Source: a virus. From it: a stretch of 64,000 nt of DNA. The position numbers were made by a program, and so were the translations under genes. Below are positions 1 through 64,000 of the stretch, one piece after another (positions within the stretch are counted from its first letter, which is position 1; every line of letters starts with the position of its first letter). The stretch spans positions 43,207 through 107,206 of IMG/VR virus record IMGVR_UViG_3300043496_000175; one strand, 5' to 3'. The notes under the pieces were generated by a model that was given only the letters and a program-made list of their open reading frames with translations, ran no database searches and was not told the DNA's origin.

Positions 1-58
1 GCATGGCCGCAGCTATGGCCACATGGCGGCGGAGTTGATGAGATGAGATGGAGATCAG

Positions 59-520
59 ATGGCGAGTAAGACGTTCCGCGTCGCAGTGCAGACGGAGAGA
101 ATCAGCTTCACGCTGGAGTACCTGCAGGGCGGCAAGCCCGCCAGCAAGGTGTTCAACTGCCGCCCCACCGTTCCGGTCGGGCTGATCCTGCAGTTCGCGG
201 ACATCGGCAGCATGAAGGACGAAGACGAATCGTCCGGTGCTGTGGCGATCGACATGATCAAGCAGCTCTACCAGGCCGCGATCGTGCCGGAAGAGTTCCC
301 GGCGTTCGAGGCACTTCTCGATGATCCCGACGCGGGCATCACCGTAGACATGTACTCCGAGATCGCTGGGTGGTTGGCCGGTGAGTACACGGCCCGCCCT
401 ACTGGAGAGAACTCGGAAAGTTCGCGACCAGCTTCCTCGTCTGGGACCGACTCGACGGTTGGTGCCTCTCCCGTGGTATTGAGCTACTCGAAGTCGGTGC
501 CAGTAGAGGCTTCGGCCTGA
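59..520 (+). CDS. tail assembly chaperone (gpG-like)
   Basis: 153-aa ORF just upstream of the tape measure gene; low-complexity tail after an RPT motif; overlapped by a start-less -1 frame ORF. Confidence 0.8.
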   Translation: MASKTFRVAVQTERISFTLEYLQGGKPASKVFNCRPTVPVGLILQFADIGSMKDEDESSGAVAIDMIKQLYQAAIVPEEFPAFEALLDDPDAGITVDMYSEIAGWLAGEYTARPTGENSESSRPASSSGTDSTVGASPVVLSYSKSVPVEASA

Positions 521-687
521 TCGAATACTGGATGGAAGACACCGGTGCGATCAGCAAGGAAGAGCACGAAGCCAGGGAGAACTTCCGTACTTCTCTGGTG
601 AGATTGGGTAAGCAGGTCACCGACCAGCAAGAGGGCAGGGGTCCAGACCTTTCGATGGTCCCACCGCATTTGGTGGGGAAGCGATAG
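397..687 (+). CDS. tail assembly chaperone frameshift extension (gpT-like), -1 frame
   Basis: Frame open from 385 to TAG 685-687 (PYWRELGKFATSFLVWDRLDGWCLSRGIELLEV...), no ATG until 532; fills the gap before the tape measure gene. Confidence 0.7.
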   Translation, partial: PYWRELGKFATSFLVWDRLDGWCLSRGIELLEVGASRGFGLIEYWMEDTGAISKEEHEARENFRTSLVRLGKQVTDQQEGRGPDLSMVPPHLVGKR

Positions 688-702
688 ATCGGAGGCACTG
701 CC

Positions 703-3700
703 ATGGTGGTCGTCGGAGAAGCGGTAGTTCGCCTTCGGGTGATCAGTGACCGCCTTGCCTCTGACATCCGCGAGGCCGTCAAAAAGGGCCTCTCCGACGC
801 CAACGCCGACATCGATGCCGAAGGTGAAAAGGCCGGTGACTCCTTCGGTGAAGGCGTCAAGAAGGGCATCCGCAAGCAGACCAAGAAAATCGGCAAGGAG
901 ATCGAGCTTACGGCTCGACGCTTCACGGCCGACGCCAGCGGTGTCATCGATGATGAGGGTGACCGGCTGGGCCGCCAGTTCACCACCTCCATCAGCAAGG
1001 GCCTGTCTGATAGCGGTGGCTGGGCGGAAGTAGTTCGAGTCACCCAGGAGAACTTCGAGCGGGTCTCCGAGAATGTCCGGACCGTCGGGGAAGACGCCGG
1101 GAAGTCCTACACCGACGGCGTCCGACGGCAGCTCACCGCCGGGATGAAGGAGATCGGTCCCGGCATTCAGGACGATGTTCGCCGCGCGTTCCACATGCGC
1201 CCCGGGGACATCGATGACGACGGCGAGATAGCCGCACAAGGCTTCGGGGACGGGATCGACAAGGGTCTCCGAAGCCGGTTCGCCAAGGTTCGGCAGTCCG
1301 TGGATGACATGGCCAATGACATGGCCTCGCGTCTCGGCAATAACTACAGGTCCTTCCAGGACTTCGGTTCAAAAGCTGCCACCAATGTCAGGGACTCCTT
1401 CAGGAATCAAATGAAGGAAGTCCGGCAGTCCATCAAGGACGAGTTCACCGGCATTACTCGTAACCTCCGGTTGGGGCTTCCAGACTTCGATCGAGTTGGA
1501 CGGGAAGCAGGGGAAGCAACTACCCGGGGTGTCCGCCGGGGCTTGCTGAGAGACCGCGCCACCATGTTCAAGGCCTTCTCCGGTCTTGGTGGCGACTTCA
1601 TGCGGCACTTCAACTTGGGTATCGGCGCGGCCCGTATGGGTCCGGCCATCATCTCCCTGGTCGCCCTCGCTGCCCCCTCGGTGCTGTCCGCCGCTGCCGG
1701 TCTGGCCACCGCGCTCGGTGCCCAGCTCGTCTCTGGTATCGCTGCTCTTGGTCCGGCAGTAGCAGGAGCCGGAGGTGTAGCGGCAGCAGGATTGGCCACT
1801 CTGGCATTGAACGTCGGCTTGGTGATGGCTGCATTCAAGGCCGGGAACCCTGAGATCGATGCGGCCACAGAGAAACTCAAAGGTCTTGGAAAAGTCCTGG
1901 GGACTCCGATCGCCAACGGCATGGCGAAGGGATTCACCTCCTTTGTCGATGATCTCGGATCCGTTCTTCCACAGATCAACGACCTGCTGGCCGAGACTGG
2001 CGCGGCGTTCGGCAGAGTCTTCACCAAACTCGGTGAGACGATCAAGAGCGGTGACAACCTGGATCGGATCAGAGGGATCCTGGCCACCAACAACTCGTTC
2101 ATCGACAAGTTCGGTGACGGTCTGGCTGGTCTCACCACTTCCTTCCTGATTCTGTGGGACGCGGCGAAGCCGTTTATCGATGCCATCGGCAACGCCATTG
2201 CACAGTTCGGGACCTGGGCTCAGGCCACGTTAGAGGCAAAGGAAGCCAACGGGGAACTGGCCTCCTTCATGGAGACCACCCTGGCCCGCTTCAAGGAGGT
2301 TGCCAGCTCCATCGGAGACGTGCTCGTCGGTCTCTACAACATCGGCAAAGCCGCTGAGCCGTTCGGCCGGTCCATGGGGGATCTCAGCGAAAAGTTCCGC
2401 GCCTGGACGGAGAGTGATACCGGTCAAGAGAAGATGACCAAGTTCTTCGAGAAGGCACACATCCTGGCCGGTGGCCTGGCAGACATGTTCTCCGGCATCG
2501 GCAGTGCATTCGCCAACGCCTTCATCAACATTGATCCCGGGCCGATCCTTGAAGTCTTCCGCATCATCGGGGACAAGATGGCCCCAGCACTGGCGGAGCT
2601 GTGGAACCAGGTGCAGTCCGGGGCTGGTCAGAACTTGGTCAAGATCTTCGATAACCTCGCCACCGCGCTGCAAAAGATCGCTGACAACGGCAGTTTCGAG
2701 ATCATCGCCAAGTTCATCTCGGACATGCTGGTCAAGATCAGCGAGTTCATTGCCTCCGACTTTGGAGCCACCATCGCTGGCTGGCTGATCCCACTGACGC
2801 TGTTTGGCGGGCTGTTCACCAGCCTCATCGGACCGATCACCACCGTGCTCGGACTGTTGTCTGGTCCGGCCTTGGCGGTGGCTGCCGTCATCGCTGCCAT
2901 TGCCGGGTTCTTCGTGTTGGTGTGGACGCAGTCCGAAGCCTTCCGGACCTCGATCGAAGGACTGGTCACCACCCTCGGTGGCACCTTCTCCAGCATCTGG
3001 GACGAGATATGGCCCAAGGTGCAGCGGCTGTGGGAAGTGGTTGTCAAGCTGGCGCAGGCGGTGGGTGATCGGCTCGGTCCAGTGATCGAGTTCCTGACCC
3101 CGATCATCGCTGCTGCGTTCGAGACCCTTGGCACCATCTTCGGTTTCATCATCGACCACGTCACCGAAGTGATCGACTTCGTCGCCAACATCCTCAATGG
3201 GGATTGGGCAGCAGCTTGGGACAACGTCGTCGCGATCGTGCAGAACGTCTGGGACCTGCTGGTGGACCTGTTCGGTGACATCATCGCCGGGATCGGTGAA
3301 TGGTTCGGCAAGATCCCAGAGGTTCTCGGCGGGGTTTGGGAGCGGATCGAGGACGGGGCGGTCAAGGCTTGGGAAGACTTGTTGACTTGGCTTGAGGGGA
3401 TCTGGAACGACATCGTTGCAGCAGCAACACAGATCTGGAGTAATATCACTGGCTTCTTCTCAGGCATCTGGAACGACATTGTTGTTGCAGCAGAACAAGT
3501 TTGGACCAACATCACTGACTCCTTCTCCAAGGGCTGGGAAGGATTGAAGTCGTTCTTCTCCACTTTGGGGGGAGAGTTGCGGAAGATCTGGGATGTGATC
3601 TGGGCATTCGCTGTATTGCCGTTGGAGATCACCTGGAACCTGATCATGCTGATCTGGAACGGGATCAAGGACGGCCTGTTCGAGGCGTGGAACTGGATCA

Positions 3701-5037
3701 AGACCAAGGCCGAAGAGATCTGGAACGGGATCAAGGACTTCTTCGGCGGCATCTGGAACGGTGTCTCTGAAGCAGCCACTGAGGCCTGGGACATCATCAC
3801 CACTGAGCTGTCCGAGAAGTGGGAGGGTGTCAAGACCAAGGCGTCGGAGATCTGGAATGGGATCACCGAGTTCTTCTCTGGTATCTGGGATGGCATTGCC
3901 ACCAAGGCATCTGAGGTGTGGGAGACCGTCTCCACCTTCCTGTCGGAGAAGTGGGAGAGTATCCGTCTCGCGGCCGAGACAGCCTGGAACACCATCACCA
4001 CGTTCTTCGCCGGTATCTGGGACGGTATCTCTGCCAAGGCCAGTGAGGTGTGGGACACGATCACCACCTTCCTCAGTGAGAAGTGGGAAGGGATCAGGGT
4101 TGCCGCTGAAACGGTCTGGAACACTGTCTCAACCTTCTTCACCACCAAGTGGAACGAGATCTCAGCTACCTTCCATTCGATCGTTGATCCCCTGGTTGAT
4201 TGGCTTGGGCAGCGGTGGAACGACATCAAGGCTGCAGCGGAGACAGTCTGGAACAACATTTCGTCGTTCTTCTCGACCAAGTGGACTGAGATCACCAACA
4301 TCTTCCACACTGCAGTGGAAGCGGTGAAACAATGGCTCTCTGATCGCTGGGAAGACATCAAGAGCGCTGCGCAGACGGCGTGGGACACTCTTTCTGGTCT
4401 TGCACGTACAGCCTGGGAGAACGTCAGTAAGGCCATTCATGAGGTTGTGGATCCGATTCTCGGATGGCTGTCCGAGCGTTGGGAAGACATCAAGAGCGCC
4501 GTCACCACAGCGTTCGATGCTCTTGCTGGCCCGGTACGTGCTGCGTGGGACGCGGTTTACAGTGCCATCGTGGAGCCAGTTGTCAACGCTTTCACTACTT
4601 TGAACGGGTGGATCACTAGCATCAAGGAACTGATCCAAGGAGCTTGGGACTTCGTCACCGGCAAGGTGGACGACATCAACGCCAAGATCGGTGAGGCTGC
4701 CACAGCGCAAGCTGAGTTCAACGCTGCGCACCCCGGAGGAGACGCTGGTATCTTCGCACCAGCCGCTGCCGAAGGCGGCATCCTCCGCCCAACGCCGGGT
4801 GGACAGATGGTGCGCGTGGCGGAGGCCGGGCAGGCCGAACGTATCGAGCCACTGGATGCCACCGGCCTGTCGCAGCGTGACCACGCCATCATCGAGAAAC
4901 TCAGCGGAGCTGTCGGCGGCGGCAACACCATCATCGTCAAGATCGGGGAGACCGAGCTGACTCAGATCGTTGACACCCGCGTCGTCCGAAACAATGAGCG
5001 CACGGGCAGAAGCCTGCGGAACGGAGTGCGGGTCTGA
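703..5037 (+). CDS. tape measure protein
   Basis: 1444 aa, Ala/Gly-rich; Trp-periodic repeats; C-terminal AEGG...VAEAG..E.I.PL motif; synteny. Confidence 0.95.
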   Translation: MVVVGEAVVRLRVISDRLASDIREAVKKGLSDANADIDAEGEKAGDSFGEGVKKGIRKQTKKIGKEIELTARRFTADASGVIDDEGDRLGRQFTTSISKGLSDSGGWAEVVRVTQENFERVSENVRTVGEDAGKSYTDGVRRQLTAGMKEIGPGIQDDVRRAFHMRPGDIDDDGEIAAQGFGDGIDKGLRSRFAKVRQSVDDMANDMASRLGNNYRSFQDFGSKAATNVRDSFRNQMKEVRQSIKDEFTGITRNLRLGLPDFDRVGREAGEATTRGVRRGLLRDRATMFKAFSGLGGDFMRHFNLGIGAARMGPAIISLVALAAPSVLSAAAGLATALGAQLVSGIAALGPAVAGAGGVAAAGLATLALNVGLVMAAFKAGNPEIDAATEKLKGLGKVLGTPIANGMAKGFTSFVDDLGSVLPQINDLLAETGAAFGRVFTKLGETIKSGDNLDRIRGILATNNSFIDKFGDGLAGLTTSFLILWDAAKPFIDAIGNAIAQFGTWAQATLEAKEANGELASFMETTLARFKEVASSIGDVLVGLYNIGKAAEPFGRSMGDLSEKFRAWTESDTGQEKMTKFFEKAHILAGGLADMFSGIGSAFANAFINIDPGPILEVFRIIGDKMAPALAELWNQVQSGAGQNLVKIFDNLATALQKIADNGSFEIIAKFISDMLVKISEFIASDFGATIAGWLIPLTLFGGLFTSLIGPITTVLGLLSGPALAVAAVIAAIAGFFVLVWTQSEAFRTSIEGLVTTLGGTFSSIWDEIWPKVQRLWEVVVKLAQAVGDRLGPVIEFLTPIIAAAFETLGTIFGFIIDHVTEVIDFVANILNGDWAAAWDNVVAIVQNVWDLLVDLFGDIIAGIGEWFGKIPEVLGGVWERIEDGAVKAWEDLLTWLEGIWNDIVAAATQIWSNITGFFSGIWNDIVVAAEQVWTNITDSFSKGWEGLKSFFSTLGGELRKIWDVIWAFAVLPLEITWNLIMLIWNGIKDGLFEAWNWIKTKAEEIWNGIKDFFGGIWNGVSEAATEAWDIITTELSEKWEGVKTKASEIWNGITEFFSGIWDGIATKASEVWETVSTFLSEKWESIRLAAETAWNTITTFFAGIWDGISAKASEVWDTITTFLSEKWEGIRVAAETVWNTVSTFFTTKWNEISATFHSIVDPLVDWLGQRWNDIKAAAETVWNNISSFFSTKWTEITNIFHTAVEAVKQWLSDRWEDIKSAAQTAWDTLSGLARTAWENVSKAIHEVVDPILGWLSERWEDIKSAVTTAFDALAGPVRAAWDAVYSAIVEPVVNAFTTLNGWITSIKELIQGAWDFVTGKVDDINAKIGEAATAQAEFNAAHPGGDAGIFAPAAAEGGILRPTPGGQMVRVAEAGQAERIEPLDATGLSQRDHAIIEKLSGAVGGGNTIIVKIGETELTQIVDTRVVRNNERTGRSLRNGVRV
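3701..4500 (+). repeat. degenerate 132-bp (44-aa, 4x11) coding repeats in tape measure
   Basis: agaccaagg recurs at 3701 and 3833; SEKWE..(K/R)..A...WN units; end coordinate approximate. Confidence 0.8.
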
Positions 5038-6587
5038 TGCTAAGGATTGACAAGACCGAGATCAGGGGTCTGGTACGGGTATCAGGCATCGTCCCCAACG
5101 GAACACTGCGCGTGGAACGTTCAGTTCCGGGATCGGCACCGTTCGTGCTGCGGAACGCCGGTTCGATCATCGTGACTGACCAGGGGTTCTCCCTGGAAGA
5201 CAGTGAGGCACCCATAGGGGTGCCGGTCACCTACACAGCGTTTGACCGGCCCGGGGTGTGGCCAGGAGAGCACCTCGATGAGCGTCTGGTGCAACGGAAC
5301 TACGTTCTCACTCCGACGCTGTCTCATGGTCAGCAGAGCTGGACACCGGGAGCGGCCAGAACCTTCAGCATCAGTGGAGCCAACGGATTAATCGGAGCCA
5401 ACGCCAGCGGCACCGGTATCAGTGGCCGGACAATCGCGGAAGTCGGTGTCGCGCAACTGAAATCAAACACCACTTACTTGGTAACCGGGTTGGTGAAGTT
5501 CAAGACACCTGATGTTTGGACCTGGCAGGACGTGAAGAGTTTCGGAACTTGGGCTGCGGTAAAAGCTGCCAAAGCCAACTGGCAGGCTGTCATGTCTTCG
5601 GTTCCCAGTGGCACATCCGGGACGGACCTGGCTCAGATGTCGATCAGCCTGTCCAACGGGACCACGGATTATGTGACTCCTGTTGTGGCGTACACGATCC
5701 CCCTGTCCCGTAGTAACGAGTTTGTGCATGTTTCGATCATGTTCACCACCCCGTTCACCATCCCACCGAGTGCCCGGCTGCGGCTGCTCCATGGGACCAG
5801 CACCCGTGAGAAGTCGATGACGTGGGAGGTCACCCAGTTTTCCATCATGACCGCCGCTGATGCTGCCAAGGAGTGGCGTCTGGCATACATGGACGGGGAC
5901 ACCCCGGTCCCGCCGCGAGCAGCGGATTACATCGTGCAGAACAATGATTGGGAAGACCGGAGCGGAGACGCTTACATCGTCTGGGATGGGGTGCCTGGTA
6001 ACTCCGGTTCCAGATTCATGGGTCCGTCGTACATCTCAACTTCTGCTACTACGACGCTTTACCCTCCGACTGGTACCCCGTGCTCTCCGGTGCTGCTATC
6101 GGATCCGGTTAACAGTGCGCTGGCACTGTGGTTTGGGCTGGCCGCGATCGATGACCTCAACTATGCCGCCAGAGCTGCCATCTTGTCGGTGATCAATCGG
6201 CCGGACTACATCAACTCTTCCTCGGTGCGGCAGACCGCTGATGGCGGGATCCAGTTGTTCACCAACACGCTGAAGGAACGGAGCGTGGCGCTGACCCTGT
6301 TCCGTCCTGGCCGAGTACTGCTGCTGCGGAACCCTGATCCGGCTTACCCCGAGAACATGTGGTACCTGGGGATCGGCAATGTCACCGAGAGCCGCACCAT
6401 CGGTGATGATGCCCGGCGGCCAGAACGGACCTGGGACGTGCCATTCGCCGTGGTGGAACGGCCAACCGGTCTGATTGAAGCCAGTTCCGGAACTACCTGG
6501 CAGCAGATCAAGAACTCGGGCAAGACCTGGGCAGATCTGCGAGTTGATCACGCTGACTGGCTGGCTGTTACTTTGGACGCTCCATGA
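5037..6587 (+). CDS. minor tail protein (distal-tail position)
   Basis: TGATG overlap with tape measure; beta-rich; TWQ..K...TW motifs. Confidence 0.75.
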   Translation: MLRIDKTEIRGLVRVSGIVPNGTLRVERSVPGSAPFVLRNAGSIIVTDQGFSLEDSEAPIGVPVTYTAFDRPGVWPGEHLDERLVQRNYVLTPTLSHGQQSWTPGAARTFSISGANGLIGANASGTGISGRTIAEVGVAQLKSNTTYLVTGLVKFKTPDVWTWQDVKSFGTWAAVKAAKANWQAVMSSVPSGTSGTDLAQMSISLSNGTTDYVTPVVAYTIPLSRSNEFVHVSIMFTTPFTIPPSARLRLLHGTSTREKSMTWEVTQFSIMTAADAAKEWRLAYMDGDTPVPPRAADYIVQNNDWEDRSGDAYIVWDGVPGNSGSRFMGPSYISTSATTTLYPPTGTPCSPVLLSDPVNSALALWFGLAAIDDLNYAARAAILSVINRPDYINSSSVRQTADGGIQLFTNTLKERSVALTLFRPGRVLLLRNPDPAYPENMWYLGIGNVTESRTIGDDARRPERTWDVPFAVVERPTGLIEASSGTTWQQIKNSGKTWADLRVDHADWLAVTLDAP

Positions 6588-7690
6588 TCAAATGTTCTCA
6601 GCTTTTGAGAGACTCCGCTGCCTACTCGCAGACCACCAAGCTCGTGGTGGACATTCTGCAAGGCAACACGGTGGTGTTCCCGGACGTCCCGGTACTACCT
6701 GGATCCTGCAAGATCTCCCAGGACCGAGGGTCCAAGACCAGGATGACGTGTGACGTCTCAGTGATCCTGGCCAACCGTCCAGATCTGAACATCACCAACA
6801 CTTCTCACCGATTCTCAGTGCGGCGGGGGTTCCAGAGCCTGGGAGTGGCGGAGACGATCAAGCACGGGATCTTCCGGATCGATGACATCAATTACAACGA
6901 CGACGGCACCATCGACATCGCCGGATCCGGCCTTGAGGCCTACGTTATCGATGCCCGATTCCCGACTCCACGCACTCCTCCCTACGGGCTGTCAACGATC
7001 GAGTACATCAAGACGTTGATCACCGAAGTGCTTCCAGGGCAGATGATCTCGGTGGAATGCTCTAAAGACAAAATCATTCAAGCGCGGGCTCCTTGGAAGT
7101 TGGAGCGGTGGGACGCGATCGAATCCTTGGCGCAGAGCATCGAAGCTGAAGTCTTCGCTGACTACCGGGGTCTCTTCGTTATCCGGGACATTCCCACGGT
7201 TGCCCCTGATCGCCCAGCGGTCTACACCATCAGAGAAGGTGTAGGCGGCACGCTGATGGGACGGAAACGGAAGGTAAGCCGGGACAAGGTCTACAACGCC
7301 ATGGTGTGTTCCGGGCAGTCCTCGGATCAAAAGGTCCCGCCGGTGTGGGCGATGGCGATCGACAACGACCCCACCAGCCCAACCTATTACTACGGCCCGT
7401 TCGGTCAGGTGCCAAAGTTTTTCTCTTCACAGTTTTTCACTACCTACGACCAGTGCCTGGCATCAGCCAAGCGGCAACTGGTGGAAGCGCTCGGAGCTAA
7501 CGAGCAGCTGTCAGTACAAGCGCTTCCGCTGACGTTCCTCGAACCGGGAGACCTGATCAACGTTGAAGTCACCAAAGGCGTGATGCTTCGCCGGATCTTG
7601 GAGAAAATCTCGTTCGTGGCGGACTATGACGCAGCCGTGGACATCGACACGCTGTCACCCAAAGATCTCTCAGAGGTGGAGGAAGGATGA
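6584..7690 (+). CDS. minor tail protein (baseplate hub/Tal-like, DUF5047-like)
   Basis: GIFRID, VYNAMV, PTYYYGPFGQVPKFFSS and LEPGD motifs typical of actinophage hub proteins. Confidence 0.8.
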   Translation: MIKCSQLLRDSAAYSQTTKLVVDILQGNTVVFPDVPVLPGSCKISQDRGSKTRMTCDVSVILANRPDLNITNTSHRFSVRRGFQSLGVAETIKHGIFRIDDINYNDDGTIDIAGSGLEAYVIDARFPTPRTPPYGLSTIEYIKTLITEVLPGQMISVECSKDKIIQARAPWKLERWDAIESLAQSIEAEVFADYRGLFVIRDIPTVAPDRPAVYTIREGVGGTLMGRKRKVSRDKVYNAMVCSGQSSDQKVPPVWAMAIDNDPTSPTYYYGPFGQVPKFFSSQFFTTYDQCLASAKRQLVEALGANEQLSVQALPLTFLEPGDLINVEVTKGVMLRRILEKISFVADYDAAVDIDTLSPKDLSEVEEG

Positions 7691-8382
7691 GTCTTTACCT
7701 CACCCAACTCGCCGCCATGGGCGGTCCGAAGCTGGAATGGATCCAGGCCCGGGTCTTCTCCATCATCGGCGGGGACATCACGTTGACCTACGGCAACGGG
7801 CAAATTCGGTTCGCTGCTTGTCTGGCGTCCTACACGCCCGTGGCGGGTGACTACGTGCACTGCTTGAGTTTGGAAGGCCAAGGCGTACTGATCTTGGGGA
7901 AGGCCAGTGCTACCGGGTCCACGCCGCCGCCGGAAATTGCCCAGGCACCGGTGGTCTACACACCAGTGAGTCTGGCTACCTGGGATGCCACCTTCAATAC
8001 GTGGGTACCCGATACGTTGCTGCAGGGACCCACCACCACGGGCATCTGGTTCTACTCCCCCACCACATTTGCCTCCATGGCAGGCAAGACCATTCAGAAG
8101 GCCGAACTGGAAGTCACGAGGACCTCCGGCGGTCCGTTGGAGATCACCCCACACCTGATCAGCAACACTACTGGCGGTCTTGTGCTGTCAGACGATCCAC
8201 CGATTCTGCCCACGGACCCTGCTGCCAACGTGGCCACCTGGGTCCCGATCCCCTTGGGCTGGGCAACTGACCTGGTCAATGGCACCATCAAGGGATTCGC
8301 CATCACCGCTAGCTACGAACAGACCGGTGTTTACTCCGGCGGTGGCAGGGTGCGTTTGACGCCGCTATCTGTGACGATATGA
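7687..8382 (+). CDS. minor tail protein
   Basis: N-terminal LASYTPVAGD.V....G..LILG OB-like spike motif; synteny. Confidence 0.7.
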   Translation: MSLYLTQLAAMGGPKLEWIQARVFSIIGGDITLTYGNGQIRFAACLASYTPVAGDYVHCLSLEGQGVLILGKASATGSTPPPEIAQAPVVYTPVSLATWDATFNTWVPDTLLQGPTTTGIWFYSPTTFASMAGKTIQKAELEVTRTSGGPLEITPHLISNTTGGLVLSDDPPILPTDPAANVATWVPIPLGWATDLVNGTIKGFAITASYEQTGVYSGGGRVRLTPLSVTI

Positions 8383-8403
8383 GTATTGACGGAAGGAACC
8401 ACC

Positions 8404-9147
8404 ATGAAGCTGCTTGAGGCCGCGCAGGTCAACCAGGGGTCCGAGCGTTGGACCAGTGGGTACAACTCCACGGCGCGGGAGTGTGGTGTCAACCTGCGGC
8501 TCACCGATGCCTGCGAAGAGACCAGCGTTGACCTGGTGGGCACCGATGCATCCGAAGCCAGCGCGTACCACGTCAATCCGTTCTCCATCGAGGCCCAGCT
8601 CAACCGCAGCGTGCTGTGTGAGCGGCCGGATGACCAGGCATGGGTGGAGAAGGCACTGGAAGCCAACCTCGAATACCCGCTGAGTCGGGCCCTGGTGATC
8701 CAGCCGATCGCTGAGACGGATTCCTGGCTCAACCACGCCGACGTCCAAGAGGTTGCTCTGGCTGGGAACACCGCAGACAACTACCGGACAGCCGTGGTGG
8801 CCGCCCGCAAGCTCTGGTACGAATCAGTCCTGAGCCTGGAGGGCCAGCCGATCTTCCACGTCCCGCCGAGCATCGCGCCGATCCTGGTCACCGCCGGTGT
8901 CCTGCAGATCGACGGCGGAGGCAAGGCCGTCACCATCTGGGGTGAACCGGTGGTGATCTCCAACGGCTATGAGATGAGCACACCACGGGCGTTCTTCACC
9001 GGGCCGATCAAGATCGAGTACACCTCGGTGCAGAGCAACGACATCCTGCGGCACGCCCGGATGAACAATTCCTCCATCGTGGCCAACGTCCTGGCCATCG
9101 TGGACACACCGCCGTGCGCCATCGTCCGAATTGGTGACTACGCCTAA
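8404..9147 (+). CDS. virion protein resembling major capsid pentamer protein (HK97-like)
   Basis: GGAAGGA SD before ATG 8404; motifs PF.I, G..IFH, T.WG.PVV..GY, TGPI and terminal N...A...D..C. Confidence 0.45.
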   Translation: MKLLEAAQVNQGSERWTSGYNSTARECGVNLRLTDACEETSVDLVGTDASEASAYHVNPFSIEAQLNRSVLCERPDDQAWVEKALEANLEYPLSRALVIQPIAETDSWLNHADVQEVALAGNTADNYRTAVVAARKLWYESVLSLEGQPIFHVPPSIAPILVTAGVLQIDGGGKAVTIWGEPVVISNGYEMSTPRAFFTGPIKIEYTSVQSNDILRHARMNNSSIVANVLAIVDTPPCAIVRIGDYA

Positions 9148-9176
9148 CTGTTGATCGAAACCGCTATACTCCGAAC

Positions 9177-9434
9177 ATGTTGAAGGCCATCGCCCCTCGT
9201 GAGAAGCCCTTCAACAAGGGACCCAGGACGCCGGTGGATCACATGATCATCCAGGTGCTGACCGAGAACGGCCCATCCGAACCGCGCACCATCCGGGATC
9301 TGATTCCGGATTCGGACCTGCAGTACATCCATGCACGGTTACGGCGGATGGTCAGTCGCGGGGCGATCCAGCAGGTCAAGACTCCTGGTGGCCCGCGCCG
9401 GGGCCCGGGATCCAGTCTCTACCAGCTGCCATGA
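9177..9434 (+). CDS. small winged-HTH DNA-binding protein
   Basis: Basic 85 aa with helix pattern and wing (..LY.L); TATACT 6 nt before ATG suggests a leaderless mRNA. Confidence 0.5.
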   Translation: MLKAIAPREKPFNKGPRTPVDHMIIQVLTENGPSEPRTIRDLIPDSDLQYIHARLRRMVSRGAIQQVKTPGGPRRGPGSSLYQLP

Positions 9435-9904
9435 TCCGCACCGTCAGGGACGGGGAGCGGATCCTGCGATTCGAGGCTGACGTTATCGCCACCGCCAGCT
9501 CACATCGGCCAGGTGCACCGCGCTGGAGTGAGCTGGTGGTGTACCGGCTGCCGAGCCAGCAGTACGTCATCTCGAAGATAGGCCGATCGGTACTCGCGCA
9601 CCGGCCGGACTGTGTCCGTGTCACCGGAGAGATGCCTACCTGGCTGGAAGCCGGGGAAGAGGCTCGCGTGCATCGCGAGCCCTGCCTTGAGTGCATGCCG
9701 GACGTCGGGGACGCCATGGACCCACAAACCGTGCTGGAAGCCACCAGGTCCAAAGTTCTTCAAGCCAGGGACCCAGAACACCTGTATCGCGCCCTGATGA
9801 ACAACAGAACCGGACGCCCTGCTCCAATCGTGTCATCAGTCCTACGGCAGCTCCGTGATCATGACTCTGCGTTCGCAGATTGGTCCGCTGTAACAAGCGT
9901 GTAG
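9431..9904 (+). CDS. hypothetical protein (possible Zn-binding)
   Basis: ATGA overlap; RWSEL..Y motif; H..C and CxxC. Confidence 0.6.
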   Translation: MIRTVRDGERILRFEADVIATASSHRPGAPRWSELVVYRLPSQQYVISKIGRSVLAHRPDCVRVTGEMPTWLEAGEEARVHREPCLECMPDVGDAMDPQTVLEATRSKVLQARDPEHLYRALMNNRTGRPAPIVSSVLRQLRDHDSAFADWSAVTSV

Positions 9905-9962
9905 CTGCCAGTAATCAGGGATACTTCGGCTGAAGACTTGTTTCAATGTCGAAGGAGCGCCA

Positions 9963-10556
9963 ATGGGCCGCATACGACGCTTCATTTTCGGCCAGCCGGG
10001 GTGGTCCGACTACCTCTTCCAGATACCTCCTAAGCAACCGGACGCCAGAGCCGTTTACCTCGCCGGGACTGGTTTGATCACCGCGATCCGGGGTGCGCAG
10101 ACGGTGTGGGGCCAACCACCGCAAGCCTGGCTGTTTGTAGAACTTGGCTCGGTGTTCGTGCTGTTCTGGGGATGGGTCTGGATTGCGGTAGGTGTCATCA
10201 CTCTTTTGGTGGCTGCCACGGGGCACCGACACCCCGACTGGGATCGACTCAGTGCATTCAGCATGCTGATGCTCTGGTTCGTCTGGGGTCTGATCTACCT
10301 AGTTAGCGCATGGTTGGCTCCAACGAGTGACCGAAGGCTCATTGACCTGTATGCCGGTCTCGGGTTAATTTTCACGGGAATCATTCTGTCAGCCGGTGTT
10401 ATCCAGGGCCTACGGAAGACTCACGAGATCTACCTGCGAGAGCAGTCCGAGAAGGCCCGGCGGGATCTTGAAGTCACTCTCATCGAGGTGACCAAGGAGA
10501 ACGAGAGGCTCCGCTTGGACTGTGAGCACCTACGCAGGCCGGAGGTCGAGCTGTGA
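9963..10556 (+). CDS. membrane protein (about 4 TM), lysis module
   Basis: Hydrophobic segments plus C-terminal coiled coil; AAGGAG SD. Confidence 0.7.
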   Translation: MGRIRRFIFGQPGWSDYLFQIPPKQPDARAVYLAGTGLITAIRGAQTVWGQPPQAWLFVELGSVFVLFWGWVWIAVGVITLLVAATGHRHPDWDRLSAFSMLMLWFVWGLIYLVSAWLAPTSDRRLIDLYAGLGLIFTGIILSAGVIQGLRKTHEIYLREQSEKARRDLEVTLIEVTKENERLRLDCEHLRRPEVEL

Positions 10557-11026
10557 CCTTTGAACAGGCAATCGCGATCATCGTCGTCGCCATCATCACG
10601 GCGGCGGGGAGTATCTACGCAGCACGGAAGTCAGCGAAAAACGACCAGAACCGGATCAACCAGGCCATGGTCACGGTGCTCGGGGTGGAGCGCGAAAAGA
10701 TCGCGGCGGAACTGGATCGGGCAACCATCCGGACCAACGCTACGAATGAGCAGTTGGAAAAGGTGGGGACCGACTTGAGAGCTGCGAAAGAAGAGTTGAC
10801 CGAAGTCAGGATCACTCACAGGGAAGCCATAGCCGAGAAGGACGCCACGATCAGGGAACGTGACGCTACGATCCGGGAGGTACAGGCTCGTACCATCGAG
10901 CTGGAAGCCATGTTGAACGCCTGCCGAACCGAGCTGGGACAGGTGCGTGCAGAGCTGCAGAACGCCTTGACGTTGATCCACCAGCAGGCGCAGCAGCTTC
11001 AAACGCAAAGGAACGGCCAGTCCTAG
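10553..11026 (+). CDS. single-TM coiled-coil membrane protein, lysis module
   Basis: N-terminal TM, long heptad region, directly upstream of endolysin. Confidence 0.7.
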   Translation: MTFEQAIAIIVVAIITAAGSIYAARKSAKNDQNRINQAMVTVLGVEREKIAAELDRATIRTNATNEQLEKVGTDLRAAKEELTEVRITHREAIAEKDATIRERDATIREVQARTIELEAMLNACRTELGQVRAELQNALTLIHQQAQQLQTQRNGQS

Positions 11027-11041
11027 CCAGGAGGCTCCGTA

Positions 11042-12172
11042 GTGTCTCTCGACCAGTGGCCAGCAGCGTTCAAAGCTGCTGGCCTTTCCGTACAGCTACA
11101 CAACGGGTTCCCCAACACATCCAAACCGCAGGGCTCACTGAACAGCCCGCTGATGTCCTTGTATGTCCACCATGACGCCACCCCGGCTGGGCCGACGCCC
11201 GGCGCGTTGAACTGGATCATTGACTCCTACAATTCCGGTTCTCCCAGCGCCCAGCTTTGGCTGGACACCTCGGGTGTCTGGCACTTCTGCGGAGCTGGAG
11301 TGGCCTCCCACGCCGGGGTGGTCCGGGGTGGGCTCACCAACCGGAACTCGGTGGGTGTGGAGACGGATCACACCGTCAACGAGTTGTACCCAGCACCCAT
11401 GATGTCCAGCCTACTCAAAGGCTGTGCAGTGGCTTGCAAGGTGGAGAAGCGGCAGGCGGATTTCATCACCTTCCACAAGATCGAAGCGTCTCCGCGAGGC
11501 CGCAAGCAGGACCCATGGCTCACCCAGGCCAGCAACACCCAAGCCAACTGGGACAAGGAGCTGGCCGATTTCCGCGCCAAGGTTCAGATCCTGATCAGTA
11601 CCGGCGGCAACATAGACATTCCCACTGGCCCCAACATCCCATCTGAAGGAGATTGGTTCGACATGGCAACGGAAGCGGATCTGGAACGGGTCGTTGACAA
11701 AAAGCTCCAGCAGTATGCTGCGCACTACGGTCGTGAGTCAGTCAAGGCACTGATCAATCAGCAGACGAACGCTACTGGACAGCCGGATTACTACCCCTAC
11801 GGTGACACCGCGAAGACGCAGATCGCTGACACAGTGTGGAACAAGGGCATTAAGTCTTCCGTGGACGGACAGACCTATTCGGCGGCCGGATACCTGGCGT
11901 CGAGTGATTGGCGCATCCAGGATATTCAGTCGCGGATGAGCACATTGTCCCGGGCTGAGTTGAATGAGGTTGCTCGGTGGATCGTTGCAGAACTTGATGG
12001 CGATGCTTCCACCACTACCACTGCGACGTACACCGTCAAGTCCGGCGACACCTTCACCAGCATCGCCACAGCTCACGGCATCAGCGTGGACCAGCTCAAG
12101 GAGCTGAATCCGAAGGTCACCGACATCAACAACATCAACCCTGGGGATGTTTTGAACGTCCCAAAAGCGTAG
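11042..12172 (+). CDS. endolysin: N-acetylmuramoyl-L-alanine amidase (Amidase_2) plus C-terminal LysM
   Basis: VHHDA, SHAG, GVE and FHK...KQDP amidase motifs; YTVKSGDTF..IA..HG.S...L..LNP...INPGD.L.VP LysM; AGGAGG SD. Confidence 0.9.
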   Translation: MSLDQWPAAFKAAGLSVQLHNGFPNTSKPQGSLNSPLMSLYVHHDATPAGPTPGALNWIIDSYNSGSPSAQLWLDTSGVWHFCGAGVASHAGVVRGGLTNRNSVGVETDHTVNELYPAPMMSSLLKGCAVACKVEKRQADFITFHKIEASPRGRKQDPWLTQASNTQANWDKELADFRAKVQILISTGGNIDIPTGPNIPSEGDWFDMATEADLERVVDKKLQQYAAHYGRESVKALINQQTNATGQPDYYPYGDTAKTQIADTVWNKGIKSSVDGQTYSAAGYLASSDWRIQDIQSRMSTLSRAELNEVARWIVAELDGDASTTTTATYTVKSGDTFTSIATAHGISVDQLKELNPKVTDINNINPGDVLNVPKA

Positions 12173-12690
12173 AGCCCGCGATCGACAAGCGGGACAAGTA
12201 CCGGGCGCAAGTTGATCAAGCAGTCGAGGACTTCGGAAACCTGCGTCCCACCAAGTGGGGACCTTTGCCCAGGGCCCGCGCCAAGCGGATCTCCTACCGC
12301 ACGATCTTCGCAGAGACTGACTGGCGGAACCTGGCGAACGCATCGGTGCCGGAGAGTTTGAACTACCCCAACGATGGGCAAGGCAAGGACAAGGACTCAG
12401 TCGGGCTCTACCAGCAGCGTGCTCGCTGGTGGGGGACCACGATGGGTTCGATGGATCCGTACATCGCCACCACGCGGTTCCTGGACCGGATGCTGCAGAA
12501 CGCGCCGAGCTGGTTCACCACCGATGAAGCGGAGGTAGCTCAGATGGTGCAGGGCTCGCAGTACGACGGCGTTACGATTGATCCCGTCACCCGAAAGCCT
12601 TACCCTTTTGCTCAGAATTACCGCGATCGGGATGCTCAGACGGCGGCGATGGAGCGGGACCTGAGCTACTACGGAAACGGGGGCAAGTAG
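12166..12690 (+). CDS. lysozyme-like (transglycosylase-type) domain, probably the -1 frameshift extension of the endolysin
   Basis: AE..WRNLAN..VPESL..DSVGLYQQR..WG..MDP...AQ.VQ.S motif; frame open across the endolysin stop; CCCAAAA at 12160-12166. Confidence 0.75.
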   Translation, partial: SVEPAIDKRDKYRAQVDQAVEDFGNLRPTKWGPLPRARAKRISYRTIFAETDWRNLANASVPESLNYPNDGQGKDKDSVGLYQQRARWWGTTMGSMDPYIATTRFLDRMLQNAPSWFTTDEAEVAQMVQGSQYDGVTIDPVTRKPYPFAQNYRDRDAQTAAMERDLSYYGNGGK

Positions 12691-13131
12691 GTGCCCGAGG
12701 AAGTACACATCCACGTTCACGTCCACACCGGTGGCACGAGCGAAGAACACACCCAGATCCTGGACGCCGTCCAGGAACTAACAGAAGGAGTCGCCAGCAT
12801 GGCAGCAGATCTCTCCGGCCTCACCAATGAGGTATCGGAACAGGAAACCACCGTCGCCGGTGCGGTTGCACTGATCAACGGTTTCGGCGCTCAGCTCGAT
12901 GAGCTGCTCCAGCAGGCGGAAGAGGGCCGCGTTGACGTGGCCGCCATCTCCGCTCTCAAGGACCGGCTCGACGCCTCCACCAACTCCCTGGCCGAGGCCG
13001 TTACGGCCAACACCCCGGAGTCCCCGGAGGAGCCGCCGGTTGAGGAACCGCCGGTGGAAGAGCCGCCCGTCGAGGAGCCTCCGGTTGACGAAGAGCCCGC
13101 GCCGCCGGTGGAGGGCAACGTCAACCCGTGA
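12691..13131 (+). CDS. hypothetical coiled-coil protein with EEPPV repeats
   Basis: ORF abuts upstream stop; alternative ATG 12799 has AGAAGGAG SD; 15-bp repeats at about 13028-13110. Confidence 0.6.
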   Translation: MPEEVHIHVHVHTGGTSEEHTQILDAVQELTEGVASMAADLSGLTNEVSEQETTVAGAVALINGFGAQLDELLQQAEEGRVDVAAISALKDRLDASTNSLAEAVTANTPESPEEPPVEEPPVEEPPVEEPPVDEEPAPPVEGNVNP

Positions 13132-13368
13132 TCACAGCTTGGTGACTTCGGACGGCCGGTAGTAGTAGACCCGGCCACCAATCTCCACGCCGACTTCGCC
13201 CATATTGTGATTGTCAACAACCCCCGTGCGGCCATTGAAGTGGCCGCCGGGGGTTGTCCCTATTTTGACCCTGGCACCCACCGGCAGCCCGGTGATCCGT
13301 TCGTACGTCCGAACGTTCTCTTCCTTGGTGATCTTCGCCTTGGCGGCGGATTCCTTCGTTCCTACCAT
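13132..13368 (-). CDS. small SH3/KOW-like protein
   Basis: VG.RVKI...G.F.G.TGVV pattern; GAAGGA SD. Confidence 0.5.
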   Translation of the reverse strand: MVGTKESAAKAKITKEENVRTYERITGLPVGARVKIGTTPGGHFNGRTGVVDNHNMGEVGVEIGGRVYYYRPSEVTKL

Positions 13369-13393
13369 CGGTCGTCCACGTCCTTCTCAGTTG

Positions 13394-14383
13394 TCATGCG
13401 CGCTGGCGTGAGCGAATCGCTCGCACCGTCTGGTTGCTTTGGGATGGACGCAAGCGCGGAATGTCCTGGTCCTTGGTGTTCAAGCTGGCGATCCTGCTCC
13501 GCACCTCGTGCTGTACCGCCGTCGTCACATCCGGCGTCGTCCCCTCCGGGGATTCGTGGGCAGACTGTAGTGAATGGGCTCCCCATTGGTACGCCTCCTG
13601 CGTCTTGGTGGCGACCCACTGGTTGTGGATCTCATCCCGGAAGCTGTGAGCCATCACGGTAGGGCTGGCCGTGGCTTCCAGGTGCTGGAGACCGTACTGC
13701 GTGCGATCTACGTTTCCAAGCGGTAGAGAGGAATCCCACTCCGTTGACCTGGCAATACGGGAGATCGGTAGCTGTCCGTGGAGGATTCCGGTCCGGGACT
13801 TGACCATCCCGGGGATGTTCTGGTCTTCGCCGCGCATGTAGGTCTCCACAGCGACAGCACTCGCACGGACCCCGTAACTCTCCAGGTGACCGATCGCCTT
13901 GGCGATGTGCTGGTTCAGCGGCTGCTGGAACTCTTCGGGGTCCAGTGTCCTGAGCACCTCAGCGCCCTTCTGGCTGAACAAAGCAGTGGCGATGAGGGCT
14001 TTCTCGGCGGTGGGGTTCCCGATAGGCGTACCAGGCATTGAGGGTGCCAATGCTTGCCACTGGGCAGCACGAGCATCTTCTGCAGCACTCTGAAGTTCCT
14101 GAGCTGCAATCACCCGCTGGCGGTCTGCCACGATAGCTGCGTTACGGCGAGCCATCTCTTCCTTGCTCAGTTCCATTTCGGGTGCCTTCTCTCGGTGGAG
14201 CATCCTGTCCTTGAGCAGCGGCCCTGGGTTTTCCTTCTCCCAGTCGCGGGTCTCTTCTGCGTACCCGAGGCCGCCGTTGTCACGCTTGACTTCCCACGCA
14301 GCTCGATCAGCGCGGTGCTCCTGCACCCACAGACGGTGGGCGCAGGAGCTGGCGCAGGCTCTCATGCCTGGTGAGCAGGGCAT
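13394..14383 (-). CDS. protein with DnaB N-terminal-like domain (start uncertain)
   Basis: AEKALIA.AL...L.PEEF....Q.I..AI..L...G matches the DnaB N-domain pattern; no Walker A. Confidence 0.5.
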   Translation of the reverse strand: MPCSPGMRACASSCAHRLWVQEHRADRAAWEVKRDNGGLGYAEETRDWEKENPGPLLKDRMLHREKAPEMELSKEEMARRNAAIVADRQRVIAAQELQSAAEDARAAQWQALAPSMPGTPIGNPTAEKALIATALFSQKGAEVLRTLDPEEFQQPLNQHIAKAIGHLESYGVRASAVAVETYMRGEDQNIPGMVKSRTGILHGQLPISRIARSTEWDSSLPLGNVDRTQYGLQHLEATASPTVMAHSFRDEIHNQWVATKTQEAYQWGAHSLQSAHESPEGTTPDVTTAVQHEVRSRIASLNTKDQDIPRLRPSQSNQTVRAIRSRQRA

Positions 14384-14862
14384 CAGGCCTCCAGTAGTTC
14401 TCTCAGGTTGAACTTCTTCCCGAGACAATCCTGGATGGTGACGTGAGCCCCTGAGAACCCGCGAAAGTGGTTGTCGTACAGCAGGCAGTGACTAGGCATG
14501 GTCACCTGTTGTCGGATGAACATCTCACCCTCCTTAGTCACTCTCCACCACCCAGCGCGTCCACCGTCTTCACGCTTCTCCTCGGCTTCTTCCACCAAGC
14601 CCCAGTAGCGGAGTTTGCCCTCTTCACGGGTTCCGCCGAGACAGACCTTGGTGACATCCACGAACCATGTGGTGCCTCCCGCCTTGTACATCTGAATCAG
14701 TGAACGAGCCATCCCTGAGTTCAGTTTTCGGCGGTACTGCTTGGCGAGCTGGGTGCAGCAGGGGCATTTGGCTCCCTGTGCGTTGATGACCTGGTCACGG
14801 ATCCAGGAGCGTGCTTCTCCCAGGGTGGCGTTCATGCCTCCGGGGAAGTCTGGGAGGTCCAT
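14383..14862 (-). CDS. hypothetical protein (CPCC plus wHTH-like)
   Basis: CPCC.Q..K.Y and KLRYWGLVE...GWW.VT..G..F motifs. Confidence 0.65.
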   Translation of the reverse strand: MDLPDFPGGMNATLGEARSWIRDQVINAQGAKCPCCTQLAKQYRRKLNSGMARSLIQMYKAGGTTWFVDVTKVCLGGTREEGKLRYWGLVEEAEEKREDGGRAGWWRVTKEGEMFIRQQVTMPSHCLLYDNHFRGFSGAHVTIQDCLGKKFNLRELLEA

Positions 14863-14880
14863 TGCTCGGACGGGCCTTTC

Positions 14881-15675
14881 CTAGTTATGTGACGCGGCGG
14901 GACGCCGACGCCGGTGCGCTGCGTACAGGAGCAGTCCGCCAAGAGCGACAGTGGCGATCCCGATGTACAGCAACTGAACGGTGTTGAGCCCGGTGTAGGC
15001 CAACGACTCAACACTACCGGATGCTCCGGTATCAAGCAATACCGGGGCCGCCGCTACTGTTGAGGTGAGGTAGCTAGTGGTCGGTGCGCCGTTGACGTAG
15101 TTCACGATCGGCTGGATCACGCGCTCCTGGACCTGCAGCACGGTTTCGTTGTCACCCTGCACGGTCTCGGTGGCGATGACCGTCTTGGTGACTTCATGCG
15201 TCACGTCGTTGACCGAGATGACTGTCTTCTCCGCCGTTACCGTAGCCGTGGAAACATCGATCGCCGTGGTGATCGCGGTTTCCGTGGCCGTTTCGGTGGC
15301 GGTCGTGGTGATGGTTCCCACCGTGACGGTGCTGGTGACAGTAGCACCGGTTTCGGTCACCGTTGTGGTACCGCCCGGTGCGGTAACTGTCGCCGTCTCG
15401 GTGACCGTGTCCCCTGGAAGCTGCTCAGTGACCGTTGCCGTCTGGTGATCGGTGACCGTGGTGTAGACGTCCTCGTAGACGGTCGTCGGGACCTCTTCGT
15501 AGACGGTGGTGGGGACGTCCACGTAGCAGGTAACCGTCACGGTGACGGTTGTCGGGGGTGGTGTGCACCCGTACTGGCAGCCACCGTGGTCACCGGTAGC
15601 GAGTGCGGCGGTTGCCGATAGCAGCATCAGACCGGCGGAGAGTCCACCGACTGTGAGAACGGAACGGAGGTTCAT
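14881..15675 (-). CDS. secreted Thr/Val-rich cell-wall-anchored protein (LAXTG sortase signal)
   Basis: N-terminal signal peptide (..ATAALA); T/V-rich stalk; LAYTG, then TM, then HRRRR tail. Confidence 0.8.
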   Translation of the reverse strand: MNLRSVLTVGGLSAGLMLLSATAALATGDHGGCQYGCTPPPTTVTVTVTCYVDVPTTVYEEVPTTVYEDVYTTVTDHQTATVTEQLPGDTVTETATVTAPGGTTTVTETGATVTSTVTVGTITTTATETATETAITTAIDVSTATVTAEKTVISVNDVTHEVTKTVIATETVQGDNETVLQVQERVIQPIVNYVNGAPTTSYLTSTVAAAPVLLDTGASGSVESLAYTGLNTVQLLYIGIATVALGGLLLYAAHRRRRPAASHN

Positions 15676-15691
15676 GGGTGTCCTTTCAGGA

Positions 15692-15889
15692 CTAAGAGAG
15701 ATCTCCAGGAGCGGCCGATGCCTGCTCCTGTGCCAGCACGAAGGCCGAGAGCTGATCCGGGTCTTCTACGTGCTGGTTGAACGTGGGCTCGGGCGGCGGA
15801 TCAAGGAGATCGGCCGCCTCTCGTAGTTCGCGCGCGAGTGTTCCGCGTACATCGAACTTGAGCTTGACTTCGGCTTCGCCTAGATCCAT
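15692..15889 (-). CDS. hypothetical protein
   Basis: GAGG SD; 65 aa. Confidence 0.5.
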   Translation of the reverse strand: MDLGEAEVKLKFDVRGTLARELREAADLLDPPPEPTFNQHVEDPDQLSAFVLAQEQASAAPGDLS

Positions 15890-15989
15890 CTGGTGCCTCT
15901 CGTTCGTGAAGTTGTCGCTCCGTCATCATGAGAATAGCATGAGTATTGTCAACCTTGTCAACAAGTTATCGGCGTGCTTCACTGGTCGG

Positions 15990-16973
15990 ATGCCGCTAGA
16001 ACAGGTCTCTTACTCGTCCCTCAAACAGTGGTCAACGTGCCCCCGCCTCGGGTACTTCGGCCAATACCTCGGATTGGAGAAAAAGGAGCAGAACCGCACG
16101 GGCGCAATGCCTTTCGGGTCACGGATCCACACCGCCCTGGAACTCTGGGGGCGCAGCGGATGGACCATCCCAGCCGCCACCATCTGGCAGAAGCTGATGG
16201 ACCGGGAGTGGGAGATCGCAGAAGAGATGGCGTTCCCGCCAGAGGACCTGGACAAGGAATCCAAGATGGGCCAGATCATGCTCGAAGGCTTCGAGCAATG
16301 GCTGGAAGAGCAAGGTGTCTACGGCCACTGGAAGGTGGTGGGGATCGAAGTCAAGCTCTCCACCGTGCTGACCATCGAACTGGAGAGCGGGCAGCAGATC
16401 GACGTCTTGCTCAGAGGCAAGCTCGACGTCCTATCCCAGGACCAGCTCAGCGGTGATCTCTACGTGGAGGACTACAAGACGACGTCGTCCCTGACCGAGG
16501 AGTCCAAGCTGGCGCTGCTCAACGAGAGCCAGGGTCCGATGTACGTGATCCTGGAGCGCCGCCAGGCCGGGCAGACCCAGCGGGTCTCCGGGTTCATCCT
16601 CACAATGCTCCGCAAGGTGATGCGCGGGCCGTCCAGCAAGCCGCCCTACTACAAGCGGTTGGTGGAGCCCTACACCGAGGACCGGCTCGCCGCCGCCGAG
16701 CAGAACGTCATCGCTCAGGTGGACCGGGTAGCCTCGATCGTCGGCAAGTTGGACGCCGGGGCAGACCATCGCAAGGTCGCGCCCTTCCAGACCAGTTGGC
16801 AGTGCAAGACCTGCCCTTACAAGCTCCCCTGCTACGAGATGCAGCAAGGTAACTTCTCCGGTGGAGAGCGAATGCTGCTGGACCTGTACGTCAAGGGAAA
16901 CCCGTTGCAGCGCTACGAGGAAGACCCCGCCAACACCCTCACCGGACTTGGATTTCTTGACAAGGAGGTGTAG
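15990..16973 (+). CDS. Cas4/RecB-like PD-(D/E)xK exonuclease
   Basis: SYS.L..W..CPR, FGSRIH..LE, GKLD, DYKT and C-terminal CxxCxxxxxC; ATG 15990 preferred over 15777. Confidence 0.85.
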   Translation: MPLEQVSYSSLKQWSTCPRLGYFGQYLGLEKKEQNRTGAMPFGSRIHTALELWGRSGWTIPAATIWQKLMDREWEIAEEMAFPPEDLDKESKMGQIMLEGFEQWLEEQGVYGHWKVVGIEVKLSTVLTIELESGQQIDVLLRGKLDVLSQDQLSGDLYVEDYKTTSSLTEESKLALLNESQGPMYVILERRQAGQTQRVSGFILTMLRKVMRGPSSKPPYYKRLVEPYTEDRLAAAEQNVIAQVDRVASIVGKLDAGADHRKVAPFQTSWQCKTCPYKLPCYEMQQGNFSGGERMLLDLYVKGNPLQRYEEDPANTLTGLGFLDKEV

Positions 16974-17049
16974 TATTGCAGAGCTATCAACAAGCGGTGA
17001 GGAGGGAAGAGCAGCAGTCCGCAGTCACTGTCAGTGAAAGGATCGTCCT

Positions 17050-17910
17050 GTGGCCTCAGAGCCGCGCAAGCTCAATCACTCCCTTTCCGTACTGGTGTAC
17101 GGAGAGAGCAAGGCGGGCAAAAGTCTGCTCGCCATCAGCGGCATGGCACCGCGCCTGTTGCTGGACTGCGAATCGGCGGCGCAGTTCCTCCCGATCAACG
17201 CCATCGTCTGGGATCCCATCGGCCCGCCACCGGTGCACGATGGCACCTGGGACACCGCTGTCGTTCAGGTGACCAAGTTCGACCAGGCTGCCAAGGCCAT
17301 CGACTGGCTACACCGGCAGCCACATCCCTTCAAGTCCATCTCCGTGGATTCCATCTCCGAGCTGCAGTACAAGTTCGTGGAGGCCAAGGGCGCAAAGATG
17401 GACTGGGATGGCTGGGGAGAGATCCTCCGGCTGCTCCGCAGCTTCTGCAACCGGCTGCGGGACATGACCCAGCACCCCACGTTCCCGGTGAACTCCGTGG
17501 TCGTCACCTCCATGGCCCGCAAGGACGCCAAGGACGGTATCTGGCGGCCATGGCTGCAGGGACAGATGGGCAACGTCCTTCCCTACCTGTTCGACATCAA
17601 CGGCTTCCTGGAGAAGAAGCAGATCGTCCAGGGCAACAACGCAGTACTGGTCAGGCACCTGCACACCGAAGAGACCTATCCCAAGACCTTCGTGGCAGGC
17701 GGCCGGATCTCCGGCCGGATCGCTTCACCGTTCGAGCTGAAAGTCGTGACCGGTGAGTCCATCGCGGAGATCAGCAAGAACAACACCACCGTGCGGCAGA
17801 TGATCCACGCCGCATTCGCTATGAGGCTGGACACCATGTCCAAGCCTGTACCCGTCCCCGTCGCCGTCGGTGCGCCGGAGATTCAACCCGAGAAGGAGAG
17901 CACCAAATGA
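17050..17910 (+). CDS. AAA ATPase (Sak4/AAA_24-like recombinase)
   Basis: VYGESKAGKS Walker A, LLDCE, VDSISE; located between nuclease and SSB. Confidence 0.8.
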   Translation: MASEPRKLNHSLSVLVYGESKAGKSLLAISGMAPRLLLDCESAAQFLPINAIVWDPIGPPPVHDGTWDTAVVQVTKFDQAAKAIDWLHRQPHPFKSISVDSISELQYKFVEAKGAKMDWDGWGEILRLLRSFCNRLRDMTQHPTFPVNSVVVTSMARKDAKDGIWRPWLQGQMGNVLPYLFDINGFLEKKQIVQGNNAVLVRHLHTEETYPKTFVAGGRISGRIASPFELKVVTGESIAEISKNNTTVRQMIHAAFAMRLDTMSKPVPVPVAVGAPEIQPEKESTK

Positions 17911-18497
17911 GCTACGACGACGAAGAGGACTTCGACCTCGCTGACGAACTGGCTGGGATGGACGACATCGCCACCGGCAGCAAGCTGCTGCCTGAGGAGG
18001 AGTACGTCTGGTCCGTGGTCGATGCCAAGTACAAGAAGGCGAAGACCGGGACCCAGGGCATCAACGTCACCCTGGAGATCGCGGATGGCCCGTACCGGGG
18101 CTCGCGGGTCTTCGATGACATCTGGTACTCGGAGAAGGCCGTCACCATGTTCTGGGGCCGGATGAAGAAGTTCGGCATCACCAGCGAGTGGGCACGGGAA
18201 ACCGGCAACACCAAGCTCTCTCGCATGGCAGAGCTGATCAAGGGCACCACGATCGTGGCCTCGATCAAGCACGACGACTACAACGGCGATGAGCGGGCGA
18301 AGATCAACCGTTACATCAAGCTGATCGGTGAGAATCAGAACCTGGCCGGTGCTGCTTCCGGAGCGGTCACCGGCGTAGTCGCGCCTCCGGCCGCTGCCAC
18401 CCTCCCGGACCTCCCCGAGGAACCGGCTGAGCAGATTCCGGTCGCGGCCGGTGCGATCTCCACGGACGATCCGTGGGGCGCAGCGGACGATTCCTGA
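17907..18497 (+). CDS. ssDNA-binding protein (DUF669-like)
   Basis: LLPE..Y...V, EIADGPY.G..VFD motifs; acidic DDPW tail. Confidence 0.7.
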   Translation: MSYDDEEDFDLADELAGMDDIATGSKLLPEEEYVWSVVDAKYKKAKTGTQGINVTLEIADGPYRGSRVFDDIWYSEKAVTMFWGRMKKFGITSEWARETGNTKLSRMAELIKGTTIVASIKHDDYNGDERAKINRYIKLIGENQNLAGAASGAVTGVVAPPAAATLPDLPEEPAEQIPVAAGAISTDDPWGAADDS

Positions 18498-18506
18498 TCC
18501 ACCTCT

Positions 18507-18540
18507 GATGCCGGGTTCGGGTCTTCCCGGGCCCGGCATC
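18507..18540 (+). terminator. GC-rich hairpin between SSB and polymerase genes
   Basis: GATGCCGGGTTCGGG-TCTT-CCCGGGCCCGGCATC; no U-tract. Confidence 0.45.
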
Positions 18541-18562
18541 GCTGTACCTACCAAAGGACACC

Positions 18563-20365
18563 ATGAACGCACCCACAGGTAAGGCCCGCGTCCTTACCAA
18601 CCCGAGCAAGGTCGCTGACTTCTGGGACTGGCTCACACACCGCCCCCAAGGTTATGTCGCCTGCGACATCGAGTCGGGTTCCGATCCGGCAGGATCTGAG
18701 CTGGACATCTTCAAGCCTGGGTTCCACGTCCGGATGATGCAGTTCGGTGATGCTGACGGCGGCTGGGCCATCCCGTTCCAGGAGTGGAAGGGCCTGGTCC
18801 GGGGTGCGTTCGACTGGATCTCGGAATCCCGCACTCAGCACGTCTGGCACAACGGCTTCGGGTTCGACGCTCAGGCGCTCCGCCAAGAGGGCATCATCAT
18901 TGATCCCTCGATCATGCAGGACACCCAGATCTGGGCCGGTCTGGGTGGATTCGCCGGTGAGAGCCGTGGCCTGAAGCAGTTGGCGCGCAAGGAACTTGGC
19001 GACTTCGGAGCCAAGACCGCCATCGGTGCGGACAGGCTGCACAACGGCATGAAGCAAGCCGGGTGGACGTGGACCACTGTCCCCATGGGGTGGAAGCCCT
19101 ACCCGCTGTACGGCGTCATGGACACCATGGCCACCGCCCGGCTGTATGAGAAGTGGGAGCCCTGGCGCAAGCAGTTCGCCTACCACCACGACATGGAGAT
19201 CGCCGTTTCGGTGATCACCAACCAGATGGCCCGGACCGGGATGGTGGTGGATGGTGAGTACATCGCCATCAAGGTCGATGAGCTGATGGAGGAGGAAGCC
19301 GAACTCGAAGCACAGTGCAACGCCGCTGGCTGGGGCAATCCCTCCAACCGGGCGGACGCGCTGCGGGTCCTCAAGGCTGCCGGGGTGCTGGACGAGACCA
19401 GACTGACTGATGGCGGCCAGGTCTCGATCGACAAGAAGCAGCTCCGCAACGTGGACCATCCGCTGGCTCGGCTCCGGCTGCAGTACATGAAGGTTCAACG
19501 GATGCGGAAGGACTACCTGGAAAAGCTCCTGCACATGATCGGCGGGGAGATGTCACCGCAGGTGATCCACCCCTCGATCTGGAGCATGGCCGCCAAGACC
19601 GGCCGCATGTCGGTGTCGAACCCGCCACTGCAGCAGCTCCCGGCTGGGGACACCACCGCACGGCGAGCGTTCCTTCCGGACAATCCGGATCATGTTCTCA
19701 TCGGAGCAGATTTCGGACAAATAGAGATGAGGGCGTGGGCCATCCTCAACAATGACCCCATCCTCAAGCAGATGTTCAACCAGGCTGACGAGACCGGGGA
19801 TGACTTCTTCGTCCTGATGGGGCGAGACCTCTACGGGGAACCTGACTTTCAGAAGTCCGACCCACGCCGTTCCCCGATCAAGAACACCTCCTACGCCACC
19901 ATCTTCGCCGGGGGTATCAAGACCATCTCGGAGACCGCGAACCTACCGGAGTCTCAGGTGGAGCCGGTGCTGAACGCCCTCAAGAAGCGGTACCCCAGCT
20001 TCAAGGATCAGGGCGCTTCCATGGTGCACAAGAAGGACGGTGCCTATGAGATCTGGACGCCGAACGGACGTCGGTTCAAAGTGCGTGATCCCAAGGATGC
20101 TCGTGTGCTGCCGAACTGGGCCACGCAGGGTTGGGCCGCAACGATTCTCAAGGAGTCCGCATTGGGTTGCAAGGCAGCAGGACTAGGGGACAACCTCCGT
20201 CTGGCCGTACACGACGAGCTGATCCTGTCTGTGCCACGCAGAGAGGCCAAGGACGCAGCGCACGAGATGGAAGAGATCATGAACGCGCAGATCGATCCCG
20301 AGGAACACGGGGTCAGGATCTACGCCAAGGCCAACATCGGATCTAGCTGGGCGGAGCTGAAGTGA
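18563..20365 (+). CDS. polA: DNA polymerase, family A, with 3'-5' exonuclease domain
   Basis: DIES, HN..FD, Y...D exonuclease motifs; KTGRMS..NPPLQQ, ADFGQIEMR, R...K..SY, VHDE. Confidence 0.95.
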   Translation: MNAPTGKARVLTNPSKVADFWDWLTHRPQGYVACDIESGSDPAGSELDIFKPGFHVRMMQFGDADGGWAIPFQEWKGLVRGAFDWISESRTQHVWHNGFGFDAQALRQEGIIIDPSIMQDTQIWAGLGGFAGESRGLKQLARKELGDFGAKTAIGADRLHNGMKQAGWTWTTVPMGWKPYPLYGVMDTMATARLYEKWEPWRKQFAYHHDMEIAVSVITNQMARTGMVVDGEYIAIKVDELMEEEAELEAQCNAAGWGNPSNRADALRVLKAAGVLDETRLTDGGQVSIDKKQLRNVDHPLARLRLQYMKVQRMRKDYLEKLLHMIGGEMSPQVIHPSIWSMAAKTGRMSVSNPPLQQLPAGDTTARRAFLPDNPDHVLIGADFGQIEMRAWAILNNDPILKQMFNQADETGDDFFVLMGRDLYGEPDFQKSDPRRSPIKNTSYATIFAGGIKTISETANLPESQVEPVLNALKKRYPSFKDQGASMVHKKDGAYEIWTPNGRRFKVRDPKDARVLPNWATQGWAATILKESALGCKAAGLGDNLRLAVHDELILSVPRREAKDAAHEMEEIMNAQIDPEEHGVRIYAKANIGSSWAELK

Positions 20366-20817
20366 GCAAGTTGATAGCTGTTACCGGGTACAAGAACTCG
20401 GGCAAGAACGCGGTGTGTGATGTCCTCCGGGACACCTACGGGTTCGAGGTCACTGGCATGGCTGATGCACTCAAGGAGCGATTTCCAGAGATCCGGCGGC
20501 TCCTGCAGAAGGCTGGCACCGAGGGCGGGCGTGACATCTTCGGTCAGGAGATCTGGCCCAAGACCTGGTACAAAAGCGCAAAGGTCTTGCTGGAGCAGGG
20601 CTATGACGTCTGCGTCTCCGACCTCCGGTTCCTGAACGAGGCTGCGTTTGTGCGAGAACTCGGTGGAGAGGTGTGGCGGGTGTACCGGCCAGGCACCGAC
20701 GTCGGAGACAAGCACAAGAGCGAGACCGAGTTGGATTCCATCACGCCAGACCGGGTGATCCAGAACAACGGAAGTCTGGCTGATCTGCACGGACTGGTTG
20801 TAGGGGCGATGCTATGA
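20362..20817 (+). CDS. deoxynucleoside monophosphate kinase
   Basis: GYKNSGK P-loop, ADALK, R..LQ..GTE.GR, SDLRF.NE, H.SE. Confidence 0.85.
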   Translation: MSKLIAVTGYKNSGKNAVCDVLRDTYGFEVTGMADALKERFPEIRRLLQKAGTEGGRDIFGQEIWPKTWYKSAKVLLEQGYDVCVSDLRFLNEAAFVRELGGEVWRVYRPGTDVGDKHKSETELDSITPDRVIQNNGSLADLHGLVVGAML

Positions 20818-21293
20818 AGGTTCTCGCGGTAGACCCTGGAGGCACCAGCAAGACTACCCGTGGCACCCGGCCGCAGGGCGTGAACGGAGCCACCGGAGCG
20901 GTGCTGTTCGAGCCGATCTCCAAGCTGGAGATCCGTGTGCTGGAGTGGCGAGAGACCGTGGAACGCATGGAGTTCCTGGACTGGGCAGCAGCCTTGAGAC
21001 TCTACGGAGGCGTAGAGTACTGTATCTGCGAAGCGTATAAACCGGCCTCGTTCGTCAAGACCTGGGAGCCGGATGTCATCTACATTATCGGCAGCCTGGA
21101 ACTGATCTTCCGGCCGGAGCGGTTCTTCAACCACACCTTCGCCGGGGCCGCCAAGGCGTGGGGGACACCGGATAAGCTCCGTCCCTACCGTCTCGGGGAC
21201 AACCCGGTCGGCAAGGGTGGCGGCGGGCACGCGCTCATGGCTCTGAGCCACGCACTGCACTGGACAGCCAACCACTGGAACGGGAAGTCATGA
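20814..21293 (+). CDS. RuvC-like Holliday junction resolvase
   Basis: VLAVDPG, ICE and C-terminal HA..A..H. Confidence 0.65.
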   Translation: MKVLAVDPGGTSKTTRGTRPQGVNGATGAVLFEPISKLEIRVLEWRETVERMEFLDWAAALRLYGGVEYCICEAYKPASFVKTWEPDVIYIIGSLELIFRPERFFNHTFAGAAKAWGTPDKLRPYRLGDNPVGKGGGGHALMALSHALHWTANHWNGKS

Positions 21294-23356
21294 CACAGTT
21301 GGAACTCTTGTTTCTCCCGGAGAGCGTGGGAGACCGACGCAACGCCGGACGCTTGGCTGTTTGCCACCCTCCCACTTTCCTGGACCGCATCAAGGCGATC
21401 CCAGGGTTCCGGTGGAGCACGCTGGGCAAGGTCAGCACCCTTCCGCGTGGCTGGCCGTCCGTGCTGGCGCTGGGGACCGTTTCACAGACCACCGGCGTCC
21501 CATTGGCTCCTGATGCAGAGGTCAAGGCCTGGTACAAGAAATCCGCTGAAGAGTGGAAGACGCTGCGGAAACTATCCGCAACGCTGGGGGTCGGGGAGAA
21601 GGCTGAGGGCCTGAGCTACTACCCGCACCAGGTGGCCGGTTCACAGTGGTTGTTGGCTGACACCGAGATGCGCGGCCGGATCCTGCTGGACGAAACTGGG
21701 ATCGGCAAAACGGGTACGTTCATCGCCGCCGTGCAGCAAGGACAGCTCCACAAGGAGGGTCCGATCTTGGTGGTCTGCCCGGAGTCGGTGATCACGACCG
21801 GTTGGTTACGGACACTGCAGACTTTCGGACCGGAGCTGCGTTTCATCAAGATCACCGGCAACGCTACTCAGAGGAGCAAGAAGCTCGCTCAGGTGCGCGC
21901 AGGTGAGTTCGACGTCGCCATCCTGGGGTACTCGAACCTACGCACGTCCAGTCGCTTCGAGGCAGCTCCCGGCAAGTCGCTCCGGCGTTGCATCGCCTGC
22001 GGTGGGCCACGACTTACGTCCGGCTTGACTGATGAGAACGGCAAGCCGATCCCAGACATCGAGCCGGGCCATGAGCTGCACCTCAGCGAGGAGGGCTCCC
22101 AGGTGGTCTGCGACGACACGCTTTGTGACTACGTGGGAACCCTGTTCACAGGAGAAGATGCAGACAAGAAAGCTCTCGCGGAAGGTGAGGCGCACACCAA
22201 GGAGACCAAGGGCCGCACCATCCGGGAGGTCACCGAAGCGCAGTGCCAGGTCCATATGAAGGATCTGAACACCATCGGCTGGTCGGTGATCATCGCGGAC
22301 GAGGCGCACCGCGCGCTCAACCACGAGTCCCAGACCGCTCAGGCTCTCAACGGTGTCGGCAAGTACGCCCCTGGCGAGCCCCGCCGGTGGGCGGCCACCG
22401 GCACCCCGATCTCCAAACAGATCGACCAGGCGTGGGTGCTACTGCACTTCGCAGACCCCGTCTCCTGGCCGAACGGATCCCGCAGCAAGTGGGTGGACTG
22501 GTACTGCAACGCTGGCTACAACTGGGCCGGGTTCTGGGAAGTCTTCGGCTGGAAGGAGGAGCGGAAAGACGAGTTCCAGGCCACCTACACCGGCATCACG
22601 CGGCGGGTGCTCAAGGAGCAGGTGCTCAAGGATCTGCCGCCCAAGCTGCGTGGTGGGTCTCTGGAAGAGCACCTGACCATGGGTGGTGAGCAGTTGCGGG
22701 TTTACAACGAGATGCGCGATGAAATGCTCGCTTTGGTGGACGAGGGTGCCATCACCGCCAAGGATGTCCTGGTGCAGGCCGGTCGGCTGTCCCTGCTGGC
22801 ATCCGGTACCGGCTACCCCATCTCCGACACCGAAATCGGGATAAAGCCACCCAGCGTCAAGCTGGAGCGGCTGATCGAGATGTGGAAGGACGGGGAGTGG
22901 AAGGGTGAGCAGGTCGCCTTCCTGTTCACCTCCCGTAAGGCGCTGCGGATGGTGGAGGAGCGGATCTATGCAGAAGGCCTGGCCACTCCGATGGACCTGG
23001 CGCTCATCTGTGGCGGGATCCCACAGAAGACCCGAGACCTGGACATCGAGGACTTCCAGTCCGGCAAGCGGAAGACCGTGCTGCTGACCTACGCGGCAGG
23101 CGGAACCGGCATCACCTTGACGGCAGCTTCTACCGTGATCGTGTTCGAGCGGAACTGGTCATCGATTCTCAACGTCCAGGGTGAAGATCGGTTCCACCGC
23201 ATCGGTTCCGAGCGGCACGCTGCCATCACCTACCGAGACCTGGTGGTGGCCAACAGCAATGAGATCGCTCAACTGGCGCGGCTTGATGAGAAGGCTGAGG
23301 CGCTGGAATCAATCGTCCATGACCGGGACAAGCTCCGGGCCCTATTCGGTGGGTAG
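21290..23356 (+). CDS. SNF2-family helicase with Cys-rich insertion
   Basis: DETGIGKT, DEAH, TGTP, GTGITLTAA, QGEDRFHRIG. Confidence 0.9.
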   Translation: MTQLELLFLPESVGDRRNAGRLAVCHPPTFLDRIKAIPGFRWSTLGKVSTLPRGWPSVLALGTVSQTTGVPLAPDAEVKAWYKKSAEEWKTLRKLSATLGVGEKAEGLSYYPHQVAGSQWLLADTEMRGRILLDETGIGKTGTFIAAVQQGQLHKEGPILVVCPESVITTGWLRTLQTFGPELRFIKITGNATQRSKKLAQVRAGEFDVAILGYSNLRTSSRFEAAPGKSLRRCIACGGPRLTSGLTDENGKPIPDIEPGHELHLSEEGSQVVCDDTLCDYVGTLFTGEDADKKALAEGEAHTKETKGRTIREVTEAQCQVHMKDLNTIGWSVIIADEAHRALNHESQTAQALNGVGKYAPGEPRRWAATGTPISKQIDQAWVLLHFADPVSWPNGSRSKWVDWYCNAGYNWAGFWEVFGWKEERKDEFQATYTGITRRVLKEQVLKDLPPKLRGGSLEEHLTMGGEQLRVYNEMRDEMLALVDEGAITAKDVLVQAGRLSLLASGTGYPISDTEIGIKPPSVKLERLIEMWKDGEWKGEQVAFLFTSRKALRMVEERIYAEGLATPMDLALICGGIPQKTRDLDIEDFQSGKRKTVLLTYAAGGTGITLTAASTVIVFERNWSSILNVQGEDRFHRIGSERHAAITYRDLVVANSNEIAQLARLDEKAEALESIVHDRDKLRALFGG

Positions 23357-23366
23357 TATCTTTCCC

Positions 23367-23696
23367 ATGCCTCAACGACGCCGCGTCCTGGCCGAGCCCG
23401 ACGCCCAGGTGGCTATTCAGCTCAAGTCCAACCCTGGGCAGTGGTACGCCATCTCATCCAGGCAGAAGGATCAGAAACATACCCTCAGTCAGGTGGCGTA
23501 CCGGATCCGGAAAGGACAACAGTCAGCGTTCCGTTGCAACGCAGGGGTTTTCGAGACCACTGTGGTGACAGACGAAACGCGGACTGATCCGGTAGAGCTG
23601 TTGGCTAGGTACGTACCCGCCGAACGAGATTCAGAACCGGCTTCACCTGAGTCTTCGGTGGCTGCGTCAGTTGCGCCCGCATCGACGGGTGCCTGA
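23367..23696 (+). CDS. hypothetical protein
   Basis: MPQRRRV...LKSNPGQW; TAGTAT 7 nt upstream (possibly leaderless). Confidence 0.55.
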   Translation: MPQRRRVLAEPDAQVAIQLKSNPGQWYAISSRQKDQKHTLSQVAYRIRKGQQSAFRCNAGVFETTVVTDETRTDPVELLARYVPAERDSEPASPESSVAASVAPASTGA

Positions 23697-23955
23697 GCAC
23701 TGAGCCGGTCAGTTCCGGGTTGGCCACCATGTCCCGGGCCAGGTTCTTCGGGACATGGTGGACGGCCAAGTGGCGGTCCAGGGTGGATTTCACGGTTGAG
23801 TCCAGGTACTCCCGGGACATCGCTGACACCGGCTGAAGTTTGGTTCGTTCCTCCACCCGTTCCATTTGCCGGGAAGCCGCTTCGCTGGCCTCCTGCAACG
23901 TCATGCCGTACTCGTCCTGCAGTTGGTTGGCGACGTACGCCTCAAGTTCGCTCAT
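23605..23955 (-). CDS. hypothetical protein
   Basis: TATACT just upstream of ATG; 92-bp convergent overlap. Confidence 0.5.
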   Translation of the reverse strand: MSELEAYVANQLQDEYGMTLQEASEAASRQMERVEERTKLQPVSAMSREYLDSTVKSTLDRHLAVHHVPKNLARDMVANPELTGSVLRHPSMRAQLTQPPKTQVKPVLNLVRRVRT

Positions 23956-23976
23956 GAGGAAAGTATAGTCGTCTGG

Positions 23977-26649
23977 TCAACTACGAGGGCGGGTAATACT
24001 GATCGTGGTGCCTCGTTCTGGGCCAGTAGTAAGACGAACTGGAATCCTATGGATGATCTCTTGGTTTCCGGCCGGAACAACATCCAGGACAGCCGTCCCC
24101 TCACCAGAGGCAGAGACCGAGCGGGTCACCACCAAGTGAGGGGCTACCGTCCCTACCAAGGTGCCGGAACCGGATGCCGTGATGCTGAGACGGTTACCCG
24201 GAGCCACCGTCACTGTGGCGGTACCAGACCCTGATGCAGCTAGAGCATCAGCGTGGGCATGCTTGAACAGCAGCGTGATACCACCGGTACCAGTACCTGA
24301 CGCCGTTGCGGAGATGCTGTGCCCTGGCCTGATATTGGTGATGGATGCTGTACCGGAACCAGACGCGGTGGCGGTGGCAAGCTGTACCTGTCCAGCCGTC
24401 ACAACGGTGGTGCCATCACCGGACGCGGCTACGGTGAGGGCGGTAGCACTTCTAGTTGCGGTAACCGAGGCCGTTCCGGTGCCGGAAGCAGTAACGGTCA
24501 CCATCTGAGAAGGCACCGACGTCACCACGCTGGTACCGGAACCGGATGCGGAGATGTTCAATCGCTGGCCAGGCACCACTGTTGCTACCGATGTACCGGA
24601 GCCGGATGCAGCAACCGAGACCGGCATGGTCCAGGTCATGGTCATGGAAACCCGTTCGATCCAGGTAGTGGTTCCTGAGTCGTAGGCCATGCCGTTGTAG
24701 TCGATCGTCAGCGTGCCACCGGCATCGGTGACGTCATACCAGCCGTACTGCCGGGCGGATCCAGAGCTGGTGGGCCACTTCCCGTCTGAGACAGTTTGCC
24801 CGTAGGTGTTGGCCGTGGTGCTCATCGGCGCATTGCCGGTGGTGGGGAACCCGCCCCAAGAGTTGTTGGCCCCACTGTCCGCGAACAGGGTGTGGATGTC
24901 GCCGCCAGCTCGCACGATGTGATCAGACACCCACGGTTTACCGGCAATGTAGGTACCGAGTTCAGTTCGCTCCGTGGAGTACGCCGTCCAGGTGCTGTTC
25001 GTTCCGCCAGTGGCTGCCGCACCGAGCCAGCCGCCGTCTCCCAGCCACACCACGGCCTGCTGCGCTGCTTCAGCGGCATCGATCTCCGCTTTGAACCAGG
25101 CCTTCTGAGCTGTCCCTAGTTTGCTCTTAGAGGAGTTGTCCGTAGCTCCCCGGGCTGATGCCATGGTCAGCTCATCAGTCTGGATGAACCGAACCCGTCC
25201 CACTACCCAGGAACGGGCCTGGGTGTCCGCCAACGGCAGCGTCGGATTCGGGAATTGGGCACGGTACGCGGCCTGCACATTGCCGCCGGTAAACCCTACC
25301 CAAGTGCCGTCAGAGTTCGAGCCCGCCCCGTCACAATCGGAGTAGGTGTGGTGAATCGGGATCTCCCGGTACAGCCGCATGGGTAGCGGTCCGGTGATGG
25401 TGAGTTCCCGGTCAGCTACCAACGTGGCCGTGTTCGCCGGGGCGATAGGAGTGCCGCCAGAACCGATGTACGGATACCCCATATCACCGAGATGGGAACC
25501 GAACAGTGCCGTGAGACTACCAACGCCGGTCTTGGTGCGGATGTGCTCATAGACGTTGGAGCCGATCCAGTCATGACAGGAACCCACCCAGAACGAGAAC
25601 GATGCCAAAGATCCCACTGTCGGCAGAGTCCGAGCCATCCCTTGCTTTCCCAGGTCCAGGTGTCCATCATGCTCGATCGCCCAGTAGTACTGGGTGTTCG
25701 CGGTGAGACCGGTTGCGGCGTGGTGGGTGTATCCGTAGACGTCGGGGGTTTGCGCGCTGGTGTACGAGGCACTGGACAGGTCCGAGTTAACCGACACAGC
25801 CATCCGCGCGGTGGTACCGGTGGTTTTCGCTACCGTCGCGAAGCCGGACGAGGTTGGTGCACCCGCCATGCACAGGATCAGTCCCTGCGTGACTGTGGGG
25901 ATAGCTGTACCGGAACCTGATGCGGCAACGGTGAACGCGGTGGCGGACCGGACCGCTGTGACAACAGATGTGCCTTCACCGGAAGCGGTAACGGTGGCCG
26001 GGATCGCGGAAGAAGCCTCTTGCAACGCAAGAATCGCTGACCCAGCAACGGATGTCACCGCCGCACCGGTCGCGGTGCGGGAGTAGGTTCCAGCGGCCTG
26101 CGAACCAGCGTCCTCTGTAGCCACACACGCCGACACAGCCAGGGTGGCGGTGCCACGGCTGGTACCGGAGATGGTGAAGGTGGACCCGTTGCGGTCCGCC
26201 CAGGCAGCCAGGAGCTGCCTCGTGCCAGCCGTGGTGATACTGCTGGTGGTGCGGGTACCGGAGGAGGCTACCTGCGCGAGGTATGCCGCTTCACCGCTGA
26301 CAATCGGGGTGGTGGTGTCCACTCCGGACCAGGCCTGCACCACGATCGCAGCATGTGCACCGGAGGGAGCGGTGTAGTTCCACGTCCAAGAGGAGCCCTC
26401 GGAAGCCGCGACCTTGACGTACACGTCGAGCCTGATTGACGTGGACGCACCGAGGTCGTTCCCACCGACCACCAGTGTCCAGCCTGACGGTGGGGTGACG
26501 GTGACATCGAAGTTGGCTCCCAGTGCTTGGGTTGCCAGGTAAGCCAGTAGCACATGCCCGTCCGCTGTGCCGGTGGGCTTGTTGCAGGCGAGTGAGGTGG
26601 CCGGGTTCTGAACCGTATTGCTGGCTGATGCGACGAAGGCAATACTCAC
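23977..26649 (-). CDS. virion-type protein with PhoD-like metallophosphatase domain flanked by ASGSGT repeats
   Basis: GL.ANT.YYW (FN3-like), GSC, HLGDMGY, LG..QK.WF, GDIH; about 10 (T/S)ASG.GT repeats. Confidence 0.75.
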   Translation of the reverse strand: MSIAFVASASNTVQNPATSLACNKPTGTADGHVLLAYLATQALGANFDVTVTPPSGWTLVVGGNDLGASTSIRLDVYVKVAASEGSSWTWNYTAPSGAHAAIVVQAWSGVDTTTPIVSGEAAYLAQVASSGTRTTSSITTAGTRQLLAAWADRNGSTFTISGTSRGTATLAVSACVATEDAGSQAAGTYSRTATGAAVTSVAGSAILALQEASSAIPATVTASGEGTSVVTAVRSATAFTVAASGSGTAIPTVTQGLILCMAGAPTSSGFATVAKTTGTTARMAVSVNSDLSSASYTSAQTPDVYGYTHHAATGLTANTQYYWAIEHDGHLDLGKQGMARTLPTVGSLASFSFWVGSCHDWIGSNVYEHIRTKTGVGSLTALFGSHLGDMGYPYIGSGGTPIAPANTATLVADRELTITGPLPMRLYREIPIHHTYSDCDGAGSNSDGTWVGFTGGNVQAAYRAQFPNPTLPLADTQARSWVVGRVRFIQTDELTMASARGATDNSSKSKLGTAQKAWFKAEIDAAEAAQQAVVWLGDGGWLGAAATGGTNSTWTAYSTERTELGTYIAGKPWVSDHIVRAGGDIHTLFADSGANNSWGGFPTTGNAPMSTTANTYGQTVSDGKWPTSSGSARQYGWYDVTDAGGTLTIDYNGMAYDSGTTTWIERVSMTMTWTMPVSVAASGSGTSVATVVPGQRLNISASGSGTSVVTSVPSQMVTVTASGTGTASVTATRSATALTVAASGDGTTVVTAGQVQLATATASGSGTASITNIRPGHSISATASGTGTGGITLLFKHAHADALAASGSGTATVTVAPGNRLSITASGSGTLVGTVAPHLVVTRSVSASGEGTAVLDVVPAGNQEIIHRIPVRLTTGPERGTTISITRPRS

Positions 26650-26798
26650 GACAGCCTCCCCCGGTCAGTGGTCACCTCTTCAACTTGGTGCCTCAACCAG
26701 TCGGGAAGGTCCTCCGGCAACTCCGCTCCTGCACGGACTACCTCGACCCAACCCTGGACGGCCCAGCTTCGTGGAGCCAGATCATCATCGGATCCCAC
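26646..26798 (-). CDS. hypothetical 50-aa protein
   Basis: GAGGAGG SD, GTG start, GTGA overlap with next gene; read manually. Confidence 0.5.
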   Translation of the reverse strand: MGSDDDLAPRSWAVQGWVEVVRAGAELPEDLPDWLRHQVEEVTTDRGRLS

Positions 26799-26833
26799 AG
26801 CGATTTCCCTCCTCTCAGGGGGAGGAGGGAAGG

Positions 26834-27175
26834 TCAGGTCTGGGTGTAGGTGATGCTGACGACGGCGGTGCCGTCACCGGGGTACACGATGTCGGTGACG
26901 TCGAAGCCGTCCCGGAAGGAACCAGAGGTCAGGGCTGACCAGCCACCGACATGGGTCAAGGTGCCACCGGTGTTCACGATGTCGATCGTGGCGGTCCCGG
27001 TGATCGCAGAGGTAGCAGCGGTGCCCCAGGTGATCGCACCTCGCGCATACCCGGTGCCGGACATTTCATTCGCGCCGGTGGTGGATGGGCTGGCGGTGTG
27101 GGCCGACAGATGGGTCACCAGCGTGGAGTAGTACGTCGCCATGAGGGTGCGAGTTGCTTCAACGGAGATCGCCAT
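26834..27175 (-). CDS. small virion structural protein (fibre adaptor-like)
   Basis: HTASP...ANE.SG.GYAR..ITW...TH.G.WSA.T.G motif. Confidence 0.65.
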   Translation of the reverse strand: MAISVEATRTLMATYYSTLVTHLSAHTASPSTTGANEMSGTGYARGAITWGTAATSAITGTATIDIVNTGGTLTHVGGWSALTSGSFRDGFDVTDIVYPGDGTAVVSITYTQT

Positions 27176-27217
27176 TGGTCAGCCTTTCACAGGAGGTTGT
27201 CCTGTAGCTTAGACGCT

Positions 27218-28285
27218 CTACGCAGGTAGGGCGTAGATCCGCACGTAGTCCACCTGGTAGTCCAGGTTCTGGGTGTAGGCCTTGTTCGCCGGATCCGGCA
27301 AACCCCAGTACGCCACAGATGGTCCGATGTGCATGTTCAGACGGACGTGCATCGGTGAACCGAAGTAGGCCGCGTTCCACAGACCGGTGCCACCGTCTGC
27401 CGACGGAGTCACCCGCATGATTTGAACACCGTCTACAAAGGTAGCGGCATAGTCCGGGGTGTACTCGAAGGCGTAGACGTGGAAGTCCTGCCAGACGTTC
27501 GCAGGGCCACCGTGTTCCTTGTGCCGCCAGAACTTCTTGGTCCCGGAGCCATCGGTCTTGGTGTGGATGGTGGTGACTGCGGTGTCCTTCAGATACTTGG
27601 TGTGGTCGGTGGCCATGGTGCCGCCATACCCCCACGCCTCCATGATGTCGATCTCCCCGGATCGGTCATTCGGGCGCAGCCAGAACGCTGCCAAGGAACC
27701 CCTGGTGTTCGGGCCGGTCGGGGTCTTGCAACGGATCTCCCACCGGCCATAGGTCTGAGAGAACGTCTTGTCCCCGGTCTTGAGGGGCCGCAGATCGATA
27801 TACCCGGTGGTGTGGGTGAGTACCGTGACGCCGGTGGCGGATGCTGAGCGGGACCGGGGAGCGTCCGGCAGCCACTCACCTTTGATGTGCAGCAACCCGT
27901 TGGAGACGGTGACGTTGGCGGCTTCCGGGATCCCGGCGTCGATCCCGAGACCGAAGTTCGCTTGCGTCCGAACGTTCCACTTGTCCAAGCCACCGGTGAA
28001 CTCATCCCGCCAGACCGGGGTGCCCCAGTAGAACAAGTCTGCGGGATCCGTGGGAGGGGTAACCGGGTTCTCCAGTTCCGTGATCCGCGTCTTCAGCGTG
28101 GCGATTTCATCTTCGCGGCGAGCCACCTGTGTGGTCAGGTCAGCGATCTGGTTGCTCTTGACCTCCACAGCGGCGGCGAGTTGAGCGCGGGCGTTCTCCG
28201 CATCCATCAACTTGGTGGTCAACTCCGAGACCAGTGTGTCCACGTAAACGTTCAGTAGCCGGGCGATCTCATCGGAGTGAGCCAT
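27218..28285 (-). CDS. glycoside hydrolase family 16 with N-terminal coiled coil
   Basis: WRDEF, YGRWEIR, AFWL, catalytic EIDIME, FHVY, VDYVRIY; start set at MAHSD. Confidence 0.9.
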   Translation of the reverse strand: MAHSDEIARLLNVYVDTLVSELTTKLMDAENARAQLAAAVEVKSNQIADLTTQVARREDEIATLKTRITELENPVTPPTDPADLFYWGTPVWRDEFTGGLDKWNVRTQANFGLGIDAGIPEAANVTVSNGLLHIKGEWLPDAPRSRSASATGVTVLTHTTGYIDLRPLKTGDKTFSQTYGRWEIRCKTPTGPNTRGSLAAFWLRPNDRSGEIDIMEAWGYGGTMATDHTKYLKDTAVTTIHTKTDGSGTKKFWRHKEHGGPANVWQDFHVYAFEYTPDYAATFVDGVQIMRVTPSADGGTGLWNAAYFGSPMHVRLNMHIGPSVAYWGLPDPANKAYTQNLDYQVDYVRIYALPA

Positions 28286-28286
28286 A

Positions 28287-28553
28287 TCAGAGCCAATCTG
28301 TGGCGGTAGCCCGGAACAGGGTGGCCTGATGCCATGCCCCGTCATCGAGCAGAATCATGTGGTGCGCAGCATCGGTTTTGATGTACTGCTCATACACCCG
28401 GGCTTGCAACCCGGAGGGGATCTCTGAAGAAGCGAACTGCTCATACACTCGTGCCAGGACCGAGGTGTAAGTGGTGGCGTACTGCTCATACACCCGTGCC
28501 AGGTTCGCGGTGTAGGTAGAAGCGTGCTGCTCGTAAACCTTGGCGGTAGCCAT
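28287..28553 (-). CDS. small protein with four (K/R)VYEQ repeats
   Basis: About 15-aa repeat unit; tightly packed in operon. Confidence 0.6.
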   Translation of the reverse strand: MATAKVYEQHASTYTANLARVYEQYATTYTSVLARVYEQFASSEIPSGLQARVYEQYIKTDAAHHMILLDDGAWHQATLFRATATDWL

Positions 28554-28554
28554 A

Positions 28555-29634
28555 TCAGACCACGAAGCTGGTGCGTACTCGCAGGTTTTCCCGATCGGTG
28601 ATCAACGCTTCTTCGCCGCCGGAGCAGGTGTATTCGTAGGTGGTGGGAGTGGTGGGGATGTCGTTCTGTGTGCGAGTAGCAATCACCGACGCACCCTGCA
28701 TCAAGGCGATGGTGCAGTCCACGCCAGGATTGGCGTCCGCAGCAACACGGGACCCGAACTTCACCGGACCGGTGGTCAGGGCGGTCAGCCGGTTCTCCAC
28801 ATAGGAAGCTGTTCCGGACAGCACCCCGGTTTCCGAGTATGAGGTGTCCGACCCGTCAGCGGCTGCCGAGTAGTGCTGAGCTTTGCCAACGGAGGTCATG
28901 TTGACTGACGCGATGGTTTCCAGCGGCCGGGCCAGGGAGGAAGCTACCGGCCCGATCCAATCCGTGCCGTAAGCGATCCCGTCATACACAGCGTCCAGGG
29001 TGGCGGTGCCGGTAGATGGCTGGGCACCCCAGGTGATGTTGTCGAAGAAGGTCAGTCCAGTGGCGACACCGGAACCGCTGATCGGATCCGACAGCATGAT
29101 CCACGGGTTGTTCGCGGAAGCAGTGGACGCCAGGTAGCAGCGCAGCTCCCAGTCCCCGGCGGCGGTGAAGTGGCAGTCCAGCCGGTACCAGACACCGGTG
29201 GTGACCGGGGTGACCATGGACGCCAGGGTCGCGGTGGTGACGGACCGCTTGTAAACCGACAGCACTCCGGTGGTGGAGAGCCGGACGGAGAAGCCGGAGG
29301 CTGAAAGTGCGAAGTCGTTGGCGTTGATCAGGAAAAGGGTGGCTGATCCAAAGGCGTCGATCTTGAAGTAGGACTTCAGGTATAGATCGGTGACCCCGGC
29401 GGCGGCGGTGCGGAAACCGAACGTGGTACCCGTTGAGGCCACCAGCCGGGCGAGCCCAGCCAGGGATCCGTCGTGGGCATCGCTGGTGAACAACGCTGCA
29501 CCGCCGGTGGCGGCGAAGACGTTCGCGAGCCAGTCACCGGCTGAACCTCCGGTGTTGCCCGTGGCACCGGCGGTCAGCGCGGTCCCGGAAGGGTTACCCG
29601 ACTCGAAGGTGTTGAGCTTCGTGATGTTGGTCAT
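28555..29634 (-). CDS. beta-rich virion-type protein (lectin/LamG-like)
   Basis: NTFE.G, A..GS, TG.WYRL and YD motifs; operon context. Confidence 0.55.
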   Translation of the reverse strand: MTNITKLNTFESGNPSGTALTAGATGNTGGSAGDWLANVFAATGGAALFTSDAHDGSLAGLARLVASTGTTFGFRTAAAGVTDLYLKSYFKIDAFGSATLFLINANDFALSASGFSVRLSTTGVLSVYKRSVTTATLASMVTPVTTGVWYRLDCHFTAAGDWELRCYLASTASANNPWIMLSDPISGSGVATGLTFFDNITWGAQPSTGTATLDAVYDGIAYGTDWIGPVASSLARPLETIASVNMTSVGKAQHYSAAADGSDTSYSETGVLSGTASYVENRLTALTTGPVKFGSRVAADANPGVDCTIALMQGASVIATRTQNDIPTTPTTYEYTCSGGEEALITDRENLRVRTSFVV

Positions 29635-30764
29635 CAGTACCCCAAGTCATAGACGCGGACGTAGTCGATTTCAAATGTGCAGGGGAACTGCACCAAGTAC
29701 AGGTTGGTCATATCGCAAGCTGATGGGACGCCTCCGGTTGGGGCTACCTGATTCTGTGAGCACTTGTGCTGCATCGGCAGGTACCCGAGCTGCTGATCCG
29801 GCTGCCCAACCCACTGCCCACCGACCGCATTATTCAGGCAGATGTCCCACGCCAGATTATCTGTGCGGCGCTTCAGCCCGGTGGTCCGGTCGATCATGTT
29901 CAGGTCACGAATCGACATGACATCCGTCAATCGGTAGGAAGCGTACTGCACACCGTCAAGGTGCGCGGTGAACAGGATCGGGCATTGCAACGGATCCAGA
30001 TGCGCTGCATTGCCTGGAGTTGGATCCGGTTTGATCTCCACATCGTAAACATGCCAGTTGGTGCTGGCTCGTTGGGGAAGAGGGTTCTCCACGATCTTCG
30101 ACTGCTGGGTGGCGTTCACACCGATGGTGTTCGGGAAGTGCATGGAGTACTTGGTGTAGCCATGCCGCCAGGATCCGAAGTGCTCGAAGATGTCGATTTC
30201 ACCCCACGACGCACCGAAATTGGTGCCGTCAGAAAACGCAGCACGGCGTAGCCAGAACGCTGGGAGTGTGCCCTGCCCAAACGGGAACTTTGCCCGAATC
30301 TCGAACTTGCTGAACAGAGGGAAGTACCGGGCTGGTGAAGCTCCACGGGTATCCATCATCCCGGAAGTCCAGTAGCGGATGCCGTTGGGGAGTTGCGTCA
30401 TCGGTGTTGCCCGCATGACGCCGTACACGTACGGATCAGCGGTGGTGCCTTGCCCGGAGCGAGTCGTCAATGGTTCCACTGGTGCAGACGACAACCCGGT
30501 CTGCGTTTCGGCTTTGCTGATGATTTGGCACGACTGGCCGGTGCCGCCTGGGGTCGCGGTTGCGGTGATGATGTTTGCGGGCCGGTACATCTGCGACTCA
30601 CGGTTACCGGCGGCGAACGGGCTGTTCTGCTTGCCCCAGTTCGTGGACAAGATACCGGCTGAAAAGTCGTCCTCCCAGTAGAGTCCCGGATCCGGAGGCG
30701 TGACCTGTGGATCAGAACCGCGTGATTTCCATGCGTTAGCTGTCGCTATCCAGGTACGGCTCAT
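29634..30764 (-). CDS. glycoside hydrolase family 16
   Basis: WEDDFS, EIRAKFP.G.G..PAFWL, GEIDIFE, WHVY, IDYVRVY; start set at MSRTW. Confidence 0.9.
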   Translation of the reverse strand: MSRTWIATANAWKSRGSDPQVTPPDPGLYWEDDFSAGILSTNWGKQNSPFAAGNRESQMYRPANIITATATPGGTGQSCQIISKAETQTGLSSAPVEPLTTRSGQGTTADPYVYGVMRATPMTQLPNGIRYWTSGMMDTRGASPARYFPLFSKFEIRAKFPFGQGTLPAFWLRRAAFSDGTNFGASWGEIDIFEHFGSWRHGYTKYSMHFPNTIGVNATQQSKIVENPLPQRASTNWHVYDVEIKPDPTPGNAAHLDPLQCPILFTAHLDGVQYASYRLTDVMSIRDLNMIDRTTGLKRRTDNLAWDICLNNAVGGQWVGQPDQQLGYLPMQHKCSQNQVAPTGGVPSACDMTNLYLVQFPCTFEIDYVRVYDLGY

Positions 30765-31147
30765 TCCGGCCTCAACCACTCATCCCCCACGACCCACAGA
30801 TCAGCGGTCGCCTTGGGGTCGGTGAATCCTCGGAACCTCACCACGATGTCAGTGCGGGTGGTGCCTCTGGTGTAGACACTGGAGATCTCGTTCACGGTGT
30901 GGGAGTACCCGGCAGGAGCATTCACCAGTGTCATCGGGGTAGTCGCCAGCGCGTTCAGTTGCTGGGTGAGACCGTTGACCTCTCCAATTTCTGTGGTGTG
31001 CGCAGATGATGGGTAGGTTGCCGGTTTTCCGATGATGTCGTCCCACAGCACGGGACCATTGGGGGTCGTGGGATTGCCGGTACCACCGGTGGTTTCGATC
31101 ATCTCCCCGTTCGGACCGAGGACGTAGATCGTGTATGTGTCAGCCAT
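30761..31147 (-). CDS. small tail-fibre-related protein
   Basis: WDDI.GKP..YP.SAH....V.GL motif and terminal GD.W. Confidence 0.6.
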   Translation of the reverse strand: MADTYTIYVLGPNGEMIETTGGTGNPTTPNGPVLWDDIIGKPATYPSSAHTTEIGEVNGLTQQLNALATTPMTLVNAPAGYSHTVNEISSVYTRGTTRTDIVVRFRGFTDPKATADLWVVGDEWLRPE

Positions 31148-31159
31148 CGACTACGCCTC

Positions 31160-34100
31160 TCAGGTATTCGCGAACAGGGTCTTGTACTTCAGGGACGAGT
31201 TCGGTGAACGAGTACCTGACTCCGGGAACAGGTCGAACTGGTGGTTCGACCACACGTCATTGAACAGCGCTTCGTACTCGATCTTCCCTGCTGCCCTGCC
31301 GGGTGTATTCCCATCGGAGTGAAGTTTGTACCAGTTGTACATGTGCTCGATATAGAGCGGCTGGTCACCCGAAGGCTGCCCCGTCTGGGTGGTGCCGGTG
31401 GCTCCGTTGTTCATGCCCCACTCCGGCATCGCGAACGGGACACCATGTGCGAGAGCAAACTTCCGGTGAGCTTCGATTCCAACGGGACCGCCCCACTGGT
31501 CAAGGGTTTCGTTGATCTGCTGCCCACATCGGATCCAATGGTTCGAGTACCAGTCAGTGGCGTAGACATCCACGTAGGAATCGCCCGGCCACAGGCTGGT
31601 CCAGTTGTACTGCTGTCCTGATGTGTCTCCGTTGGTGCCGAACGTGTACTTCGCTGCGGGGAAGATCGATCGGCCGATGTTCACGAACCGCCGCCACGCC
31701 GCGATAAAGTTCGCCTGCTGACCGTTCGGGACCGACCAGTCGTACCAGTTGCCGTTCATCTCGTGCGCGTACCGGATGTAAACGGTGCCGCGAGAAATGG
31801 CTGTCCACTTGGCTTTCAGGTTGTTGAACATGGTGGTGTACAAACCATCGTTACCACCAGCGGCGGCGCTCGCCCACGTCGAGTGACCCGTCCAGATCGC
31901 ACCCACCGACAGGTCGCAGTGACCGGTCCAGTTGACGTACTCCTTACCGGGATCGAACTGCCACAACCCGGTATGCGCTGCAGGGCCCTGAGCAGCGCCG
32001 CCGAGAGTTGACCAGGTGGTTCCCAGTTCGACGGGCTCGTTCCGCCAGTTACCGAACTGTCCGTTCGTGGTGTACGGGCCGGATGATCCAGAGATCCATG
32101 AACCGGTGCCGCCGGGGACGGAAACCGCCTGAGTTGTTTGGCTGGCGACAGCGGTGATGGTCTCTCCCGTGGAGAGGGTCCCGGTCAAGGTGTACGTGTA
32201 CTGGGTGTTCGGGGCCCGTCCGCTATCAGTGTAGGTGCGGGTCGCGGCGGCAGGGTTGTTGATGATGCTGCCACCAGTGGTGCCACCTGATCGAGAAAGT
32301 GACTGGGACGTCAGAGTCGCTGTACCGCTGAAGGTCCAGGCGAGATCCAGTTCTGTGGTGGGGGTCGTTGCATCTCGGGTGACAGTGAAGCTGGTGTACC
32401 GGCCGGTGAGGACCCCCCGGACGGTGGGCCCGACGTCCAGCGGGCCATCGTAGGGAGTGGATCTGGCGGCGAGGCCGATGTCGTCCCAGAACCCGATACC
32501 TCGAAGGTTGGGGTTCGCGGTCAAGGCTGCCGTCCACGCGGTATCAACCAGGGCGGTCGTTGGCGTGAGGTTGGATCCGGCAGACCCCAGTGCGTAGACC
32601 GGGACGATCTTCGAGGCCGGGATGCCAGCTGTCACCATCGCGGATACGGTGCTGGTGGTCAATGCGGTGAGCCGGGAGTCGGTGGCCTCAACCTGATTCC
32701 ACAAACCAGGGGACATGAAGTCCAGGTTGTTCGCCAGGGACACACCAACGGAGATCCACTGGCTTGTCTTGTTGTTGATGCCGATGACGAACCCGGTACC
32801 AAGGTCGGTCTTCAAGCGGGAAGCTACCCGCATGATCGCAGCTTCTGTCCAGCGGGTGGACTGAATGTCGAACACGATGCCATTGATACCGATCGTGGAC
32901 GCCAGTGACTTGATCGATGCCACCATCTGGTCGGCTTCAGTGTCGTTCGTGACGGTGATGCCACCGTCCGCGCCACCACCACCACCGATGGCGAGGAACA
33001 CGTCCCGGCCAGCAGTTTTGTGCGCGTTCACCGCCGCCAGTATTTGCGCGGTGGTCTGCCCATTGGCTTCGGTGTACTTCAGGGTGCCGGTGCCAGACGT
33101 CGCAGCTTGCGCGTAGTTCAGCCGGATGGTGTTGACCTCAGCGAGAACTGGGGCTGGGTAGCTTGAAAGTAGGGGAGCGGTGCTGGTGTAGGACGTGTGG
33201 TCCATCATGATCGGCTTGGCGTGTAGCCCGGACGGCTGGACGGGCGGAACTTCCGGATCCGGATCGGTTGGAGGGGTGGTCTCCTGGGAGAGAACTACAG
33301 CCGCACCGATGGTGGCGTTGTCCAGCAGCCATTGCCCAGCCGTGCCCGTGCCCTTACCTTCACCGGACAGAACATAGTGATCAACGGGAATCGTTGTACC
33401 GGTAGTGGATCCGGTCGCAACCCGGTCATTGCGAGCGGTGACTAGTCCGGTCAGCAGGGACACCGTGACTTCGATCCCGGCCGGGCCGGTGGGGGTGACC
33501 GTTTGATCCACGGACCGCACATACCGCACGATCTGCCCGGTACCCCGGATAATGTCTGTGCCAGCTAGTGCCTTCTTCGCAGACCCGATGGTGATCGTGT
33601 TCGCTGGGGCCGGGGCGGCGGTGATCAACTTCCACCACTCGTCATAGACACCGAAAGGTTGCCCGATAGTCAAAGGGTTTGGGCCATTTTTGTAGACATG
33701 GGTTGTCTTGCTGGTGTCGTAGGGAGAAGGTTCGTAGGAATCTCCGTCCCAAGTCCTGATTTGTACGCCACCGGCGGTGGTCAATGCAGCGTTCAGTCCG
33801 TTGATGTCACTGATCGTCAGCGATGCGTCGGGGACCGCAATACCGTCAGTGAAGGTCTTGATCCCGGCGACGGTTTCCGCGCCGGTTTTGTGCACCAGAT
33901 TGGCGTCTGCTCCTGTCCCGGCGACAGCGGCATTGAGCTGAGCCCTGGTAACTGGATTGTCATCGGCAGTAGCAGCCGGGATGACGGGTGGGTCGAGGTA
34001 GGTTTTGACTCCGTCGATCGTCTGGTCACTGACCGTATTGACGGTGGTGGAGGTATTGGCCTTAGCCGCCAGGGAGGTGGCCAGCGCAGCCGCATCAGCG

Positions 34101-34891
34101 GCGGTTCCAGCGGTGGTGCCGATGACCAAGTTGGATGTTCCGCTGCCGGTGCCTGCACCGATGCGGGCACGCATCGCAGCCTGGGTGGTGTCTGCATTGA
34201 GCTGCCGGGCCAGCGGCGACATGTCGGTGATCTTGGAGAGGATGGTCGAGGGGTTGACCCCGCCACCTCCGCCGCCGCCGAGGATCTTGTTCCCGAAGGC
34301 GTCGTTGACATCGCCGTCGTTGTCCAGCGGGGCAACGCCACCGGCCTGACCCTTGTTGATGCTGGCAACCGCAGCCTGTGCAGCCGCTGCGCTGGCGGCA
34401 GCATTGGCGGCGGCGATCTCAGCGGCTGTCGGAGCGGTGCTGCTGGTAGTCCGTTGCGGGGTGATGATCGCCATGTCCACGACAGCGCCAGCAGGAGCCG
34501 GGGTCCGGAACGCGCGGAAGTTCGTGGCTCCCGGTCCGGTGAAGGTGACCAGGTACTTCCAGCCGGTGGGGGTGATGTCCGGATCATCTGAAGCGATGAT
34601 CTGGCAATTCCGGTTGTTGCCCTTGCCGTCCAAGTCGAAGCCATCGACCGGATCGGACATGTACCCCTCGGAGTCCGTAACGAACTGCCGGGGCTTGGTG
34701 GCGATGACCACCGGTGAAGGTGTGGCCGTCATGTTGGTGACGAACGGGTAGGCCGGGGAGAAGGTGACCTGCATGCCTACGTACGGGGTGAACTGTGGCT
34801 CGGATTCACCAGCTACCGTGGCTGATGCGCCGTATCGACCGCGAACCGTGCACAACGCCATATTGCTGGGAAGCGGTGAACTCACCGTCAA
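31160..34891 (-). CDS. tail fibre/minor tail protein with GH18-like, FN3 and GH26 domains
   Basis: N-terminal ASDDPD..P.GW.Y.V anchor, Q.I.G.KT fibre repeats, LAIGG...NGIVFDIQ (GH18-like), PNT.Y.Y FN3, IRYAHEMNGNWY and PEWG (GH26). Confidence 0.85.
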   Translation of the reverse strand: MTVSSPLPSNMALCTVRGRYGASATVAGESEPQFTPYVGMQVTFSPAYPFVTNMTATPSPVVIATKPRQFVTDSEGYMSDPVDGFDLDGKGNNRNCQIIASDDPDITPTGWKYLVTFTGPGATNFRAFRTPAPAGAVVDMAIITPQRTTSSTAPTAAEIAAANAAASAAAAQAAVASINKGQAGGVAPLDNDGDVNDAFGNKILGGGGGGGVNPSTILSKITDMSPLARQLNADTTQAAMRARIGAGTGSGTSNLVIGTTAGTAADAAALATSLAAKANTSTTVNTVSDQTIDGVKTYLDPPVIPAATADDNPVTRAQLNAAVAGTGADANLVHKTGAETVAGIKTFTDGIAVPDASLTISDINGLNAALTTAGGVQIRTWDGDSYEPSPYDTSKTTHVYKNGPNPLTIGQPFGVYDEWWKLITAAPAPANTITIGSAKKALAGTDIIRGTGQIVRYVRSVDQTVTPTGPAGIEVTVSLLTGLVTARNDRVATGSTTGTTIPVDHYVLSGEGKGTGTAGQWLLDNATIGAAVVLSQETTPPTDPDPEVPPVQPSGLHAKPIMMDHTSYTSTAPLLSSYPAPVLAEVNTIRLNYAQAATSGTGTLKYTEANGQTTAQILAAVNAHKTAGRDVFLAIGGGGGADGGITVTNDTEADQMVASIKSLASTIGINGIVFDIQSTRWTEAAIMRVASRLKTDLGTGFVIGINNKTSQWISVGVSLANNLDFMSPGLWNQVEATDSRLTALTTSTVSAMVTAGIPASKIVPVYALGSAGSNLTPTTALVDTAWTAALTANPNLRGIGFWDDIGLAARSTPYDGPLDVGPTVRGVLTGRYTSFTVTRDATTPTTELDLAWTFSGTATLTSQSLSRSGGTTGGSIINNPAAATRTYTDSGRAPNTQYTYTLTGTLSTGETITAVASQTTQAVSVPGGTGSWISGSSGPYTTNGQFGNWRNEPVELGTTWSTLGGAAQGPAAHTGLWQFDPGKEYVNWTGHCDLSVGAIWTGHSTWASAAAGGNDGLYTTMFNNLKAKWTAISRGTVYIRYAHEMNGNWYDWSVPNGQQANFIAAWRRFVNIGRSIFPAAKYTFGTNGDTSGQQYNWTSLWPGDSYVDVYATDWYSNHWIRCGQQINETLDQWGGPVGIEAHRKFALAHGVPFAMPEWGMNNGATGTTQTGQPSGDQPLYIEHMYNWYKLHSDGNTPGRAAGKIEYEALFNDVWSNHQFDLFPESGTRSPNSSLKYKTLFANT

Positions 34892-34962
34892 CCACCTACC
34901 GTCAGCTAGTATCGTGCCCCGTCAAAAGGTCACCATACTGGCGCTGCACATGTTGACGGAAG

Positions 34963-36732
34963 CTACAGTCTCGCGGTGGTCTTCACGACGTAGTAATCCG
35001 ACGCCTGCCCCACAGCGTTCTTCGCTCCTGGACGCTTCTCAATACCGGACGTCGGATCGGAAGTCAGTTCCTGCAGTGATGTCTTGAGCAATGTCCCCAC
35101 GCTGTTCCTGGTGTGCCGAGGTAGCCTGCGCCGCACCAGGTCTCGAAGTTTGGAGATCGGCATTCCGGTGCTCTTCAGCTCAGGGTGTTCACCAGCCAGG
35201 CCTACCAGGATCTTGGAGATCATCGCCGCCGGAGACAGATCCTGTTGCGCGGGGTTGTAGCTGATCACAGCGTCGGCCATGATGTCTTCCGCCCGTTCGT
35301 TGGCCCGTCTGGTGAGGGCATTCGCTGAGAGGCACCAACGCCACGGCAGGATCCTTGTCGCTGCGTCTTCGATGAACTCTGCGGTCACTTCCTTCTTGCC
35401 AGCAGCCAGCGCCACAATCAGCGCCTCGCGGAGCACGTGCTGGGTGACGCGGGTGGCCAGCGGATTCCACAGCAGCCGGTTGTCATCGTCATCGGCGGCC
35501 TGAATGTGGTCCTGGATCTCGCTCATCATCCGCTGCAGGCGGCGGTAGGCCAGCCGCCCGGCGGCGTCGAGCCGGATGATCTCCCGCTCAGCCTGTTCCG
35601 GCTCGGGGACCTGCAGGTCGGTGCCGTACTTGGTGCTCGCCATCTCCCAGGCCCGGCGGATCGCCTTGGCCACGCGGTAGGGGTTGCTGTCCAGGACCAG
35701 CTCCCGCAGGTTCTGCACGTAGTCCATGGCCGAGATGCCCAGGTCGGTTGGTTGACCGTCGGCGGTGAGGTACCCGTTCATGTCGAAATGATCATGATCA
35801 AAGTCGTTGTCGTCGGCGTAGGACCGGGCCACCGCAATGAAGTCCCCGGTCTTGTCCGTCTCCACCACCCAGAACCGGCCGAACATGCCACGAGCTACAA
35901 ACGAGTCCGCCCCGGACCCCATGCCATGCGCGTTGCCGCTGGTGACCTCGGAGAACACCTCGGTCTGGAAGAGCACGCACATGGAGATCGATGCGTGCTC
36001 GATGGTCAGGTCGGTGTTAGAGACGCGGGTGGTGTCGATGTCCCCCTGATCCCAGCCGTTGAGGAACAGCGACAGGGATCCGGCGTCCTTCGAGTAGGCC
36101 CCAACGTTCCGGAAGATGTCCGGCTCACCGGCCAAACAGCCACCGTGCCCTCCGTTGTTCACCACCTGATTCCGCAAGGCTTCCTGCGTGGGATCCTGGG
36201 TGAGGGTCTTCGGGCAGAGCCCGGCGTCGTAGACCTCTTTGAACTGCTTGTCGTCCGGGACCAGTGTGGGGTCCGGGTTGTTGTCCGTGAACTGTTGCAG
36301 CGCAGCGTTTTTCAGTGTGGGTAGCAGTGCCCTGCGTTGTGCGATCCCCGCGCTGAGAGCTTCCCTGAGCGGTTCGGTCCCTACGGCCAGCGCGGTGGAC
36401 TTTCCCCAGCCGGACGGAGCTACCCCCAGCGCCATCAAGATGGCCGGGATCTTGAGCCAGCCGCCGTCAGCGATCGGAGCCTGCAGCACGTAGGCACCCT
36501 GCGCAGCGATGCAGGTGGAGACCCCCAGGATGTTGTAGATGATCGCCAGGTCAGAGGTGGGATGCACCTTGACATACTCGCGGGCGTATCGCTCCAGTCC
36601 GATCTTGCTCCCCGGTCCTTCAGGGAGTGGGCGTGCGGTGATCAGTGACTCTCCGCCGTCGATCAGATCCTTGATCGTGTTGGTAGCTGCGCGCCAGGCT
36701 GGCGGAAGATCAAAAACGTCATCCGAGGTCAT
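34963..36732 (-). CDS. DUF3987/YfjI-like P-loop protein (primase-associated helicase)
   Basis: APSGWGKS, D.T.EAL, L.GWD...TRV, RG..GRF. Confidence 0.75.
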   Translation of the reverse strand: MTSDDVFDLPPAWRAATNTIKDLIDGGESLITARPLPEGPGSKIGLERYAREYVKVHPTSDLAIIYNILGVSTCIAAQGAYVLQAPIADGGWLKIPAILMALGVAPSGWGKSTALAVGTEPLREALSAGIAQRRALLPTLKNAALQQFTDNNPDPTLVPDDKQFKEVYDAGLCPKTLTQDPTQEALRNQVVNNGGHGGCLAGEPDIFRNVGAYSKDAGSLSLFLNGWDQGDIDTTRVSNTDLTIEHASISMCVLFQTEVFSEVTSGNAHGMGSGADSFVARGMFGRFWVVETDKTGDFIAVARSYADDNDFDHDHFDMNGYLTADGQPTDLGISAMDYVQNLRELVLDSNPYRVAKAIRRAWEMASTKYGTDLQVPEPEQAEREIIRLDAAGRLAYRRLQRMMSEIQDHIQAADDDDNRLLWNPLATRVTQHVLREALIVALAAGKKEVTAEFIEDAATRILPWRWCLSANALTRRANERAEDIMADAVISYNPAQQDLSPAAMISKILVGLAGEHPELKSTGMPISKLRDLVRRRLPRHTRNSVGTLLKTSLQELTSDPTSGIEKRPGAKNAVGQASDYYVVKTTARL

Positions 36733-37798
36733 GGTGATCTCGCAGCCCTGACGTCAGGCCGCTGGTGATCGTGGCCTCTGCTCCCGGTGTTCCGTTGCGC
36801 ATCGCTGCGTTCAGCAATCGGGATCGGACCTTCTCCTCCGGCCAACCGGCCGCGATGGCGTCAGCGCCGGAGTGATAGGCCGTGGTGTTCAGTGCATTGT
36901 TGCGCCCGGATTCCGGACCCATCTTGTCCAGCATCGATGCCCACCTCTCGAACTCCCGCCAAGCGAGAGCCATATCTGCTTCGCTGCCATCGAGCTTCAG
37001 GGCGGGCCGCGCCGCCTTGTTGTCCGTTCCCGCCTGCCTGATCCGCTCCCGGAGGTCATCGTCCATGACACGGTTCCATGGCGCGAGAGATCCATCCTGC
37101 ACCATACGATCACGCGGCATGCCCCGCCCGGCGAACTGCACCTGAGCGCGGAACTCGGTGAACGGTACCCACCGGCGGTCCCGCGAACCCTCTCCTGGCC
37201 ACACGGTGTAGCGGTTCGGGCCGGTCCGGATGTCGATCAATAGGCCACGCCGGGAGACCTTCCTGTCGTCCACGCCGTCCCAGTCGCTGAGCCACTCTCG
37301 GGTAGCGATGGTGGCTGCCTTCTGCGTCCACTCCGGGCAGTGCAGGTACAGGTGCCAACCGCGCGGGGTCCGGGCGATCCCGATGATCTTGTCCAGCGGA
37401 ACGTGCCGGGCGAAGCGGTAGAAGGACAGCAGCGCCCGCTGAGAGTCGATGTCGATCATGATCACGTCGTTCAGACACATCGCCAACCGGCGGCGTCCTC
37501 CCGGGGCTCCGTGCTTGTCCAGCAACTCCTGGTACGGCAGCGCATCAGCCGCGCCGTGCCGGAAGCCGGTCAGCTCGCCGTCCTTCCAGATGGTGAACGG
37601 GTGTTTACCTGCGCCGTTGGAACAATCCATGGTCCCGCCGATGGCGACGTCGTGATCGGTGGTCCGATGAAACCCGCCACGAGAGCACAAGCACTCTCCG
37701 AGCGCCCCGAGTGCCCAGAGGTAGAACCATGTGGTGTTGCCCAGGCGCGCGTCTGTCGGCTCGATTGACAGACTGAGGGGTTGCGTGGACGATAACAA
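36719..37798 (-). CDS. bifunctional DNA primase/polymerase (Prim-Pol)
   Basis: C.C...C..GKHP, IDID, RTPRGWHLY, IDIR, GRNNALN..A and TI.SGL..G; start uncertain. Confidence 0.85.
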   Translation of the reverse strand: MLSSTQPLSLSIEPTDARLGNTTWFYLWALGALGECLCSRGGFHRTTDHDVAIGGTMDCSNGAGKHPFTIWKDGELTGFRHGAADALPYQELLDKHGAPGGRRRLAMCLNDVIMIDIDSQRALLSFYRFARHVPLDKIIGIARTPRGWHLYLHCPEWTQKAATIATREWLSDWDGVDDRKVSRRGLLIDIRTGPNRYTVWPGEGSRDRRWVPFTEFRAQVQFAGRGMPRDRMVQDGSLAPWNRVMDDDLRERIRQAGTDNKAARPALKLDGSEADMALAWREFERWASMLDKMGPESGRNNALNTTAYHSGADAIAAGWPEEKVRSRLLNAAMRNGTPGAEATITSGLTSGLRDHHDLG

Positions 37799-37836
37799 CT
37801 GAGGACCGAACCTTTCCTGGCGGCAGCGGGATTGGT

Positions 37837-37871
37837 AGACCCCGATCGTGTGGCAGCGATCGGGGTCTTTC
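37837..37871. terminator. intrinsic-terminator-like hairpin
   Basis: AGACCCCGATCG-8 nt-CGATCGGGGTCT followed by a pyrimidine tract on the + strand. Confidence 0.6.
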
Positions 37872-37876
37872 TCGTT

Positions 37877-38020
37877 CTACTTCTCGGCGGGCTTGTTCTC
37901 CCCCACCGGTGCCTTGTTGCTGGCTGCGGTCTTCTTCTCCGCTACCGGTGCTTCAGCGGCCTTGCCCGCAGCCTTCTGGGCGTCGGACAGTTCCTGCAGA
38001 ACCTCTGAGTTCGAGGACAT
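37877..38020 (-). CDS. 47-aa Ala/Lys-rich protein
   Basis: AGGAGAG SD; MSSNSEVLQELSDAQK...; read manually. Confidence 0.55.
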   Translation of the reverse strand: MSSNSEVLQELSDAQKAAGKAAEAPVAEKKTAASNKAPVGENKPAEK

Positions 38021-38032
38021 TTTCTCTCCTGG

Positions 38033-38371
38033 TTACTTGTAGGCGTTGATGTAAAACGAGATGTTGTCGGTGCCGGACGCCGGGGCGGCGGAGAAGGTGA
38101 CGACGACGTTGGCGGTGGTCACGCTGGATACGTGATGCAGCGCGGACGAGACAGCGTTGCGTGGGGTGACCTGGACACTGGTTGGAGAGATGCCGTTACC
38201 GGAGGAGTTCTTCAGTCCGTGGGGGAAGGTGAACGCGGTAGCGGAAGCATCACCGTTTGCGGTGACCGCGAGCTTGACACCCTCCAAGGCATCATGGGGA
38301 GCCTGCGGTGCATCGGACCGAGCCTTCCACGCAGCACCGAGGGTTCCGAGGGTTGAGGTATTTCCGGCCAT
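38033..38371 (-). CDS. small virion-type beta protein
   Basis: GD...T.F...HGL...P..V.V...V.F..AP motif; GAGGA SD. Confidence 0.55.
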   Translation of the reverse strand: MAGNTSTLGTLGAAWKARSDAPQAPHDALEGVKLAVTANGDASATAFTFPHGLKNSSGNGISPTSVQVTPRNAVSSALHHVSSVTTANVVVTFSAAPASGTDNISFYINAYK

Positions 38372-38428
38372 GGGGGTGAGTCCTCTCACAAGGTGGTCTT
38401 TAGCCCATGACGGTACCGCCCTCTGACC

Positions 38429-38674
38429 TCAGTTGCCTAGCAGGGATCGCCCTGCATCTGTCAGAGCGAGGACTCGTTCGCCGCCGCGAGCGTTGTCCTG
38501 GTGACTGACAGTGATGAGTCCCTCGTTCAGCAGCGCTCTGACGCGACGGTAGGTAGCCCGCTGTGGCAGCCCCGTCTGTCTGGAAATCCAGAGCGTCCGG
38601 TTGAACCGCCTGCTGATCAGGTCAAGGATCAGCAGACGATCATCCTCGGGCGGCACCGGTAGGCACCTTCCCAC
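38429..38674 (-). CDS. MarR-like winged-HTH protein
   Basis: IS..TGL....Y..V..L..EGLI...LTD.G. Confidence 0.6.
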   Translation of the reverse strand: MGRCLPVPPEDDRLLILDLISRRFNRTLWISRQTGLPQRATYRRVRALLNEGLITVSHQDNARGGERVLALTDAGRSLLGN

Positions 38675-39155
38675 CCCGGTAGCCCCGGCGGGTCTCTCCG
38701 GCGACGAAGTAGCCGGGCCCTGGGCGGGTGGCCAGGTGGTCCCGCAGCTCGTTCGGATCCCACAGCGGATGCCCCCGGTAGTGCTTCACCGGCTGGGGAG
38801 CAGGGGACAGCGTCTCCAGTCCCTCAGCGGCCCGCTTGGCTGCCCGGCGGACGTAGGAGTTGAAGGTGGTCTCCGCGATCGGGGTCGGGTTGTACAGCGC
38901 CGCGCACTGCCGGGTGTCGAGCAGGTCCCGGTCGGTGAGCTTCACTTCCCTGGTGCGCCGGTTCGGCACCTTGGTCTTGTTCGCGGCGACCAGTGGCTGA
39001 ATCTGCTCTGGCGTCCACAGAGGATCCTGGTGCACCGGAGTAGGCAAGCCGGGGTAGGTCTGCCAGGTCCTGGGGAACTGGTACGGGTCTTCCCCGAGCA
39101 GCAGCGCCACCTGGCGGACGGTCAGTAGTTGTTCATCGTTCCATGAAGCCATCAT
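38640..39155 (-). CDS. tandem AlpA/MerR-like HTH protein
   Basis: Two LL(T/D)..Q.A...P.P...PLW units; TGGACA-18-TACAAT upstream. Confidence 0.65.
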   Translation of the reverse strand: MMASWNDEQLLTVRQVALLLGEDPYQFPRTWQTYPGLPTPVHQDPLWTPEQIQPLVAANKTKVPNRRTREVKLTDRDLLDTRQCAALYNPTPIAETTFNSYVRRAAKRAAEGLETLSPAPQPVKHYRGHPLWDPNELRDHLATRPGPGYFVAGETRRGYRGGKVPTGAARG

Positions 39156-39159
39156 GCTC

Positions 39160-39549
39160 CTATTGTAGAGTAACGGGCGGTAGAGTGTCCAGCCATGCCT
39201 TGCACTCACGGCACTGCCATCCAGCAGGAGCCAGGTATGCAGGCTGCCCGCAGTGGTCCGGCTGGTCTGCGCGGGGCTCGGGCTGGATTGCTGAGGGGAC
39301 GTGCATTTGCAGCCATCCCCCGAAGTCCAGGTCCACCTTCAGCCGGGAGTACTCCTGCATCGCGGCGGCGTACCGGGCATCCTTGTTACTGATAGCTGCC
39401 AGCTTGTTGAGCCGCTCGTAGGGATCAAACGAGTAGCGCTCGTGCATGTGTTTGCCGTCCTCATCCACCCACCCCCACTCCACCGGAGAGATCGGTACTT
39501 GGTGTAGGGCCTTGCCGCAGTACGGGGCTGCGCAGGTTGCGGTGCTCAC
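39160..39549 (-). CDS. hypothetical Zn-binding protein
   Basis: CxxxxC, HCG and CxxC motifs. Confidence 0.55.
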   Translation of the reverse strand: MSTATCAAPYCGKALHQVPISPVEWGWVDEDGKHMHERYSFDPYERLNKLAAISNKDARYAAAMQEYSRLKVDLDFGGWLQMHVPSAIQPEPRADQPDHCGQPAYLAPAGWQCRECKAWLDTLPPVTLQ

Positions 39550-39854
39550 AGCTCGTGCCTGATGCCGCGCTCGATCTCATCATGAGAGATCGAGAGATGG
39601 TGGCCACCAACCGGGTAGGTGTCGTTGCCCTTGACCACCGCGCAGGCCCAGGAATTACCGCTGGTGTGCTCGAACGGCACCACCCAAAGGCCGGTGAGCG
39701 GCAGCTCAACTATGAACCCGAGTGGGTAGTGCTTGATCTGTACCGGCAGCTTGGCCAGCATGCCATAGGTACTGGTGGGTGGACAGCTCTCCAGGAACGC
39801 CTGACGCTCCGCACGCTTGTTCTCGGCGTACTGCCGGATGGAATCAAAGGACAT
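39546..39854 (-). CDS. hypothetical protein
   Basis: MSFDSIRQ...; TGATG coupling to upstream gene. Confidence 0.55.
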   Translation of the reverse strand: MSFDSIRQYAENKRAERQAFLESCPPTSTYGMLAKLPVQIKHYPLGFIVELPLTGLWVVPFEHTSGNSWACAVVKGNDTYPVGGHHLSISHDEIERGIRHEL

Positions 39855-40126
39855 CAGAGCACCACCTTGAAGCAAGACTCCACTGTCTCGAACACGCATA
39901 GCAGAGATGGACCACCCTCTTCGTAGGCATGGGTGGTGCGAAGGTGTTTCCCTTTGGGATCGAACTTCTCGATGGTGAAGCCGTCTAGGTAGAAGCCTGC
40001 CGGAACTCGTCTCACGGTTCCGCTGTACTGGAAGCGGAATAAGTTGAGGTCGTCGGGCTGTAGTGCCTGGATAACGATGAAGTCGCCGTCCTTGATCCGG
40101 CTCATCGCGATTCTCTTGAGGTACAT
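39854..40126 (-). CDS. hypothetical protein
   Basis: First gene behind the promoter at 40133-40186. Confidence 0.6.
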   Translation of the reverse strand: MYLKRIAMSRIKDGDFIVIQALQPDDLNLFRFQYSGTVRRVPAGFYLDGFTIEKFDPKGKHLRTTHAYEEGGPSLLCVFETVESCFKVVL

Positions 40127-40132
40127 GATTCT

Positions 40133-40186
40133 CCCTGCTCGGGGTTGGTGTCTGCCTAGAGTAACGGTAGAGTGTCAGTATGTCAA
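40133..40186 (-). promoter_or_regulatory. sigma70-type promoter plus leader motif variant
   Basis: TTGACA-17-TACTCT ... CCGAGCAGGGAG. Confidence 0.7.
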
Positions 40187-40383
40187 CGTGGGCAGTAGAC
40201 GTCTGGATCGGGGTGGACGGTCCCATTGATGAGGAAGGCCGGATCGCGCGGGACGCTGCGTGGGCCGGTGGACACATGGTGCACCGCTTCATCGTGGAAG
40301 CGGAGTGGCACTTGGATGCTGAGCTGGCGGCCTGCCAGATGGCAGCTTCGCACGGCGGATGGACGCCGGTACGTAGCCGCGTG

Positions 40384-43068
40384 CTAGGGCAGGTTGAGCC
40401 GGTTCACGACCTTGGCCATGACGCTGTTGGGGATGGCGAACTCAATCCCGATACGGCGGGGCTCCTCGCCCGCCTTGATGCGGTCGTAGATCTCTTCGAG
40501 CTGGCCGAGCGTCAGGTCATAGTGCCCCGGCCCTGACCGGATCACCCCAATCAGGAACTGCCGGGGGTCGTCCCGCAGGAACGAGGTATCCACCGGGGTC
40601 TCCGGGTCCACCGGATCCGGAGGCTCCTCCAGCCACGGCACCAACACGATCGTCAAGATCGTGCGGGACAAGGACAACGCAGACCCTGCCAACGTCATGG
40701 GCTGGCCGAGAGCTGTCTGGGACGTGGTGGAAACAGAGCGGGCAGTGCCGGACAAGGACTTGCTAGAAGACAGACCTAGAGCCCCGGTGGTGGTGCTCGT
40801 GCTCTGCGCTGCACCGGACAGAGTCTTGGCGGTGCTGGTGGTTTGGCTGGCGATATGCACCAGGGCCTGGGTCTTGGAAGACCCATCGTCAAAGGAACTG
40901 AGAGCTAGTGTCTTGGTCCAGGCATCATCGGGGTTGACCTGGGAGTAGGCCCCGAGAATGACTGCCTTCCAGCCATCCTCGGGCTGCGTCCACACCCGCA
41001 CCTGCGCCCCGGAGCCGCCGGAGCCGTTCAGGGTGATGGTCTCCCCGTTGGTGTAGCCGGTGCCGTGCTGGTCGAAGATGATGTACACGCCGATGATCTG
41101 CCCGGCGGTGATGTTGACGTTGAAACCCAGGCCGCTGCCGGTACCGCCGGAAGCGACCAGGCCGTTGGTGTACCCCTGCCCAGTGGGGGAGAACTGCGCA
41201 GCGGTGTACCCGCTGCCGCCGTTGAGCAGCTCCGCCCGCCACACACTGGTGCGGGTCCACAGAGCGCTGAGCTTGGACGCCCACACCTCAGCGATCCAGT
41301 CATCAGGGATCAGCAGCTCAGTGGCGGGAATGGTCGGCAACATCTGGATGCCGAAAATGTACTCAGCCTGCGCACCGAACCAGGTGGCGTAGTCCACCTT
41401 GTTGGACCAGAGGATCCCCACCACCCCGTGGTCGTTGAATGGCTCCGGGTAGATGGTGTCGGACTGCTTGATCTGCCAGTACCGCTTGGCGGTGGCGGCC
41501 TCTTGCGCCAACAGCAGGCGGCCTAGCTCAGTGAGTTGCGTTTGGCTGGACGCCACGCCCCACAGGTGCAGCCCGTACCAGGCATTCACCGCCTCGCTGG
41601 TGGACTCCTGATTCCGGTTGTCCCCGAACTCGAAGGTCCCCGCCGCCCAGGAGTGCCCCTCGTACCAATCGAAGCAGCGCATCGGGGTGAACCAGGTGTC
41701 CGTGGCGCTGGGGTTCGCGATGTCACGGACCAGGTCGTTGATCGTGGTCTGGTAGGTGGTCAGCCACGCCCCGTCGAACTTGGCGATTACCGCTGCAGCG
41801 TAGATGACGTAGCCGTAGTGGAAGTTGTGGTCGTTGTATCGGCCGTTGCCGAAGTCGGAGTCCTGGTTGGTGAGCCCGGCGGCGGAGACGATGCCCTTCC
41901 ACATGGTGTCGTACCGCAAGCTGGTAGACAGGTTCCCGGCCAGGTACTGGTTGATGACAGCTTTCAGGTTGTTCAGCAGCGTGTTCCGGGCGGTGGTGTC
42001 TCCCACCTGGTCCGCGATCAGCGCCAGCCGCGCAGCCTTGGCAAGCTGCTTCCCGCCGAAGTAGGTGTCGGAAACCTGTGGCACGAACGTCTTGTCGCTG
42101 GCCAATGCAGTGGTAACGGCCGAAAGTCGTGATGCGTCAATAGGATTGGCGTTGTTCCAGCTAGTAGTGGGTAGCGGAATCGCCAGGGACCAGGAGTACC
42201 CCAGCACCGCACGGGCGGACCCACGCAGAGTGGAGAGGGTGAACCCTGTGGGGTAGCTAGGACTGGAAAGCCAGTCCTGGTGGTGCGGCAGCGCGTAGGT
42301 GAGCAGCGTCCCGGTGCCGGTGCTCGACCAGGTGTAGACCTCGGTCGCGGTGTTGCTGGCGATCGTGTAGTCCACCGTGCCGCCGGTATGAATCCGCGTG
42401 GCGGATGAGTCCAGCGTTGCCTCGGTAGCACCTGTGGGAAGCAGCGCCATCCGGAAGGTGCCAGTGAAGGCTGCGCCTGCCGTCAAAGTGTTAGCTGTAG
42501 ACAAGGTGAGGGTTACGCTCGCGGACGTGTAAAGAATCCAGGTTTGTCCGTTGTTGAGGGTGACCTTGAACTTGGTGCCGGTGAAGGTACCGGTGGACCC
42601 TACGGCGGTTCCGTTCATGGTCAGGATGGCGTTCTGCGTGTTCACCACCGGGGTCACGCCGGAGTAGTTCATGGTCACGTAGGCCGCGCCCCGGACAATC
42701 GTTGCGGCCATGGACCCGCCGGGCAAGGTCCAGGTGAGGGTGGCTCCCAGGTCGGTGAACGCCGTCAGCTTCTGCGCCGTGCTGGTGGCGGTGGCACGCA
42801 GCGAGAAGTTCTGCAGCATGGTCGCCAGGACCGCGTTGGGAAAGCTGGTGTTGGCCTGGGGGACGCAGAAGTCAAGCCCTTGGGTGGTCACCTTCACCAT
42901 GTACGGGAAGATGTTGATCGGCTGCTGGCCGGTGCCGAGCAGGAAGTTCTCGAACCAGGCGTTGGTGGGGATCGGCCCGGTCAGGGTGGTGCGCGCACTA
43001 TCTACGGGGTAGTAGCTAACCCCGGCGGGGAAGACCGGTGCTGATGTTGAGATCGCAGTCCTGGTCAT
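40384..43068 (-). CDS. glycoside hydrolase family 81 (endo-1,3-beta-glucanase) with virion-type repeats
   Basis: PTN.W, D.YF.GK.L.K.A, DFGN..YNDH.FHYGY, R.FDWY.GHSWA.G, NQESTSEA, TWFG, GIQ.LP. Confidence 0.92.
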   Translation of the reverse strand: MTRTAISTSAPVFPAGVSYYPVDSARTTLTGPIPTNAWFENFLLGTGQQPINIFPYMVKVTTQGLDFCVPQANTSFPNAVLATMLQNFSLRATATSTAQKLTAFTDLGATLTWTLPGGSMAATIVRGAAYVTMNYSGVTPVVNTQNAILTMNGTAVGSTGTFTGTKFKVTLNNGQTWILYTSASVTLTLSTANTLTAGAAFTGTFRMALLPTGATEATLDSSATRIHTGGTVDYTIASNTATEVYTWSSTGTGTLLTYALPHHQDWLSSPSYPTGFTLSTLRGSARAVLGYSWSLAIPLPTTSWNNANPIDASRLSAVTTALASDKTFVPQVSDTYFGGKQLAKAARLALIADQVGDTTARNTLLNNLKAVINQYLAGNLSTSLRYDTMWKGIVSAAGLTNQDSDFGNGRYNDHNFHYGYVIYAAAVIAKFDGAWLTTYQTTINDLVRDIANPSATDTWFTPMRCFDWYEGHSWAAGTFEFGDNRNQESTSEAVNAWYGLHLWGVASSQTQLTELGRLLLAQEAATAKRYWQIKQSDTIYPEPFNDHGVVGILWSNKVDYATWFGAQAEYIFGIQMLPTIPATELLIPDDWIAEVWASKLSALWTRTSVWRAELLNGGSGYTAAQFSPTGQGYTNGLVASGGTGSGLGFNVNITAGQIIGVYIIFDQHGTGYTNGETITLNGSGGSGAQVRVWTQPEDGWKAVILGAYSQVNPDDAWTKTLALSSFDDGSSKTQALVHIASQTTSTAKTLSGAAQSTSTTTGALGLSSSKSLSGTARSVSTTSQTALGQPMTLAGSALSLSRTILTIVLVPWLEEPPDPVDPETPVDTSFLRDDPRQFLIGVIRSGPGHYDLTLGQLEEIYDRIKAGEEPRRIGIEFAIPNSVMAKVVNRLNLP

Positions 43069-43073
43069 GGATG

Positions 43074-43487
43074 TCAGTCGATCGAGACCGTGATACTACC
43101 GATCGCTGCCGTTAGTGTGTCAGACGCTGCCGGGGTCCGTGGGGTCACCATGTCCCCGAACGCCACGCACTCCCCGGTGGTGCCGGACGCGGTGGACACC
43201 AGCGCCCAGTAGGTCACCGCCGTGGTTCCGTTGGCTCCGGTGAGCGGCCCGTAGGACAGTCCGGCGGTGTTGGCGATGACGCGAGGGGTCCCCGAAGGGG
43301 TCCCCATAGCGCAGAGCTGCCGGGAGTAGCCAGTGGCGGCGTACTCGGTCATGGTGGCCGGGGTGGTTGTCACGCTCGCCGGAGCGGTGAGCAGCGCCAG
43401 GTAGAGGTTGCGTGCGGTGATATTGGTGCGCCCGCTCATGCCGTCCAGGGCGATGCCTGCGCCGACGACAGTCAGTTTTCCAGCCAT
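43074..43487 (-). CDS. small virion structural protein (adaptor-like, related to 26834-27175)
   Basis: LYLALLTA...E...GYSRQ...N...VTY.AL...SG motif; GGAGG SD. Confidence 0.65.
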   Translation of the reverse strand: MAGKLTVVGAGIALDGMSGRTNITARNLYLALLTAPASVTTTPATMTEYAATGYSRQLCAMGTPSGTPRVIANTAGLSYGPLTGANGTTAVTYWALVSTASGTTGECVAFGDMVTPRTPAASDTLTAAIGSITVSID

Positions 43488-43609
43488 GGCTCAGACCCTC
43501 CAACAAGTTGTTAGCTGTGAGGGTATCGCAGTGGGGCAACTAGACAACGTGGCTCGTCACGTCAACCGATAGAGCACCCTGCCCAAGGGTGCGCCTAGCC
43601 GCCAGGCAG

Positions 43610-43682
43610 TCTCGGTGGCAGGACTCGAACCTGCAATCTTCCGCTCCCAAAGCGGATGGGATCCCAATTTCCCTACACCGGG
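43610..43682 (-). tRNA. trnP: tRNA-Pro(UGG)
   Basis: CCCGGTG TA GGGA-AATTGGGA-TCCC A TCCGC-TTTGGGA-GCGGA AGATT GCAGG-TTCGAGT-CCTGC CACCGAG A; C2-A71 mismatch; no encoded CCA. Confidence 0.9.
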
Positions 43683-43728
43683 TTGTGCGGTCCAGGCAGA
43701 GGGGGATCCGCCGGACCGCAGGTTGATG

Positions 43729-43938
43729 CTACTGCAATTCTTTCTTGGTGGCGATGGAACTGAGGAGCGAGACGAACGCCGATAGGGCTGAGATGCTTAG
43801 AGCCTGCAGCCAGTTGACGTCGGTGATACTCGTGACGTTGGTACCGAACAGGGCCACCAGGGAGGCCGCAGCCGTCTTGATGGCCCTGTCACAGGCTTCG
43901 ACCCAGAACTCTGGGTCGGAGTATCTCGATCTCTTCAC
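43729..43938 (-). CDS. holin (r1t-like)
   Basis: FW..A.DRAIKT.A..L.A...DVNW..AL....L...S.L.SIA; 2 TM. Confidence 0.8.
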   Translation of the reverse strand: MKRSRYSDPEFWVEACDRAIKTAAASLVALFGTNVTSITDVNWLQALSISALSAFVSLLSSIATKKELQ

Positions 43939-44150
43939 ACCTCCATTCTGATCTGATAAATGCGCGCTCTGGTCATTCCAGTGCGCTCAGCGATGTCGGC
44001 TACTGCGGCCCCCGCCTGCAGTGCTGCCTTGATCGCCTGGGCTTGCACGCTCCGAGCAGCCTCCGCATCCGCGTCCGACCGACGCCGAGCTTGGGTTGCA
44101 AGCTCGACGTCGATCAGGGCAGCGCGGGGACTGATGATCATGTCCGCCAC
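43935..44150 (-). CDS. small HTH DNA-binding protein
   Basis: AI..A..AG....IA..TG.TRARIYQI. Confidence 0.7.
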   Translation of the reverse strand: MADMIISPRAALIDVELATQARRRSDADAEAARSVQAQAIKAALQAGAAVADIAERTGMTRARIYQIRMEV

Positions 44151-44830
44151 CTCTCATGATCCTGAGTTCGATAGCGTTGGATGATCTCGTCTGCAAACTT
44201 CAGAAGATCTTCGACCCGTTGACCTGGTAAGTGCTGTTTGGCCCAGAGTTCTAAGTTTTCTGGACGATTATCAAGACGAATACCGTTTCGGTGGTGCACC
44301 GTTTCTTGAGGTAAAAGTTCTCTACCGATTATTTGTTCCATCACTAATCGATGCTCTTGCTTATACTTCCCAGGTCCGAGATAGATCATTCGGTATCCCT
44401 GGCTAGTAATTACTTCTTTCTGTGCTGTAGATCTTCCGTTGTCAAGGTTTGCTTCTCCACCTCGACGCCAACGTTGGTAGTGCATTGTGCACCACCCGCG
44501 CCTGCCAGCGCCTATGATTCGATCACATGTTTCATGCTTACAGATGGTACCCTCTGGTACTGAAACCCATGCACGAGCGCCAGCTTCTGGGTCTCCGTGC
44601 TTGCGCCAACGTAACCAATGTGTTGAACACCAAGTTCGACTTACTGCTCGTTTAGGGCAATCTTTGATTGAACATATCTTTTGCTGTGGACGCTGGCCAC
44701 GGAATCGACCTTTGAGCGGATCGCCATATTTCTGCCAGTGCACGTAATGGATTCGACAATACCCTTTCGCCTTGCTCAGTAGATCACATGACTCTACTGA
44801 GCAAGGCGGCAAAGGCGGTAGTCCAGGCAT
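44138..44830 (-). CDS. HNH homing endonuclease
   Basis: Three CxxxxC..C..HY/W repeats; EHRLVME..GR.L...ETVHHRNG.R.DN..ENLELW; visibly AT-richer than flanks. Confidence 0.9.
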   Translation of the reverse strand: MPGLPPLPPCSVESCDLLSKAKGYCRIHYVHWQKYGDPLKGRFRGQRPQQKICSIKDCPKRAVSRTWCSTHWLRWRKHGDPEAGARAWVSVPEGTICKHETCDRIIGAGRRGWCTMHYQRWRRGGEANLDNGRSTAQKEVITSQGYRMIYLGPGKYKQEHRLVMEQIIGRELLPQETVHHRNGIRLDNRPENLELWAKQHLPGQRVEDLLKFADEIIQRYRTQDHERWRT

Positions 44831-46476
44831 CAGTGAACCTGAAGATCCTTTCGTTCCCAGGGCCAGTTCTGAGAAAGCCCACGTTCGATGGACTCAATCA
44901 AACGGAACGATACATCGCTCAGGCCGCCGAACGTGTGCCGCTTACGGTTCCCCGAGCGTCCCTGGGCTGCGCGGTAACCCGCGAAGTTCCAGACGTACAC
45001 CGGAGCCTTGGTGGCCGCCAGAGCATCGTCCACCGCTGCCCAGGTAGGCAGACCCTGGTTGGTAGCCCAGGCCGGGGCGTACTGCTCATCAGTCAGCAGC
45101 ACGATCCGGTCCTGCCCGGTGTAGGTGTTCTGAATCGCCTGGATGGTGTTGGTGCCGCCCAGACCCGGGAACATCTGACCGATATAGCCCGCCCGGGAAC
45201 CGTCCACCTGAACATCAGCCATGCCCTTGGCCAGCTTGAGCAACGAACCCCGAACCTGGAACGGCTTGGTCTCCCAGCCAAAGCCGTACAGGTCCACCTG
45301 CTCCGAGCGCCGAGCCAGCGCCGCCCCGAAGATGCAGGCCGCGTCCGCCCACCGCAGATTCGACATCTCGGTGAGGGTGTGGTCATACATTGAGCCGGAC
45401 AAATCCGTCAGGATCAGCGTCCGACCGCCGAGCACGGGCACATTGCTCAGCGACAGGTCCAGCGCGGTCTCCAGGATCGGACCCCACGCCGTCACGGTGT
45501 CGGACTCATCCACTGCCCGGTAGGCGTTGAGGAAGCTCATCGGGAACATCCGGGACTTGGCGATCTCGTCCGGATCCGTCAGCTTGTCCTCGATCAACCG
45601 GACCGAGGTCCGGCTGATCTTGGACTGGTCGAAGTTCCGGAGGTTCCGGACCAGGGCAAAGATCCCCATGGACGGGATGATCTTGTCCCAGGACGGACCG
45701 TCCATCGCGGACTGCTTCCAGCCCGCGAACGACTCCCAGGTCATGCCTGCCTCCTGGAGCTGACCGGCGGTGACTTCGCTGCGCGCTGCCACCGGCATCT
45801 CCATGAGCGCCTTGCGGGCACGCACCATGCCGAGGATCTCGGGAGTCTCGTTCGTCCCGTACCGGTTGTCCAGGGAGAACTTGAACAGTGCGTTCTGCCA
45901 CTGCTTCTCGGACTTGGGGTGACAGATCTGCAGGACGTCCGCGAACCGGAAGGCCTTGGAGTCGGTGTCCCACTTGAGGTAGGAACGCTCGTTCCACATC
46001 CGGTCCAACGCATCAGCGATGCCACGCTTGACCGGCTTGGGGACGTTCCGGCCGTAGGTGGCGAACCAGTACGCCAGCATCTCGCCCGGCTCATCCGCCC
46101 GCTGCAGGGCAGCGGAGATGATCTGCCGGTTGCCCTGAATGCCTCGGGACAGACGCTCGTGCACGGCGTCAGCCGCAGCCACGATGGACGCCGAGCGGAT
46201 GTTGGCCTCGCCGCGCAGGTAGCCGATGAAGCCGGTGATCCAGTCGGTGTCCGGAGACAGTTCCCGCACGAGGTGCGTGAAGCGCTCATCCCGGGCCCGG
46301 CCGTCCTCGTGGAACGCGCCCTTGGGCTCGCTCATGTTGGAGACGGCCAGGAGGAACAGCTCTGAGCGCTGATCACGGGAGACGCCACGGGCACCGAGTG
46401 CGGTGCGGGCGGGGGCCTCGATCGTTGCGATCGGAGACCGGACGCCGAGGTGAGGGGCGGAGTTGAAGCGAGCCAC
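44830..46476 (-). CDS. rsr: Ro60/TROVE-domain RNA-binding protein with C-terminal vWA domain
   Basis: ELFLLAV, RADEPGE.LAY, PKPVKRG.AD, D...HPK, TWE, M...AL.RNLRN, DLSGSM MIDAS, GGTN, TDEQ, GGLSD; GTG 46476 with GAAAGG SD. Confidence 0.95.
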   Translation of the reverse strand: MARFNSAPHLGVRSPIATIEAPARTALGARGVSRDQRSELFLLAVSNMSEPKGAFHEDGRARDERFTHLVRELSPDTDWITGFIGYLRGEANIRSASIVAAADAVHERLSRGIQGNRQIISAALQRADEPGEMLAYWFATYGRNVPKPVKRGIADALDRMWNERSYLKWDTDSKAFRFADVLQICHPKSEKQWQNALFKFSLDNRYGTNETPEILGMVRARKALMEMPVAARSEVTAGQLQEAGMTWESFAGWKQSAMDGPSWDKIIPSMGIFALVRNLRNFDQSKISRTSVRLIEDKLTDPDEIAKSRMFPMSFLNAYRAVDESDTVTAWGPILETALDLSLSNVPVLGGRTLILTDLSGSMYDHTLTEMSNLRWADAACIFGAALARRSEQVDLYGFGWETKPFQVRGSLLKLAKGMADVQVDGSRAGYIGQMFPGLGGTNTIQAIQNTYTGQDRIVLLTDEQYAPAWATNQGLPTWAAVDDALAATKAPVYVWNFAGYRAAQGRSGNRKRHTFGGLSDVSFRLIESIERGLSQNWPWERKDLQVH

Positions 46477-46500
46477 CAGAGTAGCCTTTCTGCTCGTAGA

Positions 46501-46604
46501 GTGATGGTGAGAAATGATCGATTTCAGGAAGACCCCTACCCGGTCTAAGCCGGAGGATCCGCGTAACAAGCGGAAGTACCTGACACCCTTCGCACCACCA
46601 TCAC
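46501..46604 (-). ncRNA. Y-RNA-like element, unit 1 (nearest rsr)
   Basis: GTGATGGTG/CACCATCAC closing stem; GTGCGAAG; TCAGG/CCTGA; TACTTC; TTTCT. Confidence 0.75.
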
Positions 46605-46617
46605 CAGTCGAGTAGAA

Positions 46618-46747
46618 GAGAGTGAGAAAAAGACGGTTCTGGTTATTGACTGCTCTGCCGTTGAGCTACCGCACCGAAGTGCGACTCGGAATCGAACCGA
46701 GAACCTATCTCTTACAAGGAAGTAACCAGTACCTGCGCACCACTCTC
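46618..46747 (-). ncRNA. yrlA: YrlA-type Y RNA with circularly permuted tRNA-like domain, unit 2
   Basis: GAGAGTG/CACTCTC stem; T arm CTCGG-TTCGATT-CCGAG; acceptor stem closed by TTCG; D arm TA-GCTC-AACGGCA-GAGC; beside Ro60 gene. Confidence 0.88.
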
Positions 46748-46763
46748 GAAGACTGAAAGGTGA

Positions 46764-46863
46764 GGCAGCGAGAAAGATCGGACACGGTTCCTGAGCGTCG
46801 AAGCCCAGCCAGAGCAAGGCTCTGGTTTCTGCCTGAAGTAACCGTTTCCTGCGCACCGCTACC
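46764..46863 (-). ncRNA. Y-RNA-like element, unit 3
   Basis: GGTAGCG/CGCTGCC; GTGCGCAG; ACGGTT/AACCGT; TACTTC; TTTCT. Confidence 0.75.
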
Positions 46864-46879
46864 GTGCTATTTAGTTAGG

Positions 46880-46997
46880 AGCCAGCGAGAAATGATGAAG
46901 TTCAGACGGTACTATCTTGCGGACTTTCCTTGTGTCCACCAATCAACGGGGCGAGGCCCCTGGCAGGAAGTATCTGATCCTCTTCGCACCGCTGGCT
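46880..46997 (-). ncRNA. Y-RNA-like element, unit 4
   Basis: AGCCAGCG/CGCTGGCT; GTGCGAAG; TCAGA/TCTGA; TACTTC; TTTCT. Confidence 0.75.
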
Positions 46998-47014
46998 TAC
47001 TTGTTCAGTTGTTG

Positions 47015-47088
47015 AGGCAGTGAGAAAAATCGACGTCCCGGCGTAGTTTCACCAGAAGAAGTAGCCGGAGGTCTTCGCACCACTGCCT
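47015..47088 (-). ncRNA. Y-RNA-like element, unit 5 (minimal, first transcribed)
   Basis: AGGCAGTG/CACTGCCT; GTGCGAAG; CCGGC/GCCGG; TACTTC; TTTCT. Confidence 0.75.
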
Positions 47089-47098
47089 TGCTGAGATG

Positions 47099-47127
47099 AC
47101 TATTGCACTCCGGTCAACCGGTGTCAA
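47099..47127 (-). promoter_or_regulatory. putative promoter for Y RNA array/rsr operon
   Basis: TTGACA-17-AATAGT, with TGn before the -10, about 10 nt upstream of unit 5. Confidence 0.5.
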
Positions 47128-48044
47128 CCCCATTTGAACGACCGGTCTCGGCGTCCTGGTTCAGCGCGTGCAGGTCCGCCAGGTACTCGATCTGCTCGGA
47201 GGTGAAGTGATCCTGGATTTCCGGTGAGCCAAGGTCGATGTTCAGGTTGGAGTGGATCTCCGGATCCCAGAACTCGCCATCCACGATCAGCGCAACGGCG
47301 AAGTTCGCCTGCTCCACCTCGATCACCGGCCGCTCACCGATGCCGGTATTTGCGCACACGAGCACCTCCCCGTCATAGAGCTGAGCATCCTTCATCACGA
47401 TCTCCTGCAGGTCATACAGCAGGGCGCGAACGGTGCCTGGGCGGGCCGGTACCGGTTCCCCGGTGTCCTTGCGGGCATCGTTGACCAGGGACAGTAGGTC
47501 GAGCACGAGTTTCTCCCATGCCTCCTGCGGCATGTTGTAGTGCAGGTCGCCCTCGTAAAGGTCGTGCTGGATCTTCCGCGCGAACGCGAGAGACTCCTCC
47601 TGCTCGGGTAGCCCAGTCATCCGGGACACACCTCTGTCTCTGCTCGGTTAGGTTCGCAATAGATGCACCATGAATCATCACAGCGGGCACATGGTTGAAG
47701 GTAGGTACACCGATCTCCCGCGTCCATCTTGGCAAGTGTCTTGCCATCCTCATCCAGAGGGAACTCATGGCCGCCAGGAATGAATTGGATGAGACCGTAA
47801 CGCTGCACCCACTCTCGATAGGTGGTCCTGTTGATGGCAGCCTTGATGCTGTCTTCCACCAAGAGAGTCCAGGTTTCACACCCATGACCTCGGTGCAACT
47901 CAATCAGCGCTTGCTCTGTTGCTTTTGTGATCATGTTCGTCCTTGCTCGGAAGTTTGGGAGGGCCACCTGAGACAGGCCAGACTCTCTAGCAGCCAGACC
48001 GGCGCTGCTCTACCTCAGGTATTACTGGGGGCGCGTCCCCGCCC

Positions 48045-48458
48045 TCATGCGGCAAGCTGCCGCCGGAAGATCTCGATCGCGGTGGTGCACTTGACGCACG
48101 GGCAGGTAGGCCAGTCGTCCTTCTTCTTGGTGTTGCAGCGGGCATGGACATTCTTGAGGATGTTCCACGCTGCATCCGGGCCACCCTTGGCCCGAGGGAT
48201 GATGTGATCCCTGGTAGGCCGCAGGTGCTTGTCGGTCTCATCGATGTGACCACCGCAGTAGTGGCAGTTCGCTGGCTTCATCAGCACGGGGAACTCTGTG
48301 CCCTCCACGATCTTGCTTACCTTGCAAGATCCGCAGTTCAAACAGATCCACTTCTCGGTTCCGTTTGGGTAGACCAGATGTTCCACGAGCACCCGCCGCT
48401 TCTCGGGGAAGCAATGCCCGCTGCTCTGTATGAGCGGTCCCGCTCTTGGCTCTGTCAT
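48045..48458 (-). CDS. HNH endonuclease
   Basis: CHYCG...TRDHIIPRAKGG...N...H.RCN.KK. Confidence 0.85.
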   Translation of the reverse strand: MTEPRAGPLIQSSGHCFPEKRRVLVEHLVYPNGTEKWICLNCGSCKVSKIVEGTEFPVLMKPANCHYCGGHIDETDKHLRPTRDHIIPRAKGGPDAAWNILKNVHARCNTKKKDDWPTCPCVKCTTAIEIFRRQLAA

Positions 48459-48468
48459 AGACAGTACC

Positions 48469-48969
48469 CTAGACTGCGGTAGACAGCTCCGCAAGTAGTT
48501 TCTCGGAGGTTCCTGGCATCTCCCGGTCCAGCAGGTAAACGTAAGCTGCCATGAACTTCTGGTCGTGCTTGGCCTCGACACCCACCAGGTGATGCGCCAG
48601 CTCATGCAGGAGCACCATCTGCTGCACCGGCACCGGCACCATCAGCACCCCGGAGTGATAGCGCGGCAGACCGTCCAGCGTGGCCCGGACATCACACGGC
48701 CAGGACGCTCGGGAGTAGTCCGTAGCCCCGGCCAGAACTCCCCTGCAGTAGGTCTGCGCCTCGGGTAGGGACCGCAGCCAGTACTGGCTTCGCATCCGTG
48801 CGTACAGGCGGCCCTCAGCTCGGTAGAGGGACTGCCGGTAGAACCCGCCGGGGGCGGCAGGCTTGTCCGGGCCGTCCGTCTTCCGCTTGAGCGGGGTCGT
48901 CAGCTCACGGACTATCTGGCGGCCCTTGCGCTGCACGTTGCGGATCGGGCGGAACTTGTCATAAGGCAT
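48469..48969 (-). CDS. HExxH metallopeptidase-like protein
   Basis: VLLHELAHH.....HD..F...Y..LL. Confidence 0.75.
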   Translation of the reverse strand: MPYDKFRPIRNVQRKGRQIVRELTTPLKRKTDGPDKPAAPGGFYRQSLYRAEGRLYARMRSQYWLRSLPEAQTYCRGVLAGATDYSRASWPCDVRATLDGLPRYHSGVLMVPVPVQQMVLLHELAHHLVGVEAKHDQKFMAAYVYLLDREMPGTSEKLLAELSTAV

Positions 48970-49244
48970 GACTCAGTCTGTCAGAGCAACAAGACCTGCA
49001 GCCAGACCGTAAAGCAGAAGCACAAACAGCATAGTGCCGGTAACCGGGAGCATCATGAGCTGAATGTTGTGAGGGAAGCTGTCTGGCGACAACCAATAGA
49101 GCAACCAAAACACGCCACACATCAGGATCACTGTCAGCAGGATCCAGAGCACTGTCTCGTGCGGCCGGAGGTAGTTGAGTGTTGCGTAGTAGACAGCGAC
49201 TGAGACGCCTGGAACGGCCAGAAGCACGAGCACAAAGAGAATGA

Positions 49245-49565
49245 TCATGATTCCAACTTGCTGATCAAGGCGCGCATGTCCAGCGTGATGGACACCGGCC
49301 CATTCTGGTAGACCAATTCGGTCATGCCGTTGTGCATCCCGTACCTGGCGAACTGCGCAGACGCCGTCCGGACGGTGACACCGGCATGGATCAAGGACGC
49401 CAGCACCATGAGACGGAGGGTCTCCGAGTAGCTGAACGTCCGGCTGTTCCCGGTACCTGGCCGCGCAGCATCGATACGCACGAACCCGGTGGTCACCCAG
49501 TGATCAAGCTGACGATAGGTGATCCCGGTGAGATCGAGAACCTCTTGGGAGGTAAACGTTCTCAT
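49245..49565 (-). CDS. MerR-like HTH protein
   Basis: FTS.EV..LTGITYRQLDHW...G.G..R.FS. Confidence 0.85.
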   Translation of the reverse strand: MRTFTSQEVLDLTGITYRQLDHWVTTGFVRIDAARPGTGNSRTFSYSETLRLMVLASLIHAGVTVRTASAQFARYGMHNGMTELVYQNGPVSITLDMRALISKLES

Positions 49566-49743
49566 TGCTTCGCGGCCGGGATGCACCACTGCCGGACACC
49601 GTCATAGGTGTCGTAGACAGTCAGGGTGTACCCCGGAGGGCAGATCAGCAGTGGAGACTGAGAAGCATTGATTCCCATCCAAACACAGACGCCGATGATG
49701 GCGACAACGATCACGGCCCACAGCGCCATGATCCCGTGCTCGC

Positions 49744-50637
49744 TCATGCCTCGCCCCGGATGAACTTGAGCGCCGCTTCCTTGCGGTGCGTCAGGATCGG
49801 GGTCTGGATGTCGGCACCGTTGAACGGGGCCGGACGCTCGGTCACCAGACCGCAGATCCGGTCGTTCTGGTCGAAGCGCATGGCGATCTTCCGTCCCCGC
49901 CAGCGGGCCACCACGTTGGTGGCGTCTTCCTGCAGGATCTCCCACAGGTTTGCGGTGAGAACTTCCTGGATCTCTGCTCGTGTTGTGCTCATGGGCATCC
50001 TTTGCTCAGAGGGTTCCCTTGAGTCTACACGGAAAGTCGCTAGTCTGTCTAGCTTCTCCTGGCGCTTGCGGTGATGGGATTCCCGCTTGCGTTGTAGCAC
50101 CTCTTCGGGAGTAGGGGACCGGCGCTTCGGCACGGCATGCCAGTAGCTGCAAACTTGGCAGTGCTCGACGTCCGCCCATTTGCCGGTCGCGGCAAGATGC
50201 TCGATAACCGCGTCCTTGGTGAGGAAGCGTTCTCGCTTTGCGTGCGTCCGCTGCGCGGACCGCTCTTTCAGAGCGGCCCGGCAGGGCTCGCAGATCGGCG
50301 TCTTGTTGGGGCCGGTGTGGTGGGCGTTGTAGCCGGTCGTGGTGCCGTGCAAGGTGCTGGAGACCTTGGTGGTCGAGGGCTTGGCCCGGGACTTGCGTGG
50401 CTTGGCGGGAGCTGCGCGCTTGTCGGTGTACTTCACCGAGCGGTGCACGCTGCGCGGCATCACCACCTTGCGGGGTGCCTTCTCCTCGGGCGGCTCGGGG
50501 CGCTCCCACTCCAACGCGTCCAGGATCTTCTGTACCCGCTCCTCCTCAACCCCGGCTGCGGCGGCTGCCTCGGCCTCGGATGCTCCGTTGTTGATTGCCT
50601 CCAGGACGGTGCTGCGGATCTGCTCGGCTTTGGTCAC
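49744..50637 (-). CDS. hypothetical DNA-binding protein (HTH plus Zn motifs)
   Basis: N-terminal HTH-like segment; HGT..GY..H...C.PCR; C..C..WH. Confidence 0.55.
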   Translation of the reverse strand: MTKAEQIRSTVLEAINNGASEAEAAAAAGVEEERVQKILDALEWERPEPPEEKAPRKVVMPRSVHRSVKYTDKRAAPAKPRKSRAKPSTTKVSSTLHGTTTGYNAHHTGPNKTPICEPCRAALKERSAQRTHAKRERFLTKDAVIEHLAATGKWADVEHCQVCSYWHAVPKRRSPTPEEVLQRKRESHHRKRQEKLDRLATFRVDSREPSEQRMPMSTTRAEIQEVLTANLWEILQEDATNVVARWRGRKIAMRFDQNDRICGLVTERPAPFNGADIQTPILTHRKEAALKFIRGEA

Positions 50638-50815
50638 TCCGCCAACTCCTCTGCCAAGTCACCAAGAATCTTGGCGACAGCTACCCCGTGAGGGACCGGC
50701 TCATCAGCGGCGGTCCGCAGCGCGTGCGTGCGCTTGTAGATCTTCCCGGGGATGTTGACGGTCACCGTGAGGTAGACGTACTCCAGGTCAAGGTGTGGTT
50801 CGGCGCTCATGTGTT

Positions 50816-50870
50816 TCCTCTGCTCGGTGGGTGTCGGTTAACTGTAGCGGCTCGGTGTGCAGTGTGTCAA
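50816..50870 (-). promoter_or_regulatory. promoter plus leader motif variant
   Basis: TTGACA-18-TACAGT ... CCGAGCAGAGGA. Confidence 0.75.
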
Positions 50871-51291
50871 TAACGGCGGTCCGCAGCGTTGGCCAGCACG
50901 ACCAGCCACGCCAGCGCGCTGAGCAACAAGGGCAGGACGATGCGCAACCACACTGGCCACTCAGGGGCAAGGAAGATGCCGGTGGTCACGAGTGCCATGG
51001 TGGCAGCCGATGCGATGAGCACGTCCATGGCCAGCTCATCCCGGGCGGTCACCGGGAACCCCACATTGTCCAGTCCTCAGAAGAACCGGCCTCATTCAAT
51101 GTCCACTCAAAATCGGTCGAGTCGTAGCCCACGATCGGTGAGCCCTTCGGTCGGTACCAGTCCGAACGAATCACGATGCCCCCGTCCGTGGTGCGCATCA
51201 AGATCCCCTGATCAATCGCGGTTCCGGTCGCCCGCACTTTCACGGTTGCGACCGTCGTAAACCCAGTAGGCAGGCGCGCCGAGAACAGGCT

Positions 51292-52469
51292 GTCCGGCGT
51301 GGGCTGCGGGGCGGTCACGGGGTCACCTCGGACAGTCCCGCGAGTGCGGCGTCAAGACCGGCGGTGCACTTGTCCAGCCGCTTCTCATCACACGGCGGGC
51401 ACCAGTACGGACCCCACGACGTACCGGCGGGTTGATCGCAATCAACACAGACCCGACCGCTCGGCACCTGACAGACATGTTCGCCTGCGTCCTTGCAACG
51501 TTGATGACTCATGACTGCTCCTCACTCTGGGATGTGGACAGGTCCGCGAGGATGGCGCGGGCCACCTCGCGCCCGGTGTTCCTGTCCCGGAAGATGACGT
51601 GCATCCACAGGACATCAGTGACCCGCTCGACCAACTCAGGGGAAGACGGATCGAGGACCAGCCGTTCGTTCGCCGCTTCCAGTTGCCGCGCGAGGTCGAT
51701 CCCCTTCTCCTGCGCCAACTTCATGCCAACGACAGCCGCATCCAGTTCGGATTGCAACTCGCAATCCGCGCATCGGTCCGGCGTGGGCTGCGGGGCGGTC
51801 ACTAGACCCGGAATTTCTTGTCGCCACCGATGCCGATGATGTGGCGGATACGGACCGGCACGCCATCAGCGCCAGGAACCGTGTAACCCCGGACAATGAA
51901 CGACGGAGCATTACTCGGAGCCTTCGGGGGCTTGACAGTGTTGATCATCTTGATGCCTTCCTTGTTGGTCACAGCGGGCCTTCCCCTGTGAACGTCGAAA
52001 ACTCATCGCCCGGCAGGATGCTGTGCGAGTTCATCCGCTGATACCAATTCCGAGTCACCCGGTTCTTGTGCGCAATAGCATTGTCCAGTGCTGCGGTTGC
52101 ACGGGCAACCGCCTGCTCGGCCGCCACAACCTCGGGAGGCTTGCGCTGGGCGGTCACAGCTTTGACCCGTAGATGTCGCGGGTAGCTGGACGTGAAGGTG
52201 GGTAGCGCACTCGCCATGCTCTGCTGGAGTTCTTGTGTCTCCACCACCCCCGACCGTCATACCGGATGGCTCCACAAGCGCACCGCTCGATGAAATCACC
52301 TTTGTTGATGTACACCGATTGAGCCCTGCACCTGTGCAACAACGAAGGCATATGTGCATCTGACCAATACACCCCTCCCAGATCTGCAGCAAGGAACCCC
52401 TTCTCGTTCACCTTCATTTCATCGAAGTTAGGTACCCATCGCTGCGGGGCGGTCACGGGGTCACCTCGG
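51292..52469. repeat. 27-29 bp direct repeats at gene boundaries
   Basis: 51292-51318 equals 51776-51802; 51303-51331 equals 52441-52469. Confidence 0.85.
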
Positions 52470-52891
52470 GGATGCTGACCGTGTCCCACATCGCCTTGTG
52501 GTAATCGTCATAGGGGATTCGCTCTCCCGAATCGACGTACCTCCACCAGCCGTCTGCTCCCTTGACGATGAGGATGTCGTTGGCTGGATGACCGATGGTC
52601 GCCACGGTGCCTCGTGGGCAGTCTTCTTTGAAAGCAGGCCTACTGTTGATCACTGCTTCGCCTTTCCGAGGAGTGCATCGAAGACCGGGTACTTCTTCCG
52701 CATCTCAGACTGCAGCGTGTCAGTGGTGAAGAAGACCACCACCTCCGGGTTGAAGGAACCTAACTGGAAGCTGACGCCTTCCGCGTTGGTCTGCACCTCA
52801 CTCTGCACGAACACCGGGATCTGCAAGTAGCCGGTGACCTTGCCCTCAGCGTCCTTGGTTTCCATTCCCACGTAATGGATCTCGATGTCGC

Positions 52892-53095
52892 TCACGTTGC
52901 CCTCCAGGTCCGTGCGTCCCTGCCCTGCTGGCTGCAGGACACCTTCCCTGCTGTTAGTAGTACGTGCAGGTCATCGTTGGCCGTGGTGTAGTGGATACCG
53001 AGGGCCTCGGACACCTGCCGGGCCGTGGCACCGGGGTTTGCTTGCAGATGCGCGAGAACCTTGTGACGGCGCACGATCTGATTGGCGGTGGGCAT
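52892..53095 (-). CDS. small winged-HTH protein
   Basis: VL..L..NPG.T..QV..ALGI..TT...DL..L. Confidence 0.65.
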   Translation of the reverse strand: MPTANQIVRRHKVLAHLQANPGATARQVSEALGIHYTTANDDLHVLLTAGKVSCSQQGRDARTWRAT

Positions 53096-54675
53096 CTCAA
53101 ACTTCCAGTCTCACAGGTCTTGCGATTGCAAGAGGATTCGTTTGGTGCACCCAATCATGATGCGCAAGGTGCTTACCCTCCATGGAGGTCAGAAACAGTT
53201 GCCCACATCCGAAGCAGATCGAGAGATCGTCCAGAGTGATCGTCGTTTCTGACAAAGGTAGGAACGCCAGACGCATCAATTCATGGTCCACGAACGGATC
53301 GGTTGCTCGGATACGCCTCCGCAGCTTTTCGTTCTGACGTTCAGCCCGCCAAGTCTTAAGGTTCATTTCAGTTCCCTTCCTTGTGGTTGATCCGCCAGGC
53401 AGCGGCGAACATCACGGTCATGAAGCTGCTCAGACCGATGCAGGCTCCCAGCAATACCTGCAGCAGTACCGGAGGGTTGTCCACCTGCTGCAAGGTGAGC
53501 AGAGAGGCAGCCAGGGCCCCTACAGACAGCGCTGAGAGGATCGCTGCGGCACGGGCGCGGGCCTCATACATGGCAAGTCCTCTCGCAGATGTTCTTGATC
53601 AGGGACTGCTGGCTGCGGATCAGGTTGATGTGGTCATCGACGCGGCTCTTGCGTACCCACAACACGTCCCGGACAGAAGAGACGCCAGGAGTGCAGAGCT
53701 GAATCGGTGCAGCAGGCATGCGGTGATCGAGCCAGGCCGTCCACTGCGCAGCGTGTTCATCGCACATTCCGGCCACTGCCCACCTCCACACCGATGGCGG
53801 CCAGGGCGAACCCTGCCGCGAACGCCAGCACGCAGAAGGCAGCGATGGCCAGACCGCGCAGGCAGACTGCGGTCAAGTTCCATGCAGACCAGAGCCATGG
53901 GCGCAGGACGTTCACCTGTCCTCCTTCTCCAGGAGACGGCTCAGGAACTCGTCCGTCTTCACCAAGGTGTCCCGAATGCTGTCCAGCTTGTCGAACACGC
54001 TGGCTGCGGTAGGAGCAGGATCCTCCTTGAGGAGTGCCTTGAGCTTGGCGATCTCGGCGTCCTTGAGCCGCTCGATGTCCTTGGCGGCCAGCTCAGCGAG
54101 ATGAAGCTTGTTCTCCAGCTCCCGAACTTTCGGGAGGAGTTGCTGGTACTTGGCGTCACGGTCGTCCCGCTCATCTTCGATGCTGGCGCGAGTACGTGCC
54201 CACCGGGCTTCCTTGACCTCCAGGCTAGAGACAGACTCCTCGTACTTGCGCTTCCAGGGAAGCTGAAGCGGGTCCAGGATCTCCACCTGACGCTCCGAGA
54301 TCCACTCGTCAGAGGCTTCCGGAAGGCCGGTGTCGGTGTGCCAACCGTCATTACGGCGGATAGCAACACGGCGGCCCAACGGACCTTCCCAGGTCACGAT
54401 GGTGCCAGGCTCGTAGGTCTGCTGCTCGCTCATACCCGCTCTCCCGCCATGTGTGCGGCCATGGAGGAGACCAGCACCTGCTGGACGGTCTCGGGGGAGA
54501 ACCCCATGGACCGGTTGAGGTCATCCGCGTAGCGGCGGGCCTCCTCGACGGTGGCGCTGGTTGAGGCCAGCGGGTAGTAGCCCGGCTCGTTCTCCGTGAT
54601 CAGCACGGTGAAGTAGCCAGAGCCGTTGGCGTAGCTCTCGTTGGCGTGGGCGACGGTGCGGTTTGCCATGGTGTG

Positions 54676-54729
54676 TCCTTTGCTCGGGGGTGTAAGGAAA
54701 GTGTAAGCGGTGCTGCGCTAGTCTGTCAA
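54676..54729 (-). promoter_or_regulatory. promoter plus leader motif
   Basis: TTGACA-18-TACACT ... CCGAGCAAAGGA. Confidence 0.8.
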
Positions 54730-56707
54730 CAGCTTCCAGCTACGGGCTCCGTAAGTATCGGTGCGCCGGTAGACACCAGGCCTGAAACTGCCGGTACACA
54801 GAACGATCTGCAGAGCGGTCGGGGTCTGCTGGTGAATCTTCATGGCAGCTTTCCGCATGCGGGAGGGCAACTCGTCCTCATCCTTGTCCCAGCCTTCCGG
54901 ATACGGCCATCCCAGCAGTTCCACGATGTCCTCCTCTACGGCTGAGTTGCCGTAGGGACGCTTCGGGTTGAGCCAGGCAGCTCCGGTCTCATAGCCGGAC
55001 AGCCCTTGCTCGACGTAGCTGTTCCGCAACAGCGTCAGGTGTTCCTCGGTCAGGGTGAAGTCAGGCATTGGGGTCCAATCCAAACATTGCTCGGAGGTGG
55101 GGTAGGTAGTTTCGCTCGAAGTCCAGGTGCACACCGCAGGTGCAGTAGGCGTGAGTCTCGGTGGAGTAGCCCATGCCCTGGGTGGTCTGCATGTCCAGGC
55201 GGTGCTGCCACGCCAACTCAAACGCCTGCTCCGGCGTCATCGCGGGATCCCGTAGTAGTCCCCCGGCGTGGTTGATGCGGCGATGACATCGCCGGTCATC
55301 TTGGTGAACCACTCGATCTTGTTCCGGCGGATCAGCACCCTGATCTCCACTGGTGGGCGGTCATCGGAGAAGGACAGGTGGATGGTGGTTTCGCGGCAGG
55401 TCTTTCTCATAGCCCGTGCTTCCTTCGGAGTTCATCCAGCTTGCGCTGGGACGGGTAGGGGTTGCAGAACAGTGTGAGAGCAAGTAGTCCGAGAACAACT
55501 ACACCTGCGAACACTGCTGCCCAGATCACTTCTGGCTCCCTGAGTTGATCAGGTAGTAGGCGACCATTGCGAGCGTCCAGAGAGCTTGCAGGATCAGGAC
55601 GGTGGGGATGGCGTAGCCCCAGTACGGCAGTGACTCATCGGTGACAACGCGGGACCAGCCGCCCTCCATCTCCTGCTTGTCCTTGCGGGCACCGTCCCAG
55701 ATCAGCCAGCCAATAGCGGACCCGATGATGATGGATCCCACCAGTCCGGCGATCCAGACGCCTACCGCTTCGCGGGCTTTCATGCCTGCTCACTCAGCAG
55801 GAGATCTTGGTAGGTCCGCTCTCTCCTGCGGACCTCGGAGCGGGCGATGTCCAGCCGCCCCAACTGGGACCGGTCCCAGGAGTACTGGCCGTCCTGGACG
55901 GTGCGCATGGTGTGGAAGAACCCGAACGCGGAGAAGGTGAACAGGGCGATGGCTGGGAACAGCAGCCAGGCGAACAACCCCTGACCGGTCAGGATGAGGA
56001 CCGTTGTCATCACGAACAGCACCAGCAGACCGGCAACGAAAGTCTGGGTTGCCAAGCGGTGCTGCCGTTCCAGTGATGCCAGGATGGTCCGGGCGTCCTC
56101 CAGATCGTTGAGAGCATCTCGCATCTTCACGCTCATGCTTGCTCCCCTTCCAGCTCAACCAGCCGGGCCTTCAGCCGGGCGATCTCGGTCTGCTGGGCGG
56201 TCTTGAGGCTCAGGAGTTCGTCCTTTGCCTTCCGGAGACGTTCATGCTCTCGGGCGTCCTTGGCCCGGGCGATCCAACCTTGGGGGTCCAGGATGTACTC
56301 GAACGGCACCGTGACATACAGGCCATCACCGCCACGGTCGAAGCCGGTGAAGTACAGGCCGTCCTGTCCCGCGTCCGGTCGCCAGAACATGAGATCACCA
56401 GAGTCAGCGACATCGCCCCAACGCTCCACCAACCCTGCCTTGCTGTAGTCGGTGGAGTACTGCTCCAGCAGCTTGTCGGCCTGCGCCTCCAGTTCGGAAT
56501 AGGACTCGTTCACGGTCCGGGCGAGCGCCACGAACTGATCCTGGGGAAGCGTCATGCCGCACTCTCCTGCAGTGCGGCCCGGCGTGCCTGCCCGCGCGTG
56601 CGCTGGCGGGCGGTGCCCTGGGCGTGGCGGCCCGCGCCAGACTGGCGCTGGGTACGCGGGCCCTTGGGGGCTGGAGGGATGATGTTGCGGGGGAGCTTCA
56701 TGGTGGG

Positions 56708-56768
56708 TCCTTTGCTCGGGCGGTTGGTGTGTAGGTTGAGTGTAGCTGCTACTTAGCTAGTGTGTCAA
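56708..56768 (-). promoter_or_regulatory. promoter plus leader motif
   Basis: TTGACA-18-TACACT ... CCGAGCAAAGGA. Confidence 0.8.
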
Positions 56769-56771
56769 CTC

Positions 56772-57395
56772 TCAGTGCCACTCGATCTCAGCACCGGAGA
56801 CAGCGGCCTCGGCGTCGAAGACGGGTTGCACGATGTTGTGGAACCAGTCCGTTGCGTCCTTGCCGAAGGAGACCAACGTGTAGAGCGTGTCCAGGCCGCT
56901 GCTGATCTCCCCGGTGTACTCGTTGTACCAGGCCCACGAGACATTCTGTGTGTGCAGCCAGGAACCCAAGCTGTACAGGATCAGCGCGTGCAGGTGGGAA
57001 CAGGTCAGGGTGCCTGCAGGTGTCTCCACCTGGAAGCCGTAGCTGGTGTCCAGGTCGATCTGGACGTACCAGCCAATGCGCTCAAACTTGTGAGGATCTG
57101 TGCAAGGGTCCTCGCACCACTTCGGATCGTGCGGGTCCTCCTGCGCCGGATGCGCCTGGAGTCCCAGCGGATGATAGGCGAAGTCGTACATGGAGCAGAA
57201 GCCCTGCCCGATGATATGGTCACGGTCGCGGGTGCCCGGGGCGACATCGGTGTAGGCGCACGCCTTGTCGGTGTATTCGGCCGGTCCCGGGCGGGAAGAG
57301 AACTGGTAGATCAGCTCCCGCCCGCGCTGCCAGAGTTCCTCGCGCTGCGCGTGAGTCAGTGGGCTGGTGATCCAGAGTTTGGTGGCGAGGGTCAT
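56772..57395 (-). CDS. hypothetical protein
   Basis: ATG 57395 follows the leader motif; DTSYG...CS.LH and W.W.NEYTGE motifs. Confidence 0.7.
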   Translation of the reverse strand: MTLATKLWITSPLTHAQREELWQRGRELIYQFSSRPGPAEYTDKACAYTDVAPGTRDRDHIIGQGFCSMYDFAYHPLGLQAHPAQEDPHDPKWCEDPCTDPHKFERIGWYVQIDLDTSYGFQVETPAGTLTCSHLHALILYSLGSWLHTQNVSWAWYNEYTGEISSGLDTLYTLVSFGKDATDWFHNIVQPVFDAEAAVSGAEIEWH

Positions 57396-57404
57396 CGGTT
57401 GTGT

Positions 57405-57457
57405 TCCTTTGCTCGGAGGGTGTACTGAGTGTACAGGGCGGCTCTGTAGTGTGTCAA
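57405..57457 (-). promoter_or_regulatory. promoter plus leader motif
   Basis: TTGACA-18-TACACT ... CCGAGCAAAGGA. Confidence 0.8.
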
Positions 57458-57462
57458 CAGGG

Positions 57463-57493
57463 AAGCCGGGGCCCCTTGTGAGGGCCCCGGCTC
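57463..57493 (-). terminator. terminator-like hairpin after DUF932 gene
   Basis: AGCCGGGGCCC-TCACAAG-GGGCCCCGGCT followed by TCCCTGTT. Confidence 0.65.
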
Positions 57494-57498
57494 CGTTG

Positions 57499-58512
57499 TC
57501 AGACCTGGGAGAACATCTTCTCCGCCAGGACGATCTTGTTCTGCAGCGCACCGGTGGTCTTGATCGTGCGCAGCGCGTTGGTGTTGGCGCTCTTGTTGTT
57601 GTACTCCAGGTACTCGGACACGGTCTGCAGACCGGCCCAGGCGGTGCCGTCGATGTTGGCGTTGGTCGGCCCGTGCAGAATCTGCTTCAGGGCGTAGTTC
57701 CGGTTCGCCTGCATGGTCTTGGCGCGCTCGGTGGTCGGGGTCAGCTTGTCCTCGAAGATCTGCGCGGTGATCTGGAAGAACACCTCATCGGTCAGGGTCT
57801 TGGAGATCAGCAGCTCCCCCAGGTCGCCGTAGGCCTTGGCCTTCTTCCAGGCCAGGCCGAGGAGGTCCTGAGCCTGCGCCAGCCGGGCGTTGGCACTGGC
57901 CGTGTGCCGGACCGTGAAGGAGCTGGCAGAGGCGCTGAGCACCTGCTGGCGCATGTTGGCGCACATGGCCCTCAGTGAGGAGATCGCAAAGGTGGTGGAC
58001 AGTGAGCCGTCGTTGGAGGTGAAGCAGGTCACGACGTGGTCAACCAGGTCCCGGCCTCCCACCATCATGGACGTCGGCAGCTCGACGCCGAAGAACACGG
58101 TTGCCCCGGTCCCGTAGTAGTCGGCGGCGTGGGTGATCTGCCCACCCGAGGCCTCGACCAAGCCGGTCAGGATGTCCGCGAGCTGCTCGACCTGCTGGGG
58201 GCGATACTTGCTGCCCACCACACCGATGACCTCTTCCCGACCGGTCTTGGGGTTGTCCCGCACGGTGGCGTAGGCACCGGGGACGTGCAGGCGGCTCTCG
58301 TGCTTCTCGACGCCGGTAGCGGAGATGGTCTCCAGCGCGGTCTCCAGCGGACGGAGGCGGACGTTCCACCCCAGGAGCCCGGCCTGCGCCATCACGTCGG
58401 TGGCGTCGTCGCTGGGCTTGATCGGAGCTGACAGCAAGTCCAGCGGATTCTGGCGGCCGGGGATGGCGGACGCGGTGGAGACTGCGGGGCGGTCGATCTC
58501 GGTGACTGACAT
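57499..58512 (-). CDS. DUF932/DUF945-family phage/plasmid protein
   Basis: AGL.GW.V, GVVG..Y.P.Q, S.DGS, R..CAN, VRHT, GTAW...Q.V.EY. Confidence 0.85.
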   Translation of the reverse strand: MSVTEIDRPAVSTASAIPGRQNPLDLLSAPIKPSDDATDVMAQAGLLGWNVRLRPLETALETISATGVEKHESRLHVPGAYATVRDNPKTGREEVIGVVGSKYRPQQVEQLADILTGLVEASGGQITHAADYYGTGATVFFGVELPTSMMVGGRDLVDHVVTCFTSNDGSLSTTFAISSLRAMCANMRQQVLSASASSFTVRHTASANARLAQAQDLLGLAWKKAKAYGDLGELLISKTLTDEVFFQITAQIFEDKLTPTTERAKTMQANRNYALKQILHGPTNANIDGTAWAGLQTVSEYLEYNNKSANTNALRTIKTTGALQNKIVLAEKMFSQV

Positions 58513-58520
58513 GTGATGCT

Positions 58521-58594
58521 CCCTGCTCGGGGTGGACCGCCCTAGTGGCTGATCCGGTAGTACCTACTCTACAGGTAGAGTCTGATCTACGCAA
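58521..58594 (-). promoter_or_regulatory. promoter plus leader motif variant, overlapped by inverted repeats
   Basis: TTGCGT-17-TAGAGT ... CCGAGCAGGGAG; ATCTACGCAA/TTGCGTAGAT inverted repeat covers the -35. Confidence 0.55.
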
Positions 58595-59132
58595 TAGCTG
58601 TTGCGTAGATTATTCCGGGGCGGCGTCGAGCGCCTTGTGCGCAGCCGTTGCCTGCGGCGTAGGTCGGGTGTCCACCGCGCGGTACTCGTCCATGTGCGGG
58701 GCAGGCCCGCCGCAGCTCTTGGTGCAGCGCAGGAAGGTCGAGTAGACGTGGACCTGGTGGATGTTCTCGGTGAGACGTTTCGTTGTCTCAGCGAGGCGTA
58801 CAGCCGCCTGGCGGACCACAGGGTCCGTGCGTTCAAGCTCTGCAAGATCCTCGGAGAGAGTGCGCCCCCGACGTGTAGCTTTGCGCGTTGCTGAGCTGTC
58901 CGGCCCTGAGTCCGGCGGGGTGCTACTCACCTTCAGACCACCAGACCTCGAATTGATCGGCCATGTCCGAACCCATGTAATGCCCGATGGCTTCCACAGT
59001 CTCTTGAAAGGAGACGTTGTGACGAGCCATCCGGTCCTGGATCTTCCCGAAGGCGCTCTCGATCACGTCGTCCAGGTCGAGTTTGTCTGCAGTCTTGGAC
59101 ATGGAGTGCCTTTCTGGTGGAAGTGGGGGGAT

Positions 59133-59284
59133 GCGGTACGGGCGCAGGATTCGCGGTGCTCAAGGAAGCAAAGGGTTAACTTCCCCCGGCGGCGGGAGGC
59201 CCCGCGAAGGGCCTTGATTCCTGCCGCACAACCGGCCTTGCGGAGCGATGCAATGCGTGGAACTCCGTTTGACGCCCGTACCGC
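59133..59284 (-). ncRNA. unassigned structured RNA element
   Basis: Intergenic; perfect 12-bp closing stem GCGGTACGGGCG/CGCCCGTACCGC around three internal helices. Confidence 0.55.
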
Positions 59285-59510
59285 TAGCTTATGAAATCTC
59301 CTCGGTCCAGGTCGCCGCACACTCGCCGCAGGAGTAGACCAGCGTGCCCTCGGCCTGCCGGATCTCGGTCTCCCAAGCATCCTCGTGGCTGCACGGGTGC
59401 AGCCCGTTGGACTCCATCAGGTCCATGAACGTCTGAAAGTCGGGACCGGTCAGGTGCTCACCGATCTCGTCAATCGCGGTGCGGAGGGGGAAGGTGCTCA
59501 TGTGTTGTGT

Positions 59511-59570
59511 TCCTTTGCTCGGTGGGTTGTTGTTGTGTTGAGTGTACCGCACTGGTGTGCAGTGTGTCTA
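59511..59570 (-). promoter_or_regulatory. promoter plus leader motif
   Basis: TAGACA-18-TACACT ... CCGAGCAAAGGA. Confidence 0.75.
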
Positions 59571-59571
59571 G

Positions 59572-59976
59572 TCACTGGGAGCGGAGCACCCGGTACAGCC
59601 ATCCTGCCTCTGGCCCGATGTGCTCGGTCAGCAGATCGGTGTAGACGTTCTGGAACGCGGGGCCGTGCTTGGCGCGGGGCGGTGCAAGGGCGTGGGCACA
59701 CTCATGCAGGATCACGATCTCCCGCATGGCCCAGCGGGTCCCGTGCTCGGGGATGGCGATCTCGTTCCGCATTCCCCAGTAGTGGGCCTTGGCGGTGCCC
59801 CTCCGTGCGCGCACCGTAGGTGTGCGCACGGGGAGGACGCGGGAGACATACCGCTGGATGGACGGGATGTCGGCAAACTTGCGTTCAACCGGCAGGGTGA
59901 TCGTGCTCCCGGCAATCTGGACCGGGGCCTCCCGCGCGAACATGTCGCGCAGGAGGTACTCGGCGTCGTACATCAT
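59572..59976 (-). CDS. HExxH metallohydrolase (Rv0185-like)
   Basis: ERKF.....Q.YV..VL...VR.RRG..KAHY...WAMRE.VILHE.AH...HGP.F. Confidence 0.8.
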   Translation of the reverse strand: MMYDAEYLLRDMFAREAPVQIAGSTITLPVERKFADIPSIQRYVSRVLPVRTPTVRARRGTAKAHYWGMRNEIAIPEHGTRWAMREIVILHECAHALAPPRAKHGPAFQNVYTDLLTEHIGPEAGWLYRVLRSQ

Positions 59977-60860
59977 CAGGCGCTGACCTGCGTCCGGTGC
60001 CCGCCGATCGCCCGTGCCGGGGCAAGGCTGGCGCGGGCTCCGGCCTTTGAGCCTGCACCGTTGGCGTGGGAACTGTAGCTGCTGGAACCTATGGTGCTGC
60101 GCTTGCGCCAGCCCTTGCTGGCTTCGGTGAAGTAGTCCCGCACCGCAACCTCCCGCTGCACCAGGACCAGCGCAACGCTGTCTGAGACAGCCGTAGCCGC
60201 GTCTTCGGGGCTGTCAGGGGTGGTGTTGAGGGTGGTCTGCTCCTGCGCCTTAGCGGCGGCCTCAGCCTCTTTGCGGGCGTGGCTGAGACGGGCGCGGATG
60301 GTGTTGGCGAACGCCTCCTGGAACGAGATCCGGGCGGTGCGCCCGTGGACCGGGGCCTTACGGTACTCGGTCTCGTACTCCGGGCGGCCGGTGAACCAGT
60401 TGTCATACCCGGTCTTGACCCGGACCTCCCGGTAGACGATCTCGTTCTTGTAGTCGCCCTGGCGGATGTAGGCGTCGGACTCCTTGATCATCTGCGGCAG
60501 CAGCCACTCGAACAGGGCGATGGTCACCTCGATGTCGGTGTCGAAGCCGTAGGGGTAGACGGTGGTCGAGTCGGAGGAGAAGCCGTACTTGACGTTGTTG
60601 GCGTGGGCGATGGCCCCGAACAGCGCGATGTAGGTCTGCAGCCCGCGCTTGCCACGTTCCCCGATCCGCAGGGACGTGTTAGTGAGCTGGGGCTTGCGCT
60701 CCTGGCTGTCCTTGTGGTTGCGGGCCAGCTCCAGGTCGATGGCGTGGCGGGTGGCCAGCGCCTGGGCCTTCTCCTGGTAGGCGGCGGACTCCTCGGGGGT
60801 CGCGGCCTTCTCGGCGTGGCGGAGCAGGGCGGCCATGCGGGTGATGAGGGTGTCGGACAT
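59976..60860 (-). CDS. DUF2786-domain protein
   Basis: R..ALL..AE...TPEE..A...KAQ.L..RH.ID; G...D.E; R.SF..AF. Confidence 0.85.
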   Translation of the reverse strand: MSDTLITRMAALLRHAEKAATPEESAAYQEKAQALATRHAIDLELARNHKDSQERKPQLTNTSLRIGERGKRGLQTYIALFGAIAHANNVKYGFSSDSTTVYPYGFDTDIEVTIALFEWLLPQMIKESDAYIRQGDYKNEIVYREVRVKTGYDNWFTGRPEYETEYRKAPVHGRTARISFQEAFANTIRARLSHARKEAEAAAKAQEQTTLNTTPDSPEDAATAVSDSVALVLVQREVAVRDYFTEASKGWRKRSTIGSSSYSSHANGAGSKAGARASLAPARAIGGHRTQVSA

Positions 60861-60865
60861 GTGGT

Positions 60866-60934
60866 TCCTTTGCTCGGAGGGTGGCGGCTCTTGCCGTTAG
60901 CTAGAGTCTAGGGCATAGTGCGGCAGTGTGTCAA
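60866..60934 (-). promoter_or_regulatory. promoter plus leader motif
   Basis: TTGACA-18-TAGACT ... CCGAGCAAAGGA. Confidence 0.8.
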
Positions 60935-62106
60935 GTCAGGCCCAGCAGTACTCGATCAGCGTCTCCAACTCCTGCTCTGCAGCGGCGTTGCCGGTCTGCT
61001 GCGCCTCCGCCAGCTCGATCTCCAGCGCATCGGCCAGGACGGCGCGGGGGACGCGGAAGCCCTGCACAAAGGTGGTCAGGGTCTGGCCGTGCGGGGTGCG
61101 GGGGTCGGTGTAGAAGCTGGCAAGGCGGCGCGCCTCGGCGTGCCTCATGGCTGAGTCCACAGCTTTACCCCGAACCGGATCAGACCGATCACGGTAGCGA
61201 TGACCGGGACCCAGAACAGCAGATCCCCAAGCGCCTGCGGACTCACCGGATTGTCCGCTGCAAAAACAGGTTGCCTGCTATGGCAACGGACATGGACACC
61301 AGCACCATCCCCCACACCGCCAACTGATCAACCATGGTGCCGGAGTGCGTGAGTCCGTACCAGGGCAGCGCCACCAGCACGATCAGGAGCGCATCCGCCC
61401 AGCAGGCTATTGCCCACCAGATGCTAGGGCGGTCCTCGTAGCGGGGGCGTTCCTTGGTGCTCACAACTCCCCCCCGGGTGTAACTCCTGTACAACTGGTA
61501 CCAGGCCTCCATCCCGATCCAGCAAGCTGGCACCGCAACAACGAACGCCAACACGACGGGCCAGTCCCACACATCGGTGGGACGGGACAGCAGGAACACC
61601 AGCGCGGAGAAGTAGAGCACGGTGCACACAATCGCGCGGAGCAGCGTTGTCATGGAACCTCCCGCCAAAGAGGCAGGGACCACGTGTGCCCTGTCTTGAA
61701 CTCTTGCGTGTGAGGCAGTTTGGTCTCGGAGACCATGTCTCTGATCTCTCGGACAGGAGTGCCGTCCGGGACGTCAATCACTCGGGTGTACTGCACTGTC
61801 TCGTGGTAGTAGATGGCTATCTTCACCGGTCCCTCCCCTGCGCGTACAGCCGGGCGTCCTCGCGGGCAGCGGAGTAGCTGCGCCGCACGGGAAAGACCAG
61901 CTCGGTGAGATCGTCCGGGACAAACTGGAACTCCGTCCAGTTGTTGGTCAGGTCCGTCATCGCCCGGCCGGACTCAATCGTGCCTAGGGCCTTGTTCCCG
62001 GCGTGCGGTCCCTCCTCGGTGCACGTTCCGGTGGGAAGGTGGCACTGGAAGACATCGCGGTCCGGAGGAATGGCGCGGGTTGCGCGGACGTGGATCATGG
62101 GGGCGG

Positions 62107-62167
62107 TCCTTTGCTCGGTGGGCGGGTGTGTTCCTTGAGTGTAGGCGCTCGGGCGTTAGTCTGTCAA
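62107..62167 (-). promoter_or_regulatory. promoter plus leader motif
   Basis: TTGACA-18-TACACT ... CCGAGCAAAGGA. Confidence 0.8.
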
Positions 62168-63551
62168 CAGTTCTGTGGCAGAGAGTTCCCGGCGCATCTT
62201 GCGGACCTTGGCGCACTCCTCGGTCCAGATGGCTTCTGCCGTATCCCTGGCGCGCTTGGCGGTGTAGTACGCAGCGTCGGCGGCCTCCAGCTCTCGCAGG
62301 GCTGCGTCTCTGCGTTCCTGGGCCTGCTGTAGCGGAGTCACCGCTTGCGCCCCTGAGAGGCCGTCTGCACGCGCGTGGTGGCCGCCGGGACGGGAGTGAT
62401 GCGGTTGTGCCGGAGAGCCGTTGACGAGCCGTACAGGGCCCGGGAAAGCTCGCTGACGTACTGGGAGCCGGGGTTGTTGCTGCCGTTGGTCACGGTGATC
62501 GCCTCGCGGAAGCGGTCCCAGCTTCCTAGCTCGGGGAACGCCTCATGCAGGGCCCGGGTCCGGTCAATCCCCAGGAAGTCATACGCCTTGATGCGGGTCC
62601 GGGTGTTGCCGTCAATCGTGCGGGTCCGGTGGACCTCCTTCGTGGAGATCGTCTGCCCTTCGGAGATCCACGGAGCGTGCGGCATGTCAGATTCCTGTCC
62701 GGCCGCGCGCAAGGCGCTGTGCCGCGCGGGCCTGTCGGGGGGCGGGGGTCAGGGCGGTTCGTAGTTCCTGCTCGGACGGGTGCCGCTGGGCGTTGTCCAG
62801 CCACGTCTCCAGCAGCGCCATATCTTTGGCGGCGTAGCTGTTCGGGTTCGGGGCAAGGGCCTCGCGGGTGATCGCAAGCTGCAGCGCAGTCGGGGAGACA
62901 TCGGAGCCCTGGGCGAGCTGCTGGAACACCTGCCCGTTGCCCTGGGGGGAGGCGTACCAGGACGCAATCGCGGCGGCGTCGCCGTCCGTGGGGAGCTGGT
63001 TGCCGCGCGCTCGGGCGTAGACCAGGTTGCTGGGGGAGATGACGGCACCCCGGGTGGTCACCACGTGCTGATACGGGTTCAGCGTGGCGCGGTACTCGCC
63101 CGCCCCGGGGACCGGTCCCTCGGCCCAGGAGCCCTGCACGGAGTACCCGGACGCGGTCAAGATGCGCTGCGCCTCCCGCAGCGCCGGGGTCGGGTCCCCG
63201 CCGTTGCGCAGCGGGGAGAACGCGGAGCCGTGCAGGCCCTCGGCGGTGAGCGGAATGGGGGTGCCGTTCGAGTAGGCACGGATGGTCCACTCCTCGGAGA
63301 GGGTGGAGAACGAAACGTAAGCGGCTGCAGGCATCAGGATCACGGCCCTACGGTGTCGGTAGGAGTCACCGTGTGGCAGACCCCGATGTCTTTCAAGTAG
63401 CTCGATAAGGCATCAGCCGCATCACGCTTGACGCGATCGGTGATCTCATCGGCGGACAACTCTCCGCCGTGCTCGGTCCGGTAATCGCTGGCGCTCAGTG
63501 CAACGGTCAGGGTGATCGTTGCTTGTAGGTCCGTGTGGCTCACTGGCGTTG

Positions 63552-63644
63552 TCCTTTGCTCGGGGAGATTGGCGGCCCCCCGCCCGGGTGCGCCGGGCGG
63601 GGGTACTACTGAGAAGCGTACAGGGCGGTACGCTAGTCTGTCAA
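63552..63644 (-). promoter_or_regulatory. promoter plus GC hairpin plus leader motif
   Basis: TTGACA-18-TACGCT; CCCCCGCCCGG/CCGGGCGGGGG hairpin in the leader; CCGAGCAAAGGA. Confidence 0.75.
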
Positions 63645-63938
63645 GCGTTCAGACGTAGGACTTGATCAGGGAGACCGGCCGGACAAGCTCGCCTGTCTCG
63701 GTCTCGATGACGTGGCCCGGGGCGTAGGCCAGGTTCGGCCAGGACGGGTGGGAGTTGGACGGGCGGAACGTCCAGCCCAGGTACTCGGCCTCGTTCCGGG
63801 CAAAGTACATGGCGTTGTGCGCGCTGTCGCCGTGAGACATCACGGACTCGGCGCAGGGCTCCTGCTCGGCCCGGCCGGGGAACTGGGCGCAGTCGCAGGT
63901 GATGCGGGCGGCGGAGAAGTTGAAGTACATGGCGGGGG

Positions 63939-63995
63939 TCCTTTGCTCGGTGGGCTGTTGGATTGATTGTAGCGGATAGTGCGGGAGAGTGTCTA
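63939..63995 (-). promoter_or_regulatory. promoter plus leader motif
   Basis: TAGACA-18-TACAAT ... CCGAGCAAAGGA. Confidence 0.75.
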
Positions 63996-64000
63996 GTCCT

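What the first reader, a model, noticed from the sequence alone, without database searches (positions are those of the whole stretch)
44830..47127. Ro60/TROVE gene preceded by five tandem Y-RNA-like cassettes with a constant scaffold and variable inserts
Seen: five units on the - strand (47015-47088, 46880-46997, 46764-46863, 46618-46747, 46501-46604; 74-130 nt) separated by 13-17 nt spacers. Each has a 7-9 bp closing stem whose sequence differs but whose pairing is kept, then GTGCG(A/C)AG, an inner 5-7 bp stem, TACTTC, a different structured insert, the inner stem partner and TTTCT. The array lies between a TTGACA promoter candidate and the rsr start. Established: bacterial Ro60 orthologs bind adjacently encoded Y RNAs made of a Ro-binding stem plus an effector module (tethering to PNPase in Deinococcus); to my knowledge one or two are described per locus. 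Inference: a modular phage RNP system in which one Ro60 is loaded with five alternative RNAs cut from one precursor.
Basis: partly seen in the sequence, partly recalled or inferred. Interest (0 to 1): 0.92.

Follow-up and report, generated by a model that had tools for sequence, protein, structure and literature searches.

The report
Five Y-RNA genes before phage Ro60
An uncultured actinobacterial phage carries five small RNA genes in a row, all with the same protein-binding "handle" but different tRNA-like cargo, just upstream of its Ro60 gene. This expands the known Ro60/Y-RNA pairing, and I found similar arrays, unannotated, in many other phages and in Streptomyces.

Summary
Five units lie on the minus strand at the stated coordinates. 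Each has a 7-9 bp closing helix, GGUGCG(A/C)AG, an inner helix, UACUUC, a different insert, and UUUCUC. The shared motif occurs 5 times in the window against 0 expected.

A covariance model trained on RNAs upstream of other Ro60 genes finds exactly these five in 64 kb (E 6e-9 to 5e-5). The closing helices keep pairing through compensatory changes.

The gene downstream is a true Ro60 (TROVE domain, intact DxSxS metal site, full-length match to the solved phage phiLo Ro60). Unit 4 is a YrlA-type tRNA mimic and unit 1 a short hairpin-type Y RNA. Units 2, 3 and 5 carry other hairpin modules.

The array is not unique. The same handle occurs 2-3 times, at most 4, upstream of rsr in Streptomyces chromosomes. 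It occurs up to 6 times in viral contigs, 5 times in Streptomyces phage Alone3 and 4 times in Gordonia phage Neville, always unannotated or misannotated.

I found no paper describing more than two Y RNAs at a phage locus. Ro60 binding and precursor processing remain untested. This scan has noted similar arrays on other DNA.

Verdict: a real, expanded variant of a known system.

The parts
47099..47127 (-). Sigma-70-like promoter candidate: TTGACA, 17 nt, AATAGT, with TG before the -10. It ends 10 nt before unit 1.
   Evidence: 10 of 12 matches. Only 2 such sites were found in the 4.2-kb region against 1.0 expected, so this is weak evidence on its own.
47015..47088 (-). Unit 1, 74 nt. It has the handle plus a small pyrimidine-rich apical loop, and belongs to the short class (YrlB/Yrn2-like hairpin type).
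   Evidence: Fold. It aligns with 25 short units from other contigs. R3 gives 48.5 bits, E 6.4e-9, but this unit is one of the model's 150 training rows.
46880..46997 (-). Unit 2, 118 nt. It has the handle plus a two-hairpin module (GGGGC-CUC-GCCCC and GUGGAC-9 nt-GUCCGC) with no recognisable relative.
   Evidence: R3 gives 32.8 bits, E 2.4e-5, full length. Fold. The module has no blastn match in the 203 loci then held.
46764..46863 (-). Unit 3, 100 nt. It has the handle (GCGCAG variant) plus one hairpin and a T-arm-like hairpin (CUGGGC-UUCGAC-GCUCAG).
   Evidence: R3 gives 41.3 bits, E 2.8e-7. Fold. Modules of the same build occur in L282, L166 and L199.
46618..46747 (-). Unit 4, 130 nt, the YrlA-type unit. 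It has the handle (GCGCAG variant), an anticodon-arm-like hairpin (loop CUUGUAA), a T arm, a closed acceptor-like arm and a D arm.
   Evidence: Rfam YrlA RF02553 gives 37 bits, E 2.8e-6, model positions 22-89, below the gathering score of 69. R3 gives 45.6 bits, E 3e-8. ARAGORN miscalls 46676-46746 as tRNA-Thr, but the Rfam tRNA model gives only 15.3 bits against a threshold of 29.
46501..46604 (-). Unit 5, 104 nt. It has the handle, an anticodon-arm-like hairpin (5 bp, loop UUGUUAC) and a T-arm-like hairpin (CCGG-CUUAGA-CCGG). It looks like a remodelled YrlA that lacks the acceptor and D arms.
   Evidence: R3 gives 31.5 bits, E 5e-5. The inner helix is weak. In L209 (Ro60 56% identical) the same 3' closing strand and leader go with a full tRNA-like module.
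46483..46500 (-). Leader between unit 5 and the Ro60 start. It contains the ribosome-binding site GAAAGG.
   Evidence: Read from the sequence. GAGCAGAAAGGC is also present in L209.
44830..46482 (-). Ro60 / Rsr orthologue, 550 aa (TROVE plus vWA with a DLSGS metal-site motif), GTG start.
   Evidence: Pfam TROVE 1.6e-12. PDB 9KOP/9L5Y (phage phiLo Ro60) E 2.3e-25 over residues 19-533, and Deinococcus Rsr 2NVO E 1.9e-7. 4448 relatives at E <= 1e-30. D358, S360 and S362 are invariant in 24 relatives. GC3 of 0.85 is typical of this phage's genes.

Best explanation
This is a phage Ro60 operon whose first 590 nt encode five Y RNAs. Each RNA has the handle typical of actinobacterial Ro60 loci. The handle is a closing helix made by the RNA's two ends, an asymmetric internal loop (UGCGMA on the 5' side, GAUC..UUUCU on the 3' side), a two-part inner helix and the conserved UACUUC. 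The handle most likely docks on the outer face of the phage Ro60 ring, as the CGAA-type motif does in known Y RNAs. The part beyond the handle differs between units and is built from tRNA pieces. Unit 4 is a full YrlA-type tRNA mimic. Units 3 and 5 are partial mimics. Unit 1 carries a small loop. Unit 2 carries two unrelated hairpins. The likely sequence of events is as follows. One transcript starts at the promoter-like site just before unit 1 and runs through the array into the Ro60 gene. Host RNases cut in the 13-17 nt unstructured spacers. The five RNAs then give alternative Ro60 particles. By analogy with Deinococcus and phage phiLo, these would tether Ro60 to host PNPase or to tRNA-binding proteins and gate its cavity, redirecting host RNA turnover during infection. 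What is shown: the units, their conserved structure, their strict linkage to Ro60 genes, and the identity of the protein. What is inferred: co-transcription, processing, binding and the tethering role.
For: The motif occurs 5 times in the window against 0 expected. The closing helices covary within the array and across 148 distinct family members: 79.8% of cells paired against 62.3% shuffled, covariation 0.444 against 0.144, and at most 0.12 when slid. The inner helix prefers its own partner: -12.5 against -8.1 kcal/mol, Mann-Whitney p = 6e-63, with window units 1-4 in the best 0.5-2.4%. R3 finds exactly the five units. All 155 R2 hits outside the window, in 76 viral loci chosen by protein and 3 GenBank phage loci, lie on the Ro60 strand and upstream of the gene. 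The same holds for all 193 R3 hits in 80 bacterial loci. On the opposite strand my motif scan found none in 73 of 80 loci. All five units share the rare 3' variant UUUCUC, seen in about 2% of 300 family units, and so does the closest reachable relative L209. This fits one protein partner. Unit 4 matches the YrlA core. The protein is a full-length Ro60 with an intact MIDAS motif. ORFs across the array lack the phage's GC3 bias, 0.52 against 0.81-0.85. The literature shows that Y RNAs are encoded beside rsr on the same strand, share a CGAA-type motif, can be polycistronic, and form Ro60-Y RNA-PNPase complexes, also for a phage Ro60 (PMC4201824, PMC12135203).
Against: There are no expression, processing or binding data. 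The published motif GNCGAAN0-1G is matched only in part: units 1, 2 and 5 read UGCGAAG and units 3 and 4 read UGCGCAG. Unit 5's inner helix is no better than non-cognate pairings. The modules of units 2, 3 and 5 have no sequence relative in the loci I could reach, so their conservation could not be tested. The promoter match is weak statistically. U-rich stretches after the inner helix of units 1 and 4 resemble terminator tails, so read-through into Ro60 is not certain. The pair counts on alignment A6 lean towards the structure, because that alignment was fitted to it.
Confidence: 0.75

Rival explanations
1. Only the canonical pair is functional: unit 1 (short type) and unit 4 (YrlA type). Units 2, 3 and 5 are recent tandem duplicates on their way to decay.
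For: The commonest layout elsewhere is one short unit plus one long unit. The modules of units 2, 3 and 5 have no detectable relatives. Unit 5 has a weak inner helix and looks like a truncated YrlA. The closing helices of units 1-3 are similar enough to suggest duplication.
Against: All five keep GGUGCGMAG, UACUUC and UUUCUC exactly. They keep their closing helices through compensatory double changes, which decaying copies would not. Arrays of 4-6 units recur in unrelated phages and contigs. Mid-sized units with one or two hairpins plus a T-arm-like hairpin form a recurrent class.
Confidence: 0.13
2. The array is mainly a cis-acting leader. Ro60 binds the repeated handles in its own 5' untranslated region and thereby controls its own translation or mRNA stability. 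No free small RNAs are released.
For: The array lies between the only promoter-like site and the start codon, 18 nt from the ribosome-binding site. No clear terminator separates them.
Against: In Arthrobacter phage Atuin three units lie downstream of the Ro gene, among tRNA genes. In L181 and L154 some units lie more than 1 kb upstream. Characterised bacterial Y RNAs from the same layout accumulate as discrete RNAs (PMC4201824). Five different modules are not needed for autoregulation.
Confidence: 0.08
3. The units are relics of a phage tRNA gene cluster (pseudo-tRNAs) and have no link to Ro60.
For: ARAGORN calls a tRNA inside unit 4. Related phages have Ro60 embedded in tRNA clusters. The modules contain T-arm-like and anticodon-arm-like hairpins.
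Against: The Rfam tRNA model gives 15.3 bits against a threshold of 29. The shared handle is not a tRNA feature and follows Ro60 genes strictly in strand and position. Streptomyces chromosomes carry the same RNAs upstream of rsr, and no tRNA matched at the two such loci I scanned with Rfam (L351, L365).
Confidence: 0.02

Closest known systems
Bacterial and mycobacteriophage YrlA/YrlB Y RNAs with Rsr (Ro60): Salmonella, Mycobacterium smegmatis (Chen et al. 2014, PMC4201824; Rfam RF02553)
   Same: The RNAs are encoded next to rsr on the same strand. The 5' and 3' ends pair. A CGAA-type motif sits in a loop near the 5' end. One RNA has T, closed acceptor and D arms (unit 4), and one is a simple hairpin type (unit 1). 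M. smegmatis likewise has its Y RNAs 5' of rsr.
   Different: There are five units instead of the two described. Three modules (units 2, 3, 5) are neither YrlA nor YrlB in build. The motif reads UGCG(A/C)AG rather than GNCGAAN0-1G. A conserved UACUUC is often followed by an anticodon-arm-like hairpin, whereas Salmonella YrlA is stated to lack an anticodon loop (bioRxiv 10.1101/312249). Every long unit of this actinobacterial family that matched scored 35-54 bits on RF02553, below its threshold of 69.
Thermus phage phiLo Ro60 with Yrl1 and Yrl2 (PMC12135203; PDB 9KOP, 9L5Y)
   Same: It is a phage-encoded Ro60 with Y-RNA-like genes directly upstream, found through the CGAA motif and a stem-bulge-stem fold. 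It is the best solved-structure match of this protein (E 2.3e-25). Binding to Ro60 and a ternary complex with host PNPase were shown for that system.
   Different: It has two RNAs, not five. The protein shares only about 26% identity. No tRNA-like module is reported in the passages I read.
Deinococcus radiodurans Rsr with Yrn1 and Yrn2 and the Ro60-Y RNA-PNPase machine
   Same: Several small RNAs are encoded upstream of rsr. [quoted passage not shown] The Y RNA tethers Ro60 to PNPase (PMC4201824).
   Different: The Ro-binding helix there conserves both strands, and the T and D arms are arranged differently. The paper says that lineage evolved independently of YrlA. I made no sequence comparison with it here.
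Animal Y RNA families (four in humans)
   Same: One Ro60 protein has several Y RNAs that share a Ro-binding stem and differ in the loop module.
   Different: This comparison is from my own knowledge and was not tested here. In animals the genes are separate polymerase III units, not one tandem operon with the protein gene, and there is no tRNA mimicry.

Membership tests
Ro60 / Rsr (TROVE + vWA) | TROVE domain | tested here: met
   Pfam PF05731, E 1.6e-12, 47.8 bits against a cut-off of 23. The precomputed PF05731 is also listed for the whole cluster.
Ro60 / Rsr (TROVE + vWA) | Full-length homology to Ro60 proteins with a solved ring structure | tested here: met
   9KOP/9L5Y E 2.3e-25 over residues 19-533, and 2NVO E 1.9e-7 over residues 124-408. 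No structure was predicted here.
Ro60 / Rsr (TROVE + vWA) | vWA domain with a MIDAS motif (DxSxS) | tested here: met
   The sequence reads LTDLSGSM. D358, S360 and S362 are invariant in 24 relatives.
Y RNA (Ro60 partner RNA) | Helix formed by the RNA's 5' and 3' ends | tested here: met
   All five units have it. Compensatory changes occur within the array and across the family.
Y RNA (Ro60 partner RNA) | Conserved Ro-binding motif (GNCGAAN0-1G in YrlA/YrlB; CGAA in phiLo Yrl) | tested here: inconclusive
   Units 1, 2 and 5 have GCGAAG, which contains the CGAA core, but U stands where the motif has its first G. Units 3 and 4 have GCGCAG. Across the family the variable base is mostly C or A, sometimes U.
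Y RNA (Ro60 partner RNA) | Encoded within a few kb of the Ro60 gene, on the same strand | tested here: met
   The array ends 18 nt before the start codon. The family shows the same linkage in 155 of 155 and 193 of 193 hits.
Y RNA (Ro60 partner RNA) | Physically bound and stabilised by Ro60 | not testable with these tools
   This needs RIP-seq or gel-shift assays.
YrlA (Rfam RF02553) | Score at or above the family's gathering threshold (69 bits) | tested here: not met
   Unit 4 scores 37 bits on model positions 22-89 only. Related long units in Streptomyces and phages score 35-54 bits. Units 1, 2, 3 and 5 give no match.
YrlA (Rfam RF02553) | T arm, closed acceptor-like arm and D arm in that order | tested here: met
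   The alignment of unit 4 to the model shows all three arms with posterior near 1. Units 3 and 5 have only a T-arm-like hairpin, and units 1 and 2 have none.
tRNA | Rfam tRNA model at or above 29 bits, with a free acceptor end | tested here: not met
   The score is 15.3 bits, E 5.5. The acceptor-like arm is a closed hairpin, so the ARAGORN call is a false positive.

The most novel reading that the evidence does not exclude
The five RNAs are a multiplexed bait set. Ro60 serves as a common anchor, and each module is a different tRNA piece (anticodon-arm-like, T-arm-like or a whole tRNA body). Each would capture or distract a different host tRNA-recognising factor, for example an anticodon nuclease or other tRNA-targeting defence, a modification enzyme or an exoribonuclease. 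On this reading, arrays expand and shuffle their modules in phages under an arms race. Two observations fit it. Hairpins with a 7-nt YU-NNN-R loop next to UACUUC occur in 34-40% of family units against 2-3.5% in shuffled controls, with many different 'anticodons'. A relative carries the same handle with a different module. Neither observation shows a decoy function. The hairpins may simply be relics of the dimeric-tRNA origin proposed for YrlA (bioRxiv 10.1101/312249).
Probability: 0.12. Interest if true: 0.85.

Novelty: new variant of a known kind. Interest (0 to 1): 0.55.

Why it matters
Ro60 and its Y RNAs are conserved from bacteria to humans, yet what the variable part of a Y RNA recruits is still largely unknown outside Deinococcus. 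This locus, and the family it belongs to, give a natural series of one handle with many modules. There are five in this phage, up to six elsewhere, and two to four in Streptomyces chromosomes. The modules are built from recognisable tRNA pieces. That makes it directly testable which module recruits which partner, in culturable phages such as Streptomyces phage Alone3 and Gordonia phage Neville. It also exposes an annotation gap. These RNAs score below Rfam's YrlA threshold. In GenBank they are currently labelled as a tRNA or as small hypothetical proteins.

Tried and rejected
- **Single-sequence model.** Model R1, built from unit 1 alone, found only itself. R2, built from 26 short units, found units 1, 3 and 4 (unit 4 misaligned), gave unit 5 only E 0.32 and missed unit 2, because long inserts are penalised. 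R3 solved this.
- **MAFFT alignment of the five units.** It misaligned the 3' strand of the inner helix. I therefore tested that helix with a cognate against non-cognate duplex-energy comparison.
- **Closer relatives.**
  - The single-protein scan of viral contigs found nothing.
  - The metagenome scan gave one 56% relative with only 125 nt upstream.
  - Two handle-specific DNA patterns found nothing in viral contigs.
- **DNA searches of GenBank phages.** The array and a 14-kb neighbouring stretch gave no match.
- **Module search.** blastn of the modules against the 203 loci then held matched only unit 4.
- **Literature.** Two Ro60/Y-RNA reviews and the supplement tables of Chen et al. 2014 are not held. 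I cannot exclude that larger phage arrays are mentioned there.
- **Rejected readings.** A protein-coding reading of the 103-aa ORF across units 3-5 fails on GC3, 0.52 against 0.81-0.85. A true tRNA in unit 4 is rejected. The mir-1490 match to unit 1 (20.5 bits against a threshold of 75) is chance.
Full report
**What the window is.** It is the last 64 kb of a 107-kb IMG/VR virus record, estimated 87% complete. Its genes are those of a tailed phage of an actinobacterium:
- a tape-measure-sized ORF, a LysM lysin, a family A DNA polymerase, an SNF2 helicase, a DUF3987 protein, a holin and a WhiB-like regulator;
- overall G+C of 62%, with GC3 of 0.81-0.85 in real genes.

**The observation.** The minus strand between 47088 and 46501 holds five units of 74, 118, 100, 130 and 104 nt, separated by 17, 16, 16 and 13 nt. 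Read 5' to 3', each unit has:
- a 7-9 bp strand P1;
- G-UGCG(A/C)A-G;
- 8-9 nt that form a two-part helix P2 with a downstream partner;
- UACUUC, then a unit-specific insert;
- the P2 partner, then (G)AUC..UUUCU;
- the P1 partner.

The motif GTGCGMAG-N7-10-TACTTC occurs five times in the window against 0.00 expected. It occurs nowhere else in the whole record. Each unit folds with its ends paired, z = -2.1 to -2.6.

Within the array, P1 pairs in 95.6% of cells, and 5 of 9 pairs carry changes on both sides. The covariation score is 0.611, against 0.206 in shuffles (0 of 500 reach it) and at most 0.256 when the partner is slid. The ORFs that cross the array have flat GC3 (0.52), so they are not coding.

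**The protein.** The ORF 44830-46482 (GTG start, GAAAGG upstream) has a TROVE domain. It matches the solved phage phiLo Ro60 over residues 19-533 (E 2.3e-25) and Deinococcus Rsr (E 1.9e-7). It has the vWA metal-site motif DLSGS, invariant in 24 relatives. It has thousands of relatives. The closest named ones are Streptomyces TROVE proteins (45-47% identity) and Streptomyces, Gordonia and Arthrobacter phage 'Ro-like RNA binding proteins' (37-43%).

**The units belong to a large family tied to Ro60.**
- A motif scan of IMG/VR returned many contigs with 2-4 clustered matches.
- I then chose loci by protein only: 80 viral, 80 metagenomic and 80 bacterial.
- Model R2, built from 26 short units, found 155 hits outside the window, in 76 of the viral loci and three GenBank phage loci. 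All lie on the Ro60 strand and upstream of the gene.
- On the resulting alignment the structure pairs in 79.8% of cells against 62.3% shuffled. Covariation is 0.444 against 0.144 shuffled and at most 0.12 slid. P1 is 95% paired. That alignment is fitted to the model, so it leans towards the structure.
- P2 was poorly aligned, so I compared duplex energies. Cognate strands give -12.5 kcal/mol and non-cognate strands -8.1 (p = 6e-63). Window units 1-4 fall in the best 0.5-2.4%; unit 5 does not.
- Model R3 was built from those 150 hits, of which only unit 1 comes from the window. E runs from 6.4e-9 to 5e-5, and the next hit is at 0.08.

**How unusual five units are.**
- R3 finds six units in each of L031, L146, L173, L181, L199 and L282.
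- It finds five in Streptomyces phage Alone3, directly before its Ro gene.
- It finds four in Gordonia phage Neville.
- It finds one upstream and three downstream of the Ro gene in Arthrobacter phage Atuin.
- In 80 bacterial loci, mostly Streptomyces, it finds 193 units, all upstream of rsr on its strand. The usual number is two or three and the most is four.
- My cruder motif census gives the same picture, with a mode of two, a viral tail to five or six and a bacterial maximum of four. The opposite strand is almost empty.

Five is therefore in the upper tail, but it is not unique.

These RNAs are not annotated. Every long unit that matched RF02553 scored 35-54 bits, below its threshold of 69. 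In Alone3 one unit is labelled tRNA-Ser(gct), which the Rfam tRNA model does not support. In Neville three small 'hypothetical protein' ORFs (gp88-90) cover the units and the annotated start of the Ro gene overlaps the last one.

**The modules.**
- Unit 4 matches the T arm, closed acceptor-like arm and D arm of YrlA.
- Unit 1 belongs to a conserved short class. That class resembles the hairpin-type Y RNAs YrlB and Yrn2 described in PMC4201824.
- Unit 3 is a hairpin plus a T-arm-like hairpin, a build that recurs elsewhere.
- Unit 5 has a 5-bp, 7-nt-loop hairpin (UUGUUAC) and a T-arm-like hairpin.
- Unit 2 has two hairpins without a recognisable relative.

In the closest reachable relative, L209 (Ro60 56% identical), the last unit has unit 5's closing strand (CACCAUCAC) and leader but a full tRNA-like module like unit 4's. 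Handle and module can therefore be recombined or remodelled.

All five window units, and L209, share the 3' variant UUUCUC. It is seen in only about 2% of 300 family units, most of which have GAUCUC. This fits one shared protein partner or a recent common origin.

Hairpins with an anticodon-loop-like YU-NNN-R loop next to UACUUC are about ten times enriched over shuffles in the family. In the window only units 4 and 5 meet that test. They sit where the variable loop lies in Salmonella YrlA, which is stated to lack an anticodon loop. They also fit the published idea that YrlA arose from a dimeric tRNA.

**How it most likely works.** A promoter-like site, TTGACA-17-AATAGT with TG, ends 10 nt before unit 1. 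No convincing terminator lies between the array and the gene, although units 1 and 4 have U-rich 3' loops. I infer one transcript, cleavage in the unstructured spacers, and five alternative Ro60 particles. By analogy with Deinococcus and phiLo, their modules would tether Ro60 to host PNPase or tRNA-binding proteins. Binding, processing and function are untested.

**Literature.** The papers I could read describe YrlA in 22 phages, at least two Y RNAs in each of three bacteria, polycistronic synthesis with a tRNA in Deinococcus (PMC4201824), and two Yrl RNAs upstream of phiLo Ro60 (PMC12135203). My searches found no description of larger arrays. Two reviews and the 2014 supplement tables are not held.

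**Earlier notes of this scan.** They report similar arrays beside Ro60-like genes in other phages. They also raise the anticodon-loop idea on this same stretch. I tested the latter only statistically.

**Verdict.** The feature is real and well supported. It is an expanded, modular variant of the known Ro60/Y-RNA system, and one member of a widespread, unannotated family.

Noticed in passing
window 44138-44830 (-): An HNH endonuclease gene (Pfam HNH_3, PHROG HNH families) starts at the Ro60 stop codon (TGATG overlap). Its G+C is 0.49 and its GC3 is 0.41, against 0.81-0.85 in the phage's other genes. It is probably a recently acquired homing endonuclease.
   Followed up: partly
L001 (Streptomyces phage Alone3, OR725492.1) 1788-2417; L002 (Gordonia phage Neville, NC_060131.1) 2007-2474: Handle-bearing units in GenBank phages are misannotated. 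In Alone3, 'tRNA-Ser(gct)' at locus 2277-2350 lies inside a Y-like unit and has no Rfam tRNA match at E <= 0.001. In Neville, the small 'hypothetical protein' ORFs gp88-gp90 and the annotated start of the Ro gene overlap four units.
   Followed up: partly
window 46676-46746 (-): ARAGORN calls a tRNA-Thr(tgt) inside unit 4. It joins the first hairpin, the T arm and half of the closed acceptor-like arm. The Rfam tRNA model gives 15.3 bits against a threshold of 29, so this is a false tRNA call.
   Followed up: yes
L209:1-125 (metagenome contig Ga0157369_10034086): The closest reachable relative (Ro60 56% identical) has unit 5's closing strand and leader but a full tRNA-like module. This suggests that handle and module are exchanged or remodelled between relatives. 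It rests on one comparison only, and the contig ends inside the unit.
   Followed up: partly
family units in L018, L054, L129, L161, L174, L289 and many others: In many family units the closing helix is CCUCCCGG paired with UCGGGAGG, that is, an anti-Shine-Dalgarno-like strand paired with a Shine-Dalgarno-like strand. None of the window's five units has it. I have no explanation.
   Followed up: no
family units (alignments A6, A7): A 5-bp, 7-nt-loop hairpin with an anticodon-like YU-NNN-R loop directly after UACUUC occurs in 34-40% of units, against 2-3.5% in shuffled controls. The middle triplets vary (GUU, GAU, GCU, CAU, GCA and others). The units are related to one another and the shuffle is crude.
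   Followed up: partly
window 40384-43068 (-), 27218-28345 (-), 29634-30779 (-): One glycoside hydrolase family 81 protein (E 1.8e-98) and two proteins with GH16 domains lie among tail-like genes. These glucanase-type domains are possibly depolymerases for a host surface glycan.
   Followed up: no
window 43609-43682 (-): A single genuine tRNA-Pro(tgg) (Rfam 59.9 bits) lies 450 nt downstream of the HNH gene, on the same strand as the Ro60 operon. In related phages Ro60 sits inside large tRNA clusters.
   Followed up: no
L001 4470-4702 (Streptomyces phage Alone3): There is a sub-threshold match to the manA RNA motif (47.8 bits against 55.2) between tRNA genes just downstream of that phage's Ro gene.
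   Followed up: no

What the first reader, a model, noticed from the sequence alone, without database searches (positions are those of the whole stretch)
46563..47057. Four of the five Y-like RNAs carry different anticodon-like loops at or near the same position
Seen: directly after the conserved TACTTC, a 7-nt Y-U-N-N-N-R-N loop closed by short pairing occurs in unit 2 (CUUGUAA, 46712-46718, UGU = Thr), unit 4 (CUGCCAG, 46960-46966, GCC = Gly) and unit 5 (UUCUGGU, 47051-47057, CUG = Gln). Unit 1 has UCCGC-UUGUUAC-GCGGA (loop 46563-46569, GUU = Asn), shifted 3 nt, with the same 5-bp stem as the phage tRNA-Pro anticodon arm. Unit 3 does not fit. All four are ordinary bacterial anticodons, and in unit 2 the loop is spaced 7+5+5 nt before the T stem as in a tRNA. 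Inference: Ro60-protected anticodon decoys or sensors for tRNA-cleaving defences (PrrC, RloC, VapC-type nucleases), or cassettes derived from captured tRNA fragments. Stems in units 2, 4 and 5 are only 3-4 bp, so this is a hypothesis.
Basis: partly seen in the sequence, partly recalled or inferred. Interest (0 to 1): 0.8.

Follow-up and report, generated by a model that had tools for sequence, protein, structure and literature searches.

The report
Y RNAs displaying tRNA anticodon arms
Five small RNA genes in front of a phage Ro60 gene are Y RNAs, and three of them (a fourth doubtfully) carry a faithful copy of the tip of a tRNA anticodon arm, a feature I found to be widespread in actinobacterial and phage Y RNAs but missing from the published model of these RNAs.

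Summary
All coordinates are correct.

Among 284 distinct YrlA-type units from viral contigs and Actinomycetota genomes, 120 have a perfect 5-bp stem and 7-nt loop at tRNA spacing before the T arm. Shuffles give 6.7. On 86 distinct arms the loops keep Y32 (83), U33 (84), R37 (77) and A38 (80), while the triplet takes 31 values. G37 goes with G36 (18 of 21 against 4 of 125). Many loops are exact 7-mers of genuine tRNA loops of the same anticodon. Units without a T arm show the same hairpin in 73 of 135 cases (shuffles 6.7).

A new detail emerged. Positions 42 and 43 pair by Watson-Crick covariation with the two bases after the D arm. The unit is therefore a complete permuted tRNA, opened between 28 and 29 of the anticodon stem, where the Ro60 handle sits. 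The literature I could read calls this hairpin a "V arm" and says YrlA lacks an anticodon loop.

Function is untested. A decoy for anticodon-reading proteins is the best guess. Other agents of this scan reached a similar reading on other DNA (e1-5706600).

The parts
47099..47127 (-). Promoter-like site (TTGACA, 17 nt, TG-AATAGT) just upstream of the first unit
   Evidence: 10 of 12 matches. 2 sites were found in the region against 0.1 expected. This is a consensus match only.
47016..47087 (-). Unit 5, a short Y RNA: basal stem GGCAGUG/CACUGCC, GGUGCGAAG, second stem, UAC, then the hairpin UUC-UUCUGGU-GAA (loop 47051-47057)
   Evidence: The loop equals the genuine tRNA-Gln(CUG) loop of Actinomycetota. 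The same loop occurs in unit types of L215 and L051.
46881..46996 (-). Unit 4, a Y RNA handle with a long apical part. The claimed loop CUGCCAG (46960-46966) is doubtful.
   Evidence: closing pairs are C-G, U.G, U.G, with pair probability 0.00. It competes with the GGGGC-CUC-GCCCC hairpin.
46764..46863 (-). Unit 3, a Y RNA handle. It has UUC-AGGCA-GAA (a 5-nt loop, not anticodon-like) plus two further hairpins.
46618..46747 (-). Unit 2, a YrlA-type Y RNA, that is, a complete circularly permuted tRNA. Order of parts: UAC, UUC (29-31), loop CUUGUAA (46712-46718), GAGAU (39-43, 46707-46711), V loop AGGUU, T arm (46685-46701), UUCG-capped acceptor-like hairpin (46669-46684), D arm (46652-46666), A26, and G27' U28' (46650-46649) pairing with U43 A42.
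   Evidence: Rfam YrlA 37 bits, E = 7e-6, below the gathering score of 69. ARAGORN miscalls 46676-46746 as tRNA-Thr(tgt). Composite stem.
46500..46605 (-). Unit 1, a Y RNA handle plus the arm UCCGC-UUGUUAC-GCGGA (loop 46563-46569), followed by the hairpin CCGG-CUUAGA-CCGG
   Evidence: (-6.4 kcal/mol). The stem is identical to the anticodon stem of the window's tRNA-Pro.
44830..46479 (-). Ro60/Rsr (TROVE) gene, starting about 20 nt downstream of unit 1
   Evidence: Pfam TROVE 1.7e-12. Annotated 'Ro-like RNA binding protein' in Streptomyces and Gordonia phages at 38-43% identity. 2799 homologues.
43609..43682 (-). Genuine tRNA-Pro(UGG) of the phage, used as the comparison arm
   Evidence: Rfam tRNA 59.9 bits, ARAGORN, sequence.

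Best explanation
SHOWN. The five units are Y RNAs, partner RNAs of the Ro60 ring protein encoded directly downstream. They are probably made from one promoter as one precursor.

Each unit has a constant handle: a basal stem, GGUGCG(A/C)AG, a second stem and UAC. Straight after UAC comes a small hairpin. In units 1, 2 and 5 that hairpin is a copy of the tip of a tRNA anticodon arm, with 3-5 pairs closing a 7-nt loop that has Y32, U33, a free triplet and R37.

In the YrlA-type unit 2 these top pairs stack on two further pairs made by the strand that leaves the D arm. The unit is therefore a whole tRNA body: D arm, anticodon arm, variable loop, T arm and a capped acceptor stem. It is circularly permuted and opened between positions 28 and 29 of the anticodon stem, where the Ro60 handle is attached.

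INFERRED. The RNAs present look-alikes of particular host tRNA anticodon loops (Thr-UGU, Gln-CUG, Asn-GUU-like) to proteins that read anticodon loops, while Ro60 sits a few base pairs away. The most likely use in a phage is competitive mimicry, a decoy for host anticodon-directed nucleases or other tRNA-targeting defences. I rate the structural part at about 0.9 and the decoy part at about 0.35.
For: Y RNA identity:
- The TROVE gene lies directly downstream on the same strand.
- The basal stems differ between the units while staying complementary.
- Unit 2 matches Rfam YrlA.
- The handle motif recurs, often in arrays of 2-6 units, in at least 120 viral contigs and at least 120 Actinomycetota genomes.
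- Streptomyces phage Alone3 also has five such units before its Ro gene.

Anticodon-arm identity:
- 120 of 284 distinct units have a perfect 5-bp stem and 7-nt loop at tRNA spacing. Shuffles give a mean of 6.7 and a maximum of 13. Other loop lengths give at most 17.
- On 86 distinct arms: Y32 83, U33 84, R37 77, A38 80, with 31 distinct triplets.
- The stem is 86.7% paired, with compensatory changes at two pairs and 0 of 500 shuffles reaching the observed values.
- G36 goes with G37: 18 of 21 against 4 of 125, Fisher 2e-16, in 16 sequence backgrounds.
- 24 of 56 distinct loops are exact 7-mers of real tRNA loops with the same anticodon. Permuted flanks give a mean of 16.5 and a maximum of 23 in 5000 permutations.
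- Genuine tRNA-Asn has CUGUUAA and genuine tRNA-Gln has UUCUGGU in the same genomes.
- Of 135 units without a T arm, 73 carry a YU-NNN-R hairpin of at least 3 bp at this site, against 6.7 in shuffles.

Composite stem:
- 43 pairs with post-D +1 in 102 of 105 units: G-C 83, C-G 15, A-U 2, U-A 1 and one wobble pair.
- 42 pairs with post-D +2 in 105 of 105 units: G-C 68, A-U 28, C-G 6, U-A 3.
- Permuted controls give means of about 71-73 and maxima of 82 and 78.

Function, from the literature only:
- YrlA has been proposed as a competitive inhibitor of an anticodon nuclease (PMC7790460).
- A Ro60-like phage protein counters a defence system and sits beside 'tRNA' genes (PMC11482910).
- Within arrays no triplet is repeated: 0 of 68 pairs against 2.8 expected, P = 0.045.
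Against: - No experiment or gene context here ties the loops to any nuclease.
- The neighbours of bacterial Ro60 genes in three loci showed no RNA-repair or toxin partner.
- Bacteria carry the same arms, so the role cannot be purely anti-defence.
- Short units include UCA and UUA triplets, which are stop-codon readers, so the triplets are not restricted to ordinary anticodons.
- Only about 40-57% of YrlA-type units have a canonical arm. Others have a shorter or different segment.
- Salmonella YrlA works without any anticodon loop (10.1101/312249).
- The units counted are related to one another, so the P values overstate independence.
- The sample was ascertained with the exact motifs TACTTC and GGTTCRA, so it covers one subfamily.
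- Thermodynamic folding alone predicts the arm only for unit 1.
Confidence: 0.5

Rival explanations
1. Structural relic. The arm is what remains of the tRNA (or tRNA dimer) from which Y RNAs arose. It is kept only because it completes and stabilises the tRNA-like fold, the triplet is free to drift, and no partner reads it.
For: - The triplet is hypervariable within otherwise identical scaffolds.
- Stop-type triplets occur in short units.
- No conserved partner gene was found.
- Salmonella YrlA lacks the loop.
- The dimeric-tRNA origin model predicts an anticodon arm upstream of the T arm (10.1101/312249).
Against: - Positions 32, 33, 37 and 38 are conserved, G37 is coupled to G36, and the flanks match the cognate real tRNA. 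These are rules that, in established tRNA biology, serve decoding and TrmD modification rather than folding.
- The arm tip is also kept in short units that have no tRNA body to stabilise.
- A34 is avoided, occurring in 2 of 86 arms.
Confidence: 0.3
2. Sensor or repair platform rather than decoy. The displayed loops are cut by the same nucleases that cut tRNAs. The cut Y RNA then changes Ro60 activity or recruits decay or ligation enzymes to damaged tRNAs.
For: - Rsr and Y RNAs are co-encoded with RtcB/RtcA in some bacteria, and that operon responds to tRNA halves (PMC7790460).
- Ro60 and Y RNA tether PNPase (PMC4201824, PMC12135203).
Against: - No RtcB or other ligase gene was seen among the genes scanned next to this array or next to the three bacterial loci checked.
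- Salmonella YrlA was reported not to be a substrate of the anticodon nuclease.
Confidence: 0.12
3. Repeated copying (gene conversion) of tRNA anticodon arms into a Y RNA scaffold, so that resemblance to real loops reflects recent history rather than selection.
For: - The U1 stem UCCGC/GCGGA is identical to the stem of the phage's own tRNA-Pro.
- Many loops are exact 7-mers of real tRNAs.
- Ro genes of some phages sit inside tRNA clusters.
Against: - In YrlA-type units the stem is Y-specific. UUC belongs to the handle motif, and 42-43 covary with the unit's own post-D strand.
- Real tRNA-Asn genes of the same genomes have different stems around the same loop.
Confidence: 0.06
4. Chance or annotation artefact. 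The loops are coincidences, or unit 2 is simply a tRNA-Thr gene.
For: - ARAGORN calls tRNA-Thr(tgt) at 46676-46746.
- The unit 4 match is weak.
- Three of five hits in homologous repeats is not significant on its own.
Against: - The family-wide statistics.
- At its gathering score the Rfam tRNA model finds only the tRNA-Pro.
- In unit 2 the D arm lies 3' of the T arm and the acceptor stem is closed by UUCG.
Confidence: 0.02

Closest known systems
YrlA / YrlB bacterial and phage Y RNAs (Rfam RF02553; Chen et al. 2014, PMC4201824; Wang et al. 2018, 10.1101/312249)
   Same: - Encoded just upstream of Ro60 on the same strand, several per locus, processed from one precursor.
- The 5' and 3' ends form a stem carrying a CGAA-type Ro60 motif.
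- A conserved YUAY motif (here UAC).
- The T arm, closed acceptor-like stem and D arm come in that order.
   Different: The published model calls the hairpin after YUAY a variable ('V') arm, and the crystal-structure paper states that YrlA lacks the anticodon loop.

Here and in homologues the hairpin is a 7-nt anticodon-type loop. Positions 42-43 behind it pair with the strand after the D arm. It is therefore the upper anticodon arm, and the handle is inserted at 28/29.

The short units carry the arm tip alone. Unit 2 scores below the Rfam gathering score (37 against 69).
Genuine tRNAs of Actinomycetota and their phages
   Same: - The same 7-nt loops: Gln UUCUGGU, Thr CUUGUAA, Asn CUGUUAA, Pro UUUGGGA.
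- A 5-bp anticodon stem.
- A 4-5 nt variable loop, then a T arm.
- The G36-G37 rule.
   Different: - Circularly permuted.
- The acceptor stem is capped (UUCG in unit 2), with no free CCA end.
- The Ro60 handle is inserted in the anticodon stem.
- Gene finders and GenBank records nevertheless call some of them tRNAs.
Permuted tRNA genes of the red alga Cyanidioschyzon merolae (mentioned in 10.1101/312249)
   Same: The 3' half of the tRNA precedes the 5' half in the gene.
   Different: Those are matured into functional linear tRNAs. Nothing suggests that here: the acceptor stem is capped and the handle is retained. Not tested.
Phage Ro60-like proteins with neighbouring 'tRNA' genes (Bas63 gp130, PMC11482910; Thermus phage phiLo Yrl1/2, PMC12135203)
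   Same: A phage Ro60 homologue with adjacent small RNAs. An anti-defence role (Bas63) or PNPase recruitment (phiLo) has been proposed.
   Different: The protein subfamilies and hosts are different. No anticodon arms are described in those papers.

Membership tests
Y RNA (Ro60 partner RNA; YrlA/YrlB type) | Encoded next to a Ro60/TROVE gene on the same strand | tested here: met
   The array at 47087-46500 (minus) ends about 20 nt before the TROVE ORF at 46479-44830.
Y RNA (Ro60 partner RNA; YrlA/YrlB type) | 5' and 3' ends pair into a stem that carries the Ro60-binding motif GNCGAAN0-1G near the 5' end | tested here: inconclusive
   The terminal stems are present and differ between units while staying complementary. 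The motif reads GGUGCGAAG (U1, U4, U5) or GGUGCGCAGG (U2, U3). That is CGAA-G, or CGCA-GG, preceded by UG rather than GN: a near match, not an exact one.
Y RNA (Ro60 partner RNA; YrlA/YrlB type) | Physical binding to Ro60 | not testable with these tools
   Needs co-immunoprecipitation or a gel-shift assay.
YrlA (Rfam RF02553) | tRNA-like domain with T arm, closed acceptor-like stem and D arm in that order, scoring at or above the family threshold | tested here: inconclusive
   Unit 2 has all three elements and aligns to model positions 22-89, at 37 bits and E = 7e-6. This is below the gathering score of 69. Units 1, 3, 4 and 5 lack the domain.
tRNA gene (Rfam RF00005) | Cloverleaf in canonical order with an open acceptor stem, scoring over the threshold | tested here: not met
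   At the gathering score only the tRNA-Pro at 43610-43682 is found. In unit 2 the D arm follows the T arm and the acceptor stem is capped by UUCG. The ARAGORN call at 46676-46746 borrows GUGCG of the handle as its acceptor strand.
tRNA anticodon arm (as a structural module) | 5-bp stem, 7-nt loop with Y32, U33 and R37, followed by a 4-5 nt variable loop and a T stem | tested here: met
   Met in the family. In the window it is met for U2 (composite stem) and U1 (arm only). U5 has the top 3 bp only, U4 is doubtful and U3 does not meet it.
Anticodon-nuclease decoy or inhibitor | Binds or competes for an anticodon nuclease and protects tRNA or the phage | not testable with these tools
   This is only a literature suggestion for YrlA (PMC7790460).

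The most novel reading that the evidence does not exclude
Y RNAs of Actinomycetota and their phages are Ro60-docked displays of authentic tRNA anticodon arms. They are either whole permuted tRNAs opened at 28/29 of the anticodon stem or bare arm tips. Phage arrays present several different anticodons at once, as an exchangeable set of tRNA look-alikes. These are read in an anticodon-specific way by nucleases, modification enzymes or synthetases in the phage-host conflict over tRNAs.
Probability: 0.4. Interest if true: 0.85.

Novelty: new variant of a known kind. Interest (0 to 1): 0.72.

Why it matters
What the tRNA-like module of bacterial Y RNAs binds has been an open question since 2014. 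The literature I could read treats the module as a tRNA elbow without an anticodon loop.

A conserved, covarying anticodon arm that obeys tRNA-specific rules points to partners that read anticodon loops. That makes the question directly testable through modification mapping, nuclease competition and loop swaps.

It also gives a revised secondary structure for a large subfamily, with the handle inserted at 28/29 of the anticodon stem. It fits the proposed origin of YrlA from tRNA.

There is a practical consequence too. Such units are being annotated as tRNA genes in phage genomes, which inflates tRNA counts.

Tried and rejected
- A DNA similarity search of the array against the phage collection found nothing.
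- The search for related loci with the Ro60 protein in viral contigs found no relative.
- The MAFFT alignment A1 mixed the 4-nt and 5-nt variable-loop classes and was not used for pair counts. The gapless set A2 was used instead.
- My first test of pairing between the hairpin's 3' strand and the post-D strand used 5-nt windows and showed nothing. The per-position test then showed that only 42 and 43 pair with that strand.
- Minimum-free-energy folding does not recover the tRNA-like domain of unit 2, so it is no guide there.
- The neighbours of bacterial Ro60 genes gave no functional clue, and PHROGs and Pfam scans of the phage neighbours gave only HNH endonucleases and a WhiB-like protein.
- The 2020 Annual Review on bacterial Ro60 and the Burroughs and Aravind RNA-repair paper were not held. 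I therefore cannot exclude that the anticodon arm is mentioned there.
- Kissing of the loops with complementary tRNA anticodons was considered and set aside. The complementary anticodons would mostly need A34, which bacterial tRNAs rarely have. This rests on my own knowledge.
- Aminoacylation of unit 2 was set aside because its acceptor-like stem is a 6-bp hairpin capped by UUCG.
Full report
**What is in the window**

All features lie on the minus strand. A TROVE-domain (Ro60/Rsr) gene occupies 46479-44830 (Pfam 1.7e-12). Its homologues in Streptomyces and Gordonia phages, at 38-43% identity, are annotated as Ro-like RNA-binding proteins. The record is a 107-kb IMG/VR virus contig.

Directly upstream lie five tandem units: U5 47087-47016, U4 46996-46881, U3 46863-46764, U2 46747-46618 and U1 46605-46500. 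They are preceded by a promoter-like site at 47127-47099.

Each unit has:
- a terminal stem whose sequence differs from unit to unit but stays complementary;
- the motif GGUGCG(A/C)AG;
- a second stem;
- the invariant UACUUC;
- a variable apical part;
- UUUCU before the closing strand.

U2 matches Rfam YrlA, covering the T arm, closed acceptor-like hairpin and D arm. It scores 37 bits, E = 7e-6, below the gathering score of 69. ARAGORN miscalls part of it as tRNA-Thr(tgt).

These are Y RNAs in the sense of Chen et al. 2014 (PMC4201824). That paper also describes the conserved YUAY motif, which is the UAC seen here, and a less conserved "V" hairpin upstream of the T arm. It reports that M. smegmatis YrlA and YrlB are processed from one precursor upstream of rsr.

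**The observation**

- U1: UCCGC-UUGUUAC-GCGGA is a stable arm (-6.4 kcal/mol). Its stem is identical to the anticodon stem of the window's tRNA-Pro, UCCGC-UUUGGGA-GCGGA.
- U2: CUUGUAA is followed by 5 + 5 nt and the T stem.
- U5: UUC-UUCUGGU-GAA.
- U4: CUGCCAG can be closed only by C-G, U.G and U.G, and it competes with a strong GGGGC-CUC-GCCCC hairpin (pair probability 0.00). I regard it as unsupported.
- U3 has the same UUC/GAA stem around a 5-nt loop.

Taken alone, three matches among five homologous repeats prove little.

**Homologues**

The close-relative routes failed. Scanning for the handle motif worked. GGTGCGMAG-N-TACTTC, and the same motif followed by a T loop, occur in more than 120 viral contigs and more than 120 Actinomycetota genomes. 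The genera include Streptomyces, Amycolatopsis, Actinomadura, Rhodococcus and Nocardia. The units often sit in arrays of 2-6.

These scans place no condition on the segment between TACTTC and the T stem except its length.

Among 284 distinct YrlA-type segments:
- 120 form a perfect 5-bp stem (G.U allowed) and a 7-nt loop placed 4-5 nt before the T stem, which is tRNA positions 27-48.
- Shuffles give a mean of 6.7 and a maximum of 13.
- Any other loop length gives at most 17.

On 86 distinct arms the loop reads C/U32 in 83, U33 in 84, purine 37 in 77 and A38 in 80. Positions 34-36 take 31 different triplets, and A34 is nearly absent at 2 of 86.

On a gapless alignment of all 98 distinct segments of one length class, the stem is 86.7% paired. 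Compensatory changes occur at two pairs, in 30 and 22 sequences. No shuffle out of 500 reaches the observed values for cells paired or covariation.

**The loops obey tRNA-specific rules**

G37 occurs in 18 of 21 arms with G36 but in only 4 of 125 others (Fisher 2e-16). The G36-G37 arms come from 16 different stem and variable-loop backgrounds. From established knowledge this is the G36-G37 pattern of tRNAs that carry m1G37 made by TrmD.

Genuine tRNA genes in the same bacterial genomes confirm the match. They have CUGUUAA for Asn and UUCUGGU for Gln(CUG), and the phage's own tRNA-Pro has UUUGGGA. The same 7-mers appear in Y RNA arms with those triplets.

I built a small, noisy reference of 154 tRNAs found by ARAGORN in the fetched loci. 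Against it, 24 of 56 distinct Y loops are exact copies of a real loop with the same anticodon. Permuting the flanks among loops gives a mean of 16.5 and never more than 23 in 5000 trials.

For the window this means:
- the U2 loop equals a tRNA-Thr(UGU) loop;
- the U5 loop equals the tRNA-Gln(CUG) loop;
- the U1 loop differs from the real Asn loop UUGUUAA of my reference set only at position 38.

The stems, however, are not copied from tRNAs. Real tRNA-Asn genes have other stems around the same loop.

**Units without a tRNA body**

Of 135 distinct units lacking a T arm, 73 have a hairpin of at least 3 bp with a 7-nt Y-U-NNN-R loop right after UACUUC (shuffles: mean 6.7, maximum 17). Of these, 34 have at least 4 bp (shuffles: mean 1.9, maximum 6).

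The typical short unit reads UAC-UUC(N0-2)-loop-(N0-2)GAA-AYCAC. This is the U5 type, and near-identical units occur in L215, L176, L195 and L187.

**A revised structure**

I first compared the hairpin with an alternative in which its 3' strand pairs with the strand after the D arm, as Rfam's model does for a few pairs. I found no signal with 5-nt windows.

A position-by-position test on 105 distinct units gave a clear answer:
- Position 43 pairs with the first base after position 26 in 102 of 105 units: G-C 83, C-G 15, A-U 2, U-A 1 and one wobble pair.
- Position 42 pairs with the next base in 105 of 105 units, always Watson-Crick: G-C 68, A-U 28, C-G 6, U-A 3.
- Permuted controls give means of about 71-73, with maxima of 82 and 78.
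- Position 41 does not pair with that strand beyond chance. It pairs with the C of UACUUC.

The anticodon-like stem is therefore composite. Pairs 27-43 and 28-42 use the strand coming from the D arm, exactly as in a tRNA. Pairs 29-41, 30-40 and 31-39 use the strand coming from the handle.

The unit is thus a complete tRNA, circularly permuted and opened between 28 and 29, with the Ro60 handle attached there. Because 42-43 lie 3' of the hairpin, the hairpin cannot be a variable arm, which in a tRNA lies 3' of position 43.

Window U2 fits this model without a mismatch: G27'.U43, U28'-A42, then U.G (or C-G), U-A and C-G, closing CUUGUAA.

**Comparison with the literature**

Chen et al. 2014 model this hairpin as a "V" arm. 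Wang et al. 2018 state that Salmonella YrlA lacks the anticodon loop, and that the conserved UA kinks the stem standing in for the anticodon stem. The reviews and papers I could search do not mention an anticodon arm in Y RNAs. Two key reviews were not available.

The dimeric-tRNA origin model quoted by Wang et al. would predict an anticodon arm just upstream of the variable loop and T arm. My data fit that prediction.

Other agents of this scan reached a similar reading on other DNA (e1-5706600 and related notes). I treat those as leads only.

**Function**

Nothing here tests function. The conserved flanks, the G36-G37 coupling, the match to cognate loops and the retention of the arm tip in body-less units all argue that something reads these loops as anticodon loops.

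Three indirect points bear on what that might be:
- Hughes et al. 2020 suggested that the YrlA tRNA-like domain might competitively inhibit an anticodon nuclease.
- A phage Ro60-like protein next to "tRNA" genes counters a defence system in a genetic screen.
- Within arrays no triplet is repeated: 0 of 68 pairs against 2.8 expected, P = 0.045.

I therefore favour display of tRNA look-alikes as decoys for anticodon-directed proteins, at roughly 0.35. A neutral structural relic stands at about 0.3. Sensor or repair roles and recent copying are less likely.

Points against a purely anti-defence role:
- The same arms occur in bacterial chromosomes, with no conserved partner gene.
- Stop-type triplets occur in some short units.
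- 40-60% of YrlA-type units lack a canonical arm.

**Limits**

The sample was ascertained with exact motifs, so it covers one subfamily. The sequences are related, so the P values overstate independence. The tRNA reference set is small. No probing or expression data exist for this phage.

Noticed in passing
window 46676-46746 (-); L362:1277-1350 (Streptomyces phage Alone3, record 10920-10993): Y RNA units are called as tRNA genes. ARAGORN calls window unit 2 tRNA-Thr(tgt). 77 ARAGORN calls in the fetched loci start in a Y handle. GenBank annotates Alone3 gene 36 as tRNA-Ser(gct), although it carries the handle (GAUGCGUAG...UACUUC) and its D arm lies downstream. The Rfam tRNA model gives it 29.5 bits, just over the threshold of 29. 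tRNA counts of actinophages may therefore be inflated.
   Followed up: partly
L362:790-1420 (Streptomyces phage Alone3): A named, cultivated phage whose Ro60 is 43% identical also has five Y units before its Ro gene. The handle is the variant GAUGCG(U/C)AG. The array lies inside a tRNA gene cluster, directly after a genuine tRNA-Asn(GUU).
   Followed up: partly
window 46639-46651 and homologous units (e.g. L027, L054, L207): A conserved motif follows the D arm in YrlA-type units: R-CC(U)-UACGU(Y), or CCUUGUC. It lies opposite the 5' UAC(UU). Both junction linkers thus contain UAC. Their role is unexplained; it could be a junction fold or a Ro60 contact.
   Followed up: no
viral loci L009-L219 against bacterial loci L220-L339: Triplet usage differs between the sets. 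Among perfect arms, GUU is 15 viral and 3 bacterial, and GCU is 16 and 1. CAU is 1 and 6, CUC 2 and 5, and GAU 1 and 4. This may be phylogeny or may be meaningful.
   Followed up: no
window 46670-46675 (-): GGUGCG, the handle motif, occurs a sixth time as the 3' strand of the UUCG-capped acceptor-like hairpin of unit 2. The handle's GUGCG can therefore pair with the hairpin's CGCAC. That is how ARAGORN builds an acceptor stem. It could be chance or an alternative fold.
   Followed up: no
window 44138-44830 (-) and 48045-48605 (-); 49744-50637 (-): Two HNH endonuclease genes flank the Ro60 and Y RNA block (Pfam HNH_3 8e-10; HNH 1e-6). A WhiB-like regulator domain lies further upstream.
   Followed up: no
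window 46911-46938 (-): A second, weaker promoter-like site (TGGACA, 16 nt, GATAGT; 9 of 12 matches) lies inside unit 4.
   Followed up: no
window 43609-43682 (-): By eye, the phage tRNA-Pro(UGG) appears to have a C2-A71 mismatch in its acceptor stem. It nevertheless scores 59.9 bits with the Rfam tRNA model.
   Followed up: no
L195, L146 (viral contigs): Some Y units carry an anticodon-type hairpin (CCGGU-CUGAACA-ACCGG) as a second hairpin deeper in the apical part, not directly after UACUUC.
   Followed up: no
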